A stretch of 64,000 nt of DNA, from positions 2,080,001-2,144,000 of the forward strand of contig OZ245033.1 in assembly GCA_965224025.1 (NCBI GenBank). Reading direction: 5' to 3'. The position numbers and the translations under genes were made by a program. This DNA comes from Candidatus Multivorans sp. (GTDB lineage Bacteria; Acidobacteriota; Thermoanaerobaculia; Multivoradales; Multivoraceae). The notes below the pieces were generated by a model, which did not search any database, was not told where the DNA came from, and was given only the letters and a program-made list of their open reading frames with translations. The first letter of the stretch is position 1. Every line of letters begins with the position of its first letter. Shown piece after piece: positions 1-64,000 of the stretch.

Positions 1-17
1 TGGCCCTGCCGCCGCTG

Positions 18-1352
18 GTGGGCGTCATCGCGTTTCTCTTTCTCTACGGTGAGAGCGGGCTCGCGGCGCGGGGGCTGCAGACTCTGGGTCTCGACGTGTC
101 GTGGCGCCTGACCGGGGCCTGGGCGATCCTGCTGGTCCACGCGTACTCGATGTACGTCTACTTCTATTTGTTCACGCGGGCCGGGCTTTCCGGGCAGGAC
201 GGAGCGGCCATCGAAGCCGCGCAGAGTCTGGGAGCGAGCCGGTCGCAGATCCTGTTCCGCGTGACCCTGCCGCGGCTGCGACCGGCGTTGGCGGGGGCGA
301 CGCTGCTCACCTTCATGACCTCGCTCGGCTCGTTCTCAGCGCCCTACATCTTCGGCGGCGGCTTTCGCGTGATGACGACGCAGATCGTCGCCTCGAAGCT
401 GAACGGGGAACTGCGCATGGCCTATGTCGAGACGACCATGCTGGCTCTCCTGGCCTTCGGCTCGCTGTTGCTGCTGCGCCGGATCGATCCGGGCCTGGAC
501 CTGGCGTCGGGCGCGCGCGGCACCCCGCCGGCGCGCCGGCGCCTGCAGACCCAGCGCGCCCGGATCGCCGCCGCCGCGGGCGGGTGGATCCTGGCTGGTG
601 TGTTGCTCCTGCCCCATGCGACGTTGATCCTGATGTCGCTCGTGCCTCCGAATACCTGGACCGTGGAGGCGTTTCCGCCGGTGCTCGGCCTGGTCAACTA
701 CGGCGATCTGCTGTCGTCGGCGGAGCGGCTGCGGCCGGCCCTGAACTCGCTTTGGATGGCCGCCGTCGCGACGCTGGGGGCGGTGGTCGTGGGTGTCCTG
801 GCGGCGCGGCTGTCGCTTCGCCGTGGCGGCCTGCCCGGGCGGGCGCTCGAGGCGATGATGACCCTGCCGTGGGCGATTCCGGGGACTGTCTTCGCCCTGG
901 CCCTGGCGGCGGCGATGAGCGTCAACGCGCCCTGGGTAGGTCGCTTCGTGCTCGTGGGCACGCTCTGGATCCTGCCCCTGGCGTACCTGGTCCGCTCGCT
1001 GCCGCTCACCGGCCGTTCGATCTTCGCCGGCTTGCGGCAGCTCGACCCACGCCTGGAGGAGGCCGCGGCGAGTCTCGGCGCCGGCGCCTTGCGAACGGTG
1101 CTGCGGGTCGTGCTCCCGCTGCTGCGGCCGGCGGTGATCGCGGGCGCGGGCCTCGCCTTCATCACCATGCTCGGCGACTTCGTGACCTCGATCGTTCTCT
1201 ACACCTACGACACTCGCCCGATCTCGATCGAGATTCAGTCCAGCCTGCGGATCCAGGAGACCGGCATCGCCGCCGCCTACGGCGTGCTGCTCATGGTGCT
1301 GAGCGCGGCCGCCTTCATCGCCTGGGACGACCGCGCCGGCGGGCGGCTCTGA
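18..1352 (+). CDS. ABC transporter permease, FbpB/iron(III)-type with two permease repeats (probably 5'-truncated by window edge)
   Basis: Highly hydrophobic; two EAA loops (EAAQSLGASRSQILFRVTLP, EEAAASLGAGALRTVLRVVLP). Confidence 0.85.
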   Translation: MGVIAFLFLYGESGLAARGLQTLGLDVSWRLTGAWAILLVHAYSMYVYFYLFTRAGLSGQDGAAIEAAQSLGASRSQILFRVTLPRLRPALAGATLLTFMTSLGSFSAPYIFGGGFRVMTTQIVASKLNGELRMAYVETTMLALLAFGSLLLLRRIDPGLDLASGARGTPPARRRLQTQRARIAAAAGGWILAGVLLLPHATLILMSLVPPNTWTVEAFPPVLGLVNYGDLLSSAERLRPALNSLWMAAVATLGAVVVGVLAARLSLRRGGLPGRALEAMMTLPWAIPGTVFALALAAAMSVNAPWVGRFVLVGTLWILPLAYLVRSLPLTGRSIFAGLRQLDPRLEEAAASLGAGALRTVLRVVLPLLRPAVIAGAGLAFITMLGDFVTSIVLYTYDTRPISIEIQSSLRIQETGIAAAYGVLLMVLSAAAFIAWDDRAGGRL

Positions 1353-1380
1353 GTGTTAGCTACATATGGGAGGTATACGC

Positions 1381-2089
1381 ATGAACTTCTCGTTGTCCAC
1401 GCTGTCGGGCAGCACCCTGCTCGAGGCGGCGGGGATGCTGCTGCTCTTTGTCGGCTTCCTGTTTCTGGGTTCGAGGCTCCTGCCCGGACGTCGGGTCGCG
1501 GGGCCGGAACTCGAGGGGGAGTCACGCACCCAAAAGCTCGACGGCCTTGCCCTGTTCCTGGCCACCGTGATCGTGGGAGGTATTGCTCAGGTCTCGGGCT
1601 GGTTCTCCTTTTCCGCGCTGCATACGCATTTTGCCGCTTTGTTCCTGATGGCAAACGAATTCGCCTTTGCTTCTTCCGGCTGGCCCTACTTCGGGGAGCA
1701 CGGGTTCGGGACGCGTCGCCGGGAGCCGGGCGGCGGTTCCTGATGGGTTCGGAGCTCAATCCGACCTGGTTCGGGGTGGATCTGAAGATGTTCAGCTATC
1801 GCCCTTCCCTCGTCGGCCTGGCGCTGTTCAACCTGTCGCTTGCCAGTACGAAACATACGGCAGCCTGATGCTGGCAATGGCTTCGTTCACTCTTACCATC
1901 GGGATAGTATCCTGGGTGCCCTGGGTGCCCTGGGTGCCCTGGGTGCCCTTTCTCGTGCCCGCGTGGCTGGCAGGGCTGTTGTGGCATCGTTCGAGACGTG
2001 ATGACCGCCGCTGCCACGCCAAGTACGGCGAGCTGTGGGAGCGTCACAGGCAGCGGGTGCGTTATTCGGTGCTGCCGTTTGTTTCGTAG
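1381..2089 (+). pseudogene. ERG4/ERG24-family sterol reductase, frameshifted and internally deleted
   Basis: Family motifs spread over three frames: FLMGSELNPTWFGVDLKMF..RPSL, QYETYG, and C-terminal LLWHRSRRDDRRCHAKYGELW..RVRYSVLPF. About 700 bp in total, short for this family. Confidence 0.75.
1912..1947 (+). repeat. 9-bp tandem repeat (CTGGGTGCC)x4
   Basis: Read directly; encodes WVP x4. Confidence 0.95.
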
Positions 2090-2131
2090 CGCCCGCTTGA
2101 CGATCGAAGAGACAGGGCGTAGGGCTGCCAG

Positions 2132-3304
2132 GTGTCGCGCCTGATCGACCATCGCCTGGCGGCGCTGATGGCGGTCGCTTTCGTGGGCACCCTTGGCGAG
2201 TTTCTGGTCGTTGCGCTTCTCCCCTTCTACGCCCAGCGACACGGCGCGAGTGACTTCAAAGTCGGCGCTCTGGTGTCGGCCTTCGCCCTGGCGGCGATGG
2301 CGGCGGCGCCGCTCTGGGGCCGGCTCGCCGACCGCTCGGGCCGCAGGCCGGCACTGCTGCTCGGTCTCCTGGTGTCGGCTGTGGGCTACGCTCTGTTCGG
2401 CGTGGCGCAGTCGATCGAGTTGCTGCTGCTGAGCCGCTTGGTGCAGGGTGTTGGCGGGGGCACGGTGCCGGTGGTGTTCGCCTACATCGCCGACTCGGTG
2501 ACCGGCGAGCGGCGCGCCGAGGGTGTCGGTTGGGTGACCGCCGTCACCAGCTCCGCGGCGATGATCGGCCCAGCCGTGGGCAGTTTCGCGGCCCAGCTTC
2601 ATCCGGCCGGACCCGGAGGGGTGGCGGCGGCGCTGAGCGTGGCGGCCGCGGTGTTCGCGCGGTCTTGGCTGCCGGAGTCGCGTCCCGAAAGGGCAGAGGA
2701 ACATGCGGAGGACACGCGGTACTCGATCCTGGATGCTGTCGGGCGGGTGGCCGTGCACCCGTTTCGCCCACTGAACCTGCTGATCTGGATCTACGCCGCC
2801 GGACAGGTCGGCATGGCGGGGATGACGGCGATCATCGGCCTCTATCTGGGGCGTCGTTTCGGGGTGGATGAATCGAGCATCGGACTGTTCTTCTTCTATC
2901 TCGGCGGCCTGTCCATCGCTTTCCGCGTGCTCGTCCTGGGCCGGGCGGTTCGGCGCTGGGGCGAGGTCAACGTCTTGCGCGCCGGCGCCGTGAGCTTCGG
3001 CGTTGGGCTGATAGCCATCCCGTTCGCCACCGGGCTGTGGACCCTGGGCGCGGCGGTTTTCCTGGTCCCGCTCGGCACCTCGCTGCTGTTCCCGTGCACG
3101 ACCTCGCAGGTCTCGAAGCGAGCGCCTGGGAGCGGCGTCGTGGCGCAGGTACTGGGCGTCCAGCAGGCCTACGGCAACGCCAGCAAGATCGCCGCGCCCC
3201 TCGTTGCGGCCTACCTGTTCCAGGAGCTGTCGCCGGGGGCGCCGTTCCTGCTGATCGGGGCGGTGCTGATGGCCGCCGCGGTGGTCTCGTTCCGGCTGCG
3301 CTGA
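2132..3304 (+). CDS. MFS transporter, TetA/DHA1-like
   Basis: Motif A GRLADRSGRRP; about 12 hydrophobic segments; 390 aa. Confidence 0.9.
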   Translation: MSRLIDHRLAALMAVAFVGTLGEFLVVALLPFYAQRHGASDFKVGALVSAFALAAMAAAPLWGRLADRSGRRPALLLGLLVSAVGYALFGVAQSIELLLLSRLVQGVGGGTVPVVFAYIADSVTGERRAEGVGWVTAVTSSAAMIGPAVGSFAAQLHPAGPGGVAAALSVAAAVFARSWLPESRPERAEEHAEDTRYSILDAVGRVAVHPFRPLNLLIWIYAAGQVGMAGMTAIIGLYLGRRFGVDESSIGLFFFYLGGLSIAFRVLVLGRAVRRWGEVNVLRAGAVSFGVGLIAIPFATGLWTLGAAVFLVPLGTSLLFPCTTSQVSKRAPGSGVVAQVLGVQQAYGNASKIAAPLVAAYLFQELSPGAPFLLIGAVLMAAAVVSFRLR

Positions 3305-3420
3305 GCGAGCAGCATGCGACGACTGGTACCGGTCTTCAATAGAGTGCCGCAGGAACCTCGACGAACTCGGGGGGATCCTGGTAGGACGGCAGGCAAATCG
3401 CCAGAAGGGAGCTCGTCGGC

Positions 3421-3689
<269 letters not shown>

Positions 3690-3804
3690 TCAGGACCAAG
3701 AATTGTGGCACAGCGGGGGTGAGGTGTCAACCCGTAGCTGGGCGGAGTCGCACCCGTCTCCGGGCGCGTGCTTTCCGGCGACAAATCCGCCCCTCGTATA
3801 GGCT

Positions 3805-4161
3805 TTGTCCGTGTCAGCGACGCCTCCAGACCGGCGCCGGCGGTTGCGGGAGCGCATCGATCGTTGGCGCGAATGGACGCAGCGCTCGCTTCCGACGCTG
3901 ATCGGTGTTGGCTTGATCCTGGTGCTCCTGTTTCTCGCCAAGGCCGGCGCCGAGAACTACTCGGGCCTTGCCGAGCTCGCGGAGCGGGAGGCGGAACTTG
4001 AGATGGAGCTGGAGGAGGCCACGCTGCGGGTCGATAGCCTGAGGCGTACGGTGGTGCTGATGCAGGACGATCCGGTGGTGCTGGAACGGCTGGCGCGCGA
4101 GGAACTGGGCCTGGTGCGACCGGGTGACACGGTCGTGGTCCTGCCGCGGACGGACAACTGA
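3805..4161 (+). CDS. ftsB: Septum formation initiator FtsB/DivIC family
   Basis: One TM helix, coiled coil, DPVVLERLAREELGLVRPGDTV motif. Confidence 0.85.
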   Translation: MSVSATPPDRRRRLRERIDRWREWTQRSLPTLIGVGLILVLLFLAKAGAENYSGLAELAEREAELEMELEEATLRVDSLRRTVVLMQDDPVVLERLAREELGLVRPGDTVVVLPRTDN

Positions 4162-4176
4162 TCCGGCCCTGACCCG

Positions 4177-7100
4177 GTGTCCGCGTGGCGTGAACTCCGC
4201 CGCCGCGTTCGCCGCGGCCGGGACTACCGCGAACTCGCTGCGGCCGAGCGTGCGGCGGTCGTCGGTCTGCCGGTGCGCGCGGCCTCGGTGGTGTTCGAGC
4301 TGCTGGCCGAGGATCGTGCCGCGGCCCTGCTCGTGGTCGTGCCGAGCGAAAGCGAGGTGCTGGCCTGGACCGAAGGGACTCGGCTGCTGGGGCGCCGGGA
4401 TGGGGCGCGGGTCGTTCCCTTTCCGTCTCCGGCGCTGACGCCCTATCAGCAGGCCGAGGCCTCGTTGCAGGTGCGCGCCCAGGAAAGCGTCGCCTACGAC
4501 GTCCTGCTCGGCGCTTCACGGGTCACCGTGGTCTGCACGCCCCGGACCCTGTTTCATCGCCTCGCGGAACCGCGGGCGTTCCTGCAGTCGGTCAAAGGTG
4601 TTCGGGTCGGGGAAGACGTTGTTCTCGAGGAACTCCTGACCCACCTGGTTGCCCGCGGCTACCGGCGCGCCGATCTGGTGGCGGCGGTGGGCGCGGTGGC
4701 GCAGCGAGGCGGCGTGTTCGACCTCTTCGCTCCGGGCGAACCGCGGCCGGCGCGGCTCGACCTGTTCGGCGACATGATCGAGAGCATCCATCGTTTCGAT
4801 CTGTCGACGCAGCGCTCCGAGGAGGCAATCGACTCGTTGCGCATCCGGCCCTTGACGCCGTTTGCGGCCGCGCCGGAGCAGGCCGCCGAACTGGCCCTGG
4901 TTCTACTGGAGGAACGAGGCGACGATCTGGCTGAATCGGCCCGCACCCGGTTGCACGAAATGGTGGAGGGAGAGCCCTTTCCGGGCTGGGAGAAGTACCT
5001 CCCTCTGCTGCAGCCGAGCACGAGTCTCGGCGAGGTGATGGAGAACGCCACGGTTGTCGTGGTCGAGCTGGACCGAGTGCGACGGGAGATCGAGCAGCAC
5101 GCCGAGATGCTGTGGGACGAGTACGCGAGACGGTCCGACGACGGCGACATCGCCGCCGAACCGGAACGGTTGACGGTGCCCAGTGCCCAGGTGCTCGATC
5201 TCGTCGAGAACGCGGCTCTCCGGATCGGGGGCGCGTTGGATGAGCGCGCGAAACGGCGAACCCAGGTCGACTTCGGCGCGGTCGAAACGGACATCCTGGT
5301 CGATCAGCTTCCCCGCTTTCCGCGCGAGGTGGAGACCGCCGCGGCGCGCGGCGACGATCTGTGGCTGGTGGCGCGCGTCGGGCGGCACGAGTCGCTTCGC
5401 CAGACGCTCGGCGGCCGTGAGATCGACTGGGATGGAGGCGGCGTGCGGCTGGTCGACGGCGAACTGGCACGGGGTTTCCGGCTTCCGGCAGCCGGGCTCG
5501 CGCTCTTCGGCGAGGGGCAACTCTTCCGGCGCCGGGCGCTGGCGCCCCGGCGCCGCCGGATGGGTCCCTTCGTATCCGGCCTCGGGGATCTGCGGGTCGG
5601 CGAGTTCGTGGTCCACGAGGATCACGGCATAGGCCAGTTCCTGGGACTCAGGACGCTTGAAGGTCCGCCCGGCGACGGGCCTGACGTGGAGGGCTACACA
5701 CCTCGCATGCAGTCGCGGGCGGTCGAGGTCATGGAACTCCTCTATTCGTCGGGCCGCACGCTGCTCCTGCCTCTGACCCGCCTGGACGAGATCGAGCGCT
5801 ACAGCGGCATCGAGGGGCTCGCGCCCCGTCTCGACCAACTGGGCGGCGGCAGTTGGGCGAAGAAGAAGAGCCGGATCAGTCGCAGCCTGAAGGCGATCGC
5901 CACCGATCTGCTGAAGCTCTACGCGGAGCGCCGGCTGGCGCGGGCGGTGCCCATGAACGACGACAGCGACCGTCAACTTCAGTTCGAGGGCGCGTTCAGC
6001 TACGAGGAGACGCCGGATCAACTGGAGGCGGTGAGCACGATCAAGGAGGACCTCGGCCGCGAACAGCCCATGGACCGGCTTCTGTGCGGCGACGTCGGCT
6101 TCGGCAAGACCGAGGTGGCGATGCGGGCGGCGTTCAAGGCGGTGGACAACGGCCTGCAGGTCGCGGTCCTGGCGCCCACGACGATCCTCGCCGATCAGCA
6201 TCTGCGCACATTCCGGCGGCGCTTCCAGGGCTTCGATTTCGAGATCGAGATGGTCTCCCGGTTCCGTTCGGCGGCCCAGGTCAGGAAGATCCGCGAGCGT
6301 TTGGCGGCGGGCGAGATTCACATTCTCATCGGCACCCACCGACTCTTGAGCCGCGACATCGACATGCCATGCCTGGGCCTCGTGATCATCGACGAGGAGC
6401 AGCGCTTCGGAGTCGCCCAGAAGGAGCGCCTGCGTGAGTTGAAACGCAACGTCCACGTGATGGCGATGTCGGCCACGCCGGTGCCGCGCACCCTGCAGTT
6501 GTCGCTGGCGGGGGTGAGGGATCTGTCCCTGATCGAGTCGCCGCCGCGGGATCGGATGGCGGTCGAAACCCGGGTGCTGCCGTTCTCGGGCGACCTCGTC
6601 CGCGAGGCGATCGAGTTCGAGGTCGAGCGCGGCGGCCAGGTGTTCTACGTCTACAACCGGGTCGAGGACATCGAGGGCATGCTCCGCTATCTGCGTGAAC
6701 TCGTGCCGGGGCTTCGGATCACCGTCGGTCACGGTCAGATGGAGGAAGCGGAGCTGGGTCGTCGGATGCGCGCGTTCACGGCCGGCGAGTACGACCTGTT
6801 GCTGGCGACGACGATCATTGAGAACGGGATCGACATTCCCAACGTGAACACGATGCTCGTTCACCGCGCGGATCGCTTCGGTCTGGCCCAGCTCTACCAG
6901 TTGCGGGGCCGGGTGGGCCGCAGCGATCAATTGGGCTACTGCTACCTTCTGGCGCCCCCGGACACGGTGCTTTCGGAGGAGGCGCGCAAGCGACTCGTCT
7001 CTATTCGGGAGTTCGCCGAACTGGGGGCGGGTTTTCGGATTGCGGCTCGTGACCTGGAGATTCGGGGCGCCGGGAACCTGCTTGGCGCGGAACAGAGCGG

Positions 7101-7650
7101 CCACATCGCGGAAGTCGGGATCGAGACCTACATGAAGATGCTGGAGAAGACGGTCGCCGAACTCCGAGGCGAGGCGCCGGCAGACACGCCGTCGGCCTCG
7201 ATCAGCCTGCCCGCGACCATGTCGATTCCGGCGGACTACATCGGCGAGATCTCCTTGCGACTCGAGATCTACCGGCGTCTGGCGGACGCCGACGAGGATC
7301 CCGACACGCTGCTTGCCGAGCTGCGTGACCGTTTCGGACCGCCGCCGGAGGCCGTGCACGCCCTAGTTCGCGGCGCGGAACTGAAGTGGATTGCCGAGTC
7401 CCTGGGTGTCCAGTCGATCGCGCACCGTAGCGATCTTCTGACGGTCAAGCTTCGCCGCGACGCGAAGGTCGATGTGGACCGTTTGATCCGCTTCGTTTCC
7501 GAGCGGGAGGGTGCCGGCTTCACTCCGGACGGGGTCTTGACGCTTGCTGAGATACCGGCCCGTGAGGCGCTCGAAATAGCGCTCCAACTCCTGCAGTTGC
7601 TGTCGGGTGAACCGCTGTCGCGGCTCGCCGGTTCGGAGACTGTCCATTGA
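4177..7650 (+). CDS. mfd: Transcription-repair coupling factor
   Basis: VVHEDHGIGQF (RID domain), MDRLLCGDVGFGKTEVA, IIDEEQRFGV, QLRGRVGRS, DLEIRGAGNLLGAEQSGH. Confidence 0.98.
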   Translation: MSAWRELRRRVRRGRDYRELAAAERAAVVGLPVRAASVVFELLAEDRAAALLVVVPSESEVLAWTEGTRLLGRRDGARVVPFPSPALTPYQQAEASLQVRAQESVAYDVLLGASRVTVVCTPRTLFHRLAEPRAFLQSVKGVRVGEDVVLEELLTHLVARGYRRADLVAAVGAVAQRGGVFDLFAPGEPRPARLDLFGDMIESIHRFDLSTQRSEEAIDSLRIRPLTPFAAAPEQAAELALVLLEERGDDLAESARTRLHEMVEGEPFPGWEKYLPLLQPSTSLGEVMENATVVVVELDRVRREIEQHAEMLWDEYARRSDDGDIAAEPERLTVPSAQVLDLVENAALRIGGALDERAKRRTQVDFGAVETDILVDQLPRFPREVETAAARGDDLWLVARVGRHESLRQTLGGREIDWDGGGVRLVDGELARGFRLPAAGLALFGEGQLFRRRALAPRRRRMGPFVSGLGDLRVGEFVVHEDHGIGQFLGLRTLEGPPGDGPDVEGYTPRMQSRAVEVMELLYSSGRTLLLPLTRLDEIERYSGIEGLAPRLDQLGGGSWAKKKSRISRSLKAIATDLLKLYAERRLARAVPMNDDSDRQLQFEGAFSYEETPDQLEAVSTIKEDLGREQPMDRLLCGDVGFGKTEVAMRAAFKAVDNGLQVAVLAPTTILADQHLRTFRRRFQGFDFEIEMVSRFRSAAQVRKIRERLAAGEIHILIGTHRLLSRDIDMPCLGLVIIDEEQRFGVAQKERLRELKRNVHVMAMSATPVPRTLQLSLAGVRDLSLIESPPRDRMAVETRVLPFSGDLVREAIEFEVERGGQVFYVYNRVEDIEGMLRYLRELVPGLRITVGHGQMEEAELGRRMRAFTAGEYDLLLATTIIENGIDIPNVNTMLVHRADRFGLAQLYQLRGRVGRSDQLGYCYLLAPPDTVLSEEARKRLVSIREFAELGAGFRIAARDLEIRGAGNLLGAEQSGHIAEVGIETYMKMLEKTVAELRGEAPADTPSASISLPATMSIPADYIGEISLRLEIYRRLADADEDPDTLLAELRDRFGPPPEAVHALVRGAELKWIAESLGVQSIAHRSDLLTVKLRRDAKVDVDRLIRFVSEREGAGFTPDGVLTLAEIPAREALEIALQLLQLLSGEPLSRLAGSETVH

Positions 7651-8498
7651 GCGGCCGGTTGGACTCGCGTGCGATGCGGCGCTCGTGCGCCTGTCTCCTG
7701 GTCGGTGTATCCCTGGCCTGTGGCGGCGGCAGGCTGCCGGAGGGAGTGGTGGCGCGAATCGGCGACCAGGACTTTCGTTACGAGGACTTTCGCGGCTACG
7801 TGGAGGAGTCCCTGGGCGGGGACGCTTCGCGCTTCGGCAGCGCGGCGCTCTCCCGGCTCTTCGAGCGCTTCGTCGACGACCAGTTGCTCTTGCGGTTGGC
7901 CCGGGATCGGGCGCTCGTGGACGGGGAAGCTACGGTCCACCAGGCCGCGATGCGGTTGCTCGAGGCGTCGACGCCGGTCGTGTCGTTGTCGGAAATCGAG
8001 CGTTACTACGCCGAACACCGGAGCGATTTCGCGCGGCCGCCACGGGTGCGGCTGCGTCAGATCCTGGCCCAGGATCGAACCGCCGCCGAGCTGGCGCTGG
8101 CAGAGCTCGAAGCGGGCGTGGACTTCGGGGAGGTGGCGCGCCTGCGTTCCATTGGCCCCAGCGCGTCAGCCGGCGGTCTCCAGGGCGAACTGTCGCGCGA
8201 GGATCTTCCCCCGGCGCTCGCCGACGTCGTCTTCGAGCTTGGCGAAGGAGAATGGAGCGAGCTGTTAGAGGCCGACTACGGCTTTCGCATCTTCGAGGTC
8301 GAGCGTCTCTTGCCGGAAGAAACCCTGACGCTCGCGGAGGCGGCGCCTTCCATCAGGACTCTGCTGGAGGAGGCGCGAAGCGAAGAGCTCGTCCGAGCCG
8401 CCGCGGCGGAAGCCCGGCACGAGTACAATCTGCGGGTCGCGGTGGAGCGGTTGCCCTTCGAGTACCACGGCGCGCTCGCGGATCCGGCCGCAGAATGA
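7647..8498 (+). CDS. Parvulin-type peptidyl-prolyl isomerase, probable lipoprotein
   Basis: Lipobox-like SLAC; VRLRQIL..DFGEVARLRS..GGLQG..YGFRIF rotamase pattern. Confidence 0.8.
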   Translation: MSGRLDSRAMRRSCACLLVGVSLACGGGRLPEGVVARIGDQDFRYEDFRGYVEESLGGDASRFGSAALSRLFERFVDDQLLLRLARDRALVDGEATVHQAAMRLLEASTPVVSLSEIERYYAEHRSDFARPPRVRLRQILAQDRTAAELALAELEAGVDFGEVARLRSIGPSASAGGLQGELSREDLPPALADVVFELGEGEWSELLEADYGFRIFEVERLLPEETLTLAEAAPSIRTLLEEARSEELVRAAAAEARHEYNLRVAVERLPFEYHGALADPAAE

Positions 8499-8509
8499 GG
8501 TAGGAGAAT

Positions 8510-9682
8510 ATGACTCAACGCAGCCTTGGCCCCGCGTCCGGCAGTTCGTGGTTTGCCGGGCGCCGTATCGCCGGTTCACTCGCCGGCTTGTTGGCGACGC
8601 TGCTGGCGATGGCAGCCCTCCCCCTGGCCGGTCAGTCATCGCCCGGCTCGGCAAACCGGGTCGTGCTGCGGGTCAACGATCGCATCGCGACGCTCTACGA
8701 CTACCAGAGGGCGGTGGCTGAGGAGGTCGGCATGATCCGCGGCGCTCGCGGACTGACCGAGCCGGAGCGGCAGGAGCGGGTCGCCGACGCCGGCCGCTTC
8801 GTCATGAAGGCACTGTTCGAGGAACTGCTGCTCATGTCGCGGGCGGACCAGTTGGCAGTCGTTGTCGACGAGAGCGAAGTCGAGGACCAAATCCGTTCCA
8901 TCAGGGAGCGATCCGGGCTCGAGAACGAGGAGCAGTTCCGTCAGGCTCTGGCGCAACAGGGCATGCGGGAGGAGGACTTGCGGCGGCAAACCCACAAGCT
9001 GTTGCGGTCCAACGTCGTCCGGGGCCGGGAGGTGGCGCCCCGGGTGGTGGTCGAAGATGAAGACATGCGACGGTTCTACCGCGACAACGAGGAGCGTTTC
9101 CGCATTCCAGAGCGGGCTCGCTTCGAGGAGGTCGTGGTTCTGGAGGGCGTGGTTCCGGCCGACCGCATGGCGCCGCTGGCGGCACTGGCCCGTACCCGGT
9201 TGATGGCCGGCGGCACGGCCTCCGAAGTGGCGGAAGGGCTTGGCGAAGGGGTCACGTCCGTCGATGTCGGATGGGTCACTCCCGGCGACCTGGCGCCCGC
9301 TCTCGATGCCGTCGCCTGGGATCTTGAGGTCGACGGCGTCAGCGAGGCGATCGCCGCCCGCGGCGGTCTGCACGTTCTGAAGATGCTGGAGCGAACGCCG
9401 GCGACGGTCCGGCCGTTCGAGGAGGTCCGCGACGCGATCCAGCAGGAGGAGCGGAACCGGCTGTTCTCCGAAGAGTACGACCTCTACCTGAGCGAACTCG
9501 CGGACGCCGCCTACATTGTCGAGCGGCTGCCGGAGGGGGCCGAGGGATATCGGCCGGTCGAGTCCCCTTCGCTCGACGCCGACGCGCTGGGGCTACTCGC
9601 CCCGTTCGGTCCCGGCGCCCAGGCGCCCGACGTCGACGAGTCCTCCAGCGAAACAGCTGAGGAGACCGACGGGCAACCCTGA
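8510..9682 (+). CDS. SurA-like chaperone/PPIase
   Basis: Signal peptide; NRVVLRVNDRI SurA N-domain; DVGWV..GLHVLK rotamase domain. Confidence 0.8.
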   Translation: MTQRSLGPASGSSWFAGRRIAGSLAGLLATLLAMAALPLAGQSSPGSANRVVLRVNDRIATLYDYQRAVAEEVGMIRGARGLTEPERQERVADAGRFVMKALFEELLLMSRADQLAVVVDESEVEDQIRSIRERSGLENEEQFRQALAQQGMREEDLRRQTHKLLRSNVVRGREVAPRVVVEDEDMRRFYRDNEERFRIPERARFEEVVVLEGVVPADRMAPLAALARTRLMAGGTASEVAEGLGEGVTSVDVGWVTPGDLAPALDAVAWDLEVDGVSEAIAARGGLHVLKMLERTPATVRPFEEVRDAIQQEERNRLFSEEYDLYLSELADAAYIVERLPEGAEGYRPVESPSLDADALGLLAPFGPGAQAPDVDESSSETAEETDGQP

Positions 9683-9775
9683 CGCTCGGCCGGTCTGGTC
9701 CCCGGCCGGTCGTTGCGGGTCTTCGCCACCCGGGTTTCATCCCTGCGCCTGAGGACTGGCGCATGGAGTGGGTCG

Positions 9776-9806
9776 CGGGTGGCACGGGATCGCGCCACCC
9801 GGGTTC
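9776..9806. repeat. REP-like palindrome, copy A
   Basis: CGGGTGGCACGGGATCGCGCCACCCGGGTTC; near-identical copy at 43746-43775; partial copy at 9724-9736. Confidence 0.7.
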
Positions 9807-9818
9807 CTCGGTCCTCGG

Positions 9819-9863
9819 GTGGAGCAAAGTGGTCTGAAGTAGACATTAATGGCCCATGAGTGG
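9819..9863 (+). promoter_or_regulatory. Putative MraZ-binding repeats upstream of the dcw operon
   Basis: GTGG(9819), GTGG(9829), GTAG(9839), ATGG(9849), GTGG(9860): 10-bp phasing upstream of mraZ. Confidence 0.65.
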
Positions 9864-9929
9864 TAACGTCGCCCGCCTGAGCGTCAGTTTGTGGGTACTA
9901 CGCCCACCTTACCCTTCTGGGCGTGAGCG

Positions 9930-10403
9930 ATGTTTCGAGGGCATGCAGAAGCAAAGATCGACGCGAAGGGCCGCCTGAAGGTCCCGAGCGTGTTCCTGCG
10001 CCCTCTGCAGGAGCGTTTCGGTCCCGACATCTTCACCACTTCGCTGAACGGCGAGTGCGCCTGGATCTACCCCCTGCGGATCTGGGAGCAGGAGGAACAG
10101 CGAATGGCCGCCCTGCCGGCCACCCACAGGCTGCGCCGCAAGTGGGAGGCCCGGGTCAGCTACTTCGGTCACCAGAGCCGTCTCGATTCGCAGGGGCGGC
10201 TGATGGTCCCGGCGAAGCTGCGAGGACACGCGGGCATCGAGGGCGAGGTCGTCGTTTTCGGTCGCCCGGACCGCCTTGAGGTCTGGAACCTCGAGCGAAT
10301 GGAGAACGACCTGAACACGGATCCCTTCACGGACGACGAGTTGGACGAACTGACCGACGATATCGAGGCGCTGGATGCGTCTGGCAACAGGGATGCCCAG
10401 TGA
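9930..10403 (+). CDS. mraZ: Division/cell-wall cluster transcriptional regulator MraZ
   Basis: MFRG..IDAKGRL and LDSQGRL repeats; DRLEVW. Confidence 0.96.
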   Translation: MFRGHAEAKIDAKGRLKVPSVFLRPLQERFGPDIFTTSLNGECAWIYPLRIWEQEEQRMAALPATHRLRRKWEARVSYFGHQSRLDSQGRLMVPAKLRGHAGIEGEVVVFGRPDRLEVWNLERMENDLNTDPFTDDELDELTDDIEALDASGNRDAQ

Positions 10404-11379
10404 TGCGCACGGCGACGGTGAGAAACTCCGGCACCAGCCCGTCCTGGTCTGCGAAGTCCTGCGGTTCCTTGCTCCGGAACGCGGCGGTTGGTTCGTCGAC
10501 TGCACGGTCGGCCTGGGCGGTCATGCCGCGGAACTCCTTGGGCGCTTTCCCGGCGCGCGGGTGCTCGGCATCGACCGCGACGAAGAAGCCCTGGACCACG
10601 CCCGGCGCAGGCTGCGCGAGTTCGGTTCGCGGGTCCTCCTGGTGCGCGGCAACTTCCATTCGATCGACGAAGTCGTGGCTGAGGCGGGCAGCGGGAAACC
10701 GGCGGGAATCCTCGCCGATCTCGGCGTTTCGTCGCTGCAACTGGACCAGGCGGAGCGGGGCTTCAGTTTCAGGCGCTCGGGCCCGCTCGACATGCGCATG
10801 GATCAATCGACTCGATCCGCAACAACGACTGCGAGGGACATCGTGAACCTGGAATCCCAGAGCGTGTTGGAGACCTTGCTCCGCGACTACGGCGAGGAGC
10901 GTCAAGCCCGCGGGATCGCCCGGGCGATCGTGGAGCGTCGTCGCCGCGGGCCGATCGAGACCACCGACGATCTGCGCGAGCTGGTTCACGAGACGGTCGG
11001 GACGTCCAGGATGAGGCGGGGCCGCGCGGTGCCGGGAAGCCGGTCGATCGATGCCGCGACAAGGACGTTCCAGGCACTTCGCATCGCGGTCAACGAAGAG
11101 TTGTCCGGATTGGGGCCGGCCCTCGAACGAGCGGTGAATTTGCTTGAGCGGGACGGCCGGCTGGTCGTCATCTCGTACCACAGCCTGGAAGACCGGATCG
11201 TCAAGCACCGGCTCCGCGCCAGTGCTCTGGGCGAGGTCGATCCGATCACCGGGCGCCCGCGCGCCGAAACGCGGCTGATCGAACTGATGACCAAGAAGCC
11301 GATCCGACCGCAGCCGAGCGAGGTGGAGTACAACCCGCGGTCACGATCCGCCCGGTTACGCGCGGCCCGGAGGCTCTAG
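10393..11379 (+). CDS. rsmH: 16S rRNA m4C1402 methyltransferase
   Basis: HQPVL, DCTVGLGGHA, DLGVSSLQLD, RTFQALRIAVNEEL, ISYHSLEDRIVK, NPRSRSARLR. Confidence 0.97.
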   Translation: MPSDAHGDGEKLRHQPVLVCEVLRFLAPERGGWFVDCTVGLGGHAAELLGRFPGARVLGIDRDEEALDHARRRLREFGSRVLLVRGNFHSIDEVVAEAGSGKPAGILADLGVSSLQLDQAERGFSFRRSGPLDMRMDQSTRSATTTARDIVNLESQSVLETLLRDYGEERQARGIARAIVERRRRGPIETTDDLRELVHETVGTSRMRRGRAVPGSRSIDAATRTFQALRIAVNEELSGLGPALERAVNLLERDGRLVVISYHSLEDRIVKHRLRASALGEVDPITGRPRAETRLIELMTKKPIRPQPSEVEYNPRSRSARLRAARRL

Positions 11380-11402
11380 CGACAGAGACGGGTTCGTGAA
11401 CT

Positions 11403-11789
11403 GTGAAGACCGGTTACAGCGTCAGCAAGGAGATCGCGAATCCCTTCCTCGTGCGCCAGCGGGATCCGGGCCGGCTTCGCGGCCTGTGGCGGCTGGTGGC
11501 GATCGTCCTGCCGTTCGCCGCCGCCGTGTTCGCGTACACCTGGGTACACGAACAGGGCCTGGAGGCGGGCTATCGGATCGAGCAGCTCGAACGGCGCCTG
11601 GAGGACCTGCTGCAGGAAGAGCGCCTGCTCGAGTTGGAAGCCACGCGGCTCACGCGGCCTGAGCGACTGCGGGCGATGGCGCTGGAACAACTCGGTATGG
11701 CGCCTCCGACGCTGGATCAGATGATCTTTCTGAATTCGGAGAGCGCGTCGCTGGTCCAGGCCGGCATCGCGACCGGGGCCGCGCGGTGA
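11403..11789 (+). CDS. ftsL: Cell division protein FtsL
   Basis: Between rsmH and ftsI; TM helix plus leucine zipper; PERLRAMALEQLGM. Confidence 0.85.
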   Translation: MKTGYSVSKEIANPFLVRQRDPGRLRGLWRLVAIVLPFAAAVFAYTWVHEQGLEAGYRIEQLERRLEDLLQEERLLELEATRLTRPERLRAMALEQLGMAPPTLDQMIFLNSESASLVQAGIATGAAR

Positions 11790-13621
11790 ACGCCCTCGGA
11801 CCCCGCGCCCGGGGCGCCCGGCGCCGTCACGTCGGAAGGCTGACGATCCTCGTCACGGTCGCCGGCATCTGGATGGGCGCGATCGGTTGGCGGCTTTTCG
11901 ATCTGCAGATTCGCGGCGCCGACTCATACCGCGAGCGCGCGGCGCGGCAGCAGCGCAGCGAAGTCGTCCTGAACCCCAAGCGCGGGACGATCTACGACTC
12001 GCGCGGCAGAACCATGGCGGTGTCGGTCGAGACCCGAACGCTCTATGCCGAAACCGCCAAGGTGGACGATCCGGCGGCGCTGGCCGCCTACATTGGCCCG
12101 TTGGTGGGCCGCGCCGAGGGACGGATCGAGGCGCTGCTGCAGAAGCCCGGGCACATGCCGCTGGCGCGGAAGCTCGACCGCGACCTGGCCGACGGCATCG
12201 ACCTGTCGGCCTTTCCGGGCCTCTACTTTCTGACCGAGAGCAAGCGCGAGTACCCGATGGGATCGCTGATGGCTCATGTGCTTGGCTTCGTCGGCACGGA
12301 CCGCAGCCTCGCGGGCATCGAACTCCGGTACGACGACGAGGTCGCGGGTGAGTCGGTCAGGAGACACGTGCTCCGAGATGGCCAGCAGCGGTTGGTCGTC
12401 GTCGCCGGTTCCCTGGGCGAACCGAAGCCGGGGGCGGACCTCCACCTGACCATCGACGCGACCATCCAGCACCTGGCTGAGCGCGCCCTGCGGGAGACGA
12501 TCGAGTGGTCGAAGGCAAAGGCCGGCAACGTGGTAATTCTGGCGCCGGAGGATTCGGCGGTGCTGGCGATGGCCTCCTATCCGGCCTTCGACCCGAACCA
12601 ATTCGGCGACTTCGGTCCCGATGAGCGCCGGAACAGGGCACTGCAGGACTCCTATGAGCCTGGCTCGACGTTCAAGACGATCACGGTGGCGGGGGCGTTC
12701 GAGCGGCAGGTGGTCCACGCCGACCAGATCATGGACTGCGGCAATGGACGGATTCGCGTCGGCAAGGCGCGGATCAACGACCACAAGCCCTTTCCCGAAC
12801 TCACTTTCCGCACGGCGATCGCCAAGTCGAGCAACGTCTGCGCGGTCAAGGCCGGGCTTCTGGCCGGTGAGCAGACGATGCAGGACCTCGTGTCGGCCTT
12901 CGGGTTCGGCGCCGCTACCGGAATCGACATTGGCGGGGAACACCCGGGCATCGTGCCGCTCCGGGTCTGGGATCGTGAGACGACGGCCTATGCTTCGTTT
13001 GGCCACGGTCTGGCCGTGACGCCCTTGCAACTCGCGAACGCCTACGCCTCGGTTGCCAACGGGGGGGTGTGGAACCAGCCGTACATCGTGAGTGCCCTGG
13101 AGCGCGAAGGCGAGATCGTCGACGTGCGTCCCACGGATCGCAGCCGGCGCGTGATCTCGAAGTCGACCGCGTACCAGGTCATCCGCCTGCTCGAGGAAGT
13201 CGTTGTGAGCGGCACCGGCCGGAAGGCCGCCATCGCCGGCTACCGGGTAGCCGGCAAGACGGGGACGGCGGAGAAGTCGGACTCGGGGGGCTACTCGGAG
13301 ACCGGTCGCGTCGCCGGTTTCGTGGGTATCGCTCCCGCGCGGGCGCCCCGGTTGGTCTGTCTGGTGATGATCGACGAGCCGACCGTCGCCACCGGTGGCG
13401 GTGAAGTCGCGGCGCCGGCCTTCCAGCGCATCGTCAGCGAAGCGTTGTTCTACCTCGGTGCAACGCCCTCGCGCCAGCCGATGGGCTGGAGCCAACCGGT
13501 GTGGTTGCGGCCGGCCGAGCCGGCGGAGGTCAAGGTCGCCAACGCGGTCGACGAAGAGGAAGTGAAGCAGGAGGACACGGGGACGGAAGGCGAGCCGTGG
13601 ACGGCAAAGGCTTCGAGTTGA
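11786..13621 (+). CDS. ftsI: Class B PBP (PBP3)
   Basis: RGTIYDSRG, YEPGSTFK (SxxK), KSSNV (SxN), GKTGTA. Confidence 0.95.
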   Translation: MNALGPRARGARRRHVGRLTILVTVAGIWMGAIGWRLFDLQIRGADSYRERAARQQRSEVVLNPKRGTIYDSRGRTMAVSVETRTLYAETAKVDDPAALAAYIGPLVGRAEGRIEALLQKPGHMPLARKLDRDLADGIDLSAFPGLYFLTESKREYPMGSLMAHVLGFVGTDRSLAGIELRYDDEVAGESVRRHVLRDGQQRLVVVAGSLGEPKPGADLHLTIDATIQHLAERALRETIEWSKAKAGNVVILAPEDSAVLAMASYPAFDPNQFGDFGPDERRNRALQDSYEPGSTFKTITVAGAFERQVVHADQIMDCGNGRIRVGKARINDHKPFPELTFRTAIAKSSNVCAVKAGLLAGEQTMQDLVSAFGFGAATGIDIGGEHPGIVPLRVWDRETTAYASFGHGLAVTPLQLANAYASVANGGVWNQPYIVSALEREGEIVDVRPTDRSRRVISKSTAYQVIRLLEEVVVSGTGRKAAIAGYRVAGKTGTAEKSDSGGYSETGRVAGFVGIAPARAPRLVCLVMIDEPTVATGGGEVAAPAFQRIVSEALFYLGATPSRQPMGWSQPVWLRPAEPAEVKVANAVDEEEVKQEDTGTEGEPWTAKASS

Positions 13622-15168
13622 TGAGACTCGGCGACGCGATCGCCGACCTGCCGCTGAGGTCACCGCTGGGCCTTGCCGCCGCCGAGACGGAAGTCACGGG
13701 CGTACAGCACGACTCCCGCCGGGTTGTGAGCGGAGACCTGTTCGTCGCCTGGCGAGGCGACCTTCACGACGGCCGTGTCTTCGCTCCGGACGCCGTGGCG
13801 CGGGGCGCCGCGGCGGTACTCGCGTTCGGCCCGCCGCCTGCTCCTCCCGCCGTACCGTGGCTGGTGGTCAACGATCCACGTGCCCGCATGGGGCGGGTGG
13901 CCGCGAGGCTCTACGGCCACCCGGAACGGGAGCTGCTGACCGTCGGCGTCACCGGCACCAACGGCAAGAGCACGACCTCCCAGTTGATCGGCGCCTGCTT
14001 GACCCGGTCGGGTCGTTCCGCCGCGGTGGTCGGAACCCTGGGCCGCACGGTCCATCGGCCGGGTTCCGAGCCCGCAGCTTTCGAGCCCCTGAGCCGGGCG
14101 GCGGAGGACCGCACGACGCCGGAGAGCAGCGACCTGTTCAGGATGCTGCGCCGGGCCGTGGACCTGGGCGCCCGGTCGGCGGCGATCGAGGTCTCGTCCC
14201 ATGCCCTCGACCAGGGCCGCATGAACGGCATGGGGTTCGACGCCGCGGTGTTCACGAACCTGACCAGAGACCATCTCGACTACCACGCATCGCTCGAGAC
14301 CTACTTCGCGGCCAAGCGCCGCCTGTTCTCCTTGCTCCGGCCTGGGGGCGCGGCGGTACTCAACGTCGACGACGAGTACGGCCGTCGTCTGGCGCCCATG
14401 ATCGGGACTGGCGGCGGGGTCGTGCGGTTCAGCGCCTCTGGACGTTCGGAAGCCGACGTGCGAGTGGTCCGCGCCGAACTCGATCTTGCCGGGATTCGCG
14501 CCGAGGTCGAGACGCCCGCGGGCCTCATCGCGTTGAACAGCCCGCTTCTCGGCCGGTTCAACGTCGAGAACCTGGCCGCGGCAGTGGCGGCGGCTCAGGC
14601 CCTCGGCGTCTCCGTCGAGGCCATTCGTGACGCGGTAGCGGACCAAGCGCCCCTTTCCGGCCGGCTTGAGTCGGTGGATCGCGGTCAGGAGTTCCCGGTA
14701 CTGGTCGACTACGCCCACACGGACGGGGGGCTGCGCGCCGCCCTGGCGGCGGTGCGCGAACTGAGCGACCGGCGGATTGCCGTCGTGTTCGGCTGCGGCG
14801 GTGACCGCGATCGCGGCAAGCGGGAGCTGATGGGGCGCGCGGCGGGAGAACTGGCGGATCTCGCGATCGTCACCGACGACAACCCGCGGAGCGAGGAACC
14901 GGGGCTGATTCATGCCGCGATCGTCGCCGGCCTCGAGGCCGCTCGGGGATGTGCCTGGGAAGTCGTTGCGGATCGGCGCGCGGCGATTCGGCGGGCCGTG
15001 TCGGTAGCGGCCGCGGCGCCCGGGTGGACGGTGCTGATCGCGGGCAAGGGCCACGAGGCGACGCAGACGACTGGCGACCTGAAGGCGCCCTTTCGTGACC
15101 GGGACGAAGCGGAGTCGGCCATAAGCGCACTGAACGGGGAGCGGGGCGGTGAGACGGCCCCTTGCTGA
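13621..15168 (+). CDS. murE: UDP-MurNAc-tripeptide synthetase
   Basis: VTGTNGKST, EVSSHALDQGR, FTNLTRDHLDYH, VDYAHT, DNPR (mDAP specificity); ATG overlaps ftsI stop. Confidence 0.96.
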   Translation: MRLGDAIADLPLRSPLGLAAAETEVTGVQHDSRRVVSGDLFVAWRGDLHDGRVFAPDAVARGAAAVLAFGPPPAPPAVPWLVVNDPRARMGRVAARLYGHPERELLTVGVTGTNGKSTTSQLIGACLTRSGRSAAVVGTLGRTVHRPGSEPAAFEPLSRAAEDRTTPESSDLFRMLRRAVDLGARSAAIEVSSHALDQGRMNGMGFDAAVFTNLTRDHLDYHASLETYFAAKRRLFSLLRPGGAAVLNVDDEYGRRLAPMIGTGGGVVRFSASGRSEADVRVVRAELDLAGIRAEVETPAGLIALNSPLLGRFNVENLAAAVAAAQALGVSVEAIRDAVADQAPLSGRLESVDRGQEFPVLVDYAHTDGGLRAALAAVRELSDRRIAVVFGCGGDRDRGKRELMGRAAGELADLAIVTDDNPRSEEPGLIHAAIVAGLEAARGCAWEVVADRRAAIRRAVSVAAAAPGWTVLIAGKGHEATQTTGDLKAPFRDRDEAESAISALNGERGGETAPC

Positions 15169-16600
15169 TGCGGTCAGGATCATGAACGGCTGCCTGATCG
15201 GAGAGGTTGAACCCGGCGCCTGTTACCGGGGCGCGGCGATCGACTCGCGCCGGGTCGAGGGCGGCGAACTGTTCTTCGCGCTGCCCGGTGAGCGGACCGA
15301 CGGCCACCGCTTCGTGGCCAACGCCCTGGCCGCGGGCGCCGCGGCGTCGGTGGTGGCTGCGCCGGTCGACCAGGCGGGGGGGCCCCAGATCGGGGTCGAC
15401 GACGTGACCGCGGCGCTCCACGATCTGACCCGGGACCATCGCCGGAAGCTCAAGGCCCGGGTCGCGTCGGTCACCGGCTCGGCCGGCAAGACGACGACCA
15501 AGGACTTGCTGGCCCTGTTGCTCGGCGAGTGCTGGCGGATTCACAAGAGTCCGGGCAATCTGAACAACCTTCTTGGCTTCCCGCTCACGCTGCTTGCCGT
15601 GGAGGAGGACTGCGAGTGGCTGGTGGCCGAGATGGGGATGTCGGTTCCCGGCGAGCTGGCCGCGGTCAGCCGGCTCGGCCGGCCGGACGTTGCGGTGTTC
15701 ACGAACGTACGGCCGGCACACCTCGCCGGCTTCGAGCAGGAGAGTGGCGTTGCCGCGGGCGTGGAGGCGATTGCGCGGGCCAAGGCGGAGCTGCTCGAGG
15801 GGCTGGCGGACGACGGGTTGGTCGTCGCGAACGCCGGCAGCCCCCACGTGGTGGGCCTCGTTGAGCGATACCTAGCCGAACGTCCGGAAAGCGGCCGCGC
15901 CGCCGCGGCCGAGCGCGTCGTGTGGTACGAGGTGGCGCCCGCGGCCGGAAAGACCCCCGTCGCCGAGGTCACGGCGCGTGACCTCGAGCCGCTGGTGGGA
16001 GGACCGGGAACGCGTTTCGTGCTCGACCGGGGCGGCGCCGAAGCACTCGTCGAACTGCCCCTGCACGGTCGGGTCAACGTCGAGAACTTCCTCGCCGCTG
16101 CTGCCTGTGCCCTTCGCCTCGGCGTTCCGATCGAGCGCGTGGCCGCGGCCGCGCGGCGGCCGACGTCCGCGGCCGGGCGCGGCGAGGTGGTTGCCCTGTC
16201 TTCGGGCGCCACCCTGGTGGACGACTCGTACAACTCGAATCCGGAAGCCGCACTGCTTGCGCTTCAGGCGGCGCGCGGGCTCGACGGCCGGCGCCACGTG
16301 GCGATCCTGGGGGAGATGCTCGAACTCGGGAGCGCCGAGCGCCGTTACCACCGGGAACTGGGCAGCGCCGCCGCCGATCTGGGATTCGACCTGGTCGTGG
16401 GCGTCGGCGGGTTGACGACCGACCTGGTGGCGGCCGCGGTCGAGGGCGGCGCACGGACCGTCTGGTTCGAGGACTCACTCGCCGCGAGCGCCGGCACGCC
16501 GGCCCTGATCAGGAACCGCGACGTCGTGCTCGTCAAGGGTTCGCGCGGCTCGGCGCTCGAGCACGTGGTCGCGGCGCTGAGGCGGGAGGGGGCGAACTGA
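15149..16600 (+). CDS. murF: UDP-MurNAc-pentapeptide synthetase
   Basis: VTGSAGKTTTKD, GNLNNLLG, DDSYNSNP, GEMLELG, LVKGSRG. Confidence 0.96.
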   Translation: MRRPLADAVRIMNGCLIGEVEPGACYRGAAIDSRRVEGGELFFALPGERTDGHRFVANALAAGAAASVVAAPVDQAGGPQIGVDDVTAALHDLTRDHRRKLKARVASVTGSAGKTTTKDLLALLLGECWRIHKSPGNLNNLLGFPLTLLAVEEDCEWLVAEMGMSVPGELAAVSRLGRPDVAVFTNVRPAHLAGFEQESGVAAGVEAIARAKAELLEGLADDGLVVANAGSPHVVGLVERYLAERPESGRAAAAERVVWYEVAPAAGKTPVAEVTARDLEPLVGGPGTRFVLDRGGAEALVELPLHGRVNVENFLAAAACALRLGVPIERVAAAARRPTSAAGRGEVVALSSGATLVDDSYNSNPEAALLALQAARGLDGRRHVAILGEMLELGSAERRYHRELGSAAADLGFDLVVGVGGLTTDLVAAAVEGGARTVWFEDSLAASAGTPALIRNRDVVLVKGSRGSALEHVVAALRREGAN

Positions 16601-17676
16601 TGCTGCTCGACCTGCTGCTGCCGCTCGGCGAGAGGATGGCACCCTTCAACGTCGTCCAGTACATCACCTTTCGCTGCGCCTGCGCCGCGGTGACGGGTGT
16701 CCTGCTGAGCCTGACGCTGGGTCCCAGTTTCATCCGCGCCGCCCGGCGCCTGTCGATCGGACAGGCGATCCGCGAGGAGGGCCCGGAGCGGCACAAGAGC
16801 AAGGCCGGCACGCCGACCATGGGGGGACTGCTCATTCTCACCGCGGTGATCGTTCCCACCCTGCTGTGGTCCGACCTGTCGAACGTTTACGTGTGGCTCG
16901 CGGTCGGCACGACGATCGCGCTCGGCGCGGTCGGCTTCGTCGACGACCTGTTCAAGGTCCGGCGGCGCCACAACAAGGGCCTTGGCATGAAGGCGAAGTT
17001 CGGCCTGCAGCTCGCGGTGGGCGCGGCGCTCGGCGCCGGCCTGGTCGGCCTGACGGATCTCGACCTGAACCTGAGCTTTCCCTTCTTCAAGACCCTGTTG
17101 ATCGAACTCGGGCCGTTCTACATTCCCTTCGTCGCCATCCTGATCGCCGGTTCGTCGAATGCGGTGAACCTCACCGACGGGCTCGACGGCCTGGCGATCG
17201 GCGCCACCCTGGTGGCGGCGGCGACCTACGCGATCTTCGCCTACATCGCGGGCAACTCGATCGCCGCCCGCTACCTGCAGGTGCCCTACGTCCCGGGGGC
17301 GGGCGAGGTCGCGATCATCTGCTCCGCACTGGTCGGCGCCAGCCTCGGCTTCCTTTGGTTCAACGCCCATCCGGCGCAGGTGTTCATGGGCGATGTCGGC
17401 TCGCTGGCGATCGGCGGCACGATCGGCGCGGTGGCGGTGCTCTCCAAGCAGGAGCTGCTGCTCGTGCTGGTCGGCGGGCTGTTCGTGCTGGAAGCGTTGT
17501 CCGTGATCGTCCAGGTGGCGTCCTACAAGATGACCGGGCGCCGGGTGCTTCGCATGGCGCCGCTCCACCATCACTTCGAGCTCCGGGGCTGGAGCGAGAA
17601 CCAGGTCATCGTGCGGTTCTGGATTCTCGCCGTGCTGTTCGCCTTTCTCGGGCTGTCGACGTTGAAGTTGAGGTAA
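16600..17676 (+). CDS. mraY: Phospho-MurNAc-pentapeptide transferase
   Basis: KAGTPTMGG, SNAVNLTDGLDGLA, FMGDVGSL, APLHHHFE. Confidence 0.98.
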   Translation: MLLDLLLPLGERMAPFNVVQYITFRCACAAVTGVLLSLTLGPSFIRAARRLSIGQAIREEGPERHKSKAGTPTMGGLLILTAVIVPTLLWSDLSNVYVWLAVGTTIALGAVGFVDDLFKVRRRHNKGLGMKAKFGLQLAVGAALGAGLVGLTDLDLNLSFPFFKTLLIELGPFYIPFVAILIAGSSNAVNLTDGLDGLAIGATLVAAATYAIFAYIAGNSIAARYLQVPYVPGAGEVAIICSALVGASLGFLWFNAHPAQVFMGDVGSLAIGGTIGAVAVLSKQELLLVLVGGLFVLEALSVIVQVASYKMTGRRVLRMAPLHHHFELRGWSENQVIVRFWILAVLFAFLGLSTLKLR

Positions 17677-17681
17677 CGGCG

Positions 17682-19133
17682 TTGGTCGAGTCGAGCAGCA
17701 GCACGTCCGCGGTCCCGGCGCCGCCGGTGTCCGCGTGGCGGCGGGCCCTGGTCTATGGGCTGGGCCTTTCCGGCGTGGCCGCGGCACGCGTACTGAGTGA
17801 CCGCGGTGTCCGTGTGGCGGCCGTCGATGGCCGTCCCGCCTCCGATCTGGGATCCGCGGCTCGGGAACTCCTGCGGACAGGACGGGTCGAGACGTTGCTG
17901 AACGAACAGGCCGAGCTCCCGTCCGACGTCGATGCGGTCGTCCTGAGTCCCGGCGTGCCGCCGAACCGGCCCCTTCTGCGGAGCGCCCGATCGGAGAAGA
18001 CGCCGGTTCTGGCAGAAGTGGAACTCGCCTGGCGCCTGCTGGAGGGGTCGGCGGCGCCGACGGTGGTGGCGATCACCGGCAGCAACGGCAAGAGCACGAC
18101 GGCCGCTCTCACCGGCGCCCTGCTCGAAGCAGCGGGTTACCCGGTCGAGGTCTGCGGCAACATCGGCACGCCGCTTTCCGCACGCGTCGACGGACCGCCC
18201 GGGCGCGTGTTCGTGGTCGAACTCTCGAGCTTCCAGCTCGAGGCCATAGGCGGCTTCCGTCCCCGGGCGGCGGCGCTCCTGAACATCAGCCCCGACCATC
18301 TCGACCGCTACCGCAACGTGGCCGAGTACGCGGCCGCGAAGGCGCGTATCTTCTGCAACCAGGTACGCGGAGACATCGCCGTGGTGAACGGCGACGACTC
18401 CGGGGCGCGCCGGCTCGCGACCGACCGGGAGGAGGCATCGGCCCAGGTTAGGCGGCGCTTCTTCTCGCGTCTCCGTCAGGTCGAGGACGGTTGTTACCTG
18501 GACCGCGACCGGGTGATCGAGGTCGGCCCCGACGTTCGGCGCGAGCTGTTCCGGCTCGACGATCTGGCGTTGGATGGGCTGCACAACGTGGAGAACGCGA
18601 TGGCGGCCGCGCTGCTCGCGTCGGCCGTCGGCGCCGACCCGCACGGTTTCACGCCGGGTCTTCGTGGCTTTGCCGGCCTGCCCCACCGGATGCGTCTGGT
18701 CGACATCGTGGACGGTGTCCGCTACTACAACGACTCGAAGGCAACCAACCCGGCGGCGTCGACGCGGGCGTTGGCCGGTTTCGCCGAGCGCTCCGTTCAC
18801 CTGATTCTGGGTGGCCGGGCCAAGGGGGAAGGCGCCGACTTCGCCGAACTGGCGGCGATGGCGGCGACCAGGGCGGCGGCGGTCTACCTGATCGGCGAGG
18901 CCGCCGATGCGATCGCATCCGTGTTGCCCGAAGGCGCCGCGCGTCACTGCTGCGGTTCGCTCGAACGGGCGGTCGAGGCGGCATCCGCCGCGTCGAGCCG
19001 GGGCGAGAACGTGCTGCTCTCGCCGGCCTGCGCCAGCTTCGACCAGTTCGAGGACTTCGCCGACCGCGGCCGTCAGTTCGAGCGTCAGGTCGAAGCTCTG
19101 GCGGCAGCTCGCGAAAGGGGCGGCGATGGCTAA
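17682..19133 (+). CDS. murD: UDP-MurNAc-L-Ala-D-Glu ligase
   Basis: GLGLSG, ITGSNGKST, ELSSFQLE, DHLDRY, NDSKATN, LLSPACASFDQF; start inferred at TTG 17682. Confidence 0.95.
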   Translation: MVESSSSTSAVPAPPVSAWRRALVYGLGLSGVAAARVLSDRGVRVAAVDGRPASDLGSAARELLRTGRVETLLNEQAELPSDVDAVVLSPGVPPNRPLLRSARSEKTPVLAEVELAWRLLEGSAAPTVVAITGSNGKSTTAALTGALLEAAGYPVEVCGNIGTPLSARVDGPPGRVFVVELSSFQLEAIGGFRPRAAALLNISPDHLDRYRNVAEYAAAKARIFCNQVRGDIAVVNGDDSGARRLATDREEASAQVRRRFFSRLRQVEDGCYLDRDRVIEVGPDVRRELFRLDDLALDGLHNVENAMAAALLASAVGADPHGFTPGLRGFAGLPHRMRLVDIVDGVRYYNDSKATNPAASTRALAGFAERSVHLILGGRAKGEGADFAELAAMAATRAAAVYLIGEAADAIASVLPEGAARHCCGSLERAVEAASAASSRGENVLLSPACASFDQFEDFADRGRQFERQVEALAAARERGGDG

Positions 19134-20202
19134 GAAGCTCGCCATCGACAAGGTGCTCTTCACGGTCGTCGTCCTGCTGGTGGTGGGGGGTCTGGTCGTG
19201 GTCTATTCGGCCAACCCGCCCGAACCCGATGGCGGCTTCAAGCGGCAGTTCGTCACCCAGTTGGCGGCGGCGATCGTCGGTCTCGCGGCGATGCTGGTGG
19301 TGATGAGCATCGACTACCGGCGCTGGGCCAGACCGTGGTTGGTGTACGCCGGCCTCGGCGTCTCGCTCGGGCTGCTTGGCATCGTGTTGGCATCGCCGCC
19401 GATCAACGGCAGCAGCCGGTGGTTGTCCCTTGGACCGCTGACGTTCCAGCCGTCGGAGCTGGCCAAGGTCGCGGTGATCCTCTTTCTCGCGTACCAGATC
19501 CACCGCTGCCCCGAGGGTGTCAGTCAGCCCCGGGTACTCGTGCCGTGCGGAATCGCCGTCGGCCTGGTGACCCTGCTGGTGCTGCAGGCCCCGGACTTCG
19601 GCAGCGCCGCGTTGATCCTGGGGATCTCGGCGGTCATGCTGTTTCTCGCGGGTCTGTCCTGGCGCTGGATCGTGCCCGGGTTGCTTGTGTTCCCGGCGCT
19701 GTTGGGGCTCTTCATCTGGTCGGAGCCCTACCGCGTGGAGCGGGTGATGGGATTCCTCTCGCCGGAGACCGACCCTTCGGGCAACGGCTTCCAGGTGTTG
19801 CAGTCGCTGATCGCGATCGGCTCGGGCGGCGTGACCGGTCAGGGACTGGGCGAGAGCGCCCAGAAGCTCTACTTCCTGCCGCTCGCGAGTTCCGACTTCA
19901 TCTTCTCGATCGTCAGCGAGGAGCTCGGATTGATCGGCGCCGCCGCGGTACTGGCCGCCTTCGTCGTTCTCGCCTGGCGGGGCTACGTCGCCGGGCACCG
20001 GGCCCCGGACCCGTTCGGCCGGTTTCTCGCCTGGGGACTGACGTCGACGGTGCTCATCCAGGCGCTCGTCAACATCAGCGTCACCGTCGGACTGGTGCCG
20101 GTCACCGGTACGCCTCTGCCGTTTCTGTCGCACGGCGGATCCTCCCTGGTCATGACCCTGGTCGCGTGCGGCCTGCTGTTGAGTGTTTCGGAGCATGGAT
20201 GA
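19126..20202 (+). CDS. ftsW: SEDS peptidoglycan polymerase FtsW
   Basis: FQPSELAK, PDFGS, DFIFSIVSEELG, LPFLSHGGSSL. Confidence 0.96.
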   Translation: MAKKLAIDKVLFTVVVLLVVGGLVVVYSANPPEPDGGFKRQFVTQLAAAIVGLAAMLVVMSIDYRRWARPWLVYAGLGVSLGLLGIVLASPPINGSSRWLSLGPLTFQPSELAKVAVILFLAYQIHRCPEGVSQPRVLVPCGIAVGLVTLLVLQAPDFGSAALILGISAVMLFLAGLSWRWIVPGLLVFPALLGLFIWSEPYRVERVMGFLSPETDPSGNGFQVLQSLIAIGSGGVTGQGLGESAQKLYFLPLASSDFIFSIVSEELGLIGAAAVLAAFVVLAWRGYVAGHRAPDPFGRFLAWGLTSTVLIQALVNISVTVGLVPVTGTPLPFLSHGGSSLVMTLVACGLLLSVSEHG

Positions 20203-21311
20203 GCGTGCCCACTCACCGTCCTTCGGTGGTCTTCTCCGGTGGTGGAACCGGCGGACACGTGTTCCCCGGCCTGGCCGTGGCCGAGGAACTCCGGCGCCTC
20301 GGTTGGCGCACGGCGTGGATCGGGCGCGGGCGGAGCCTCGAGGAACGGTTGGTTGCCGCGGCGGGGCTCGAGTTCAGAGCGTTGCCGGCGCGGGCGTTCG
20401 TGGATCGCGGCGCCCTGGCGCGAGCCATCGCCCTGGGCGTTCTGGCGTGTTCGACGCTGCGGGCCGCCGTGCTGCTGCGGCGTCTTCGTGCCGCGGTGGT
20501 GTTCGCCACCGGCGGCTTCGCCTGCGCTCCGGCAGCGCTGGCGGCGCGACTGAACGGATCCGGTCTCTACCTGCTCGAACCGAACGCGCGGAGCGGCGCG
20601 GCGAACCGGCTGCTGTCGCGGTTCGCGACGGAGGCGGGGACTGCTTTCGAGTCCGCCGCGAAGCAGTTGGCTTGCGAAGCGCGGCTGGTTGGGGTTCCGG
20701 TACGGCGGGCCTTCCACCGTGTTGGCGAACCGCGGCTCCAGACCGACTGCACGCGGCTGCTGGTGCTCGGCGGCAGCCAGGGCTCGGATGCCCTCAACCG
20801 CGAACTGCCGGGACTGTTCGCTCGGGTCGCCCGGCGGACAGCCATCGACGTAACGCATCAATCGGGACCTTCCGGGGTCGACGACACTCGCGACCGCTAC
20901 CTGGAACTCGCGACGCCGTCGTTTCAGGCCACGATCGAGGGGTTCATCGAGGACACCGCCGGCGCGATGGCGGCTCACGACCTGATCGTCTCGCGGGCGG
21001 GTGCGGTGACGGTGGCCGAGGTGGCCGCGGCCGGCCGGCCGGCGATCTACGTGCCGCTGCCGCTGGCCGCGGGGCACCAGCGCGGCAACGCGCAGGCGAT
21101 GGTCGATGCGGGAGCGGCGATCCTGGTGGAGCAGGACGATCTGCGGGGCGAGGAGGCCGTGGAGCGATGCGAAGAGTTGATCGCGGATCGCGACCGGCTC
21201 TCGTCCATGGCCCGGGCGGCGCGCGCCCACGGCGGAGGGGATGCGGCGCGCGCCGTCGCGGAGCGGGTATGCGCGATCGCTGGCGCCTCCAGGGCCGGAA
21301 GGACGCCCTGA
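20199..21311 (+). CDS. murG: Lipid II GlcNAc transferase
   Basis: GGGTGGHVFPG, GGSQGS, SRAGAVTVAE, HQRGNA. Confidence 0.96.
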   Translation: MSVPTHRPSVVFSGGGTGGHVFPGLAVAEELRRLGWRTAWIGRGRSLEERLVAAAGLEFRALPARAFVDRGALARAIALGVLACSTLRAAVLLRRLRAAVVFATGGFACAPAALAARLNGSGLYLLEPNARSGAANRLLSRFATEAGTAFESAAKQLACEARLVGVPVRRAFHRVGEPRLQTDCTRLLVLGGSQGSDALNRELPGLFARVARRTAIDVTHQSGPSGVDDTRDRYLELATPSFQATIEGFIEDTAGAMAAHDLIVSRAGAVTVAEVAAAGRPAIYVPLPLAAGHQRGNAQAMVDAGAAILVEQDDLRGEEAVERCEELIADRDRLSSMARAARAHGGGDAARAVAERVCAIAGASRAGRTP

Positions 21312-22732
21312 TGCCTCTGTTCCTGCGCACCGCGGGCCTGGAACGGATCCACTTCGTGGGCATCGGTGGCGCCGGAATGAGCGGTATCGCGGAAGTCCTG
21401 CTCAACTACGACCTCGCGATCAGCGGCTCCGATCTGGAGGCGAACGAAACGACACGGCGGCTTGCCGGGCTCGGCGCGGCAGTCTTCGTCGGCCACTCGG
21501 CGGAGAACGTGGGGCAGGCCGACCTGGTCGTCGTTTCCTCGGCGGTCCCCGCCGGCAACGAAGAGGTCGTTGCCGCGCGCCGGCGCGGCGTCCCGATCGT
21601 GCGCAGAGCCCAGATGCTGGCGGAGCTGATGCGACTCAAGTACGGCATCGCCGTGGCGGGTACGCACGGCAAGACGACCACGACGTCGCTCGTGGGCAGC
21701 GTACTGACCGAGGCGGGCCTCGACCCGACCGTCGTCGTCGGCGGCCGGCTCCGGGTGTCCGGCACGGGAGCGCGCCACGGCAAGAGCGACTACCTGGTTG
21801 CCGAGGCGGACGAGTTCGACCGCAGCTTCCTCGATCTGGCGCCGGTGATCGCCGTGATCACGAACATCGATGTCGATCACCTGGACACCTACCGCGACCT
21901 GGCCGACATCAGGGATGCCTTCCTGCGCTTTGCCAGCCGGGTTCCCTTCTTCGGCCGGATCATCGCTTGCGTCGACGACCCGAACGTGCGGGACATGCTG
22001 CCCCGCCTCGCGGACCGACGGATCGTCACCTACGGCTTCGGTTCGCGGGCGGACCTGCGGGCGTCCGGCGCCGAGCCTGTTGCCTCCGGCATGCGCTTCG
22101 AGGTCGTCGATTCGGCCGCGGGCCGTCTCGGCACGCTCGAACTGCCGATGCCCGGTCGACACAACGTCCTCAACGCGCTGGCGGCGGTGGCCTCGGCCCG
22201 CGCCATAGGAGTCGACTTCGAGACGGCCGCTCATGTGCTTTCCGGTTTCTCCGGCGTTCACCGGCGTTTCGAGCGCGTGGGCAGTTGGCGGGGAGCGAGC
22301 GTCGTCGATGACTACGCGCACCACCCGACCGAGGTCGAGGCGACCCTCCGGGCCGCTCGCGAGGTGCTGGATCTCGGGCGGGAAGGGGGGCGGCCGCGTC
22401 GGCTTCACGCCGTGTTTCAGCCTCACCTGTTCAGTCGGACGCGGGACCTGGCGGACGACTTCGGCCGTGCCCTGCTGCTGGCTGACAATGCTCTGGTCAC
22501 CGACATCTATCCGTCTCGTGAGAAGCCGCTTCCCGGCGTGGATGGGAGTCTGGTGGTCGCGGCGGCCGCCGGCCGCGGCCACCCCAGCGTCCGGGGTTGC
22601 GGCCCTTGGCGCATGGCGCCCGAGCGCCTCGGTTCGGCGGTCCGCGAGGGAGACATGATCCTCACTCTCGGGGCCGGGGATATCTTCCGGTTGGCCCGAC
22701 TCCTCGTGGCTGATGGGGAGAACGGAAGATGA
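21311..22732 (+). CDS. murC: UDP-MurNAc-L-alanine ligase
   Basis: HFVGIGGAGMSG, AGTHGKTTTTS, EADEFDRSF, DDYAHHPTE, FQPH. Confidence 0.97.
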   Translation: MPLFLRTAGLERIHFVGIGGAGMSGIAEVLLNYDLAISGSDLEANETTRRLAGLGAAVFVGHSAENVGQADLVVVSSAVPAGNEEVVAARRRGVPIVRRAQMLAELMRLKYGIAVAGTHGKTTTTSLVGSVLTEAGLDPTVVVGGRLRVSGTGARHGKSDYLVAEADEFDRSFLDLAPVIAVITNIDVDHLDTYRDLADIRDAFLRFASRVPFFGRIIACVDDPNVRDMLPRLADRRIVTYGFGSRADLRASGAEPVASGMRFEVVDSAAGRLGTLELPMPGRHNVLNALAAVASARAIGVDFETAAHVLSGFSGVHRRFERVGSWRGASVVDDYAHHPTEVEATLRAAREVLDLGREGGRPRRLHAVFQPHLFSRTRDLADDFGRALLLADNALVTDIYPSREKPLPGVDGSLVVAAAAGRGHPSVRGCGPWRMAPERLGSAVREGDMILTLGAGDIFRLARLLVADGENGR

Positions 22733-23667
22733 GTCGCGGCAGGACCGGGCTACCTCTCGTCGGGCGCCGGACCGTGCGCCGTCGTCGCTCGCGGCCCGTC
22801 GCCTGGTTTGCGATGGGAGTCGGCAAGGTGCTTCTGGGCGTGGCGCCGGCCGTGGCGGTTGGCGTGTGGCTGGCGACGGCGCCTGTGTTCGACCTGAAGC
22901 CCGATATCGGCGTCGAGACAGGGCCGAGGGTGTCCGAGGAGTGGGTGCACGACCGGCTTGCCGGCCTGGTGGGACGCAACCTGCCGATGCTGTCCCTGGA
23001 GGGCGCCGCGGTGCGGCTCGAGCACGAGTGGGTGCGTGAGGCGAAATTGGTGAAGAGGCTGCCGAACCAACTCGACGTGCGGATCGTGGAACACGAGCCG
23101 GCGGCGGTGTTCGAGTCCGGAGATCGGTCGTGGATCCTCGATCGTGACGGCCGGGCGATCGTGGCCTGCGAGCGCGCCGCCGATCTCTGCGACGGCAATG
23201 CGGGCGGAGGCGCCGGGAACACGCTGATTCGAGTGTCGATTCAGAGCGGGCTGCTCGGGGAGCGTGTCTGGGAGAATCCGGCGCGGAATCCGGGTGTCCT
23301 GGGACTCGCTTCAAGGGACGTCTCGGGCGAAGTGCTCGCGCGGACGCTGAAACGGGCGCTCGACGTGGCGACCGAAGTCAGGGCGTTCGAGTGGGGACGG
23401 CAGGTCCGGGCGGTGGAGGTAATCAGCTTCGGGATCGTTGACGACGACTATCTGCTCGAACGAAGCGGCCGGCCGGCGACTGTCCTGGTGCGCGGAAACG
23501 ATCTTACCGCGAAGGGCTCGGTGTTCGAGCTGCTGCAGGTGGCGATCAGGGAACACAGCGATCCCGAGGTCGTCGACCTGCGGTTCAGGGACCGGATCGT
23601 GCTGTCGACGGAAGCGCCGGGCGCCGGCGGTTCGGCCAGCGTGGTGAAGGGTGGAGATCCCTCATAG
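22729..23667 (+). CDS. ftsQ: Cell division protein FtsQ/DivIB
   Basis: Upstream of ftsA; TM helix, POTRA-like WVREAKLVKRLPNQLDVRIVE, C-terminal VDLRFRDRIV. Confidence 0.85.
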   Translation: MSRGRTGLPLVGRRTVRRRRSRPVAWFAMGVGKVLLGVAPAVAVGVWLATAPVFDLKPDIGVETGPRVSEEWVHDRLAGLVGRNLPMLSLEGAAVRLEHEWVREAKLVKRLPNQLDVRIVEHEPAAVFESGDRSWILDRDGRAIVACERAADLCDGNAGGGAGNTLIRVSIQSGLLGERVWENPARNPGVLGLASRDVSGEVLARTLKRALDVATEVRAFEWGRQVRAVEVISFGIVDDDYLLERSGRPATVLVRGNDLTAKGSVFELLQVAIREHSDPEVVDLRFRDRIVLSTEAPGAGGSASVVKGGDPS

Positions 23668-23684
23668 CAGGGGAGGACGAGACG

Positions 23685-24935
23685 ATGCCGAAGACGGACA
23701 CACGTTTCGTAGCCATCGATGTCGGCTCGGCGAAGGTCGCCGTGCTGATCGTCGAGCGCACCGAGATCGACGGGGAGCCCGGCCTGAAGGTCGTGGGGGT
23801 TGGCAAGGCGCCCAACCGCGGCACGCTCAAGGGCCACATCGTGAACGTCGACGCGACGGTCAACTCGCTGCGGCGGGCCACCGAAGAGGCCGAAGCGATG
23901 GCGGGAACCGAGATTTCCCGCGCCTTTGTCGGTGTCGGCGGCAGCGATCTGCGATCCGCGAACAGTCACGGCACGGCCTACATCGACGGCAGCTACCGAG
24001 GCATAGCGCGCGCCGACATCGATCTGGTTCTGAACGCCGCCCGGGACGTGCCGCTTCCTCCCGACCGCGAGATCCTGCACGCGATCCCGCAGGAGTTCGC
24101 GGTCGACGATCACGGGGGCATAGCCGACCCGCAAGGGATGCTGGGAAGCCGTCTCGAGGCCAAGGTTCATTTGGTCATGGGGCATGCACCGCGAACGAAG
24201 ACCCTGGTCCGGTGCCTGAACCAGGCGGGCGTGGAGGCGGCGGAGGTCGTGTTCGAGCCGTTGGCCACGGCGGAAGCGGTCCTGCTTCCCGATGAGCGCG
24301 AACTCGGCGTTCTGATGCTGGAGATCGGATCGGGCACCTGCGGATTCGCGTTCTTCCACCAATCGGAAGTCCAGCACAGCGGCGTCCTTCCGTTCGGCGC
24401 CAGCCACTTCACGGCCGACCTGGCTTCCGTGCTGCGAACCTCGTTCGCCGGCGCTGAAACGCTGAAGCTCCGCGACGGCTCCTGCCTCCCCGGTCTGGTT
24501 GACGGCGCCGAGAGAGTGACCGTGCCGACCGTGGGGGGAGGCGCAAGCCGGACGATCGCGCGGGCGAAGCTTGCCGAGATTCTGCAGGCGCGCGCCGAGG
24601 AAATATTCCATCTCGTTCAGGTCGAGATGGAGAAAGCGGGCTGCGCCGATCAGCTCCGGGGCGGAATCGTCCTCACCGGCGGCGGTTCGAAGCTGGCCGG
24701 TCTTCCCGAACTGGCTCAGCAGTTCTTTTCGTGCGACGCCCGCTACGGAGTGCCGCTCGGTCTCACCAGCGAGATCGAGGGTCTTGCCGATCCGACATGG
24801 GCTACCGCCGCCGGCCTTGTGCGTTACGCCATCGCCGCGGAGCAGGTCCGTCTACCGCTCGTGCGCCAGGGCGCCGTTCGCGGAGTGCGCGGGGTGATGG
24901 GCAGCCTGCGTCAGATGTTCAGCGATCTTCTCTGA
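23685..24935 (+). CDS. ftsA: Cell division protein FtsA
   Basis: AIDVGSAKV, GIVLTGGGSKL, C-terminal amphipathic helix. Confidence 0.95.
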   Translation: MPKTDTRFVAIDVGSAKVAVLIVERTEIDGEPGLKVVGVGKAPNRGTLKGHIVNVDATVNSLRRATEEAEAMAGTEISRAFVGVGGSDLRSANSHGTAYIDGSYRGIARADIDLVLNAARDVPLPPDREILHAIPQEFAVDDHGGIADPQGMLGSRLEAKVHLVMGHAPRTKTLVRCLNQAGVEAAEVVFEPLATAEAVLLPDERELGVLMLEIGSGTCGFAFFHQSEVQHSGVLPFGASHFTADLASVLRTSFAGAETLKLRDGSCLPGLVDGAERVTVPTVGGGASRTIARAKLAEILQARAEEIFHLVQVEMEKAGCADQLRGGIVLTGGGSKLAGLPELAQQFFSCDARYGVPLGLTSEIEGLADPTWATAAGLVRYAIAAEQVRLPLVRQGAVRGVRGVMGSLRQMFSDLL

Positions 24936-24976
24936 TCTTGAGTTACTGAACCGGAGGGTTCGAAAGGGAGAGTGCC

Positions 24977-26257
24977 ATGATTCTGATGGAAGAGCAGGCG
25001 CCGGCCGTGATGGAGCCGACAACCTGTGAGGAGGCTTTAGCCGAGGAGAGCTTCGGTCCGGCCCAGATCAAGGTCGTCGGCGTCGGCGGCGGCGGCGGCA
25101 ATGCCGTCAACCGGATGATTGCCAGCAGCCTGAGCGGCATTGAGTTCATCGCGGCCAACACCGACCTGCAGGCGCTCCGACGCTGCGAGGCGGAAACGAA
25201 GCTGCAGCTCGGCCGCAAGATCACGCGCGGCCTCGGCGCGGGGGCCGACCCGGACATCGGACGCAACTCGGCGCTGGAGGACACGGACAAGATCCTCGAT
25301 GTGCTGGGCGGCGCCGACATGGTCTTCCTGGCGGCGGGGCTCGGCGGCGGAACCGGCTCGGGCGCGGTGCCCATCATCGGTTCCCTGGCGGCCGAGGCCG
25401 GAGCTCTGACCGTGGCGGTGGTCACGAAGCCGTTCGCCTTCGAGGGCCGGCGGCGGATGCTGATCGCGGAGCGCGGTCTGGAAGAGCTGCACAAGGCAGT
25501 CGACACGGTCATCGCGATCCCGAACGAGCGGCTGCTGAGCTTCGTCGATCGGGGTACGTCGCTTTCTGAGGCCTTCCTCACCGCGGACGACGTCCTGCGC
25601 CAGTCGGTTCAGGGCATCAGTGACCTGATCACGATGCCAGGCGAGGTCAACGCCGACTTCGCGGACGTGCGGGCCATCATGTGCGGCCAGGGGATCGCGG
25701 TCATGGGCACGGGCCTGGCGTCGGGCGAGAACCGGGCGCTTGAGGCGGCCCAGCGCGCCGTGTCATCGCCCCTGCTCGAGGACGCCTCGATCGAGGGCGC
25801 CAGGGGCTGCCTGATCAACATCACGGGCGGCAGTTCGCTGACGCTCCACGAGGTAGCCGAAGCGGCCCGCATGGTCACCGAGGCGGTGGACCCGAACGCG
25901 AACATCATCTCCGGTCTGGTGGTCGACGAGACGATGGACGAGGAGATGAAGGTCACCGTGATCGCGACCGGCTTCGCCGAAGATCGGCAGCCTCGGGTGG
26001 ACGGCCTGGAGTCGAAGCCTGAGGGCGTCGGGACGGATGAGGCTGCAGATTCGCCCGAGGGTCTCGCCGCCGCCGGGCAGGCGGCGGCCGCGGCTCTCGA
26101 GGGGGACGCGGCCGAGGACAAGGACGCCGACAAGGCGGGCTTCCGCGATCGCCTGCTCGCCGAGCGCCACAAGATCGATCCGGGCGGTTTCGGCCCGAAT
26201 TGGAGAAACGTGGACGACTACGACATCCCGACGGTGCTGCGCAAGCAGATGGACTGA
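24977..26257 (+). CDS. ftsZ: Cell division protein FtsZ
   Basis: [35 protein letters not shown]-terminal [11 protein letters not shown]. Confidence 0.98.
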
Positions 26258-26591
26258 AGGCCACAAAAGAGCCCCGACGGCCGCGCCCGCTTCTTGGCCA
26301 AGCCGAAGCTCGGAGGTGGTGGACATGGGACAAGGCTACGAGAGTGCTTTCCAATCCTGAAATGAGCGTGAACGGGACCGTCATGAAGAATCGAGTCGGG
26401 TCGGTCTCGGGGTAGTTCTGGGGCGGCAGACGGTTCTGCACCGTCTGCCGCCTACGGTAGCGCCCGCTGCGAGGCCGCGGCGGGTTACGGGCGTTGTGTT
26501 CCGGCCTGGGCCGGTGGTGGCGTGCGGTGTATGGCATCGGGCTGCGCGGTCTGCGGTCAGCACGACGGTGCTGCGCAAGCAGATGGACTGA
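26229..26591 (+). repeat. 29-bp direct repeat of the ftsZ 3' end (26229-26257 and 26563-26591)
   Basis: CGACGGTGCTGCGCAAGCAGATGGACTGA occurs twice identically, 305 bp apart. Confidence 0.93.
26421..26455 (-). repeat. GTAG-type REP-like hairpin, possibly a terminator between convergent ftsZ and argS
   Basis: Perfect 13-bp arms GGCGGCAGACGGT/ACCGTCTGCCGCC with 5-nt loop; minus strand begins GTAG. Confidence 0.6.
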
Positions 26592-26610
26592 GCCGCCGAA
26601 GTGGCCAGAG

Positions 26611-28620
26611 CTACATCCGCTCGGGCAGGGGTACGCCGAGAATCGCGGCGAGCGCCTCAAGCGCTCGCACGAAGATCTGCGTGGCCGCGAGACGCGCGTC
26701 GCGGAGATCGGCCTCCCGCTCGTGCAGGATGGGATGGCGGTGGTAGATGGCGTGGAACTTCTGCGCCAGCTCGACCGCGTGCCTGGCGATCAGGGACAGC
26801 TCCAGCGTGGCGGCGGCGCGCTCGACGGTGTCCTGGCACTGCGAGGCGAGCAGCACCAGGTCCCAGAGGTCGTCGGGCCAGGCCTCGACAGGGAGGTCCG
26901 CGGCTCGTGCTTCGCCGACTGCCTGGGGCAGGCCCTCCTCCGCCAGACGCCGCCGGATGTTCCTGGCGCGCACGATGGAGTACTGCAGGTACGGTCCGGT
27001 CTCGCCCTCGAAGGCCGTGGCTTCATCGATGTCGAAGGCGATCACCCGCGTCGTCGTCGCCCGTGCCATGAAGAAGCGCAGCGCCGCCGTCGCGATCTGG
27101 CGGGCCAGGAGTCCGTCGTCCCGGTCGTCCGTGCCCGCGGTGTCGCCGTCGCCGCGACGGGCGGCGATTTCGGCCCGGCTCTTCGCCTCGAGCTGGTCGA
27201 GCAGGTCGTCCGCCTTGACGCCGATGCCCTTGCGGCCCGACATCTCCAGCACGGCGTCGCCGCTGAAGCCGAGCTGTTCGGCGGTCCGGGCGGACAGGGC
27301 GACCATCTCGTAGGCAAAGTGGATGCTCTCGGCGGCTTCGCGGGCGTGGCCGAGGGCTTCCAGACCGGCGCGGACGATCCGCTGCAGGTACGCCTGGCGG
27401 GCGTCGATCACGTTGATGACCCGGGCGGCCCTGCCGAACGCGGGCGCCTGCTCCGGGCCGCGCCCGGCGCTGGCCGGCGCGGTTTTCCACAGGGGGCCTT
27501 CGCGGCCGGTTCCATCCCCGCGAGTTCCATCCCCGAGAGTTCCATCCCGGCGACCCCTACGAGTTCCATCCCGGAAGAGCTCGTACTCGAAGTCGCGGCC
27601 GAGCAGACCGAACTTCCAGAGCTGATAGGCGATGTCCTTGCCGACGTAGGTCACGGTGCCGTCGGACCGCACGATCACCTTGTCCGGGTCCTCCAGCCCC
27701 TGGAACTCCTGGCTGTCCGAGAGCGGCATGACCCAGCAGCCGGCGTTCTTTCCGGTCTCCTCGAAGCGCACCGCGCCGCTTTGCTTGAGTTGCTTGAAGG
27801 CGGCGACGAAGAAGTCCAGGCGCAGGATCTCGCTTTCCCGCGTCAGGAGGTCGTAATCGATGTCGATGCGACCCATCGTGGCCAGGTGGCGCTTCACGAT
27901 CCGTCGCGCGACCAGGCGGCCGGCGTCCGCCCGCCGGCCCCGGCCCGATTCCAGGGCGTGGAGGGTGCGGCGCCGGAGCTCGAGCCGTTCGGGATTGGTC
28001 TCGAACCAGCGGCCGATCTCGCTGTAGACGTCCCAGCAGGTGTAGTCGAAGGGCTCGGGAAGGGCCTCGATGTCGGCCACGGAGCAGCCCTGGAGATCGA
28101 GGAAGCCGACCACGACATCGGCGACCTGAACTCCGGTATCGTCGATGTAGTTCTGGACTTCGGTGGTGCGCCCGAGGCCGCGGAGCGCTCGCGCCAGGAC
28201 ATCGCCGAGGACGGCGTTGCGCAGGTGGCCTATGTGCGCCGCCTTGTTCGGATTGATGTTCGTGTGCTCGACGATGACCTTGGCGGGCTGATCGGCAGCG
28301 GTGGATGGCGCCACCGGAACCGCGTCGAGCATCGCCGCGGCGAATCCGGTCCTGTCGAGGTGGAAGTTGACGTAGCCCGGGCCTTCGACGGTGATCCGGT
28401 CGAATCCCGGCGGCAGCTCCATTGCCTCGACAAGCCGCTCCGCGATCGCTCGCGGCGCCTGACGGAGTTTGCGCGCGAGGTGAAGGGCGCAGGGGCTCGC
28501 GAGGTCGCCCAGGCGCCGCTGGGGCGGCACTTCGACAGTGGGGTCGTGATCGAGCCCGAAGACGCGAAAGAGGGCGCTTCGCAGCGTGTCGGCGACCAGG
28601 GTTCTCTTGCGCTGCAGCAT
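26611..28620 (-). CDS. argS: Arginine--tRNA ligase
   Basis: EHTNINPNKAAHIGHLRN (HIGH), MSGRKG, FEGETGPYLQY, C-terminal LGVPLPERM; start at ATG 28620. Confidence 0.96.
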   Translation of the reverse strand: MLQRKRTLVADTLRSALFRVFGLDHDPTVEVPPQRRLGDLASPCALHLARKLRQAPRAIAERLVEAMELPPGFDRITVEGPGYVNFHLDRTGFAAAMLDAVPVAPSTAADQPAKVIVEHTNINPNKAAHIGHLRNAVLGDVLARALRGLGRTTEVQNYIDDTGVQVADVVVGFLDLQGCSVADIEALPEPFDYTCWDVYSEIGRWFETNPERLELRRRTLHALESGRGRRADAGRLVARRIVKRHLATMGRIDIDYDLLTRESEILRLDFFVAAFKQLKQSGAVRFEETGKNAGCWVMPLSDSQEFQGLEDPDKVIVRSDGTVTYVGKDIAYQLWKFGLLGRDFEYELFRDGTRRGRRDGTLGDGTRGDGTGREGPLWKTAPASAGRGPEQAPAFGRAARVINVIDARQAYLQRIVRAGLEALGHAREAAESIHFAYEMVALSARTAEQLGFSGDAVLEMSGRKGIGVKADDLLDQLEAKSRAEIAARRGDGDTAGTDDRDDGLLARQIATAALRFFMARATTTRVIAFDIDEATAFEGETGPYLQYSIVRARNIRRRLAEEGLPQAVGEARAADLPVEAWPDDLWDLVLLASQCQDTVERAAATLELSLIARHAVELAQKFHAIYHRHPILHEREADLRDARLAATQIFVRALEALAAILGVPLPERM
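27509..27574 (-). repeat. In-frame degenerate 15-bp tandem repeat inside argS
   Basis: GTTCCATCCC core at 27509, 27524, 27539 and 27563, encoding four DGT units. Confidence 0.85.
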
Positions 28621-28729
28621 CGGAATGCGCAGTCTAGGAGTGTCCGCAGCGTTGTCGCTGCGCTGTCGCGCAGGGAACAGGCAGCGAGTAGCCAACGTTA
28701 CAGCGGCGTCGTGGGTTCATAGAGTTGGC

Positions 28730-28885
28730 CGCGCTGGGCAGCGAGGCCGCGCAGGCACTGGTGTGTTGGCGCCCGACTAGGAGTTTGGCCCGGACCGTGA
28801 TCGGCGCTCTGACGCTGGCGGCGCGGCTTGTGTCGCGACCCCGTATGCAAGATTGAGCTTTTCGCCGCGGTCTCTGCCCAGCGCG
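28730..28885 (+). ncRNA. Candidate IS110 bridge RNA
   Basis: Long closing stem (28730-28751 pairs with 28866-28885); internal ATGCAAG (28845-28851) equals the last 7 nt of the element's right end. Confidence 0.55.
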
Positions 28886-28918
28886 ACGATTGGATTCTAC
28901 ATCTACGGGAGGCAGGGG

Positions 28919-30238
28919 ATGGCAAAGCGGAAGGCGGAGCGTCTGGAAGTCGTTCACCCGGATTGCGCCGGTGTGGACGTAGGCAAGCGCAAGCACTACG
29001 TGGCGGTGGCCCCGTCGCGTTTCGAGCGGCCGGTGCGCAATTTCTCGTCGTTCACGGAGGACCTCGAGGCGATGGCCTCGTGGCTTCAGGAGTGCGGCGT
29101 GCGTGAGGTGGCGCTGGAGTCGACGGGGGTGTACTGGATTCCGGTGTTCGAGGTGCTGGACCGGGCGGGGTTCGAGGTGCATCTGGTGAATCCTCGGGCG
29201 ACCAAGCAGGTGAGTGGCCGCAAGAGTGACGTTCTGGACTGCCAGTGGATCCGGCAGTTGATGAGCTACGGGCTCCTGCGCGGTGCGTTTCGCGCGCCGG
29301 ACGAGTTGTGTCCGCTGCGTTCGTACACGCGGCAGCGCGCCCAGTTGGTCCGCGACCGCAGCCGCGCGGTGCAGCACATCCAGAAGGCTCTGGTGCAGAT
29401 GAACGTGCAGTTGGACAACGTGCTGAGCGACATCATGGGCAAGACCGGCCAGTTGATCGTGCGCGCGATCGTCGCCGGCGAGCGCGACGGCGCGGCGCTG
29501 GCCCGTCACCGGGACGGTCGCTGCAAGGCTGGTCCGGCTGTGATCGCGGCGAGTTTGCAAGGCAACTGGCGAGACGAGCACCTGTTCGCTCTGGGCCAGG
29601 CGCTGGCCCGCTACGACATGCTGCAAGGCCAGATCGAGATGTGCGAGAAGCGCATCGACGCCGAGCTCGACGGCCTGGCCCAAGACGGCGTCGAGGACGC
29701 GCCGCCGCCCGGTTCGAAGGCGCGCGAGCGCGCCCTGCGGAAGCGGCTGCATCGCATGCTCGGCGTGGACCTGGTCGCCATTCCGACGGTCGGCGTCGAA
29801 ACCGCGCTGACCTTCGCCGCTGAGATCGGCCCGGACCTGTCCCGGTTTCCCTCGCAGGGCAACTTCTGCTCGTGGCTGTGTCTGGCTCCACCGACCAACA
29901 TCAGCGGCGACAAACGGCTGAACGGCCCTCCCGTGAAGCAGACCAACCGGGTCGGCCAGGCGCTGCGCCAAGCCGCCACCACAGCCCGCAACAGCAAGAC
30001 CGCCATCGGAGCCTCTCACCGCCGGCGTCTCCAGCACATGGAGAAGGCGAAGGCCATCAAGGCCACCGCTCATCAACTCGGCCGACTGATCTACGCCATG
30101 CTGACCCACGGCGAAGAGTACGTCGAGCGCGACCTCGCCGAAATGGAGGCCGTCCGACGCGAACGACAAATCAGAAACCTGCAGCGTCAGGCCCGCCGCC
30201 TGAATCTGGCTCTCGTGCCGACCGAACATGCCGCCTGA
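28919..30238 (+). CDS. IS110-family DEDD recombinase/transposase
   Basis: GVDVGK, ALESTGVYW, KSDVLDC (DEDD); C-terminal Tnp domain IPTVG..EIGPDLSRF..SWLCLAP..ISG. Confidence 0.96.
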   Translation: MAKRKAERLEVVHPDCAGVDVGKRKHYVAVAPSRFERPVRNFSSFTEDLEAMASWLQECGVREVALESTGVYWIPVFEVLDRAGFEVHLVNPRATKQVSGRKSDVLDCQWIRQLMSYGLLRGAFRAPDELCPLRSYTRQRAQLVRDRSRAVQHIQKALVQMNVQLDNVLSDIMGKTGQLIVRAIVAGERDGAALARHRDGRCKAGPAVIAASLQGNWRDEHLFALGQALARYDMLQGQIEMCEKRIDAELDGLAQDGVEDAPPPGSKARERALRKRLHRMLGVDLVAIPTVGVETALTFAAEIGPDLSRFPSQGNFCSWLCLAPPTNISGDKRLNGPPVKQTNRVGQALRQAATTARNSKTAIGASHRRRLQHMEKAKAIKATAHQLGRLIYAMLTHGEEYVERDLAEMEAVRRERQIRNLQRQARRLNLALVPTEHAA

Positions 30239-30516
30239 ATCGCGCAACCTGCGCTGCCAACAAGGAACCCCTACCCGTTTGTTCCATGCAAGCTTGCGCC
30301 GCAGGAACGCAACGAAGTGATTCCTGAGGCGCAAGATCCTGGTGAGGACGGGATGGGGCGAAATCCCCAGCCTGCGAGGCGTTTCGGGGCGGTACCCAAG
30401 CGGGGCTTGAGCTCCGGTAGCATGTTCGCCGATTCAGGGAGCGCCGTGAACGAGAACCGCCATAGCCCCGTCCGTCCGGCCCGACTCCCGCCGGAACTCA
30501 GTACCGGGTTGGCGCC

Positions 30517-32418
30517 ATGACGAGTCGCGAGCGGCCGCTGCCGCCGACCGCGCCGGAGTCGCTGATGGCTCGCCGCGTACTAGTGCTGGCGCCCCACTAC
30601 GACGACGAAGTGCTGGGCTGCGGCGGCCTTATCCTGCAGCTGGCCGCGGGCGGCGCAAAGGTCGTGTGTGCCTTCATGAGCGACGGTTCGGGCGGCGTGG
30701 AAGGACCGACGGAGGGGTCGACGAGAGAGCAGTACTCGAAGCGGCGAAGGGGGGAAGCAGATGAGGCCGCCAAAGTACTCGGCATCGACAGCGTGGGGCA
30801 TCTGGGCTCGCGCCACGGTTTGATAGATGGCGCCCTGACCTCCTCCCTGGACCAACTGACCAGCCACATTGAGGCGTTGCTCCAGGAACACGAGCCGGAT
30901 CTGCTGCTGGCGCCCTCGCCTCTCGAAGTGACCCCCGATCATCAGGCGACGTTTCGCGCGCTGCACGAGGTTCTGATCAACCGCCGGCAAGGACGAACGG
31001 AAGGGGGCGAACCTCTTTCCAGCCAGGACGACGACTCGTCGCCCGGCGATCTGGCGCTGCGTGTTCTCTGCTACGAGGTGAACCACCCCTTCTACCCCGA
31101 CCTGCTCGTGGACGTGACGGCCGAGGTGGAGGGAGTCGCCGACGCGATGTCCCACTATCGAAGCCAATTGGAACGCCACGACTATCTCGCCGCGTGTCAA
31201 GGTCTCCGCCGCTTCAGGGCGCTCAGCCTGCCGGACCCATGCCGTTTCGCGGAGGGTTACTGCCAGTTGACTGCCAGCGACTTCACCACCCGAAGTCCGG
31301 CCCAACTGATCGCCTACCTGGGCGGGGCGCCTGCCCTGGTCGAAGTCACGTCGCCGCGCCGGGTGTCGATGGTGGTCCGAACCTACAACCGGCCGCGCCG
31401 ATTGGCGGAAGCACTGGACAGTCTGGCGCAGAGCACCTACCGCAACGTCGAGGTGGTTTTGGTGAACGACGGCGGCCGGCGCCCCGAAGTGGCGGAGGAC
31501 TTCCCCTTCGCGCTGCGTCGTGTCGACTTTGCGGCCAATCGAGGTCGTGCGGCCGCGGCCCAGGCGGGTGTCGAGGCGGCGACGGGCGATTGCGTCGGTT
31601 TCCTGGACGACGATGACCTGCTGACGCCGGAACACTTGGAGAGTCTGACCGCGATGCTCAGCGGGGATGTCGACGTCGCCTACAGCGATGCGGCCGTAGT
31701 CTGCTACGAACCGAGTGCGAGCGGTTGGAGGGAGAGCAGTCGCCGCCTTCCCTACAGCCGGGACTTCGATCGGGACATCCTTCTACTCGACAACTACATT
31801 CCGTTCCATACCGTTCTGATGACCCGGGAGGCACTGAAGCGGGCGGGATCGTTCGATCTTCAGCTACCGATCTTCGAGGACTGGGACCTGCTGATCCGCT
31901 TGTCGCGCTCATCGAGCTTCGTCCACCTCGCCCGCACGACATGCGAGTACCGTCACTTCCTGGACGGTGCGGCGGCCGGCGCCTCTGGAGGTCATGCACT
32001 TGGCGGAGCGGCTTCCGCGCGCCCCGATTTTGAAACACTGAAGGCGAAGGTTCTGAACAAACATGCGGCCGACCTCGACGCGGACGCACTGGCGGGTGCA
32101 GTAACTCGGATGCGGCGTCAGGCCGTGCTGGCTGGCGAGGCGTCCCGCGCGCAGATTCTCACACGTCAGCAGGACCTGGAGCGGTTGCAGGCCCGTGAAC
32201 AGGAACTGGAGTCGTCGCATCGGGAACGCGGCGCCGAGATCGTGCGGTTGCAGGTCCGTGAGCGGGAACTGGAGTCGTCGCATCGGCAGTGCGAAGTCGA
32301 AGTCCTGAGGCTCTACGACCGTGAACAGGAGCTGCAGGCCGATGTCGAAGCCATGAAGGCGACCCGGGCCTGGCGGCTGCACGAGCGTCTCCAGAGATTC
32401 CGTGGTTCCGGTGACTGA
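30517..32418 (+). CDS. PIG-L/LmbE deacetylase + GT2 glycosyltransferase + C-terminal coiled coil fusion
   Basis: APHYDDE and PDH (PIG-L); VRTYNR, VNDGG, FLDDDD, EDWD (GT2); heptad-rich tail ending TRAWRL. Confidence 0.88.
   Translation: MTSRERPLPPTAPESLMARRVLVLAPHYDDEVLGCGGLILQLAAGGAKVVCAFMSDGSGGVEGPTEGSTREQYSKRRRGEADEAAKVLGIDSVGHLGSRHGLIDGALTSSLDQLTSHIEALLQEHEPDLLLAPSPLEVTPDHQATFRALHEVLINRRQGRTEGGEPLSSQDDDSSPGDLALRVLCYEVNHPFYPDLLVDVTAEVEGVADAMSHYRSQLERHDYLAACQGLRRFRALSLPDPCRFAEGYCQLTASDFTTRSPAQLIAYLGGAPALVEVTSPRRVSMVVRTYNRPRRLAEALDSLAQSTYRNVEVVLVNDGGRRPEVAEDFPFALRRVDFAANRGRAAAAQAGVEAATGDCVGFLDDDDLLTPEHLESLTAMLSGDVDVAYSDAAVVCYEPSASGWRESSRRLPYSRDFDRDILLLDNYIPFHTVLMTREALKRAGSFDLQLPIFEDWDLLIRLSRSSSFVHLARTTCEYRHFLDGAAAGASGGHALGGAASARPDFETLKAKVLNKHAADLDADALAGAVTRMRRQAVLAGEASRAQILTRQQDLERLQAREQELESSHRERGAEIVRLQVRERELESSHRQCEVEVLRLYDREQELQADVEAMKATRAWRLHERLQRFRGSGD
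32181..32337 (+). repeat. 63-bp (21-aa) tandem repeat, about 2.5 copies
   Basis: GCGGTTGCAGG..GAACTGGAGTCGTCGCATCGG at 32181 and 32244; third copy degenerate (RLYDREQEL). Confidence 0.85.
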
Positions 32419-32467
32419 CGGCTGGCTCGTTCGGGAACGAATGAGAGCGACTGGAGAATCGCCGTTG

Positions 32468-33724
32468 ATGCGTGTCGGTTTGGTGTGCAGCGAGGCGCTG
32501 GGAGAGCGCGCGGCCGGCATCGGCATCCGCTACGTGGAGATGGCGTGCCGTCTTCCGGATTTGGGATTCCATGTCGTGCTTGTGTCGCCGTGGCGCTCAG
32601 GGCAGTCGCCTGAGGTCAGGAGCGGGAAGGCTGAAGTGCGCAGGTTCGATTCCGCGCCGCTGTCCGAGCTGCTGGAGGGGTGTGACGTCGCGGTGGCTCA
32701 GGGACAGCTGGCCAACGACGTCCTCCACGAGCTACCCAATTTGCCTACAGCGGTCGATCTCTACGATCCGTTCCTGGTCGAGAACCTGACCCACTTCGAC
32801 ACCTTGGGCCTCGATCCCTACCGGAACGACCACCGGACTTGGGTCCATCAACTGTCTCGCGGCGACTTCTTTCTCTGTTCTTCGCCCGAGCAGCGGGCCT
32901 ACTACCTGGGCTTTCTGACCGCCCTGGGAAGGGTGAACCCACACCGCTACCGCGATGATCCAGGCCTTTCCGGCCTCATTGTCGAGGCGCCCTTTGGAGT
33001 ACCGGATCCGTTGCCCGACTATCGGCCGCTGTTGCCGCCCCGCGCACCGGGCGAACGGCGGCTGTTGTTCGGCGGTTTGTACGACTGGTACGACCCGGCG
33101 CCTCTGCTGGAGGCCTTCGCCTCGTTGTCCGACCCGAACGCGCGCCTGGTCTTCGTTCGGCAGCCCCCGGGCGCGCAGGCGCCGCAGCGGCTGCTGGCGG
33201 AAGTGGAGGCGCGAAGTCGGTGTCAGGATTCGGACCGTATCGGCTTCCTGGAGTGGGTTCCGTTCGAGCGGCGCTACGATCTGCTGCGGGATGTGGACGC
33301 ACTAGCGGCCTGCCATCAACCCGGACTGGAAACCGACCTGTCGCTGCGCACGCGGTTCGTCGATGCACTCGCGGTCGGCTGTCCGGTGCTGACCACCGAG
33401 GGCGGTACCGTGCCCCGCCTGCTGCGGGAATGGGACGCCGGCCTTGTGGCTCCGTGCGGCGATGTCGACGCGCTGAAGGCCGGTCTCGCGGAGCTGGTCG
33501 CTGGCGGGGCGGAGGTCGAGGCGCGAGCTCGGCGAGGTCGCGAGCGAGCCGTGGCGACCTTTTCCTGGGAACGCTGTCTGGCCCCCCTGGCGGCCTTCCT
33601 GGAGTCTCCTCGCGTTGATCCCACGAAGGAGGAATTCGCTTTCAGGCCAGAGGCAGCGGCCCCCGCCGACGAACTGGGCTTCCGGTTGCGGCGCTGGTTT
33701 CGGACGCGTCTGGCGGGGGCGTAG
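32468..33724 (+). CDS. Glycosyltransferase family 4 (GT-B)
   Basis: GIGIRY N-terminus, DLYDPF, SLRTRFVDALAVGCPVL, FSWERC; start could be 32411 or 32441. Confidence 0.8.
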   Translation: MRVGLVCSEALGERAAGIGIRYVEMACRLPDLGFHVVLVSPWRSGQSPEVRSGKAEVRRFDSAPLSELLEGCDVAVAQGQLANDVLHELPNLPTAVDLYDPFLVENLTHFDTLGLDPYRNDHRTWVHQLSRGDFFLCSSPEQRAYYLGFLTALGRVNPHRYRDDPGLSGLIVEAPFGVPDPLPDYRPLLPPRAPGERRLLFGGLYDWYDPAPLLEAFASLSDPNARLVFVRQPPGAQAPQRLLAEVEARSRCQDSDRIGFLEWVPFERRYDLLRDVDALAACHQPGLETDLSLRTRFVDALAVGCPVLTTEGGTVPRLLREWDAGLVAPCGDVDALKAGLAELVAGGAEVEARARRGRERAVATFSWERCLAPLAAFLESPRVDPTKEEFAFRPEAAAPADELGFRLRRWFRTRLAGA

Positions 33725-33738
33725 GCGACCGGCCGACG

Positions 33739-35091
33739 ATGAGTGGGCGTACCGTTGGTTGGAAGGGGATCGACAGCGTCGACGTGCTGGTGGTGAGCTG
33801 GAATGGCCGTCACCACCTGGAGACCTTGCTGCCGGCGCTTGAGGACCAGCGAGTTCCGGGCGTCGCGGTGAAAGTCAGGTTGTTCGACAACGGGTCGACC
33901 GACGGTACGGTGGCGTGGGTTCGATGCGCGCACCCGCGCGTGGATGTGCTGGCGAACCCGACCAATATCGGCTTCAGTGCCGCGAACAATCGACTGGCAG
34001 AGCAGAGCAGCGCGAGCGCGCTGGCGCTGGTCAACAACGACGCCCGGCCGCGGTCGGACTGGCTAGCCGAGCTGGTCATGGCGTTACGCGAGGCGCCGGC
34101 TGATGTCGCCGCGCTTTCTGGCTGCATCGTCGACTGGGAGGGTACCCGGCTGGACTTTGGCCGGGGCGTGATGACCTTCGACGGCCACGCGTTCCAACTC
34201 GACTACCACCGGCCCCTGGCAGAGGTCGAGATGCCGAAAGAGGGCAGCGAGTCGCTGTTTCCATGTGGCGGGAACATGATCGTCCGTCGTGACGCCTACC
34301 TGGCGGCAGGCGGTTTCGACGAGGCGTACTTCGCCTACCTGGAGGATGTCGATCTCGGTTGGCGCTTGTGGGCGGCTGGTGAGCGGGTGCTGTCCGTGCC
34401 GGGGGCAGTCGTGCATCATCGCTCGATGGCCACCAGCAAGCTGCTTGGGAACGCCAACCGGGGACTGCTCTTCGAGCGCAACGCCTATCTCACCGTGTTC
34501 AAGAACTACGATGCTGAACTGTGGCCGCGGCTGATGCCGGTCGTGCAAATGACGATGCTCGCCCGCGTCCAGCACTTGCTCGCCTACTGCAATCCCCACG
34601 GTCAGAAGTTGGCCGTCGACCCGTACAGCGTTCCGGCGGACGGGTTGGGCGGTGCGCCCACCGGGATTGTCGCCAAGGCCGGCGACGGTGGTGCGAGGCA
34701 GCGGCCGATCGTCGGCTCTGGACCGCGCGATGCCTGGGAGCGGCTGCGGTCCGTCGTCGCGCTTCGCACGAGACTCAGACGGTTCGCGCGGCCGCACGGT
34801 GGGCTGCCCGACGGCGTGCCTGCCATTGTCGACGAGCAGACTGTGGCTCAGGTGCGGGCGCTGTCTTCGATCGTCCGCGGACTGGACAGCGCGGTGGAAC
34901 GCCGTCACCGGATTCAGGCCAAACGGCGGCGGCCGGACGGTGAAATCTTCGAGCGTTTTCCGCTCTATCTGGTGCCGACCTATCCGGGCGACGAGCAGTT
35001 GTTCGAGAGCGTCGGTTTCGAGTCATTGTGGCCGGAAGGGCTGAAGTTGGTCCGTCGCAGCCTTGAGGAGGTCATGGACGTGGCGCGGTGA
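33739..35091 (+). CDS. Glycosyltransferase family 2
   Basis: VVSWNG, DNGSTDG, NIGFSAANN, VNND, FAYLEDVDLGWR. Confidence 0.9.
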   Translation: MSGRTVGWKGIDSVDVLVVSWNGRHHLETLLPALEDQRVPGVAVKVRLFDNGSTDGTVAWVRCAHPRVDVLANPTNIGFSAANNRLAEQSSASALALVNNDARPRSDWLAELVMALREAPADVAALSGCIVDWEGTRLDFGRGVMTFDGHAFQLDYHRPLAEVEMPKEGSESLFPCGGNMIVRRDAYLAAGGFDEAYFAYLEDVDLGWRLWAAGERVLSVPGAVVHHRSMATSKLLGNANRGLLFERNAYLTVFKNYDAELWPRLMPVVQMTMLARVQHLLAYCNPHGQKLAVDPYSVPADGLGGAPTGIVAKAGDGGARQRPIVGSGPRDAWERLRSVVALRTRLRRFARPHGGLPDGVPAIVDEQTVAQVRALSSIVRGLDSAVERRHRIQAKRRRPDGEIFERFPLYLVPTYPGDEQLFESVGFESLWPEGLKLVRRSLEEVMDVAR

Positions 35092-36068
35092 CCCGTCCGC
35101 CAGACTGGAGTGTCGTCATCCCGACATTCAACCGCCTTCCCGCGCTCAAGGAGGTTCTTGAGGCGTTGGACGGTCAGGAGGGGCCAAGATTCGAAATCAT
35201 CGTGGTGAACGACGGCAGTACCGACGGCACAGCCGTCTGGCTGGACGAATGTGCGGCTGTCCGCCACGGCGCCGTGCCCGGGCTGCGGGTCATCCACCAG
35301 CAGAACCAGGGGCCGGCTGTAGCGCGGAATCGAGGGGTGACGGCGGCGCGAGGGCGGTGGGTGGCCTTTCTTGGTGACGACACTGTCCCCGCGCCGGGAT
35401 GGTTGGCCGCGCACGACTGCGTCCAGAATGAAGATCTCGCCTGCTCTGTTCGGGCCTCGGGCGGCTGCGTCGGAGTCATCGGTCGTACGGACTGGCACCC
35501 GCGCATGCGCCGCACCCCGTTCCTCGACTACATCAACGAGCAGGGCCTCCAGTTCGGATTCGCCCTGATCGAGGACGAGGACAACGTGCCGTTCAACTTC
35601 TTCTACACGTCGAACCTGTCGGTCGACCAAGAGGCGATGGCCTCCGAGCCGTTTGATCCGGCATTTCCTTTCGCGGCCTGGGAGGATGTCGAGGCGGGCT
35701 ACAGGCTCGCGACGCAGGGCCTGCGTCTGCTCTACCGGCCCGTGGCTCAGGTCGCACACGACCATCCGACCGATCTGGCGCGGTTCGCGGAGCGGCAGTA
35801 CCGATCGGGATACTCGGCGATCGTGTTCTTCCGGCGCCACGAACAACTCGGCCCCTTTCTGGGGATGCGGAACGGTAAGCCCCCTTCTGCGGGCGGCGTC
35901 GGGGAGCGAGCTCTGCTATGGGCCCAGGAGCGGCTGGCCCGCGCGTTGCAACGAATGCCGATCAGACTGCCCCGGCTTTGGGAGAACACGATGAGACATC
36001 ACTATCTGGAAGGACTGAGGAACGGCTGGTCCGATGGCGTCGGTCTGGACCCGGGAGGTACATCATGA
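35088..36068 (+). CDS. Glycosyltransferase family 2
   Basis: SVVIPTFNR, VNDGSTDG, GPAVARN, FLGDD, WEDVE. Confidence 0.9.
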   Translation: MTRPPDWSVVIPTFNRLPALKEVLEALDGQEGPRFEIIVVNDGSTDGTAVWLDECAAVRHGAVPGLRVIHQQNQGPAVARNRGVTAARGRWVAFLGDDTVPAPGWLAAHDCVQNEDLACSVRASGGCVGVIGRTDWHPRMRRTPFLDYINEQGLQFGFALIEDEDNVPFNFFYTSNLSVDQEAMASEPFDPAFPFAAWEDVEAGYRLATQGLRLLYRPVAQVAHDHPTDLARFAERQYRSGYSAIVFFRRHEQLGPFLGMRNGKPPSAGGVGERALLWAQERLARALQRMPIRLPRLWENTMRHHYLEGLRNGWSDGVGLDPGGTS

Positions 36069-37006
36069 AAGGGCGCGGGTGCTACAGGCTGATCCGTCGG
36101 GGGTCGGCGCCGGCGGTTGCCGTCTTGTTTGGCTTCGGGTTGGCCGGGGGCGCGGAGGCGACTCCGGGCGGGCAAGGCCGCGTGGCCTCCGTCGCTCGTG
36201 CGGTTGCGGTCTCGGTACCGGTCGGTCTCGAAGCCCGCGACCGCGGCGAACGCCGGGAAGGCACCCGTGACGGACGCCGCAACCGCTCGCGGGTCGTCTA
36301 CCGTCCCTACTACGGTTCGTTCGGGTATGGCGGCTTCGGTTCCTTCTGGCCCTACTACTTCTCGCCCTACGCCTTCGGCCGGTACGGTCCCTATGCTTGG
36401 GGGCCGGGTCCGGTCGGCTTTGCTGTGCCGAACGCGGGCGCGCTGGATATCAACACGAGACCCAAGAAAGCGTCGGTCTACCTCGATGGCGAACTGGTCG
36501 GGCGCGTCGATTCGTTCGACGGCTTCCCTCGCTATCTCTGGTTGCGTGAGGGCAGCTACCGGTTGGCGATCTTCATGGAGGGTCATGAGACCCTCGAACG
36601 GAACATCAGCGTTCGCCCGGGCGTGGTGATCAAGATCGACGAAGATCTGGCGCCGGGTCACGCTGTTCAGCCGCAGCCGGCCGCGCCCGAACCTGTCGCC
36701 GAACGGACTGCGCCTGCCGGTGAGTCCTGGAGGGTCGAGAACCGCGGCCAGCCGATCGAGCAGGATCAGCGTAGCGAGCCGGCGCGCCTGATGGTCGAAG
36801 TGCAGCCCGCCGACGCGGTCGTGTACCTGGACGGGCGGCTGCTGGGTAGCGGCGCCCAACTCGCGAATCTCCATTCGCCTCTGATCATCGACCCGGGCGC
36901 CCACCGCATGGAGGTGACACGCCCCGGCTACGCGTCCGCGGTGCGCGCGTTCGAGGCCACCAAGGGCGAAGACGTGTCGCTGCGCATCGAACTCCGGCAG
37001 GAGTGA
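36065..37006 (+). CDS. Secreted PEGA-domain protein
   Basis: Signal peptide, G/Y/P-rich segment, two PxxAxVYLDG repeats. Confidence 0.8.
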   Translation: MKGRGCYRLIRRGSAPAVAVLFGFGLAGGAEATPGGQGRVASVARAVAVSVPVGLEARDRGERREGTRDGRRNRSRVVYRPYYGSFGYGGFGSFWPYYFSPYAFGRYGPYAWGPGPVGFAVPNAGALDINTRPKKASVYLDGELVGRVDSFDGFPRYLWLREGSYRLAIFMEGHETLERNISVRPGVVIKIDEDLAPGHAVQPQPAAPEPVAERTAPAGESWRVENRGQPIEQDQRSEPARLMVEVQPADAVVYLDGRLLGSGAQLANLHSPLIIDPGAHRMEVTRPGYASAVRAFEATKGEDVSLRIELRQE

Positions 37007-37032
37007 CGCCAGCCGGCGGTTCGCGAGGCCAA

Positions 37033-37086
37033 GAACCGGCCAAGAACCGCATCCGCTTGGACATAGAGAAGTTGCCATGCTACCAT
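37033..37086 (+). promoter_or_regulatory. Putative sigma70 promoter of ogt with adjacent GAAC-N7-GAAC (LexA-box-like)
   Basis: GAAC 37033 and 37044; TGGACA(37058)-N17-TACCAT(37081) with TGn extension. Confidence 0.5.
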
Positions 37087-37094
37087 GATTTGTT

Positions 37095-37664
37095 GTGGCC
37101 CAAGAAATCGTGAGGCCTGCGCAGGCGCCGGTCGGTGCGCCGGCTTGGCCTGCGGCGCGCACGGTTGAGCCACTCCGGGTCCTGATCCCTTCACCGCTCG
37201 GTTCCTTGGGGCTTGAGTTCGTGGGTCGGCTCGTGATTCGTCTGGTCATTGATCCGGCGGATGCGGAGAAGGCGCTGTTCCCCTCGCTCGGCGTGGTGCA
37301 GACGACCGACTTCATCGACGAGGCGCTGGGCAGGCTGTCCGAGTACTTGGCCGGCGCGCGGCGAAACCTCGATCTGCCCTACGACCTCGACCGGATCGGA
37401 TTGGACGCCCTCTCGCGCCGGATCTTCCAGGAGACGGCGCGGATTCCCTACGGTTTGACCCGCACCTACCGCAACGTGGCGACTTCATCCGGCCGGACCG
37501 GGGCGTATCGGCTGATCCGGTCGAAGCTGATGGCCAACCCGTTGCCGATCCTGGTGCCGTGCCACCGTGTCGTGCCGCGCCGGAGCGGCCCGGGTTCCTA
37601 CATCGGCGGCGCGGAACGCAAGGCCCAGCTACTCGCCCTGGAGCGGAGCAACACTGCCGGCTAA
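37095..37664 (+). CDS. ogt: Methylated-DNA--protein-cysteine methyltransferase
   Basis: IPYGLTRTY and NPLPILVPCHRV active site. Confidence 0.92.
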   Translation: MAQEIVRPAQAPVGAPAWPAARTVEPLRVLIPSPLGSLGLEFVGRLVIRLVIDPADAEKALFPSLGVVQTTDFIDEALGRLSEYLAGARRNLDLPYDLDRIGLDALSRRIFQETARIPYGLTRTYRNVATSSGRTGAYRLIRSKLMANPLPILVPCHRVVPRRSGPGSYIGGAERKAQLLALERSNTAG

Positions 37665-38585
37665 CTTTCTGGCATCCTCCCAGATCCCCTCGAGAGCCTG
37701 ATCGAAACCGCGCCGCGGATTCCAACCCAAGCCACCGAGACGGCGCCCGTCACCGCAGAGGACGGGAACGTCCGCGGGCCGCAGGCGGTCGGAATCCTCG
37801 CGGATTTCGGTCTCGACGCCGCTGATCTCAATCAGTCGCCGGAGCGCCGCGGCCACTTCGATCGCTTCGCCGCGGGCGATGTTGTAGGCGCGGCCCGGTT
37901 CGCCGCGCTCGACGAGGATGGCGTAAGCCGCGGCGCCGTCGTCGACGTGGATGAAATCGCGGCGTGAAGTCAGGTTGCCGACACGAAGCACGGGTTCCCT
38001 GCGCCCGGCCTCGATCTCCGCAAGCTGGGCGGCGAAGGAGGGCAGCGCGAACTGCACGCTCTGGCCGGGGCCGATCAGGTTGAAGGAACGCGCGGCGATG
38101 GCGCCCTGACCGAGGGTCAGCCGCTCTACGGCGGCCTTGGTCACCGCATACGGAGACCGGGGGCGGAGGGGCCGCTCCTCCCCGACGGGGAGTTCGCCCT
38201 CGGGGACCCGGCCGTAGACTTCGGCGCTCGAGGCGACGATCAGGCGGCACGAGTCGGAGATTGCCCGCGCCGCGGCGGCCACGACCTCGGAGCCCTCGAC
38301 GTTGACCCGGTAGTAGTCCTCGATTCGCTGCCAGGAGGCGCCGACGTCCGAAAGCCCGGCGAGGTGCACCACCGCGTCCGGCGCCTGCTCCCCCAAGACC
38401 CGTTCCACCGCGCCGCGGTCGCAGATGTCGAGTTCCACCCAGTCGCACCTGTCGTGCGGCTGCGTAGAGGCCGGGGCGGCGCCGGGGCCGTGGCAGGCGA
38501 TGACGGCGGCGCCGCGTTCGAGCAACCGGGGCACGAGGCGCCCGCCGACGAAGCCCTCCGCGCCGGTCACGAGAACGCGGGTCAT
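37629..38585 (-). CDS. NDP-sugar SDR, GDP-4-keto-6-deoxymannose reductase (Rmd)/Gmd-like
   Basis: VLVTGAEGFVG, SSAEVYG, SPYAVTK, GNLTSRRDF, RLRPAD. Confidence 0.85.
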   Translation of the reverse strand: MTRVLVTGAEGFVGGRLVPRLLERGAAVIACHGPGAAPASTQPHDRCDWVELDICDRGAVERVLGEQAPDAVVHLAGLSDVGASWQRIEDYYRVNVEGSEVVAAAARAISDSCRLIVASSAEVYGRVPEGELPVGEERPLRPRSPYAVTKAAVERLTLGQGAIAARSFNLIGPGQSVQFALPSFAAQLAEIEAGRREPVLRVGNLTSRRDFIHVDDGAAAYAILVERGEPGRAYNIARGEAIEVAAALRRLIEISGVETEIREDSDRLRPADVPVLCGDGRRLGGLGWNPRRGFDQALEGIWEDARKLAGSVAPLQGE

Positions 38586-39460
38586 GACTCGGCCTTGCCT
38601 TGCCGCAGGCGCTCGAAGTACTCGTCGAGACCGGGCCGCCAGCCCTCGACTTCGCGGTTCGTCAGAGCCTCAAACCTTGCCGTGTCCAGGACGGAGTACG
38701 CGGGCCGCACGGCCGGGCGGGTCAGCTCAGAGGACAAGGTAGGAGTGATTGGCACGTTCAGTCCCAGAGCATCGGCGATGGCGTCGGCGAAACCGTGCCA
38801 GGACGTCGCCGGCGTATTGCAGTAGTGGACGATACCGGAGGCGCCGGCGGCCGCGAGATCGACCAGCGCCCGCGCGAGGTAGGGGGCGTAGGTGGGGCAG
38901 CCGACCTGATCGGACACTACCCGCGGGGCCTTGCCCTGGCCGATGCGCGAAGCGATCGCCGAAACGAAGTTCCGACCCTCGGGGCCGAACACCCAGCTCG
39001 TGCGGACGACGAGACCGCCGGCGTCCAGAACACCCCGCTCGCCGCGGAGCTTCGAACGGCCGTAAACGGTCTGCGGCGCGGTGGCGTCACCCTCGCGGTA
39101 GGGCCGCCGGCCGCGGCCGTCGAACACATAGTCGGTGGAAACGTGGATCAGGCGGCAGTCGGAAGGCAAAGCCGCCGCCAGCCGCTCAGGCGCTCTGCCG
39201 TTGACCTCCATGGCCAGATCCAGGTTGCTCTCGCAGCCGTCGACATCGGTGTACGCCGCGCAGTTGTAGACGGCGCGGGTGCCGAACCGTGCGGCGAGTG
39301 CGGCGGTCCCCTCCGTATCGCAGAGGTCCGCGCGGCCACGGCCGACGGCGAGGACTTCCGTGCCACGCCGCCGAAGTTCGTCGGCGACCTCGCGTCCGAG
39401 CTGGCCTGCCGCCCCCAGCACGACGGCCTTGGGAGCGCCGCCGCCGGGGCCTTTGATCAC
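38582..39460 (-). CDS. rfbD: dTDP-4-dehydrorhamnose reductase
   Basis: GAAGQLG, NCAAYTDVD, STDYVFDG, YGRSK, DQVGCPT, RPAYSVL. Confidence 0.95.
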   Translation of the reverse strand: MIKGPGGGAPKAVVLGAAGQLGREVADELRRRGTEVLAVGRGRADLCDTEGTAALAARFGTRAVYNCAAYTDVDGCESNLDLAMEVNGRAPERLAAALPSDCRLIHVSTDYVFDGRGRRPYREGDATAPQTVYGRSKLRGERGVLDAGGLVVRTSWVFGPEGRNFVSAIASRIGQGKAPRVVSDQVGCPTYAPYLARALVDLAAAGASGIVHYCNTPATSWHGFADAIADALGLNVPITPTLSSELTRPAVRPAYSVLDTARFEALTNREVEGWRPGLDEYFERLRQGKAES

Positions 39461-41850
39461 AGCGTTTCGCTCTGGCCGCCAGTGATGTCGAAGAAGGAGC
39501 CGACGCTCTTGAGCGTGACCAGCAGCCGGTACTGTGTGTCCTGGCGCAGGGTGGTGCGGAAGTTGGCGACCTCCAGGCGGAGGCCGAAGCAGCAGGCCTG
39601 GTAGTCGATTACGTGGCGCTGCATCTGCAGGACGCTCTGCTCGATGTCGTAGCTCACCATGCTGTTCAGGCGGAGCTTGCTGGGGATCACTTCCAGTCCG
39701 GCCGAGACCTGTACGTGGTGGCGGCGCGTCCTGTCCAGTTCGGGATTGCGGCGCACCGCCCAGCGAAGACCGAGCGAACTCGTGTCGCCGACACCCAGGG
39801 TCGCCGAAATACCGGTCGAAGAGAACTGGGAGAACAGGGTGTCGTAGAGCGCGTCGAAGCGGATGCCGGTGCGCCGCGACGGATTGAACCGCACCAGGGC
39901 GCCGACCGGACCGTTCTGGCTGGTGACGGAGCGGTCCAGCGAGCGCAGCAACGGCTTCTCGCTGTCGAGCGACAGGTTCCGAAAGAACTCGACCGAGAGG
40001 ATCTCGAAGGCGCCGCCCTGTTCGGGATCGGCCGGCTTGGCGAGCAGACGGTTGAACAGGCTGAAGCGGGCGACATTGCTCCCGCGCAGGTTGTCGATCT
40101 CGTCGAACAGTGGGATTCGGAGACGATCGTCGAAGCCGTCGAAGTAGGCGTAGATGACGCGGGGCTCGATCACGTGCTTCATCCGCGAGAAGCGCCCGCC
40201 CTCCCCGAGATCGAAGATGCGTGAGAACCCGGGGCCGACGATCTCGGCGCGAGCGGTGGGTACCAGCCGCATCAGGTCCTCGCCTCGGAAGTCCGTGTCG
40301 CTCATCGCGGCCCTTCGTTCCTGGGCGGTCATCAGGCTGTCGCCGTACCAGGTCAGGTGACCGCCGGCGGTGAGCGACACGGACAGCCAGGTCGCCAGCG
40401 GTATGGGAACGCTGATCTCCGGCTCCAGATTGGCGCGCGCGTAGCGGCCCGTGCGTCGCGCCGAGCGGTTGGTGTCGAGATAGTGCAGCGAGCTCTTCAA
40501 CTTCACGTAGAGGGGCGAGTTGCCCAGCCGGGTGGAACGCAGCTTGTACTCGATCTCGGGCAGTTGGCGCAGTTGGATCTCGCGCTCAGCCGAGATGAAC
40601 GTCTTGCGTTGGTCGAGCTGGACATTGAGCGACTGGTTGCCCCAGTTCCCGCTGATGAAGGCGGTCGAGTAGAGCTGGCGCCGGCTGTTGCGGTCGACTC
40701 GGCGTTCGAAGTCGCGGAAGAAGTCGAAGTCGGATACGTCCTCGAAGCGCACGACGCCGCGGAATCCGCCGGGCAGTTGCTGCGACCGGTGGTTCCAGCG
40801 CATCCGCCAACGCTTCTCGCCCCGCTCCGTGTCGTCGATGAGGTAGCCGTCGAAGATGCCTTCGGTCCCCTCGCTGGGCCGGTAGCGGAACTCGGTTCCC
40901 GCGCCCCAGAAGGACCTTTCGGAGAACGAGTTCTCGGCGCCGGCCGGGGCGCCCTCGTAGAGGTCGACGTTGAAGGTGGCGTCGTAGCTCCTGTTGATGG
41001 CCCAGAAGTAGGCGATGCCGAGAGAAGGACCGCGGCGTGTGGAGAATCCGGGCTTCGGCATCAGGAAGCCGCTGACGCGGGATCTCTTTACAGGCCACAG
41101 CATGTAGGGCAGGTAGACGAGCGGCGCGTTCTTGGCGCGGAACGACACGCCGCGGGTCTTGGCGTAGCCGTTCGCGTTCACGTCGACCTTCCTGGCGCGG
41201 AAGCTCCAGTCCGGTACCTTGCCGTCCTCAGCCTCGCAGGCGGTGAACTGGGCGTCGAGGATCGTGAAGCGCTCGTCGCTGAGCTTGTGCACCGCGGCGC
41301 CGGTGAAGAAGTAGTCGGCGCCGAGGTTGCCCTCGACCTCGAAGATCGAGGCCGTTTCCGTCGCCAGATCGAGTTCGAGGCGAGACCCCCGGAGGACTTC
41401 GTTGCCGCGGATGAGAACGATCGACCCCTCGGCCCGGATCTGTTCGGTTTCCTGGTCGTAGAACAGCTCGTCGCCCCAAGCCCGGTAGTCGCGAAAACGG
41501 ACCGAGAACCCGCCCGACAGCGCATGTTCTCCCGGTTCTCCGATCGGGCCCTGCATGGAGCCGGCCCAGCCGGCGAGTTGCCCGCCCCCGGCCTCGTCTT
41601 CGATACCGAAGGAGAATGTGTTGGCACCGGCGGGTTGCGGTGGACCGGGGTCGGGTGGCTCTTCCGGAGTGGCCGTTTCGGCGGTTGATTCGTCGCCCGT
41701 AGCCTCGGCGGACTGATCCCCGTTTGGCTGGTCCTCGGCTGCTTGCTCCTGCTCTGCCGGCGATGTCTGCTCCTGAGCCGAGGCTGGGGCGATCAGATAA
41801 AAACCCAGCGCCAATGCGACGGTCAGGCGAGGGAAGTCATAGGTCGCCAT
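39457..41850 (-). CDS. lptD: LPS assembly protein LptD
   Basis: Signal peptide, FTAC, RVSGFLMP, YFWAINRSYD, KHVIEP, CCFG; 797 aa beta-barrel pattern. Confidence 0.85.
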   Translation of the reverse strand: MATYDFPRLTVALALGFYLIAPASAQEQTSPAEQEQAAEDQPNGDQSAEATGDESTAETATPEEPPDPGPPQPAGANTFSFGIEDEAGGGQLAGWAGSMQGPIGEPGEHALSGGFSVRFRDYRAWGDELFYDQETEQIRAEGSIVLIRGNEVLRGSRLELDLATETASIFEVEGNLGADYFFTGAAVHKLSDERFTILDAQFTACEAEDGKVPDWSFRARKVDVNANGYAKTRGVSFRAKNAPLVYLPYMLWPVKRSRVSGFLMPKPGFSTRRGPSLGIAYFWAINRSYDATFNVDLYEGAPAGAENSFSERSFWGAGTEFRYRPSEGTEGIFDGYLIDDTERGEKRWRMRWNHRSQQLPGGFRGVVRFEDVSDFDFFRDFERRVDRNSRRQLYSTAFISGNWGNQSLNVQLDQRKTFISAEREIQLRQLPEIEYKLRSTRLGNSPLYVKLKSSLHYLDTNRSARRTGRYARANLEPEISVPIPLATWLSVSLTAGGHLTWYGDSLMTAQERRAAMSDTDFRGEDLMRLVPTARAEIVGPGFSRIFDLGEGGRFSRMKHVIEPRVIYAYFDGFDDRLRIPLFDEIDNLRGSNVARFSLFNRLLAKPADPEQGGAFEILSVEFFRNLSLDSEKPLLRSLDRSVTSQNGPVGALVRFNPSRRTGIRFDALYDTLFSQFSSTGISATLGVGDTSSLGLRWAVRRNPELDRTRRHHVQVSAGLEVIPSKLRLNSMVSYDIEQSVLQMQRHVIDYQACCFGLRLEVANFRTTLRQDTQYRLLVTLKSVGSFFDITGGQSETL

Positions 41851-42070
41851 TGAGGCCCAGTTCGGCGAAGGCTTCGGTCAGGGGCCGCGCAGGCTGGTGG
41901 CGGATCCGCTTCAGGTGGTCGATGTCCTCGAGTTCTTCCAGTCGGTCGATCAGGGCCTCCTGGATGAAGTGGTTCATCACGATCTCATTTGAACGGCAGT
42001 AGCGCTCAACGGCGCGCTTGAGAACGGGGTCGATGCGGACACTGATCTGGGCCGCCTCCATGCCGGACAT
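41837..42070 (-). CDS. Small RHH/RelB-like antitoxin, no cognate toxin
   Basis: QISVRIDPVLKRAVERYC..FIQEALIDRLEELEDI; about 75 aa; overlaps lptD start by 14 nt. Confidence 0.7.
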   Translation of the reverse strand: MSGMEAAQISVRIDPVLKRAVERYCRSNEIVMNHFIQEALIDRLEELEDIDHLKRIRHQPARPLTEAFAELGLNGDL

Positions 42071-42162
42071 GCTAGCAATCGCTATGCCGGCGGGCCATGC
42101 CGGTAGGAGGTGGGCCCGTGCAGTTGACAGGCGTTGGCGGCCCGCTTCAAAGTGGCGGTGCT

Positions 42163-42576
42163 GTGCGTTTTCTCGGCATCGACTTGGGCCAGAAGCGGGT
42201 CGGTGTGGCGACCGGGGATTCCCAGGTGGGGATCGCGGTGCCGCACTCGACGCTGCGGCGCACCAGCGACCGGCAGTTGATCGCGGCACTCAAGGCGTTG
42301 GCCGTCGAGTCGGGCGCGGATGTGCTGGTGGTTGGCGAACCCCGGCGTCTGGACGGTTCCGTCGGCCCGGCGGCGGAGCGGGCGCGTGTCTTCGCGCGCA
42401 AGCTGGGGAAGGCATGCGAACTGCCGGTGCGGACGGTGAACGAGGCGCTGACTTCGGTCGAGGCGGAGCGCCGGCTCCGAGCGGCCGGAGTCGACCTACG
42501 CAAGCATCCGGAACGGGTCGATGCCGCGGCCGCCCAGATCCTCCTGCAGGAAGCGCTGGACCGGGAGGCCGGATGA
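42163..42576 (+). CDS. ruvX: YqgF/RuvX nuclease
   Basis: LGIDLGQKRVGVA, VVGEP, NEALTS, VDAAAAQILLQ. Confidence 0.93.
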   Translation: MRFLGIDLGQKRVGVATGDSQVGIAVPHSTLRRTSDRQLIAALKALAVESGADVLVVGEPRRLDGSVGPAAERARVFARKLGKACELPVRTVNEALTSVEAERRLRAAGVDLRKHPERVDAAAAQILLQEALDREAG

Positions 42577-43640
42577 CGTCCGGCCCCCCGCGGCGACGCC
42601 GGCGTCTGCTCTTGTGGTCGGTTGCGGCCGCCGTCGCGGCGTTGATCGCGCTGGCCGCGGGCGCGGCCGGCCTGGTCGCATGGGCGGAACGGGAGCTTGA
42701 GCGGCCGCGGGGTTCGGACACCGTGGACGTTGTGATCGAGCGCGGCGCCCCCCTGGCCTCGATCCTCGACCGGTTGTCGGCGGCCGACGTGATCGGCGAT
42801 CCGCTGCTGGCGCGCCTGTACCTCGACTACCGGCGGCCGGGGGAGGCGCTGCAGGCGGGCGAGTACCGCTTCGAGCAACCGATGAGCACGGTCGACGCCC
42901 TCGACCGGGTGATCCGCGGCGAGGTCGTGACCTATCCGGTCACGGTGGTCGAGGGCCTGACCCTTCACGAGACGGCCGAACGGTTGGCGTCCGAGGGTTT
43001 CGGCGACCTCGACGCGTTTGTTGCGGCGATGTCCTCGCCGGCGCTGATCGCGGACCTCGACCCGGCCGCGGAGTCGCTCGAGGGCTACCTCTTCCCCGAC
43101 ACCTACGCCTTTCCCGCCGGCGTTGATGAACGGGAGATCGTCGAAGCGATGGTTCGCAATTTCCGCCGGCGGGTAGAGGAGCATCTCGGCGCGGCGTCTC
43201 AGAACGACCTCGACATCCGTTCCCTGGTCACCCTGGCGAGCATTGTCGAGAAGGAGGCGGGCGCTACCTCCGAGCGGCCCCTGGTGGCCGCCGTGTTCCA
43301 CAACCGCCTCGCCCGCGGCATCGGCCTCTACGCCGACCCGACGATCATCTACGCCCTGAAGATGGCCGGCGCCTGGGACGGCAACCTGCGCCGTGACGAC
43401 CTCGAACTCGATTCGCCCTACAACACGTACGTCCACCCCGGCCTGCCGCCGGGTCCGATCTGCTCCCCGGGCGAACACAGCCTGCGCGCCGCGGCTCTGC
43501 CCGCCGACGTCCCCTACCTCTACTTCGTCAGCCGCAACGACGGCACCCACGTCTTCGCCGAGACCCTCGCCGAGCACAACCGGAACGTTGCGAGGTGGCA
43601 GGTCCGCTACTGGCGCGAGCGGCGGGCGGCGGACCGCTAA
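42573..43640 (+). CDS. mltG: Endolytic transglycosylase MltG
   Basis: LEGYLFPDTY, LASIVEKE, DPTIIY, SPYNTY..GLPPGPI, YLYFV. Confidence 0.96.
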   Translation: MTSGPPRRRRRLLLWSVAAAVAALIALAAGAAGLVAWAERELERPRGSDTVDVVIERGAPLASILDRLSAADVIGDPLLARLYLDYRRPGEALQAGEYRFEQPMSTVDALDRVIRGEVVTYPVTVVEGLTLHETAERLASEGFGDLDAFVAAMSSPALIADLDPAAESLEGYLFPDTYAFPAGVDEREIVEAMVRNFRRRVEEHLGAASQNDLDIRSLVTLASIVEKEAGATSERPLVAAVFHNRLARGIGLYADPTIIYALKMAGAWDGNLRRDDLELDSPYNTYVHPGLPPGPICSPGEHSLRAAALPADVPYLYFVSRNDGTHVFAETLAEHNRNVARWQVRYWRERRAADR

Positions 43641-43745
43641 CGGCTGCGTGCTCCGCCACTGGGTGCGCCGCCACTGGGGTGTTTCGCCACTGGATGCGCC
43701 GGCCTGCCATCCGTGCGCCCGATGACGGGCGCACGGACTGGTTCA

Positions 43746-43775
43746 CGGGTGGCGCGGATCGCGCCACCCGGGTTC
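43746..43775. repeat. REP-like palindrome, copy B
   Basis: CGGGTGGCGCGGATCGCGCCACCCGGGTTC, matching 9776-9806. Confidence 0.7.
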
Positions 43776-44019
43776 TGGCCGGCATCCGACGAAAGCCCGC
43801 CTGACTGCTTCGGTAGGGAACCTATCCATGCCGGGCGGCGTCTCAGCCAGCTCTCGAACGGAGCGCCACCATGTCGATGTCGAGCCCGAGTCGGTGTATC
43901 TCAACCAGTGAGGAATCCGGGTGTCGATCAAGGCCGTGCCCGGCGCCTGTCGCGCGCCGTTCGTCGAACACGACGAGGGTGCAAGCCGCCCTGGATGGCC
44001 CGCCGGCTGGCGGAAGCAG

Positions 44020-44229
44020 TCACTCCTTGGTGTCGTCAGGCGCTGTGTGCGCTTCCTGCCTCTCGGGCTCGATACGCTTTGCGGGATAGCTCACGTAGAT
44101 GCGCCCCGAGGTTCGCTGGACCTCCCTCAGGTGCTTGAAGAGACCTTCGACCGTGCCCCCGTGCTTCGCGAATAGGCTTGCCCGCACGGCCCGGACCTCT
44201 TCCACGATGGGGTCCTTGTAGGAAGTCAT
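44020..44229 (-). CDS. Small protein coupled to PIN gene, putative antitoxin
   Basis: MTSYKDPIVEEVRAVR.., 69 aa; ATGA overlap with the PIN gene stop. Confidence 0.7.
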   Translation of the reverse strand: MTSYKDPIVEEVRAVRASLFAKHGGTVEGLFKHLREVQRTSGRIYVSYPAKRIEPERQEAHTAPDDTKE

Positions 44230-44723
44230 TCCTCGATCTCCAGGAGTTGTTCGGGTGTGCAGATCGCCGTTAGGCGGTAGCCCGCGCCGCGGCAGGCCCG
44301 CTCGATCGCGGCGCGGACAGGCGCGTTCGCCATGTGGCGCAGATTCCATGTTACCAAGAAGTCAACGCCGTTGGTCACCGCCGTCGCGACATGCGCGGCG
44401 TCGCCGCCGGCTGCACGTGGTAGGGCGCCTGAGGCAAGGAGTTCTTCGGCCAGCGCCTCGGATTCCGGCGTCGCGTTGATGATCTCCACGCCTTCAAGCG
44501 CCGCCAGACGGGCACGCGCCGCGGATGGATTGCCACCGCCAGCCTCCTCAATCACCAGGTCCGAAGCAACGAGATCGAACCGGCTGCCGGCAGACAGCCA
44601 CCACTCTCGCGTGATCTGCTGGTGCGCCGCCGTCACGATGTCGCGCGACGGCTTCGCGGTCAGATAGCTGACGACCGTCGTGTCGACGTAGACCCTGGGC
44701 TTCACGATGGAGTGTGGAGGCAT
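44226..44723 (-). CDS. PIN-domain (VapC-like) toxin
   Basis: VYVDTTVVSYL, DAAHVA, DFLVTWNLRH, ICTPEQL. Confidence 0.88.
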   Translation of the reverse strand: MPPHSIVKPRVYVDTTVVSYLTAKPSRDIVTAAHQQITREWWLSAGSRFDLVASDLVIEEAGGGNPSAARARLAALEGVEIINATPESEALAEELLASGALPRAAGGDAAHVATAVTNGVDFLVTWNLRHMANAPVRAAIERACRGAGYRLTAICTPEQLLEIEE

Positions 44724-44760
44724 ATGGAGTGTGGAGCCATCGCGCCCGCTTACTCGATGA

Positions 44761-44985
44761 CTACGCGGACCCGGTTTGCATCAGATGGGACTTGCCGCTG
44801 CCGCAGTTGCCGACGATGAGCAGGCCCTTGTGTTTGGCCGGCTGTTCGATCTGGAGTTGAGGGAACACGAGCCCGGTCAGTTGCTCCGCCATGCGCTCGG
44901 AGATCACGAACGTCTCCACGAGGTGTCTTGCGTCGTCGGCCTTGTCGGCCTTCCGGAGCTGGATGACCGACTCGATGGGCTCGAA
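44761..44985 (-). pseudogene. N-terminal fragment of BREX type 3 ATPase (BrxC/DUF6079)
   Basis: Manual minus-strand translation [51 protein letters not shown] then stop. Confidence 0.75.
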
Positions 44986-45271
44986 TTCGGTGTTGTCGGG
45001 AAGCAGGACATCGCCGCCGCGGACGTCGACCAGTCGTGCAGGAGAACCTGGGGGCGTTCACTGGTCGTCTGCTCGGCGGAAGCCCCAGCAGTCGCTCCGA
45101 GAGGGAGAGGCTGACGTTGATGAGCGGCCAGTCATGCCCGTCGGCCAGCGACCGCAGCGCTTGGGTCTTCCCGCTACGTGAAGGTCCAACCACGAGCACG
45201 AGCCGATGATAGAGGCTGCCGAGCGATGGGATGCTTGCTGCGATGTGGTGGGGCAGAGGGTCCATGGTCAC
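44986..45271 (-). pseudogene. brxF: Truncated, frameshifted BREX-3 P-loop protein BrxF
   Basis: LYHRLVLVVGPSRSGKT..PLINVSLSLSERLL, then DVLLPDNTE in another frame. Confidence 0.75.
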
Positions 45272-47960
45272 GCGTCGAACGCTATTCCCGGCGACTGTAG
45301 CCGGTTCGCCACCTCATCGTTCCGATCCCAGCGCTTCGCCTCGTCCTCGTATGATCGGGCTATCCCCTCGAGGATGCGGCGCACGCGCGGATACTCGATC
45401 ATGTCGGCCGCTAGCTCTCGATACGTCGTCGCCATGGCCCGCTCCTGTTCGCCGCCTGGCGCGGACCTCACGGTTACTCCGCGGGCGTTGTAAGCGCCTA
45501 TACCGAACCCCCTGTCCACAGTGTCCGAGGCGACCCACTCGATGACTTCGGCCACCTCGTTACTCGGGCGGGCGACGCCGTCCTTGGTGGAGCCGCTTGG
45601 CTGGGGTTCGCCTTCGTGCTTGACGATCGCCCGAAGAAGACGAAGGATTCGCTGTGTCCCGATATCCGGCACCCTGTGCCTCACCGCGCTGAAAGCGACC
45701 GCCGGTCTCTCGGCCTCGATCAGCCTGTCGATCAACGCTCTTAGCTCGTCGGGGCTGTCCGCGTGGCGGCTTGGCTCCACTTGCTGCCAGTAGGACTTGC
45801 CGAGTTGCTCGTCCTCCCCGTCGAGCAGACGCCACGTCTCGCTCCGAAACGGCATAGCGAGAAGCAGTTCCAGCCGCGTCGAGTCGTCACCGGCGTCTCG
45901 CTGACGCTGAACAAGCTCTTTGCACGTTCCGGGATCAGCGGTCGACAGAAGTCCTGTCAAGCACTCCAGGTAGGGCTTGCCGGTCGTGTCTCGGTCTGCC
46001 AGCAGATGGCCAGAGAGGTCTTCGACGTCCGTGACGTCGAGAAAGGAGCCGAGGAGGTAACCGACCCGATGTGGAGCCTCACAAGTGGCCGCGAGACGAA
46101 GCAGCCCGGCCAACCCTTGGTCGTTGAGGATCTCGCGCAGACCGGCGATGCGGAGGCTTCGGATGCGGCTGTCCAGATCGCTGTAGTCGAGATCTCCGGT
46201 GGTCTGCCCGATTTCGGGCTCCCTTGAAGCGAACAGCCAGCGGTTGCGGGCCACGACGTCAGTCGGAATCAGTCGCTTGAGAGCGCCTCGCGAGCGCTCG
46301 TCGTCGAGCGCCGGGTAGTGCTTGCGTATCCGGTCTTGCAGGAAGACCTTTGCATCATCCGACGCATTCACGGTCCAATCGTCGATCAGGTCCCAGATCC
46401 TCGTCTGGGCACTTGCTGGGAACGCCTCAAAGTGGTCCACCAGGTCGCCCAGCGTCTTCTCGTCCTGCGGCGTCCAGTTCAGAAGCACCTCGCGGGCGGT
46501 GGTGACGGCCACAGAGACGTCGCGCCGGAGCGCTGCCTCCCCTGCTGAGGACTTGTCGCCTCGCCATTTCGGCGCAGGATTCGGCACCAACCAATCGTGG
46601 CGGCTCGGCAGCAGCCCAAGGTAAATTCGCCAGCTCACGCAGGGCCACTTCTTGGCGATGTGCTTGATGGTCCCGAGCCGTTCGTCAAGCGGCGCCGCCG
46701 TCTGCGGCATCCACGCTCGGAAAAGAGAGAAGAGGGAACGAATGGGAGTGTTCATCTGGCGGTCGGAGATTCTCTGCTCGGACAACTGAGCAAGGACGCT
46801 GGCGACCCGGGTGAGCCTGTTCGGAAACCAAGCGAGACGCTCAAGCGCCCACAGCAGGTCGGTTCGGGGGCAGTCCTGCCAGATCCCGTCGCGGCCAATG
46901 GGCTTGAGGAACTTGAAGGCCGCGGAGCGGCCGGGATCTTCCTCCAGCAGATCGAGAACCGTATCGGGCGCCGCTTCCGCGTATCCCGAAAGGTCCGCCC
47001 TGTGGGACAGAAGCGTCTCCAGCGACAGTGGTGCAAGGAGGCTTTGCACAAGCAGATCCACTCTTCGTTCGCTGTCGCCGCCCTGGCGGTTGTCGAACAA
47101 GCGCTCGCCGTACTCGGCCAGGAGGATCAGGGTGTCTCTGACACCGTTCCGAAAAGCCGTTGAGTGCTTCCGCACCTTGTTGTACACCGCGGCCATCCAG
47201 CGGTCCTCGGGGGGTAGATCGAGTGCGGGGTCTCGCTCGGAGAGGACGCGCTCGGCAACGGCGAAGAAGTCGTCGAGGTCCTTCGGTGTCACGGCCGGAG
47301 CAACTGAGAAGAGGGCGTCGATCCGGGAGCACACGCCACGGTACTGGCCGATCGACCAGACGGGTGCATCGTCCAGATTCTGCAGTCGGGCGACTGCCTT
47401 TTCGACATGCTCGTACTCGGTTCCCGCGACGCGGGCGACTGCCTCCCGGTCTGCTTTGCACCCTCCGGTACCCAGGCGGTTGAAGCGGCCGCTTCGACTC
47501 GGCCGTCCCAGCCTTTCCGTTCCGCCTGGTCGTGGCCCGGGAAGTCGACCCGCTTGACTCCCCTTGCAGTCGAGTGAACGAGTCTTCTGAGAAGAACGGG
47601 CAGTTCCTGCCGGGCGCTCAGTTGGTTGGCCCAGCGGTATATCTCGTGCGCCTTGATCGCTGTCACGAAAGGAACTGCCGACGCTTTGGCGGCGGCCGTC
47701 CGATGATGTGCAGGCGTCTTGGAGTCGTCCAGGCGAGCCTGCATCTGCTGGAGGAGCCCGGCGTCAGCGCCGAACTCACGTTCGAGTCCCTGAGCCATCT
47801 TGAGCGAGAGGCTCGACCTGCCGTTCAGGAACCTGGAGAGGGCGGGGCGGCCGATGCCCAACCGCTGGGCGGCTTCGGTGACTGTCAACCCCTCGGGAAG
47901 AACTTCGCGCTGGACGTAGGTTCCAGGGTGTTCAGGCGTTGCTGTGGGTGTCTGAGCCAA
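45268..47960 (-). pseudogene. HigA-HTH-fused large defence-associated protein with internal deletion/frameshift
   Basis: HPG..LTVTEAAQRLGIGRPALSRFLNG HTH; DFPGHDQAERKGWDG..WVPEG; frame changes near 47461 into ADRE..DDAPVWSIGQYRGV; C-terminal NARGVT..GGEQER. Confidence 0.7.
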
Positions 47961-48125
47961 TTGGGGTGTAGCCTCCAGAGTGAGCGGGCGCGGAGCGTGC
48001 CGTGTTGCGCCGACGCTACAAACGCTACACACTCCTTCTGCCTCGCGTCAGCCGGCACAAAGTGTGCATCCACCCGGCTAAGCTCATGCCCACCCTCGAG
48101 CTCGTCCCCGGTCACGAGCCCGGCG

Positions 48126-48560
48126 ATGACTTCGGTCGCTACGACCTCCATGCACCTGCCGACCCTGAACGCGATCCTGAACGCCACCGCGGCGCTGCTG
48201 CTCGTGACCGGCTACGTCCTGATCAGGCGCGGCAACCGGGAGCGGCACAAGCAGGTCATGCTGTCCGCGCTGGGGTGTTCGGCGGCGTTCCTGGTCTCCT
48301 ATCTCTACTACCACTACCAGGTCGGTTCGGTTCACTTTGAGGGCGAGGGCACCGTGCGGACGGTCTATCTCGGAATCCTCCTGACGCACACGGTGCTGGC
48401 CGCGGCGGTGCCGCCGCTGGCGCTGATCACGGTCTTCCGGGGCCTTCGCGGCAGGTATGACCGGCACAAGAAGATCGCCCGCGTCACGCTGCCGATCTGG
48501 CTCTACGTGTCGGTGACCGGGGTCGTCGTGTACTGGATGCTGTACCGGATGTCGTGGTGA
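48126..48560 (+). CDS. DUF420 membrane protein
   Basis: LPTLNAILN, FLVSYLYYH, HKKIARVTLPIWLYVSVTGVVVY; start 48126 or 48150. Confidence 0.9.
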   Translation: MTSVATTSMHLPTLNAILNATAALLLVTGYVLIRRGNRERHKQVMLSALGCSAAFLVSYLYYHYQVGSVHFEGEGTVRTVYLGILLTHTVLAAAVPPLALITVFRGLRGRYDRHKKIARVTLPIWLYVSVTGVVVYWMLYRMSW

Positions 48561-48643
48561 AGCCGGGAGGAATCGGGGCGCGGATCCGCCGGCTGCTTCT
48601 GGTTGCCGCCTGCCTCGTCCCGGCAACGGTGGTCGCTCAGGAC

Positions 48644-48897
48644 GCGGGTTGGCGGCTCTCCGAGTGGATCGCCTTCTACAACGCCGAGCGCCCGCACTCG
48701 GCGCTCGGCGGCGGCACGCCCGTTGAAGCTTATCGCCAAGGCCGTCAGGACCCGCCCGTGAAGGGCAGGACCGCGGCCCAGGACGATCCGCAAAATCCAC
48801 GTTTTCCACAGCCCCGGCGGCGGCGGGCTGCTTGATCAACCATGGAAGTACACCTTAGCCAGGCCGCCATGCTGTCCAACGAACCGGGACCACCTCA
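48644..48897 (+). mobile_element. IS3-family 3' remnant (integrase-core tail and right end)
   Basis: WIAFYNAERPHSALGGGTP; terminus ..CTGTCCAACGAACCGGGACCACCTCA ending in CA. Confidence 0.7.
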
Positions 48898-49189
48898 CTC
48901 CGCCTCCGCAGGAGACGATGGTCTGCAACACGGTATGGAATCCCGAGCTCGGCACTCTTGTTGAGGAATGCACGTACACGTCGCAGTAGTCGTCTGAGCG
49001 GTGTCAGGGCGGTAGAAGGAGACCGATCCCCCTCTAGGTGACGCCGTCCGCGACCGCGAGCTGCTACGCAGGTCGGCAGGCGAAGCGGTTTAGATCGGTA
49101 GCCGTGACCGCGAGTCATGGCCTGTTGGAGGGGTTGGAGGGCAGGAAGGCGGTGAACCGCTCGAGTTTCATTCGGGTTGACACCATGTT

Positions 49190-50590
49190 CTTGCATGGAA
49201 CAAAGTAGCGAAGCGGCGTTGGTTCAAGAGGATGCAGGGGTTTTCATGCGGCTTGTTCAGCGGCGACGAGCTTCAGGTTGAGGCGTCTGGCCTGACGCTG
49301 CAGGTTCCTGATCTGTCGTTCGCGTCGGACGGCCTCCATCTCGGCGAGGTCGCGTTCGACGTACTCTTCGCCGTGGGTGATCATGGCGAAGATCGTGCGG
49401 GCCAGCTTGTGGGCGATGGCCTTGACGGCCTTGGCGGTGTCCATGCGGTGCATTCGGCGTCGGTGCGCTGCGCCGATCGCGGTCTTGCTGTTGCGGGCGG
49501 TGGTTGCGGCCATTCGCAGCGCCTGGCCGACGCGGTTGACGTGTTGTCTGGGCTTGCCCTTGAGGCGTTTGTCGCCGCTGATGTTGGTCGGCGGGGCCAG
49601 ACACAGCCATGAGCAGAAGTTGCCCTGCGAGGGAAACCGGGACAGGTCCGGGCCGATCTCGGCGGCGAACGTCAGCGCGGTTTCGACGCCAATCGTCGGG
49701 ATGGCGACCAGGTCGACTCCGAGCATGCGGTGCAGCCGCTCGCGCAGGGCGTGCTCGCGGCGCTTCGAGTCCGGCGGCGAAGCCTCGCCGTCGCCGTCGT
49801 CAGCCAGCTCGTCGAGTTCGGCGTCGATGCGCTCCTCGCAGTTCTCGATCTGGCCCTGCAGCATGTCGTGGCGCGCCAGCGCCTGCCTGAGGGCGAACAG
49901 ATGCTCGTCGCGCCAATTGCCCTCGAGACTCGCTGCGATCACAGCCGCGCTCGCCTTGCACCGGCCGTCGCGGTGGCGGGCCAGCGCCTCGCCGTCCCGC
50001 TCGCCGGCCCCGATCGCGCGCACGATCAGTTGGCCGGTCTTGCCCATGATGTCGCTGAGCACGTTGTCCAACTGCACGTTCATCTGCACGAGCGCCTTCT
50101 GAACGTGCTGCACCGAACGGCTGCGGTCGCGGATCAACTGCCCGCGCTGACGCGTATAGGAACGCAGCGGGCACAGCGCGTCCGGCGCACGAAACGCGCT
50201 GCGCAGCAACCCGTAGCTCATCAACTGCCGGATCCACTGACAGTCCAGCACGTCGCTCTTGCGACCGCTCACCTGCTTCGTCGCCTTCGGATTCACCAGG
50301 TAGACCTCGAAACCCGCTCGGTCGAGCACCTCGAACACCGGGATCCAGTACACGCCCGTGGACTCCAACGCCACCTGACGCACGCCGCGCGTCTCAAGCC
50401 ACGACGCCGTCGCCTCGAGATCGCGTGTGAACGACCCGAAGCTGTGCACCGGGCGCTCGAAACGCGACGGGTCCACCGCCACGTAGTGCTTGCGCTTGCC
50501 CACGTCGATCCCCGCACAATCCGGGTGAACGACTTCCAGACTCTCCGCCTTCCTGCTCGCCATCTCCAGCACCTCCTGTACGATTCAAAT
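49190..50590 (-). mobile_element. IS110-family element, copy 2, left end truncated by IS1595
   Basis: Same 15-bp right-end motif (49190-49204); only 27 bp between ATG and the IS1595 TIR. Confidence 0.85.
49244..50563 (-). CDS. IS110-family DEDD recombinase/transposase
   Basis: GIDVGK, ALESTGVYW, KSDVLDC, NISGDK; AGGAGG RBS; close but non-identical paralogue of 28919-30238. Confidence 0.96.
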   Translation of the reverse strand: MASRKAESLEVVHPDCAGIDVGKRKHYVAVDPSRFERPVHSFGSFTRDLEATASWLETRGVRQVALESTGVYWIPVFEVLDRAGFEVYLVNPKATKQVSGRKSDVLDCQWIRQLMSYGLLRSAFRAPDALCPLRSYTRQRGQLIRDRSRSVQHVQKALVQMNVQLDNVLSDIMGKTGQLIVRAIGAGERDGEALARHRDGRCKASAAVIAASLEGNWRDEHLFALRQALARHDMLQGQIENCEERIDAELDELADDGDGEASPPDSKRREHALRERLHRMLGVDLVAIPTIGVETALTFAAEIGPDLSRFPSQGNFCSWLCLAPPTNISGDKRLKGKPRQHVNRVGQALRMAATTARNSKTAIGAAHRRRMHRMDTAKAVKAIAHKLARTIFAMITHGEEYVERDLAEMEAVRRERQIRNLQRQARRLNLKLVAAEQAA

Positions 50591-50595
50591 GGGGA

Positions 50596-50778
50596 TTATA
50601 CACTAGACTTGATAGCGGGGTCGGCTTGAACCTGCGGTGGCAAACGCTTCGTGACGGCTTCGGGTGCGTTTGGACGGTAGCGTAGAAGCGCAAGCGTGAC
50701 CTGCGCGGGCGTAGCGTCGCCGTACTCGGCTTTGTACACCTTCTTGTGTTCCGTGTGGCGCTTCGGCTTCTTGGGCAA
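50596..50778 (-). CDS. Small basic hypothetical protein at transposon end
   Basis: 60 aa; GGAGG RBS right after the MTase stop; its stop codon lies in the TIR. Confidence 0.5.
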   Translation of the reverse strand: MPKKPKRHTEHKKVYKAEYGDATPAQVTLALLRYRPNAPEAVTKRLPPQVQADPAIKSSV

Positions 50779-50791
50779 CGCTTCCTCCCTG

Positions 50792-52239
50792 CTATCCGGT
50801 GAACATGTCGGTCTGAACTGCTTTGCCGGTGTACGGGTCGGCCATCGCGGGTAGGTGAGGACGGACGCCCCTCAGATACTCCTCTGCGGACCAGAACTGG
50901 AGCCGAGGGTAGCGCGTCGCGCCTACGCGGTACTCGCCCATCGCCTTGGCAGCCGCGCGGGCACTGGACGTTGTGACGCGCTTCAAGGTGACGAAGATGC
51001 CCGCCGTGGCGTTCTCGCGGCCCATCGTGCCCTCGAAGTCCCGCAGCGCCGATGCGGTGTACCCCCCCCTTCACCTGAGCGAGCACCAAGCCTGTTTCAT
51101 CGTCCGGCACGGTGAACATCCTGCCGCGCCCGTCGATGCCGCCGTCGCCTACCTGGACCTCGTTCGCCGCCAGCCCGTCCACCGACGTAACGATCCACGC
51201 CTCGAAGTCGAACGGGTTGTTGCGTAGCAGGAGCCGTGCGCCTTCAACATCTGTCGGGATACCGAAGATCTGGATACTCGCATCCTTGAGCCTGCGGTCA
51301 CGCACAAGGCGAGTGGCGAACGGTGAAAGGTCGATGCCGACCCACTGCCGTTGCAGTCGATTCGCCGCGTCTATCGTCGTGCCACAACCGCAGAACGGGT
51401 CAAGCACCAAGTCACCTTCCCTAGAAGACGCCTTGATGATGCGATCCAACAGCGCACGGGGCTTCTGTGTTGGATAGCCTAATCTCTCCCTCGATGCTGG
51501 TTGCAAACAGGGTATCCGCCACACATTGTCAATGGTTCTATGTGTCTTGGTCTGGTACATCAGCCGACCGTCTTCGTCTCGCTTGTTGACCATGCGGCCG
51601 TTGACTTTGGCTCGTACAAGCTGCTTGACGGGCTTTTCGCGGCGTTCTTGAAGTTGTTCAAACGAAAAACCGGAGTCCACATCCTTGACATAGAAGAAGA
51701 TTGTGTCCGTGGCGGCAGCAAACAGCTTCTTCCGGCTGTCGTGCATCTTGTTGTAGTTAGTACCAGTGGAGTTCGCTTCGGCGATTGTTCGCTCCGAAGA
51801 TCGCGTCCATGAGCATCTTCAGGTACGCGCCCGCCGTGTGGTCACAGTGCAGGTAGATGGAGCCGGTCGGCTTGAGCAGGCGCTTGCACTCCGCGAGCCG
51901 CTCGGCCATGTAGGTGAGGTACGCGAGCATCCCCGATGGACCTAGCGCCATGTGCAGGCCGACTACCGCCTTGTGCGCGGGATGCGCGACTGCACGGCTG
52001 AAACGGTCGTACCGCTCGGCCGCCGAGTCGTTCCATGTCCATGTGTCGGTGAACGCCCGAACTTGGGCCGGCACGCCGTTCTCGGTGCCGAACAACTGGT
52101 TGTAGTCCGCCTTCGAGTTGAACGGCGGATCGAGGTAGATCAGATCCACCGACTCGGCTGGCCAACCGCCCATGACTTCGAGGCAGTCGCCGTAGTAGAG
52201 GCTGTTTGGAACCAGACTGAACGAACCGAGGATGGTCAT
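50792..52239 (-). pseudogene. Beta-class N6A/N4C DNA methyltransferase fused to Mrr-like PD-(D/E)xK nuclease, two +1 frameshifts
   Basis: LIYLDPPF, GYPTQKP, VLDPFCGCGTT; FEAW..DGGIDG..QVKGG; frame breaks near 51758 and at G8 tract 51062-51069. Confidence 0.85.
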
Positions 52240-53222
52240 GCGGCGGCCTCGCGCGCGCCCGACGGCAGGCCGTTGTCGGCGATCAGGTCACGATAGCGGA
52301 GCCGCTTGCCCGCGAGTCCCTCCGTGACGGCGACCATCTGCGCCAGCGTGTCGTACTCGCGGATGTTCTGCCGACCCGCGAACTCATCGACGTAGCGTTG
52401 CAGGTGCTTCGGACTGATCTTGTGGAACACACCCTTGTGCGCCCGCTTGAGCATCGACCAGAAGCTCTCGATCGAGTTCGTGTGGACCTTGCCGTCCACG
52501 TACTCGCCGACCGAGTGCTTCACCGTGCCACGCTCGTACTCGGTCAGACCGCTGTACGCCCCGGTATCGTCGCTGTACACCATCGCGCCGGGTTCGACGT
52601 GCTCGCGCACGAACGCCTGTAGGGTCTCGCCGTCGGTGGAGCGGACCACCTTCGCCGCGACCTTCTTGGTCTCGCGGTCCTTGATGCCCACCACGGCGGT
52701 CTTGCCGACCGTGCCGCGACCTTCAAGCTCCGCACGCTTCCACTTCGGCATGTTCTTCCGCAGACCGCCGAAGTACGTCTCGTCCACTTCGGCGGGACCG
52801 TCGAACCGGACTTCCGGCCCTTCGGCGGCGAACGCTTCGCGGATGCGCTGGAGCATGTGCCAAGCGGTCTTCTGAGTGACGCCTAGGTCACGGTGCAGTT
52901 TCATGCTCGATACGCCCTTGAGCGATGTGAGTTCGAGGTAGATCGCGTAGAGCCACGTCAACAGAGGCAACGGCGAACCAGCCATGAGCGTGCCGGTCTT
53001 GACGCTGAAGTACCGCTTGCAGTCGCGGCAGCGGTACGGCATCTGCTTGTGCTTGCATGCGTGCGTGTTGTCGCCGCCGCAGTTCGGGCACCACTTCACT
53101 CCATCGGGCCAAAGGTACGTCTCGAACCAGTCTCGCGCGGCTGCTTCATCGGGGAACATCCGCGCCAGTTGCACGAACGTCAGTCCCTTGCGGTAAGCCT
53201 TGCCGGGTGCCTTGTGCTTCAT
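52236..53222 (-). CDS. IS1595-family transposase
   Basis: Zn ribbon CPNC..CRDC, HTH (GVTQKTAW), EVDETYFGG, YSDD, HTNSIESFWSMLKR. Confidence 0.96.
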   Translation of the reverse strand: MKHKAPGKAYRKGLTFVQLARMFPDEAAARDWFETYLWPDGVKWCPNCGGDNTHACKHKQMPYRCRDCKRYFSVKTGTLMAGSPLPLLTWLYAIYLELTSLKGVSSMKLHRDLGVTQKTAWHMLQRIREAFAAEGPEVRFDGPAEVDETYFGGLRKNMPKWKRAELEGRGTVGKTAVVGIKDRETKKVAAKVVRSTDGETLQAFVREHVEPGAMVYSDDTGAYSGLTEYERGTVKHSVGEYVDGKVHTNSIESFWSMLKRAHKGVFHKISPKHLQRYVDEFAGRQNIREYDTLAQMVAVTEGLAGKRLRYRDLIADNGLPSGAREAAA

Positions 53223-53250
53223 CGTTTCATCTCCCGTCCAGTGTCCCTAG

Positions 53251-53279
53251 ACACTACGGGAAATCAGCGCCCGTGTCAA
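53251..53279 (-). promoter_or_regulatory. Putative sigma70 promoter of IS1595 transposase, -35 inside the TIR
   Basis: TTGACA-N17-TAGTGT followed by GGGAG and ATG. Confidence 0.6.
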
Positions 53280-53297
53280 GCCTAATATATAATCCCC

Positions 53298-53563
53298 TTC
53301 ACTTTGCTGGAGGTAGCTGGTTAGCACCTCGGGCGTCGGCAGCGAGTAGTCGACGGGTGCGCGCATCAGAAGCCCAACGAGAGTCGTGAACTCGGTGCGC
53401 GTCAGACAGTGCGGTGAGCACGTTCTGGCCAGGCTCTCGGGGGTGATTCCGTCATCCAGATCGAGGACATTGTCTCGCCAGGAGAGGAGGGCGAGCGCGT
53501 GTATGAAGCCCTTGGAGACGCACAGGCGGGTGAGGTTGTCGAAGATCGTCTGCTCGGAGCGCA
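53298..53563 (-). pseudogene. N-terminal fragment of a larger hypothetical protein cut by IS1595
   Basis: MRSEQTIFDNLTRLC..RDN..LTRTEFTTLVGLL reads directly into the TIR; no continuation beyond the other TIR. Confidence 0.6.
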
Positions 53564-53645
53564 TGAATTGGGACTTGGGCTTACCGGGCGAGGTGCGCGG
53601 GAGTTGAAGAATGGGGCGGGGCGGCTTGGCAACGGATCACGTGGT

Positions 53646-54038
53646 TCAGGCTTGCCGGTTGAGCCGGGACCGAACCTGTTCCAGCAGATCCTCGATCCGG
53701 GCGATCGTCTTCGCGCGGTCCAACGCCGGAGCGTCAGGGACGCGGCCCGCATAGCGGAACCGGACCGCATAGGGCGTCAGTTCGACGAGTGCGTTGAGAT
53801 CGATCCCAGGAGACTGCCGGGCGGTCAGAACCTCCAGCAGTTGAGCGATGTCATGCGTGATCGGGTGGGTCTCGCCGAGGAGCGCGATCCAGGCCTTGAC
53901 CAGTTTCTCGGTGGCCTGCTGCGCCAGGAAGCCGGCGATTTCGTCAGCGAAGACCTTCTCGTCCGTCATACCGCGCAGCGCGGAGAGGTCGCGCTCCGCG
54001 GCTTCGACGAGAACCCGGGCGCACTTAGGGTCGCTCAT
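53646..54038 (-). CDS. HEPN domain protein
   Basis: AERDL, QQATEKLVKA, THDI, LTPYAVRFRY. Confidence 0.88.
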   Translation of the reverse strand: MSDPKCARVLVEAAERDLSALRGMTDEKVFADEIAGFLAQQATEKLVKAWIALLGETHPITHDIAQLLEVLTARQSPGIDLNALVELTPYAVRFRYAGRVPDAPALDRAKTIARIEDLLEQVRSRLNRQA

Positions 54039-54360
54039 AGAGAACCTTGCCCTCGCGGAGAGCTCGCGCGACGACGTGGTTCAGCGAATCTCGCCAGTAG
54101 TCCACCTCGTCCCGAGCGTAGAGCAGGATGTCGGTCGGCACCGGGAATCGGGCCAGTCGCTTGCTGAGTCGCACCGTCTGGGCATCGCGCTTCCCTACGG
54201 TGTTGAAGGACTCTGACTGGATGACCAGGAGGTCCACATCGGACTGTTGCTCCTGGTCGCCGCGGGCCTGGGAGCCGAAGAGGATCACCCGCTCGGGACT
54301 CACTTCGGCGACGATCGCGTCGACCATCTGAGCGAGCGTTGCGTTGCTGACCGGAGTCAT
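54025..54360 (-). CDS. Minimal nucleotidyltransferase (MNT)
   Basis: ILFGSQARGD..SDVDLLV, ALREGKVLY; overlaps the HEPN gene. Confidence 0.9.
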   Translation of the reverse strand: MTPVSNATLAQMVDAIVAEVSPERVILFGSQARGDQEQQSDVDLLVIQSESFNTVGKRDAQTVRLSKRLARFPVPTDILLYARDEVDYWRDSLNHVVARALREGKVLYERP

Positions 54361-54368
54361 CTTGGCCG

Positions 54369-54863
54369 TTACCGCCCGTGGTAGAGCGTCGCGTCCTCGG
54401 TGTGCAGGCCCCGCGGGTCGTCGCGGTTCGACTTGTAGAGGCCGCCCTGGGCGTCGACGAGGTCGTCGCTGAAGATCGTCTCGTCGACGGGGATCTCGCT
54501 TGGGCAGGAGATCTCGATCAGGTTGCCTGCCGGGTCGCGGATGAACATCTGCATCGCGCCGTCGGGGAGCCGACGCACCTTGCCCCAGGGTGAGGTGTCG
54601 ATGGCCCCGAGCTCGCGCATGCGGACGAAGATCGAGTCGAAGTCATCGACCTGCAGGCAGACGTGGCCCCGGAAGGAGGTCTGGTCTTCCCATTCCGTGA
54701 CGTGTAGCTGCTGCTCCTCGTTGATCTTGAAGAACTGGGCGGGGAAGTCGAGGTTGAAGGTCGGCAGCGGTTCGAGCCCGAGTTCATGCTCGTAGAAGGC
54801 GCAGGCCTTCTCCAGGTCGTCGACGACGACCGTCGCGTGTTGGATCTGGAGTACGTTGGCCAT
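54369..54863 (-). CDS. VOC/glyoxalase family protein
   Basis: HATVVVDDLEKACAFY..LGL, HVCLQVDD, FIRDPAGNLIEI. Confidence 0.88.
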   Translation of the reverse strand: MANVLQIQHATVVVDDLEKACAFYEHELGLEPLPTFNLDFPAQFFKINEEQQLHVTEWEDQTSFRGHVCLQVDDFDSIFVRMRELGAIDTSPWGKVRRLPDGAMQMFIRDPAGNLIEISCPSEIPVDETIFSDDLVDAQGGLYKSNRDDPRGLHTEDATLYHGR

Positions 54864-54949
54864 TTCGGCCGAGGCTATCGAACCCGATCCGTTGGCGGAC
54901 GACGGCCGGCCTTCTTGATTTTCTATGCCGGATTGGCTATAAAGATGCG

Positions 54950-55276
54950 ATGATCCTCCGAAATCTGGTGCGCGAGGCGCGCAAGCGCGCGGGGCTGACG
55001 CAGGTAGAGCTCGCGGAGCGCGCCGGTGTGCCGCAGTCCACGGTCGCCCGGGTGGAGTCGGGCGCCAGGACACCTTCGACGGACCTGGTCGAGCGGCTGG
55101 TGCGCGCCACCGGCTACGAGATTCGCGTCGGTCTGGGGGAGCCGGATCCCGAGACCGCCGGGCTGTTCGAGCGGACACTGCGGCGCTCGCCGCAGGAGCG
55201 CCTCGCCGACGCTGTCCGGGCCGCGCGATTCGTGCAGCGCGGTCGCCGCGCCCTGGAAAACCGCAGCCGTGACTGA
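54950..55276 (+). CDS. XRE-family HTH protein, putative antitoxin
   Basis: AGLTQVELAERAGVPQSTVARVESG; C-terminal LRRSPQERL. Confidence 0.85.
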   Translation: MILRNLVREARKRAGLTQVELAERAGVPQSTVARVESGARTPSTDLVERLVRATGYEIRVGLGEPDPETAGLFERTLRRSPQERLADAVRAARFVQRGRRALENRSRD

Positions 55277-55778
55277 AGCAGACTTCGATCCGGAGCGAGT
55301 TCTTCGCGCCCTGTCCGACGCCGAGGTCCGCTACGTCCTGATCGGCGGCATGGCTGCGATCATGCACGGTGACGCAGGCGTAACGCTCGATCTCGACATC
55401 GCCCCCGCCTTCGACCCCGGCAACCTGGAACGTCTGGCCGCCGCCCTGCGATCCCTCGGTGTGCGCATCCGTGCCGAGGGCAGCCCGCTAGGTGTCTCGT
55501 TCGATTGTTCGGGCGCCTTCCTGCGCAACCTCGGACGGGACGCGGTTCTGAACCTGACAACGCAGGCGGGCGACATCGACGTGGTTTTCACACCCACCGG
55601 TACGCAGGGCTTTCGGGATCTAAAGCGTGATGCCATCTCCATCGATGCCGCGGGCGTCACCATCCTCGTCGCGTCGCTGGCCGACATCATCCGCTCGAAG
55701 GCCGCCGCCGACCGTGAGAAGGACAGGCGGGCCTTGCCGAGGCTGCGCTCGCTGCTGGAACGTACAGCGAGCCGCTGA
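55269..55778 (+). CDS. Nucleotidyltransferase-fold protein, putative toxin
   Basis: YVLIGGMA..HG..TLDLD, SLADIIRSK..REKD; overlaps the HTH gene. Confidence 0.8.
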   Translation: MTEADFDPERVLRALSDAEVRYVLIGGMAAIMHGDAGVTLDLDIAPAFDPGNLERLAAALRSLGVRIRAEGSPLGVSFDCSGAFLRNLGRDAVLNLTTQAGDIDVVFTPTGTQGFRDLKRDAISIDAAGVTILVASLADIIRSKAAADREKDRRALPRLRSLLERTASR

Positions 55779-55810
55779 TGGGGCCTCGTCCAGTCCACGG
55801 ATCGAACGCC

Positions 55811-56698
55811 TCAGCGGATCAGCGGCAGGAGTTCCTCGGCCGAGCGCTGCGTGAGCATCGTGTAGAACTCGTCGCTCAGCAGGTTGCTGCCGTGGTCCTC
55901 GATGAACTTCTTCTGCTCCGGCGTGATGTCGGTCGGCTCGGTCTCCACCGCGTTCGGATGGCGGTTGGCCGGCGTGCGGTCGATCGAGGCCACGAACTCG
56001 ACGGTCAGGGCGCCGTCGTAGCCGACCTCTCGTAGCGTCTCGACGATCGCCGCCCAGTCGAGCGCGCCCATGCCGGGGGCCATCCGGTTGCTGTCGGCGA
56101 CGTGGAAGTCGACGAGACGGCTGCCGGCCTTGCGGATGGAGCCCAGGACGTCGTCGTCCTCCATGTTCATGTGGAAGGCGTCGAGGCAGACGCCGCAGTC
56201 CGGCCCGGTCGCTTCGGCGAGCGCCAGCGCCTGGTCGCCGCGGTTGATGAAGTAGGTCTCGAAGCGGTTGATCGGCTCGATCGCGAGCAGCACGCCCGCG
56301 GCCCGACCGTGCTCGTAGATCGCGCGCATGCTCTCGACCGCCCACCGCCACTCGTTCTCGGGCGTCGAGTCGGGGTCCACCTTGCCTACCGTCCCCGGAA
56401 CGACCGACATCTCGTGGCCGTCGAGCTCCTTCACCATCGTGATGCAGTCCTTGACGTACTGGATGGAGTTGGCGCGCTCGGCCTCGTCCCTGGCGATCAG
56501 GCTGCGGCCCTCCATCATCAACGTGACGGAGCCCCAGCAGCGAAGGCCGTACTGCTTCAGCAGGGCGCCGACCTCGGCCGTGTCGTAGAGCTCCGGCTCG
56601 CCGCTGATCTCGAGCGACTCGTAGCCGAACTGCTTGAGCCGCGCCAGAGTCTTCTCAAGCGGTTCGGCGCGCATCCAGTTGTGCATGGACAGGTGCAT
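55811..56698 (-). CDS. Sugar phosphate isomerase/epimerase (ketose 3-epimerase family)
   Basis: IEPINRFE, LDAFHMNME, HVADSNR..PG, VEF. Confidence 0.9.
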   Translation of the reverse strand: MHLSMHNWMRAEPLEKTLARLKQFGYESLEISGEPELYDTAEVGALLKQYGLRCWGSVTLMMEGRSLIARDEAERANSIQYVKDCITMVKELDGHEMSVVPGTVGKVDPDSTPENEWRWAVESMRAIYEHGRAAGVLLAIEPINRFETYFINRGDQALALAEATGPDCGVCLDAFHMNMEDDDVLGSIRKAGSRLVDFHVADSNRMAPGMGALDWAAIVETLREVGYDGALTVEFVASIDRTPANRHPNAVETEPTDITPEQKKFIEDHGSNLLSDEFYTMLTQRSAEELLPLIR

Positions 56699-56861
56699 GG
56701 CAGGTCTCCCGTTGGTGCGGGGGAAGATAGCAGGGGCGACATGCCCAAAGGCGCCAAGGATTCGCTGTTCTCATGCGTCATACCGATGAGTTGGGATGGC
56801 AGAAGCGGTTCAGCACGTCGTCGTGGCCAGGTGGGCATCCGCCGAGCGGTGCCCTAGTAGG

Positions 56862-57404
56862 GTGACTGGCGTGCCGAGGCGTGACGAGGACCTGGTGCGG
56901 GCTGCGGCCCTGGGTGATCGCGAGGCCTTTGCAGAGTTACTGGACCTTCACTACCACCGGATTTTCCGGTTCTGCTTCCGGCTGACCGGAAGTCGGGACG
57001 AGGCGGAGGATCTGGCGCAGGACATCTGTCTTGCCCTGCCGGCGAAGTTGAAGAGCTTCCGCGGTAGGGCGCGACTTTCGACTTGGCTCTATCGGGTCGC
57101 CATGAACGCGGCGCACGACCGACGTCGCCGCGCGAAGAGCAGGACGAAGGCTGCTGAAGGTTGGGGAGACTGGGAAGTGAACCGCCGCGCGGCGGTAACG
57201 GAGAGGGCTGAGGATCTCGACTGGCTGCGTCGCTCGATGGCGGCGCTGCCGGACGATCTGCGGGACACGGTGGCGCTCACGCTGGACGGCGAGATGACCC
57301 ACGCCGAGGCCGCTGTGGTTCTCGGAGTCTCCGAAGGCACCGTCAGTTGGCGGCTCTCGGAGGTGCGCAAGCGCCTTCTGGCGATGCGGCGAGAGGAAGG
57401 ATGA
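56862..57404 (+). CDS. ECF RNA polymerase sigma factor
   Basis: GDREAF, AEDLAQD, TWLYRVAMN, EAAVVLGVSEGTVSWRL; start uncertain. Confidence 0.92.
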   Translation: MTGVPRRDEDLVRAAALGDREAFAELLDLHYHRIFRFCFRLTGSRDEAEDLAQDICLALPAKLKSFRGRARLSTWLYRVAMNAAHDRRRRAKSRTKAAEGWGDWEVNRRAAVTERAEDLDWLRRSMAALPDDLRDTVALTLDGEMTHAEAAVVLGVSEGTVSWRLSEVRKRLLAMRREEG

Positions 57405-59827
57405 CGATGACTGATCCACTCGACGACCTGAAGCGCGCGTTCGACCACGCGACGCCCGAGCCCGATGCCGAAAGGCGGAAGGCCACGCTGGCTCGCGCGA
57501 TGGAGTTGTTCGACGAAGCCCAAGAATCGGCGGTCGAGCCGCGTCGTACCCATGACCGCCACCAGTTCGGGGCGGCGATCGGACATGGAGTACGACACAT
57601 GCTTTCCGCACTGACCTCCCGCCCCGCCCTCGCCGCGGCCGCCGGCCTGGCCGCCGTCGGTCTCGCCCTTGTCTTCGTGATCCTGAGTCGTGACGCCGTG
57701 CCGCGGCCAGCGGCGGTTGTCGCTGAGGTCGGTGTTGTTGGCGAGGAGGAGGCAACGCCTTCCGACCATCCTGCGGAAGAGACTCACGAGACAGAACGCG
57801 GCACGGAAGTCGATGCTGTCGCCGAAGGCCCAGGGGGGGCTCAGACCGACCGCGTGCTCCTCCCGGCTCCGACCGAAGAAGAAGCGATGCCTCTCGATGC
57901 TCGGGAGACGCGAAGCGAAGGGACTCCGCCGGCAGTTGCCGTAGCGGCCGCGGCGCCCCCAGCGCCCGCGGCGGAGCCGGCTGCGGCGCTTCCGGCCGCC
58001 AGGTCCCGGGAAGCCGGGTTTTCCGAGACCATTGCGGCCTTGGACGCGGAAAGAGAACGCTTGCGTGTCGCGCTGGAGTCCCTGCCGGGCCGCGCTGACG
58101 AGAGGGCCGTCGCGGGAGAACGCGTGGCGGGCGCGACCGAGTTGGCGGAACGAACGTCGGCGGCGCCATCACCTGCTCCGGCAAGGGTCCAGGACTTCGA
58201 GTCCTATCAGCGCGAGAGGGCTCAGGACATCAGAGTGAAGATCGAGCGCAACGTGGCTGAACTCCAGCGCGCGGTCGGACGTCAAGCGGGTGCGAACGAG
58301 AGCCCCGTTCAAGCGGAGGCGCTGATGGTGGCTGCGGAACCGCCCCCCACCGCGCGCTTCGCGGTATCCAGACTCCTGGACGCCGACACTGCGGCGCCGC
58401 GACAGCCCGACACCGAAGCCTTCGCCAACGAGCCGGCCAACCCGGTCAAGGTCGCAAGCGAGGAAGCCGTCTCCACCTTCTCGATCGACGTCGACACGGC
58501 GAGCTACTCCGTTGTCCGCTCGTCGCTGATGAACGGCTACCTGCCACCCGCCGAGTCGGTGCGGATCGAGGAGTTGGTCAACTACTTCCCCTACGCGTAT
58601 CCGCCGCCGGAGGCGGGCGGGACGCCGTTCCGGCCGACGGTGATCGTGTCGGAGACGCCGTGGAACCCGGACACGCTGCTGATGACCGTCGGCATCCAGG
58701 GCCGCCTGCCGGCGACCGACGATCGGCCGCCGCTGAACCTCGTGTTCCTGATCGACACCTCGGGCTCGATGAACCGGCCGAACAAGCTGCCGCTACTCGT
58801 GCAGTCCTTCCGCCTCATGGTCGGCCAACTGCGCCCCGGGGACGAGGTCGCGATCGTCACCTATGCCGGCAGCGCGGGCCGGGTGCTGGACGCCACACCC
58901 GCTAACGAGCGCGGCACGATCCTGGCGGCGCTCGACCGCCTGAGCGCCGGTGGTTCAACGGCCGGGGCGGCGGGCATCCAGGTGGCCTACGGAACTGCCG
59001 GAGAAATGGCCGCCGAGGGCGAGGTCACGCGGGTGATCCTGGCCACCGACGGCGACTTCAACGTCGGCATCTCGGACCCCGAACAGCTCAGGGGCTTCAT
59101 CGCCCGGCAGCGTGAGAGCGGCATCTACCTTTCCGTGCTCGGCTTCGGCCGCGGCAACCTGGATGACGCGACGATGCAGGCGCTGGCTCAGAACGGCAAC
59201 GGGCAGGCGGCCTATATCGACACGCTGTCGGAGGCCCAGAAGGTGCTCGTCGACCAGCTCACCGGAACCCTGTTCCCGATCGCCGACGACGTGAAGATCC
59301 AGGTGGAATTCAACCCCGCCGCGGTCGCCGAGTACCGGTTGATCGGCTATGAGACCCGCGCGCTCAGGCGCGAGGACTTCAACAACGACCGGGTGGACGC
59401 GGGCGAGATCGGGGCCGGGCATTCGGTCACGGCGATCTACGAGGTGACGCCGGTCGGGTCCCCGGCGGTGCTGCACGATGCCCTGCGCTACGCGGCGCCC
59501 GCGGCCGACCTGCCCGGCCCGGCAAGGGGAGCGAGCGGGTCCGCCGAACTCGCCTTCCTCCGCCTGCGCTACAAGGCGCCGGGCGAGGATAGGAGCCGTC
59601 TCCTCGAACTGCCGATCGCCCGCGACTCGGACGGCGCCGGTTCCAGCCAGCGCTTCGCCGCCGCAATCGCCGGATTCGGCCAGCTCCTGCGGGGCGGCGT
59701 CTACACCGGCGGCTGGACCTGGGCCGACGCGATCGCCCTCGCCGAGGCGAACACCGGCGACGACCCGTTCGGCTACCGCCGCGAGGCCGTGACCCTGATG
59801 CGCCTGGCCGAGAGCCTCACCGAGTAG
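57401..59827 (+). CDS. YfbK-like vWA/DUF3520 protein with N-terminal membrane anchor
   Basis: STFSIDVDTASYS, VRIEELVNYF, DTSGS MIDAS, LATDGDFNVG, EYRLIGYE, DAGEIGAGH. Confidence 0.92.
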   Translation: MTMTDPLDDLKRAFDHATPEPDAERRKATLARAMELFDEAQESAVEPRRTHDRHQFGAAIGHGVRHMLSALTSRPALAAAAGLAAVGLALVFVILSRDAVPRPAAVVAEVGVVGEEEATPSDHPAEETHETERGTEVDAVAEGPGGAQTDRVLLPAPTEEEAMPLDARETRSEGTPPAVAVAAAAPPAPAAEPAAALPAARSREAGFSETIAALDAERERLRVALESLPGRADERAVAGERVAGATELAERTSAAPSPAPARVQDFESYQRERAQDIRVKIERNVAELQRAVGRQAGANESPVQAEALMVAAEPPPTARFAVSRLLDADTAAPRQPDTEAFANEPANPVKVASEEAVSTFSIDVDTASYSVVRSSLMNGYLPPAESVRIEELVNYFPYAYPPPEAGGTPFRPTVIVSETPWNPDTLLMTVGIQGRLPATDDRPPLNLVFLIDTSGSMNRPNKLPLLVQSFRLMVGQLRPGDEVAIVTYAGSAGRVLDATPANERGTILAALDRLSAGGSTAGAAGIQVAYGTAGEMAAEGEVTRVILATDGDFNVGISDPEQLRGFIARQRESGIYLSVLGFGRGNLDDATMQALAQNGNGQAAYIDTLSEAQKVLVDQLTGTLFPIADDVKIQVEFNPAAVAEYRLIGYETRALRREDFNNDRVDAGEIGAGHSVTAIYEVTPVGSPAVLHDALRYAAPAADLPGPARGASGSAELAFLRLRYKAPGEDRSRLLELPIARDSDGAGSSQRFAAAIAGFGQLLRGGVYTGGWTWADAIALAEANTGDDPFGYRREAVTLMRLAESLTE

Positions 59828-59840
59828 GGCGGCAGCGCGG

Positions 59841-60665
59841 TCAACTCGCGCCGAGAAACCGGCGCAGGCAGCGGGTGACGGCGCCCGGGGCTTCGGCCAT
59901 CAGCATGTGGCCGGCGTCCGCCACCGTCTCGAAGGCCGCGCCGCCGCTGCCGTCGTGGATGCGGTCCGCGAGCGCCCGGCCGGCTCTCGGTGGCGTCATC
60001 CGGTCCTCGGTTCCCGAGACCACGAGCGTCGGGCAGCTGACGCCTGGGGCGCTTTCGCTGCCTTCCCACTCGTTGCAGGCGACGAAGTCGCGGTGGAGCA
60101 CTTCCGGAGCGCAGCGGTCGAGCAGAGCCATGGTGGCGCCGAGCATCCACAGTCCCGGCGACTCGGCGCCGCCGAAGTGGGCGCCGGCGCCGTGGCCGAA
60201 GGCGGCGATGAAGCGGTGGGCGTTGAGGGGTCTCTTCAGTGTGTCGGCGAGCAGACCGGGGTTCACGCGGAGCGTCTCGCCGGCACCGAACAGGGCGACT
60301 CGGTTGGCGGGTGGGTTCAGTCTGGACGCGGCGTCGACCGCGATGCATGCCCCCATCGAATGGCCGACGATCGCAAGCTCCTCGCTGCCTGCCCGTGCCG
60401 CGGCTTGGGTGGCGAAGTCGGCGGTCCAGGCCGCGTAGTCGGCGATCGTGGCGATATCGTCCAGATCCTCGGAGGCGCCGTGGCCGGGGAGGTCGGCCGC
60501 GGCGACGTTCCAGCCGTGCTGGGCCAGTGACCGCGCCTGGAGGGCCCACACCGTATGGTCGCAACCGGCGCCGTGAAGGAGCAGGGCGAGCGGCTGCCCC
60601 GGCTTCCAGGCGGCGCCGCCGGCGCCGCAGTAGACCTTGCGGCCGTGCGTTCCGAGTTCGGGCAT
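59841..60665 (-). CDS. Alpha/beta hydrolase
   Basis: LLHGAG, DLPGHG, GHSMG nucleophile, EDRMTP, AGHM. Confidence 0.9.
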   Translation of the reverse strand: MPELGTHGRKVYCGAGGAAWKPGQPLALLLHGAGCDHTVWALQARSLAQHGWNVAAADLPGHGASEDLDDIATIADYAAWTADFATQAAARAGSEELAIVGHSMGACIAVDAASRLNPPANRVALFGAGETLRVNPGLLADTLKRPLNAHRFIAAFGHGAGAHFGGAESPGLWMLGATMALLDRCAPEVLHRDFVACNEWEGSESAPGVSCPTLVVSGTEDRMTPPRAGRALADRIHDGSGGAAFETVADAGHMLMAEAPGAVTRCLRRFLGAS

Positions 60666-60678
60666 GCCTGATTCCCGG

Positions 60679-62001
60679 TCAGGAGGCCACGGCCCGTAGC
60701 CGCTGCACCTGCTTCTGGGAGCGCTTCAGGGCACGGTCGAGATCGGCGGTCAGGTCGCCTGGGTCCTCGAGCCCGACGGAGAGCCTGACCATCTCCTGAG
60801 TGACGCCCGATTCGGCCAGCTCTTCCGCCGTCATCTGCTGGTGGGTCGTGCTCGCGGGGTGGATAACCAGGCTCTTCGCGTCGCCGACGTTCGCCAGGTG
60901 CGACCAGAGCTCCAGGCTCTCGATGAAGGCGATCCCGGCCTCGAGGCCGCCGCGGATGCCGAACGTCATCAGGGCGCCGCTGCCCTTCGGCAGGAGCTTC
61001 TTCGCCAAGTCGTGCTGGGGATGGCTTCCCAGACCGGGATAGCTCACCCACTCGACTGCGTCGTGCCGTTCCAGGAAGGCGGCGACGACGGCGGCGTTTT
61101 CCGCGTGGCGTTTGACGCGCAGCGGCAGCGTCTCGAGTCCCTGCAGCAGGTAGAAGGCGGCCTGCGGATTGAGACAGGCGCCGAAGTCGCGTAGCCCTTC
61201 GAGCCGCGCCTTGAGGATGAAGGCGGGCGGCCCGTAGTGCTCGGCGAAGGCGATGCCGTGGTAGCCGGGGCAGGGCTCGGTCATGATGAGGAAACGGCCG
61301 GAAGCGGCCCAATCGAACTTGCCGCTGTCGACCAGGACGCCGCCCAGGGTGACGCCGTGGCCGCCGATGAACTTGGTCGCCGAGTGCATCACGATGTCCG
61401 CGCCGAGATCGATCGGCCGCGACAGGAAGGGGGTGGCGAAGGTGCTGTCGATCATCAGCGGCACGCCGATGTCGTGGGCGAACCCGGCGACGGCGGGAAT
61501 GTCCAGCACGTCGATGCGCGGGTTGCCGATCGTCTCGCCGAAGAACAGCTTCGTGTTCGGCCGCGCCGCGCGCTGGAAGTTCCGGGGGTCGGTCGGCTCG
61601 ACGAAGGTGGTCTCGATGCCGAAGCGCCGGAGGGTGTGGTTCAGCAGGTTGTGGGTGCCGCCGTAGATCGCGGCCGAGGACACGACGTGGTCGCCGGCGG
61701 AGAGGATCGTCGCCGCGGCGAGATGGAAGGCGGACTGGCCGGAGGCGGTGGCGACGGCGCCGACGCCGCCCTCGAGCGCCGCGATCCGTTCCTCGAACAC
61801 GGCGACCGTCGGGTTCGAGATCCGCGAGTAGATATGTCCGGCTTCCTCCAGGTTGAACAGCCCCGCGGCGTGGTCCGTATCGCGGAACACGTAGGACGTC
61901 GAGTTGTAGACCGGCACCGCGCGGGCCCCGGTGGCCGCGTCGGGCCGCTGGCCAGCGTGAAGCGAAAGCGTGTCGAACTTGTAGAACCAGTCACTGTTCA
62001 T
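60679..62001 (-). CDS. metY: O-acetylhomoserine sulfhydrylase (MetY family)
   Basis: IYSRISNPT, HSATKFIGGHG (PLP Lys), HLANVGDAKSLVIHPASTTH, RLSVGLE. Confidence 0.92.
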   Translation of the reverse strand: MNSDWFYKFDTLSLHAGQRPDAATGARAVPVYNSTSYVFRDTDHAAGLFNLEEAGHIYSRISNPTVAVFEERIAALEGGVGAVATASGQSAFHLAAATILSAGDHVVSSAAIYGGTHNLLNHTLRRFGIETTFVEPTDPRNFQRAARPNTKLFFGETIGNPRIDVLDIPAVAGFAHDIGVPLMIDSTFATPFLSRPIDLGADIVMHSATKFIGGHGVTLGGVLVDSGKFDWAASGRFLIMTEPCPGYHGIAFAEHYGPPAFILKARLEGLRDFGACLNPQAAFYLLQGLETLPLRVKRHAENAAVVAAFLERHDAVEWVSYPGLGSHPQHDLAKKLLPKGSGALMTFGIRGGLEAGIAFIESLELWSHLANVGDAKSLVIHPASTTHQQMTAEELAESGVTQEMVRLSVGLEDPGDLTADLDRALKRSQKQVQRLRAVAS

Positions 62002-62965
62002 GCCGTCTGCCTCCCGGTTGCGTCCTGTCCGAGGCGGACCGCGAGTGTACCCGCCTGCCCAGGGCCAGAGGGGGCGGGGTTCCAGGGGCCGTTCGCGCTC
62101 GGAGTGGATTGGAAGAGGCCCAGGAGCGGTCTTTGCGCGAACAGTTGAGTTGCAGGTAGATCCACGATGCGGGGATGCGCGTCGAGTTCAGGACCTTCGG
62201 CTGAAGAAAACCGCTTCCCAGGAGTAACCCGGCGGTCGTCGTCGAGGCGCTGGGCGACCGGCCGGTCACCCACGATCGAGACCCGCTCGCCGAACCGCGA
62301 CTGGGGGTAGTAGTCCCACACGGCGTGATGCTGGGTGCAGCGGTTGTCCCAGAGGGTGAGCGTGTTGGGCTCCCAGCGCACGCGACAGGTCAGAGAGACT
62401 GTGGCGGCAATGTGCTCGAAGAGCATGTCGAGCAGCCCCCGGCTCTCCCATCGTCGCAGGCCGCGGATGTGCGAGGTGAAACCGCTGTTGACGAACAGGG
62501 CCTTGCGGCCCGTCTCGGGATGGCGGATCACCACCGGGTGCTCGGTCCTTGGGTACTGCTTTCCATCGGGAGCTGCGTAGCCGTACTTTCCGATGTAGGG
62601 CAGCGCACCGTCATGTACCGCTACCAGGCCCTCGAGGAACTTCTGCATCCGCTCCGAGAGCGTCTCGCAAGCGCGGTAGATGTCGGCAAGGAGCGTGTCG
62701 CCTCCCGAGCCGCACTCGGGAATCTCCTTGATATAGAGCATCGAGGCCATCGGCGGCTTCTCGTCGCACGACACGTCGGTGTGCCAGCCGTCGCCCGCCG
62801 TGTACTTCGACTTCTGGGTGGTCTTGACGACGAGGATCTCGGGGTCATGCCCGCCCTTGCACTCGGAGCTCTGGTGCAGCGGGTGGACGTGCAGCGGGCC
62901 AAAGGACCGGCCGAAGTCCTTGGGCTGCTCGCGGGTGAGCTCCTGGTTGCGAAAGAGACGCGCTG
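61998..62965 (-). pseudogene. TauD/TfdA dioxygenase, 5'-truncated with extended C-terminus
   Basis: WHTD, GGDTL, EHPVVIRHPETGRKALFVN, WDNRCTQH; homology starts at FRNQ with no plausible start; about 85 extra residues after GDRP. Confidence 0.7.
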
Positions 62966-63093
62966 GACGAATGGCTGCGAGCCTCGGTGCTGCGCTTGAA
63001 CTAGCGAGCCAAGCCCGTGGCAGTGGACGTCGGCGCACCTAGTCCGCGACCGCCGACCCGCCGTTGTGGCCGGCCTCGCGCCCAAAGGCGCGA

Positions 63094-63170
63094 TGGCGTC
63101 CCCAACGGGATTCGAACCCGTGTTGCCAGCTTGAAAGGCTGGAGTCCTGACCTGGCTAGACGATGGGGAC
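63094..63170 (-). tRNA. tRNA-Glu (TTC)
   Basis: GTCCCCATCGTCTAGCCAGGTCAGGACTCCAGCCTTTCAAGCTGGCAACACGGGTTCGAATCCCGTTGGGGACGCCA. Confidence 0.97.
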
Positions 63171-63304
63171 GCGGCGGACGGTGTCTACGCCGTCCGGGCG
63201 GCGCAGTATACCGCCAGCGGGATGGCGACGTCGCGAGGCAGAGCTGTCCAACGCGGGACCATTCCAAAGTCTGACGCTTCGCGTCGGATGCGGGCAGGAT
63301 GCCC

Positions 63305-63569
63305 GCGTTCCGACAGGCGCTCGAACTCCAGGTAGACCGCCTCCTCCACGGCGTCGGTGAGCTGGTTGAGCGCGAACGACCCCTGCCATGGGTTCTCGCC
63401 GCGGTTGAACCCGAACTCGCGGTTGACGATCAACTGGATCGCAAGCGCCCGGCGCACGGACGGGGCAACGTGTTCGAGGAACCGATGGAGACGGTGAAGC
63501 ACTGCTCGCTCGGGCAGATTTCGGACGCCCTGTACCGGGTCGGCGGGGAGTACCGGCGTCAGCATATAG
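63305..63569. pseudogene. Two oppositely oriented fragments of an IcmF-type acyl-CoA mutase C-terminus
   Basis: Minus strand: [45 protein letters not shown]. Plus strand: [32 protein letters not shown]. Confidence 0.75.
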
Positions 63570-63714
63570 GGGCTTCCGCGGTGTAGCTCAAATCAGCCGG
63601 CGCGGTTCGCCATTCGGTCGGTCCTGGTCCGAAACCAGCCGGTTTCCGTCCGCTATGGGCCAGTTCAAAGCGATAAACTACCGACAAATGCACACTGCTG
63701 TCCTACAAAGGAGG

Positions 63715-63810
63715 ATGGGTCTGAACCGTGCCTTGTTCAACAAGGGGTCTTCCTGGTCACCCGCCTGAAGAGCGGAGTCAAGTACGCGGTTCGGGAGCGG
63801 CGCTCGTTTT
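63715..63810 (+). pseudogene. Possible IS4-family transposase scrap
   Basis: QQGVFLVTRLKSGVKYAV resembles the IS4 GxxFVTRLK motif; very short. Confidence 0.3.
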
Positions 63811-64000
63811 CCGCCGCTTTCGGTAACCCTGCTTCACCACGAACCCCGGCGCCTGCCGAACACCACTCGCAATGCCACCAGTACGAATAGAACGGAGCGG
63901 ACGAACCGTGACTACTCTGAGACTTACTCTGGCCCGCGAAAGCGTACTCCGCTGTTTCGTCGCCGGCGCTCTCTTCTTGCTGACGCCCTGGTCCGTCGCG

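What the first reader, a model, noticed from the sequence alone, without database searches (positions are those of the whole stretch)
28720..30292. IS110 recombinase with a structured upstream RNA carrying a copy of its own end: RNA-guided (bridge-type) recombination candidate
Seen: about 200 nt of non-coding DNA precedes the intact DEDD recombinase. It is closed by a long stem, CGCGCTGGGCAGCGAGGCCGCG (28730-28751) pairing with CGCGGTCTCTGCCCAGCGCG (28866-28885). Inside it, ATGCAAG (28845-28851) equals the last 7 nt of the right end (30286-30292), which is delimited independently by comparison with copy 2. GCGCAGGC (28749-28756) is a 7/8 match to the reverse complement of 30292-30299, the terminal G plus the right flank. 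Known: IS110 elements such as IS621 encode a bridge RNA in the non-coding end whose loops pair with donor and target DNA. Inference: this is a bridge RNA with a donor guide at 28845. One long stem enclosing everything, and a 439-aa recombinase, may define a subtype different from IS621. A 7-nt match alone could be chance.
Basis: partly seen in the sequence, partly recalled or inferred. Interest (0 to 1): 0.82.

Follow-up and report, generated by a model that had tools for sequence, protein, structure and literature searches.

The report
IS110 element with bridge RNA
This is an active insertion sequence of the IS110 family that carries, in front of its recombinase gene, a folded guide ("bridge") RNA whose loops spell out its insertion site and its own right end; the kind is known since 2024, but here the guides sit in the opposite order to the textbook example.

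Summary
The element is 28641-30292, flanked by an AG core on each side. Its left non-coding end is about 280 nt, not 200. The genome holds 14 near-identical copies.

A 165-nt structured RNA (28726-28890) is conserved upstream of the recombinase in homologues with 45-86% protein identity. Of 42 pairs, 26 show compensatory change, and 0 of 500 shuffles reach that.

Three loop segments behave as guides:
- ATGCAAG (28845-51) equals the last 7 nt of the right end in 45 of 48 loci, through 8 different 7-mers.
- CTAGGAG (28777-83) equals the left target plus core in 44 of 54 loci, through 14 different 7-mers.
- GCCGCGCAGG (28746-55) is complementary to the right flank, at 7-10 of 10 positions in 12 of the 14 own copies.

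No guide for the left-end donor was found, and no RNA data exist.

The guide order, top-strand complement first, is the one reported for IS1111 elements. The RNA lies upstream, as in IS110-type elements. On the opposite strand everything reads like IS621, with a CT core.

Verdict: a genuine bridge RNA system and a variant of a known kind, of moderate interest.

The parts
28634..28640 (+). Left half of the target plus core (CTAGG + AG). This is host DNA, not part of the element.
   Evidence: It is identical in all 14 copies. The same 7-mer also directly abuts the right-flank motif in insertion-free copies of a about 110-nt genomic repeat: 7 of 32 read CTAGGAG and 8 of 32 read CCAGGAG. A relative's contig without the IS keeps it (X6).
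28641..30292 (+). Insertion sequence of 1652 bp, counting the right AG core copy at 30291-92.
   Evidence: There are 14 copies at 98.6-100% identity in the genome, with common ends.
28641..28690 (+). Left terminal region (right donor, RD). It contains the hairpin GCAGCG/CGCTGC (28646-51/28656-61) and the subterminal repeat arm GGGAACA (28673-79).
   Evidence: It is conserved in homologues and in about 60-105-nt miniature elements. GGAACA is the inverse of TGTTCC at 30280-85.
28718..28723 (+). Possible -10 box (CATAGA; TATAAA in homologues), 7-12 nt before the first helix.
   Evidence: Seen by eye in the alignment. The consensus promoter scan found nothing, so this is inferred only.
28726..28890 (+). 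Predicted bridge RNA gene.
   Evidence: Covariance model R1 scores 155.7 bits here. 42 pairs are 90% paired, 26 with compensatory change.
28730..28741 (+). Closing helix P1, 5' strand. It pairs with 28874-28885.
   Evidence: 8 of the 10 pairs of the main helix show changes on both sides (helix 1).
28746..28755 (+). [quoted passage not shown]
   Evidence: Watson-Crick matches out of 10 at the 14 own insertion sites are 10,9,9,9,9,8,8,8,8,7,7,7,5,3. Across families the mean is 4.27 of 7 against 3.65 shuffled, with 0 of 5000 shuffles as high.
28777..28783 (+). Left-target guide plus core (CTAGGAG), identical to the top strand of the left flank.
   Evidence: It is exact in 44 of 54 loci, and in 23 of 30 guide combinations against 3.4 in shuffles (0 of 10000). 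14 distinct 7-mers are matched. The column-by-column diagonal has identities of 0.94-1.00.
28784..28784 (+). Handshake-like position. The base after the left-target guide equals the first base of the element.
   Evidence: Identity is 0.88 over 32 sequences, with two letter types, T and C.
28845..28851 (+). Donor guide for the right end plus core (ATGCAAG).
   Evidence: It equals the last 7 nt of the element in 45 of 48 loci, and in 23 of 25 combinations against 6.3 in shuffles (0 of 10000). 8 distinct 7-mers are matched.
28874..28885 (+). Closing helix P1, 3' strand.
28919..30238 (+). Recombinase gene, 439 aa. Residues D20, E67, D104, D107 and S329 correspond to the IS621 catalytic residues.
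   Evidence: Pfam. NCBIfam NF033542 at 271 bits against a cut-off of 140. IS621 chain 8wt6_A at E 6e-9. The residues are kept in 17 of 18 homologues.
30286..30292 (+). Right terminus (left donor, LD) plus core, ATGCA + AG. It is preceded by the subterminal repeat arm TGTTCC (30280-85).
30293..30302 (+). Right half of the target (CTTGCGCCGC here; consensus NNTGCGCGGC).
30293..30400 (+). About 110-nt repeated hairpin element of the host genome, which provides the target.
   Evidence: 36 further places in the genome match it.

Best explanation
This is an active IS110-family insertion sequence that moves by RNA-guided (bridge-type) recombination.

**Proposed RNA.** An RNA of about 160 nt is transcribed from the left end, about 28728-28888, in the same sense as the recombinase gene. 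One long helix (P1) closes it and encloses two similar modules. Each module is a short stem, an internal loop and an inner hairpin whose base is an invariant U.G, G-C, G-C.

**First module, reading the target.**
[quoted passage not shown] - The next base then matches the first base of the element, like the handshake position of IS621.

**Reaction.** The DEDD/Ser recombinase exchanges strands at the AG dinucleotide shared by the circle junction (...CCATGCA-AG-TGTCCGC...) and the target (CTAGG-AG-NNTGCGC). The preferred target lies at the foot of a repeated hairpin element of the host.

**Shown here:**
- the element ends, the AG at both junctions and the target consensus;
- the conserved fold;
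- covariation of three guide segments with flanks and right end;
- conservation of the catalytic residues.

**Inferred:**
- that the region is transcribed and bound by the recombinase;
- the circular intermediate;
- the order of strand cleavage;
- how the left terminus (RD) is recognised.
For: **Mobility and ends.** The genome holds 14 copies at 98.6-100% identity with common ends. All 14 carry an identical RNA region: 14 R1 matches of 155.7 bits. Insertion-free copies of the host repeat read C[T/C]AGGAG directly followed by CTTGCGCC.

**Recombinase.** It matches Pfam DEDD_Tnp_IS110 and Transposase_20. It matches NCBIfam 'IS110 family RNA-guided transposase' at 271 bits. The IS621 structure chain matches at E 6e-9. 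D20, E67, D104, D107 and S329 are kept in 17 of 18 homologues.

**Fold (36 sequences).**
- 90% of cells are paired, against 36-44% when partners are slid.
- 26 of 42 pairs have changes on both sides, and 0 of 500 shuffles reach any measure.
- The U.G pairs at the base of both inner hairpins are kept in 35 of 36 and 36 of 36 sequences. This fits an RNA of the + strand only.

**Guides.**
- Left-target guide: exact in 44 of 54 loci, through 14 different 7-mers.
- Right-end guide: exact in 45 of 48 loci, through 8 different 7-mers.
- Neither count is reached in 0 of 10000 shuffles.
- Right-target guide.

**Reach of the family.** The same architecture and the same two exact matches occur in elements with about 50% protein identity on plasmids of Cupriavidus necator N-1 and Burkholderia vietnamiensis G4.

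**Published mechanism for the family.** PMC11208160 and PMC11208158 (passages read) and PMC11187229 (passages and section 12 read).
Against: - No transcript is shown. No RNA run is listed for this sequence.
- The consensus scan finds neither a promoter nor a terminator in 28560-28960.
- The single-sequence fold is not more stable than shuffles.
- No Rfam family matches.
- No guide for the left terminus (RD) was found. No RNA column pairs with RD positions 1-10 with more than two pair types. The segment in the expected place (28807-15) matches RD poorly in the main clade.
- The right-target match is weak or absent in many homologous loci. Across families the mean is only 4.27 of 7 against 3.65. 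This holds above all where the element sits next to another copy.
- Ten of 54 loci fail the left-target test and 3 of 48 fail the right-end test. Most failures are by one base, or occur in loci whose left end is broken.
- Related sequences share ancestry, so counts of loci are not independent events. The numbers of distinct 7-mers (14 and 8) are the fairer measure.
Confidence: 0.88

Rival explanations
1. The conserved left end acts as DNA, not RNA. On this reading, the internal copies of the flank and end sequences are subterminal binding sites or DNA hairpins read by the recombinase. They covary with the ends because the protein needs repeated sites.
For: There is no transcript evidence and no promoter in the scan. 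IS1111-type elements and this one have subterminal inverted repeats (PMC11187229 passages). The left terminus carries a conserved DNA hairpin, which is also kept in miniature elements. No RNA guide for that terminus was found.
Against: - The left 7-mer is host DNA, so the internal copy follows the target, not an element end.
- One guide is a complement and the other an identity, on opposite strands and overlapping at the core. This is the published RNA pairing scheme.
- Invariant U.G pairs are strand-specific.
- The protein family is experimentally RNA-guided (PMC11208160, PMC11187229).
Confidence: 0.06
2. The structure is only a leader of the recombinase mRNA that controls translation or stability. 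On this reading the matches to flank and end are chance, or leftovers of nested insertions.
For: The helix P1 ends 33 nt before the ATG with no terminator between, so the RNA is probably co-transcribed with the gene. The 7-mer alone is not rare in the window. Nested insertions into this region do occur.
Against: The flank matches 14 different 7-mers and the end matches 8, all at fixed alignment columns. A leader function does not explain complementarity to the right flank at 12 of 14 own sites.
Confidence: 0.03
3. The element is a bridge-RNA system, but the copy in the window is inert. The 14 copies would then reflect past bursts or duplication, not present activity.
For: There is no direct evidence of movement. 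The diverged copy 2 in the window has lost its left end.
Against: The 14 copies are 98.6-100% identical, with intact ORFs and identical RNA regions, at 14 different sites. Relatives lack the element at this locus.
Confidence: 0.1

Closest known systems
IS621 of Escherichia coli with its bridge RNA (Durrant et al. 2024, PMC11208160; Hiraizumi et al. 2024, PMC11208158)
   Same: - DEDD/Ser recombinase, with a distant sequence match (E 6e-9) and catalytic residues kept.
- The RNA is encoded in the left end, upstream of the gene.
- There are two similar modules, each a stem, an internal loop and an inner hairpin.
- One guide is identical to the top strand and one is complementary to it, meeting at a 2-nt core.
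- A handshake-like base follows the core.
- Read on the opposite strand, the core is CT as in IS621, and the guide order is also as in IS621.
   Different: - Relative to the gene, the guides are in the opposite order, with the top-strand complement on the 5' side. The core is AG in the gene's sense.
- A 12-bp helix closes the whole RNA.
- The donor module has a long 19-nt 3' side, and no clear guide for the terminus next to the RNA gene.
- The recombinase has 439 aa rather than 326, with a longer middle part.
- A 6-7-bp subterminal inverted repeat is present.
ISEc21 (IS110 type) and its seekRNA (Siddiquee et al. 2024, PMC11187229)
   Same: The non-coding region lies upstream. Short matches to both strands of the target lie in a small structured RNA.
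   Different: In ISEc21 the top-strand match lies 3' of the bottom-strand match (section 12 read). Here it lies 5'.
IS1111-family elements ISEc11, ISPa11, ISKpn4 and their seekRNAs (PMC11187229)
   Same: The guide order is the same: the top-strand complement lies 5' of the bottom-strand match. Subterminal inverted repeats are present. Durrant et al. describe donor-binding bases in a more complex loop for many IS1111 members.
   Different: - Their RNA lies downstream of the gene.
- Their repeats are 11-13 bp, with 7- and 3-bp extensions.
- Their transposases are about 340 aa.
- Here the RNA is upstream, the repeat is 6-7 bp (10 of 14 in an extended comparison) and the protein has 439 aa.
- None of the 75 plasmid rows listed (of 504 records that matched) bears an IS4321 or IS5075 name.
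ISMtsp17, cited as an IS1111 relative with an upstream non-coding region (PMC11187229, passage read)
   Same: It is a published exception to the rule that ties the place of the RNA to the family.
   Different: I have only the one sentence and could not compare sequences.
ISPpu10 of Pseudomonas putida (preprint 10.64898/2026.03.19.712850, abstract and section 6 read)
   Same: It inserts into a repeated extragenic hairpin element of the host. It acts in trans on LE-cargo-RE substrates, which fits the miniature elements seen here.
   Different: The authors mapped ISPpu10 with the IS621 pairing logic and a CT core.

Membership tests
IS110-family RNA-guided (bridge/seek RNA) recombination systems, broad sense | Recombinase with an N-terminal DEDD RuvC-like domain and a C-terminal domain with catalytic serine | tested here: met
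   Pfam PF01548 and PF02371. NF033542 at 271 bits against a cut-off of 140. Alignment to IS621 chain 8wt6_A. D20, E67, D104, D107 and S329 are kept in 17 of 18 homologues.
IS110-family RNA-guided (bridge/seek RNA) recombination systems, broad sense | Conserved structured non-coding RNA encoded in the long non-coding end | tested here: met
   The conserved fold has compensatory changes in 26 of 42 pairs, reached by 0 of 500 shuffles. The model also finds it in homologues with about 50% protein identity. The transcript itself could not be tested, as no RNA run is listed.
IS110-family RNA-guided (bridge/seek RNA) recombination systems, broad sense | Target loop with two guides that pair with opposite strands of the two target flanks | tested here: met
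   Left guide: 44 of 54 loci, 14 distinct 7-mers. Right guide: 7-10 of 10 at 12 of 14 own sites, with a weak but non-random signal across families.
IS110-family RNA-guided (bridge/seek RNA) recombination systems, broad sense | Donor loop with guides for both element termini | tested here: inconclusive
   The right-terminus guide is met: 45 of 48 loci, 8 distinct 7-mers. No guide for the left terminus was found. There are only hints in single lineages, read by eye from the alignment.
IS110-family RNA-guided (bridge/seek RNA) recombination systems, broad sense | The same core dinucleotide at both junctions and in both guides | tested here: met
   AG precedes the left end and ends the right end in all 14 copies. 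Both L-type guides end in AG in the 31 rows of the alignment that are alignable there. The exception is L051, whose left end is not homologous.
IS110-family RNA-guided (bridge/seek RNA) recombination systems, broad sense | Circular intermediate with abutted ends | not testable with these tools
   Only assembled contigs were available, and no back-joint was listed.
IS110 type as characterised (IS621, ISEc21, ISPpu10) | Non-coding region with the RNA upstream of the recombinase gene | tested here: met
   The RNA lies at 28726-28890 and the gene at 28919-30238.
IS110 type as characterised (IS621, ISEc21, ISPpu10) | [quoted passage not shown] | tested here: not met
   The top-strand complement (28746-55) lies 5' of the bottom-strand-pairing guide (28777-83). 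The core is AG in the gene's sense. The literature statements are in PMC11208160, PMC11208158 and PMC11187229.
IS1111 group | RNA downstream of the gene (long right end) | tested here: not met
   The right end is 54 nt after the stop codon (30239-30292). The left end is 278 nt.
IS1111 group | Top-strand complement 5' of the bottom-strand match in the RNA | tested here: met
   The rule is stated in PMC11187229 (passages read).
IS1111 group | Subterminal inverted repeats of 11-13 bp with 7- and 3-bp terminal extensions; transposase about 340 aa | tested here: not met
   GGGAACA (28673-79) faces TGTTCC (30280-85), at 10 of 14 when extended. The arms lie 32 nt from the left terminus and 7 nt from the right terminus. 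The protein has 439 aa.

The most novel reading that the evidence does not exclude
This clade may be a third arrangement of bridge-RNA elements. It runs from environmental Gammaproteobacteria to Burkholderiales plasmids and is related by protein to the IS110/IS116/IS902 type, not to IS1111.

- The RNA lies upstream, as in IS621.
- The recombination site is turned round relative to the gene. The core is AG in the gene's sense, and the guide order is that of IS1111.
- One helix closes both modules.
- The donor loop reads only the distal (right) terminus by contiguous pairing.
- The terminus next to the RNA gene would be recognised in another way, for example through its conserved DNA hairpin and subterminal repeat.

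If so, the place of the RNA and the order of the guides are independent characters. Donor recognition in part of the family would then be half RNA-guided.
Probability: 0.3. Interest if true: 0.55.

Novelty: new variant of a known kind. Interest (0 to 1): 0.4.

Why it matters
Bridge recombinases are being developed as programmable tools for inserting, inverting and excising DNA. Almost all mechanistic knowledge comes from IS621 and a few relatives.

This family offers a natural reprogramming series: 14 left-target guides and 8 donor guides, each with its matching DNA, plus a differently arranged RNA. Such a series helps to define which features are essential and which are free to vary.

It also shows consequences for the host genome. 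The element seeks the foot of a repeated hairpin element, and 19 free sites remain. It also lands in the guide-coding DNA of other copies, because that DNA mimics half of the target. Some variants have guides equal to the element's own right end and build tandem or nested arrays.

For annotation, the case is otherwise ordinary. NCBI already names the protein family 'RNA-guided transposase'.

Tried and rejected
- **Rfam.** The scan of 28000-31000 at E up to 10 gave only three sub-threshold chance matches and no bridge RNA family.
- **Single-sequence fold.** It is not better than shuffles. A claim of structure from this one sequence is therefore rejected.
- **Promoter and terminator scan.** Nothing was found. 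The -10-like box is only read from the alignment.
Rejected. The 5' bases are a variable guide while the 3' bases stay constant.
- **CTAGGAG at 28634-40 as part of the element.** I first took it so. Rejected after seeing insertion-free repeats and a relative's empty site.
- **Core CT at the left end (CTAGG...).** Rejected. Only 3 of 14 right junctions have CT after the end.
- **Guide for the left terminus.** I scanned all RNA columns against RD positions 1-10 for complement and identity, and inspected by eye the segment before CGCUGG and the segment after the donor guide. No convincing diagonal appeared.
- **RNA expression.** No RNA holder is listed.
- **Laying contigs of four runs.** No circle junction and no precise empty site of the same strain were found. 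Relatives lack both the IS and the repeat at this locus.
- **Papers that added nothing on guide order or clades.** 10.1101/2024.06.21.599552 and 10.64898/2026.08.14.744561 (passages only).
- **Literature search.** No paper holds 'bridge RNA' together with IS900, IS116, IS902 or IS1110.
- **Not used.** I did not run structure prediction, complex prediction or the large protein searches. The family assignment was already clear.
Full report
**1. What is in the sequence**

The recombinase ORF runs from 28919 to 30238 and encodes 439 aa. The evidence on the protein:
- It carries Pfam DEDD_Tnp_IS110 and Transposase_20.
- It scores 271 bits against NCBIfam NF033542, 'IS110 family RNA-guided transposase', whose cut-off is 140.
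- It matches the solved IS621 recombinase distantly (8wt6_A, E 6e-9).
- The residues that align with the IS621 catalytic D11, E60, D102, D105 and S241 are D20, E67, D104, D107 and S329. They are kept in 17 of 18 distinct homologues.

- The fold of 28700-28925 has z = +0.73 against shuffles.
- ATGCAAG occurs 4 times in the window against 3.0 expected.
- Rfam has no matching family.

**2. Ends, core and target**

The window's genome holds 14 copies of the element at 98.6-100% identity. It also holds a diverged copy (85%) that lies in the window at 49243-50570 on the minus strand.

The 14 copies share everything from CTAGGAG (28634) to ...CCATGCAAG (30292). To the left of this block nothing is conserved. 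To the right the flanks read NNTGCGCGGCAG.

The genome also contains a repeated hairpin element of about 110 nt, which matches 36 further places. Its insertion-free copies start with C[T/C]AGGAG directly followed by CTTGCGCC. Of 32 copies that reach their 5' end, 7 read CTAGGAG and 8 read CCAGGAG.

A contig of a relative that lacks the element at this locus keeps CTAGGAG there (X6). So CTAGGAG is the left half of the target, and the element proper is 28641-30292. AG stands at both junctions:

CTAGG-AG-[TGTCC...CCATGCA-AG]-NNTGCGC

This is the signature of a 2-nt core. The left non-coding end is therefore 278 nt, not about 200.

**3. Homologues**

A scan of one genome per species returned 59 loci with 45-86% protein identity. 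Nearly all are from gammaproteobacterial metagenome-assembled genomes.

The 340 nt upstream of the gene align well in most of them. I aligned 36 distinct sequences of the region that corresponds to 28726-28890 (A1). Three loci were left out before this step:
- L051, whose left end is not homologous;
- L054, which carries an insertion;
- L022, which carries a deletion.

**4. The fold**

I wrote a structure of 42 pairs in seven helices. It took the inner helices from RNAalifold and the outer ones from the sequence.

| Helix | Window coordinates |
|---|---|
| P1 | 28730-41 with 28874-85 |
| P2 | 28745-48 with 28787-90 |
| Target inner hairpin | 28759-65 with 28770-75 |
| P3a | 28793-97 with 28868-72 |
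| P3b | 28803-06 with 28863-66 |
| Donor inner hairpin | 28816-27 with 28832-43 |

Results on A1:
- 90% of cells form standard pairs, against 36-44% when the 3' partners are slid by 1-3 columns.
- 26 pairs have changes on both sides.
- None of 500 shuffles reaches any of the five measures.

A caveat applies: I derived part of the structure from these same sequences, which favours it over the slid controls.

Both inner hairpins start with the same U.G, G-C, G-C. The U.G is kept in 35 of 36 and 36 of 36 sequences. On the other strand these would be A.C, so the functional strand is the + strand.

A covariance model built from this alignment (R1) gave these matches:
- 14 identical copies in the genome, one orphan (C1:909106-909271) and one broken copy (C1:4134169-4134337);
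- the region just upstream of homologues with about 50% protein identity, on plasmids of Cupriavidus necator N-1 (58.5 bits) and Burkholderia vietnamiensis G4 (54.7 bits).

**5. The guides**

Left-target guide. The 7 nt at 28777-83 (CTAGGAG) lie on the 3' side of the first internal loop.
- In each homologue I compared the same alignment columns with the 7 nt left of the element's start. They are identical in 44 of 54 loci.
- The ten failures are L011, L016, L034, L042 and L045, which differ by one base, and L037, L040, L047, L054 and L059, which have broken or unalignable left ends.
- Taking one locus per distinct guide combination, 23 of 30 match, against 3.4 in shuffles (0 of 10000).
- 14 different 7-mers are matched.
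- A blind scan of all RNA columns against the flank gave one clean diagonal, with identities of 0.94-1.00 and 3-4 letter types (32 of the 36 rows; L037, L040, L047 and L059 left out).

Right-end donor guide.
- It equals the last 7 nt of the element in 45 of 48 loci.
- Of the three failures, L031 and L044 differ by one base. L050 matches at a second, nested end, which I read by eye.
- 23 of 25 combinations match against 6.3 in shuffles (0 of 10000), through 8 different 7-mers.

Right-target guide. The 7 variable nt at 28749-55 lie on the 5' side of the first loop and are complementary to the right flank.
- With the neighbouring bases (28746-55), the 14 own sites give 10, 9, 9, 9, 9, 8, 8, 8, 8, 7, 7, 7, 5 and 3 Watson-Crick pairs out of 10.
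- Across families the signal is weak: mean 4.27 of 7 against 3.65, with 0 of 5000 shuffles as high.
- There are clear single cases. L019 has CGTGC against L017's CCTGC, and the L006 family has CCCGCG.
- There are many misses where the element lies beside another copy.

Handshake-like base. The base after the left-target guide equals the first base of the element in 88% of 32 sequences, as T or C. This corresponds to the handshake position described for IS621 (PMC11208158, passages read).

Both plasmid elements from cultured Betaproteobacteria also show exact matches: left guide to flank (TTTGGAG; TTGAGAG) and donor guide to right end (TCAGGAG).

**6. What was not found**

No segment pairs with the left terminus (RD).
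- The scan gave only trivial two-type columns.
- The segment in the place expected by analogy (28807-15) does not match in the main clade.
- A few lineages (L035, L026, L029) show partial matches, read by eye from the alignment.

The left terminus carries a conserved DNA hairpin (28646-61) and one arm of a short subterminal inverted repeat (GGGAACA 28673-79 against TGTTCC 30280-85). How it is recognised is open.

There is no RNA evidence. No RNA run is listed, which says nothing either way. No consensus promoter or terminator was found. A -10-like box (TATAAA in several homologues, CATAGA here at 28718-23) stands 7-12 nt before P1 (read by eye).

**7. Comparison with what is known**

[quoted passage not shown] The core is CT (PMC11208160 and PMC11208158, passages). 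ISPpu10 was mapped with the same logic (preprint 10.64898/2026.03.19.712850, section 6).

Siddiquee et al. report the same order for ISEc21 and the reverse order for IS1111-family seekRNAs, which lie downstream of the gene (PMC11187229, passages and section 12).

Here the RNA lies upstream, but the top-strand complement comes first and the core is AG in the gene's sense. Read on the other strand the system is IS621-like in every tested respect:
- the core is CT;
- the 5' guide is identical to the left target;
- the 3' guide is complementary to core plus right target;
- the handshake base follows.

So the ribonucleoprotein probably works as in IS621. What differs is the orientation of the recombination site relative to the gene.

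By protein the element is not close to the IS1111 elements common on enterobacterial plasmids.
- None of the 75 rows listed, out of 504 matching plasmid records, carries an IS4321 or IS5075 name.
- The weaker matches are actinobacterial and Bacillus IS110-type genes.
- I did not build a tree with ISfinder references.

The length of 439 aa is inside the published ranges of about 300-460 aa and 315-450 aa.

I found no description of this combination in the papers read, nor in the searches. Two limits apply:
- Durrant et al. state that they modelled hundreds of IS110 elements.

One exception to the place rule (ISMtsp17) is in print.

**8. Verdict**

It is a member of the known class of bridge/seek-RNA-guided IS110-family elements. 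It fits neither of the two described subtypes, so I rate it a new variant of a known kind.

Interest is moderate. A specialist would expect a bridge RNA here. The natural reprogramming series, the turned-round site, the closing helix and the missing guide for one terminus are useful but not surprising.

Noticed in passing
window 30293-30400 and 36 further places in the genome (e.g. C1:346641, 546706, 2027450): A repeated element of about 110 nt. It has a 5' hairpin (CTTGCGCC...GGCGCAAG) and a second conserved part in two versions (…GGGCCGAAAC…GTTTCGGGGC… and …GGGCCAAAC…GTTTGGCGGC…) whose differences look compensatory. It provides the insertion site. No Rfam match was found in the window copy.
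   Followed up: partly
window 49243-50570 (minus strand) and genome C1:909026-909275: The diverged copy 2 has lost its left end. Homology stops at ...CCATTTGAAT, where DNA ending in TATAATCCCC begins. An orphan left end with an intact bridge RNA of the same type stands 1.2 Mb away and stops at the same point, next to GGGGATTATA. This suggests that another element with these inverted ends inserted there and that a rearrangement then separated the halves.
   Followed up: partly
genome C1:908921-909025, 5044166-5044224, 690781, 721625, 1123853, 4541753; 13 places match the first 38-56 nt of the left end at 79-87%, most of them about 45-55 nt: Miniature elements of about 60-105 nt. They keep the left-terminal hairpin, the subterminal repeat and the right terminus (…GTTCCATGCAAG) but have no gene or RNA. 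They are inserted at the same kind of site, in either arm of the host hairpin. They are candidates for mobilisation in trans.
   Followed up: partly
L012 and L054 (loci); genome C1:4134217-4134337: Elements or miniature elements inserted exactly after the left-target guide inside the bridge RNA gene of another copy. The guide-coding DNA mimics the left half of the target, while the right half does not match. This looks like the half-match insertion described for IS621 in preprint 10.64898/2026.08.31.748434 (abstract read).
   Followed up: partly
L001, L002, L020, L023, L025, L026, L050, L053, L060: Relatives whose left-target guide equals a right-end sequence (ATGCAAG, ATGAAAG, ATGCGAG, ATGGAAG...). 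They sit directly behind the right end of another element or miniature element and form tandem or nested arrays. Their right-target guides mostly do not match the flank.
   Followed up: partly
genome, e.g. C1:297306-298502, 2855074-2856270: A second, different IS110-family element with about 14 copies (about 170-178 bits to NF033542). It has no match to the RNA model R1. In all, the genome has 34 matches to the family.
   Followed up: no
window 28618-28640: The element sits 20 nt upstream of the likely ATG (28620, minus strand) of the arginyl-tRNA synthetase-like ORF 26611-28695. The listed TTG start at 28695 lies inside the element. Relatives lack the insertion at this locus.
   Followed up: no
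window 32181-32306: Two tandem 63-nt units, 81% alike, inside the 3' part of the ORF 30517-32418. They encode a repeated coiled-coil-like stretch.
   Followed up: no
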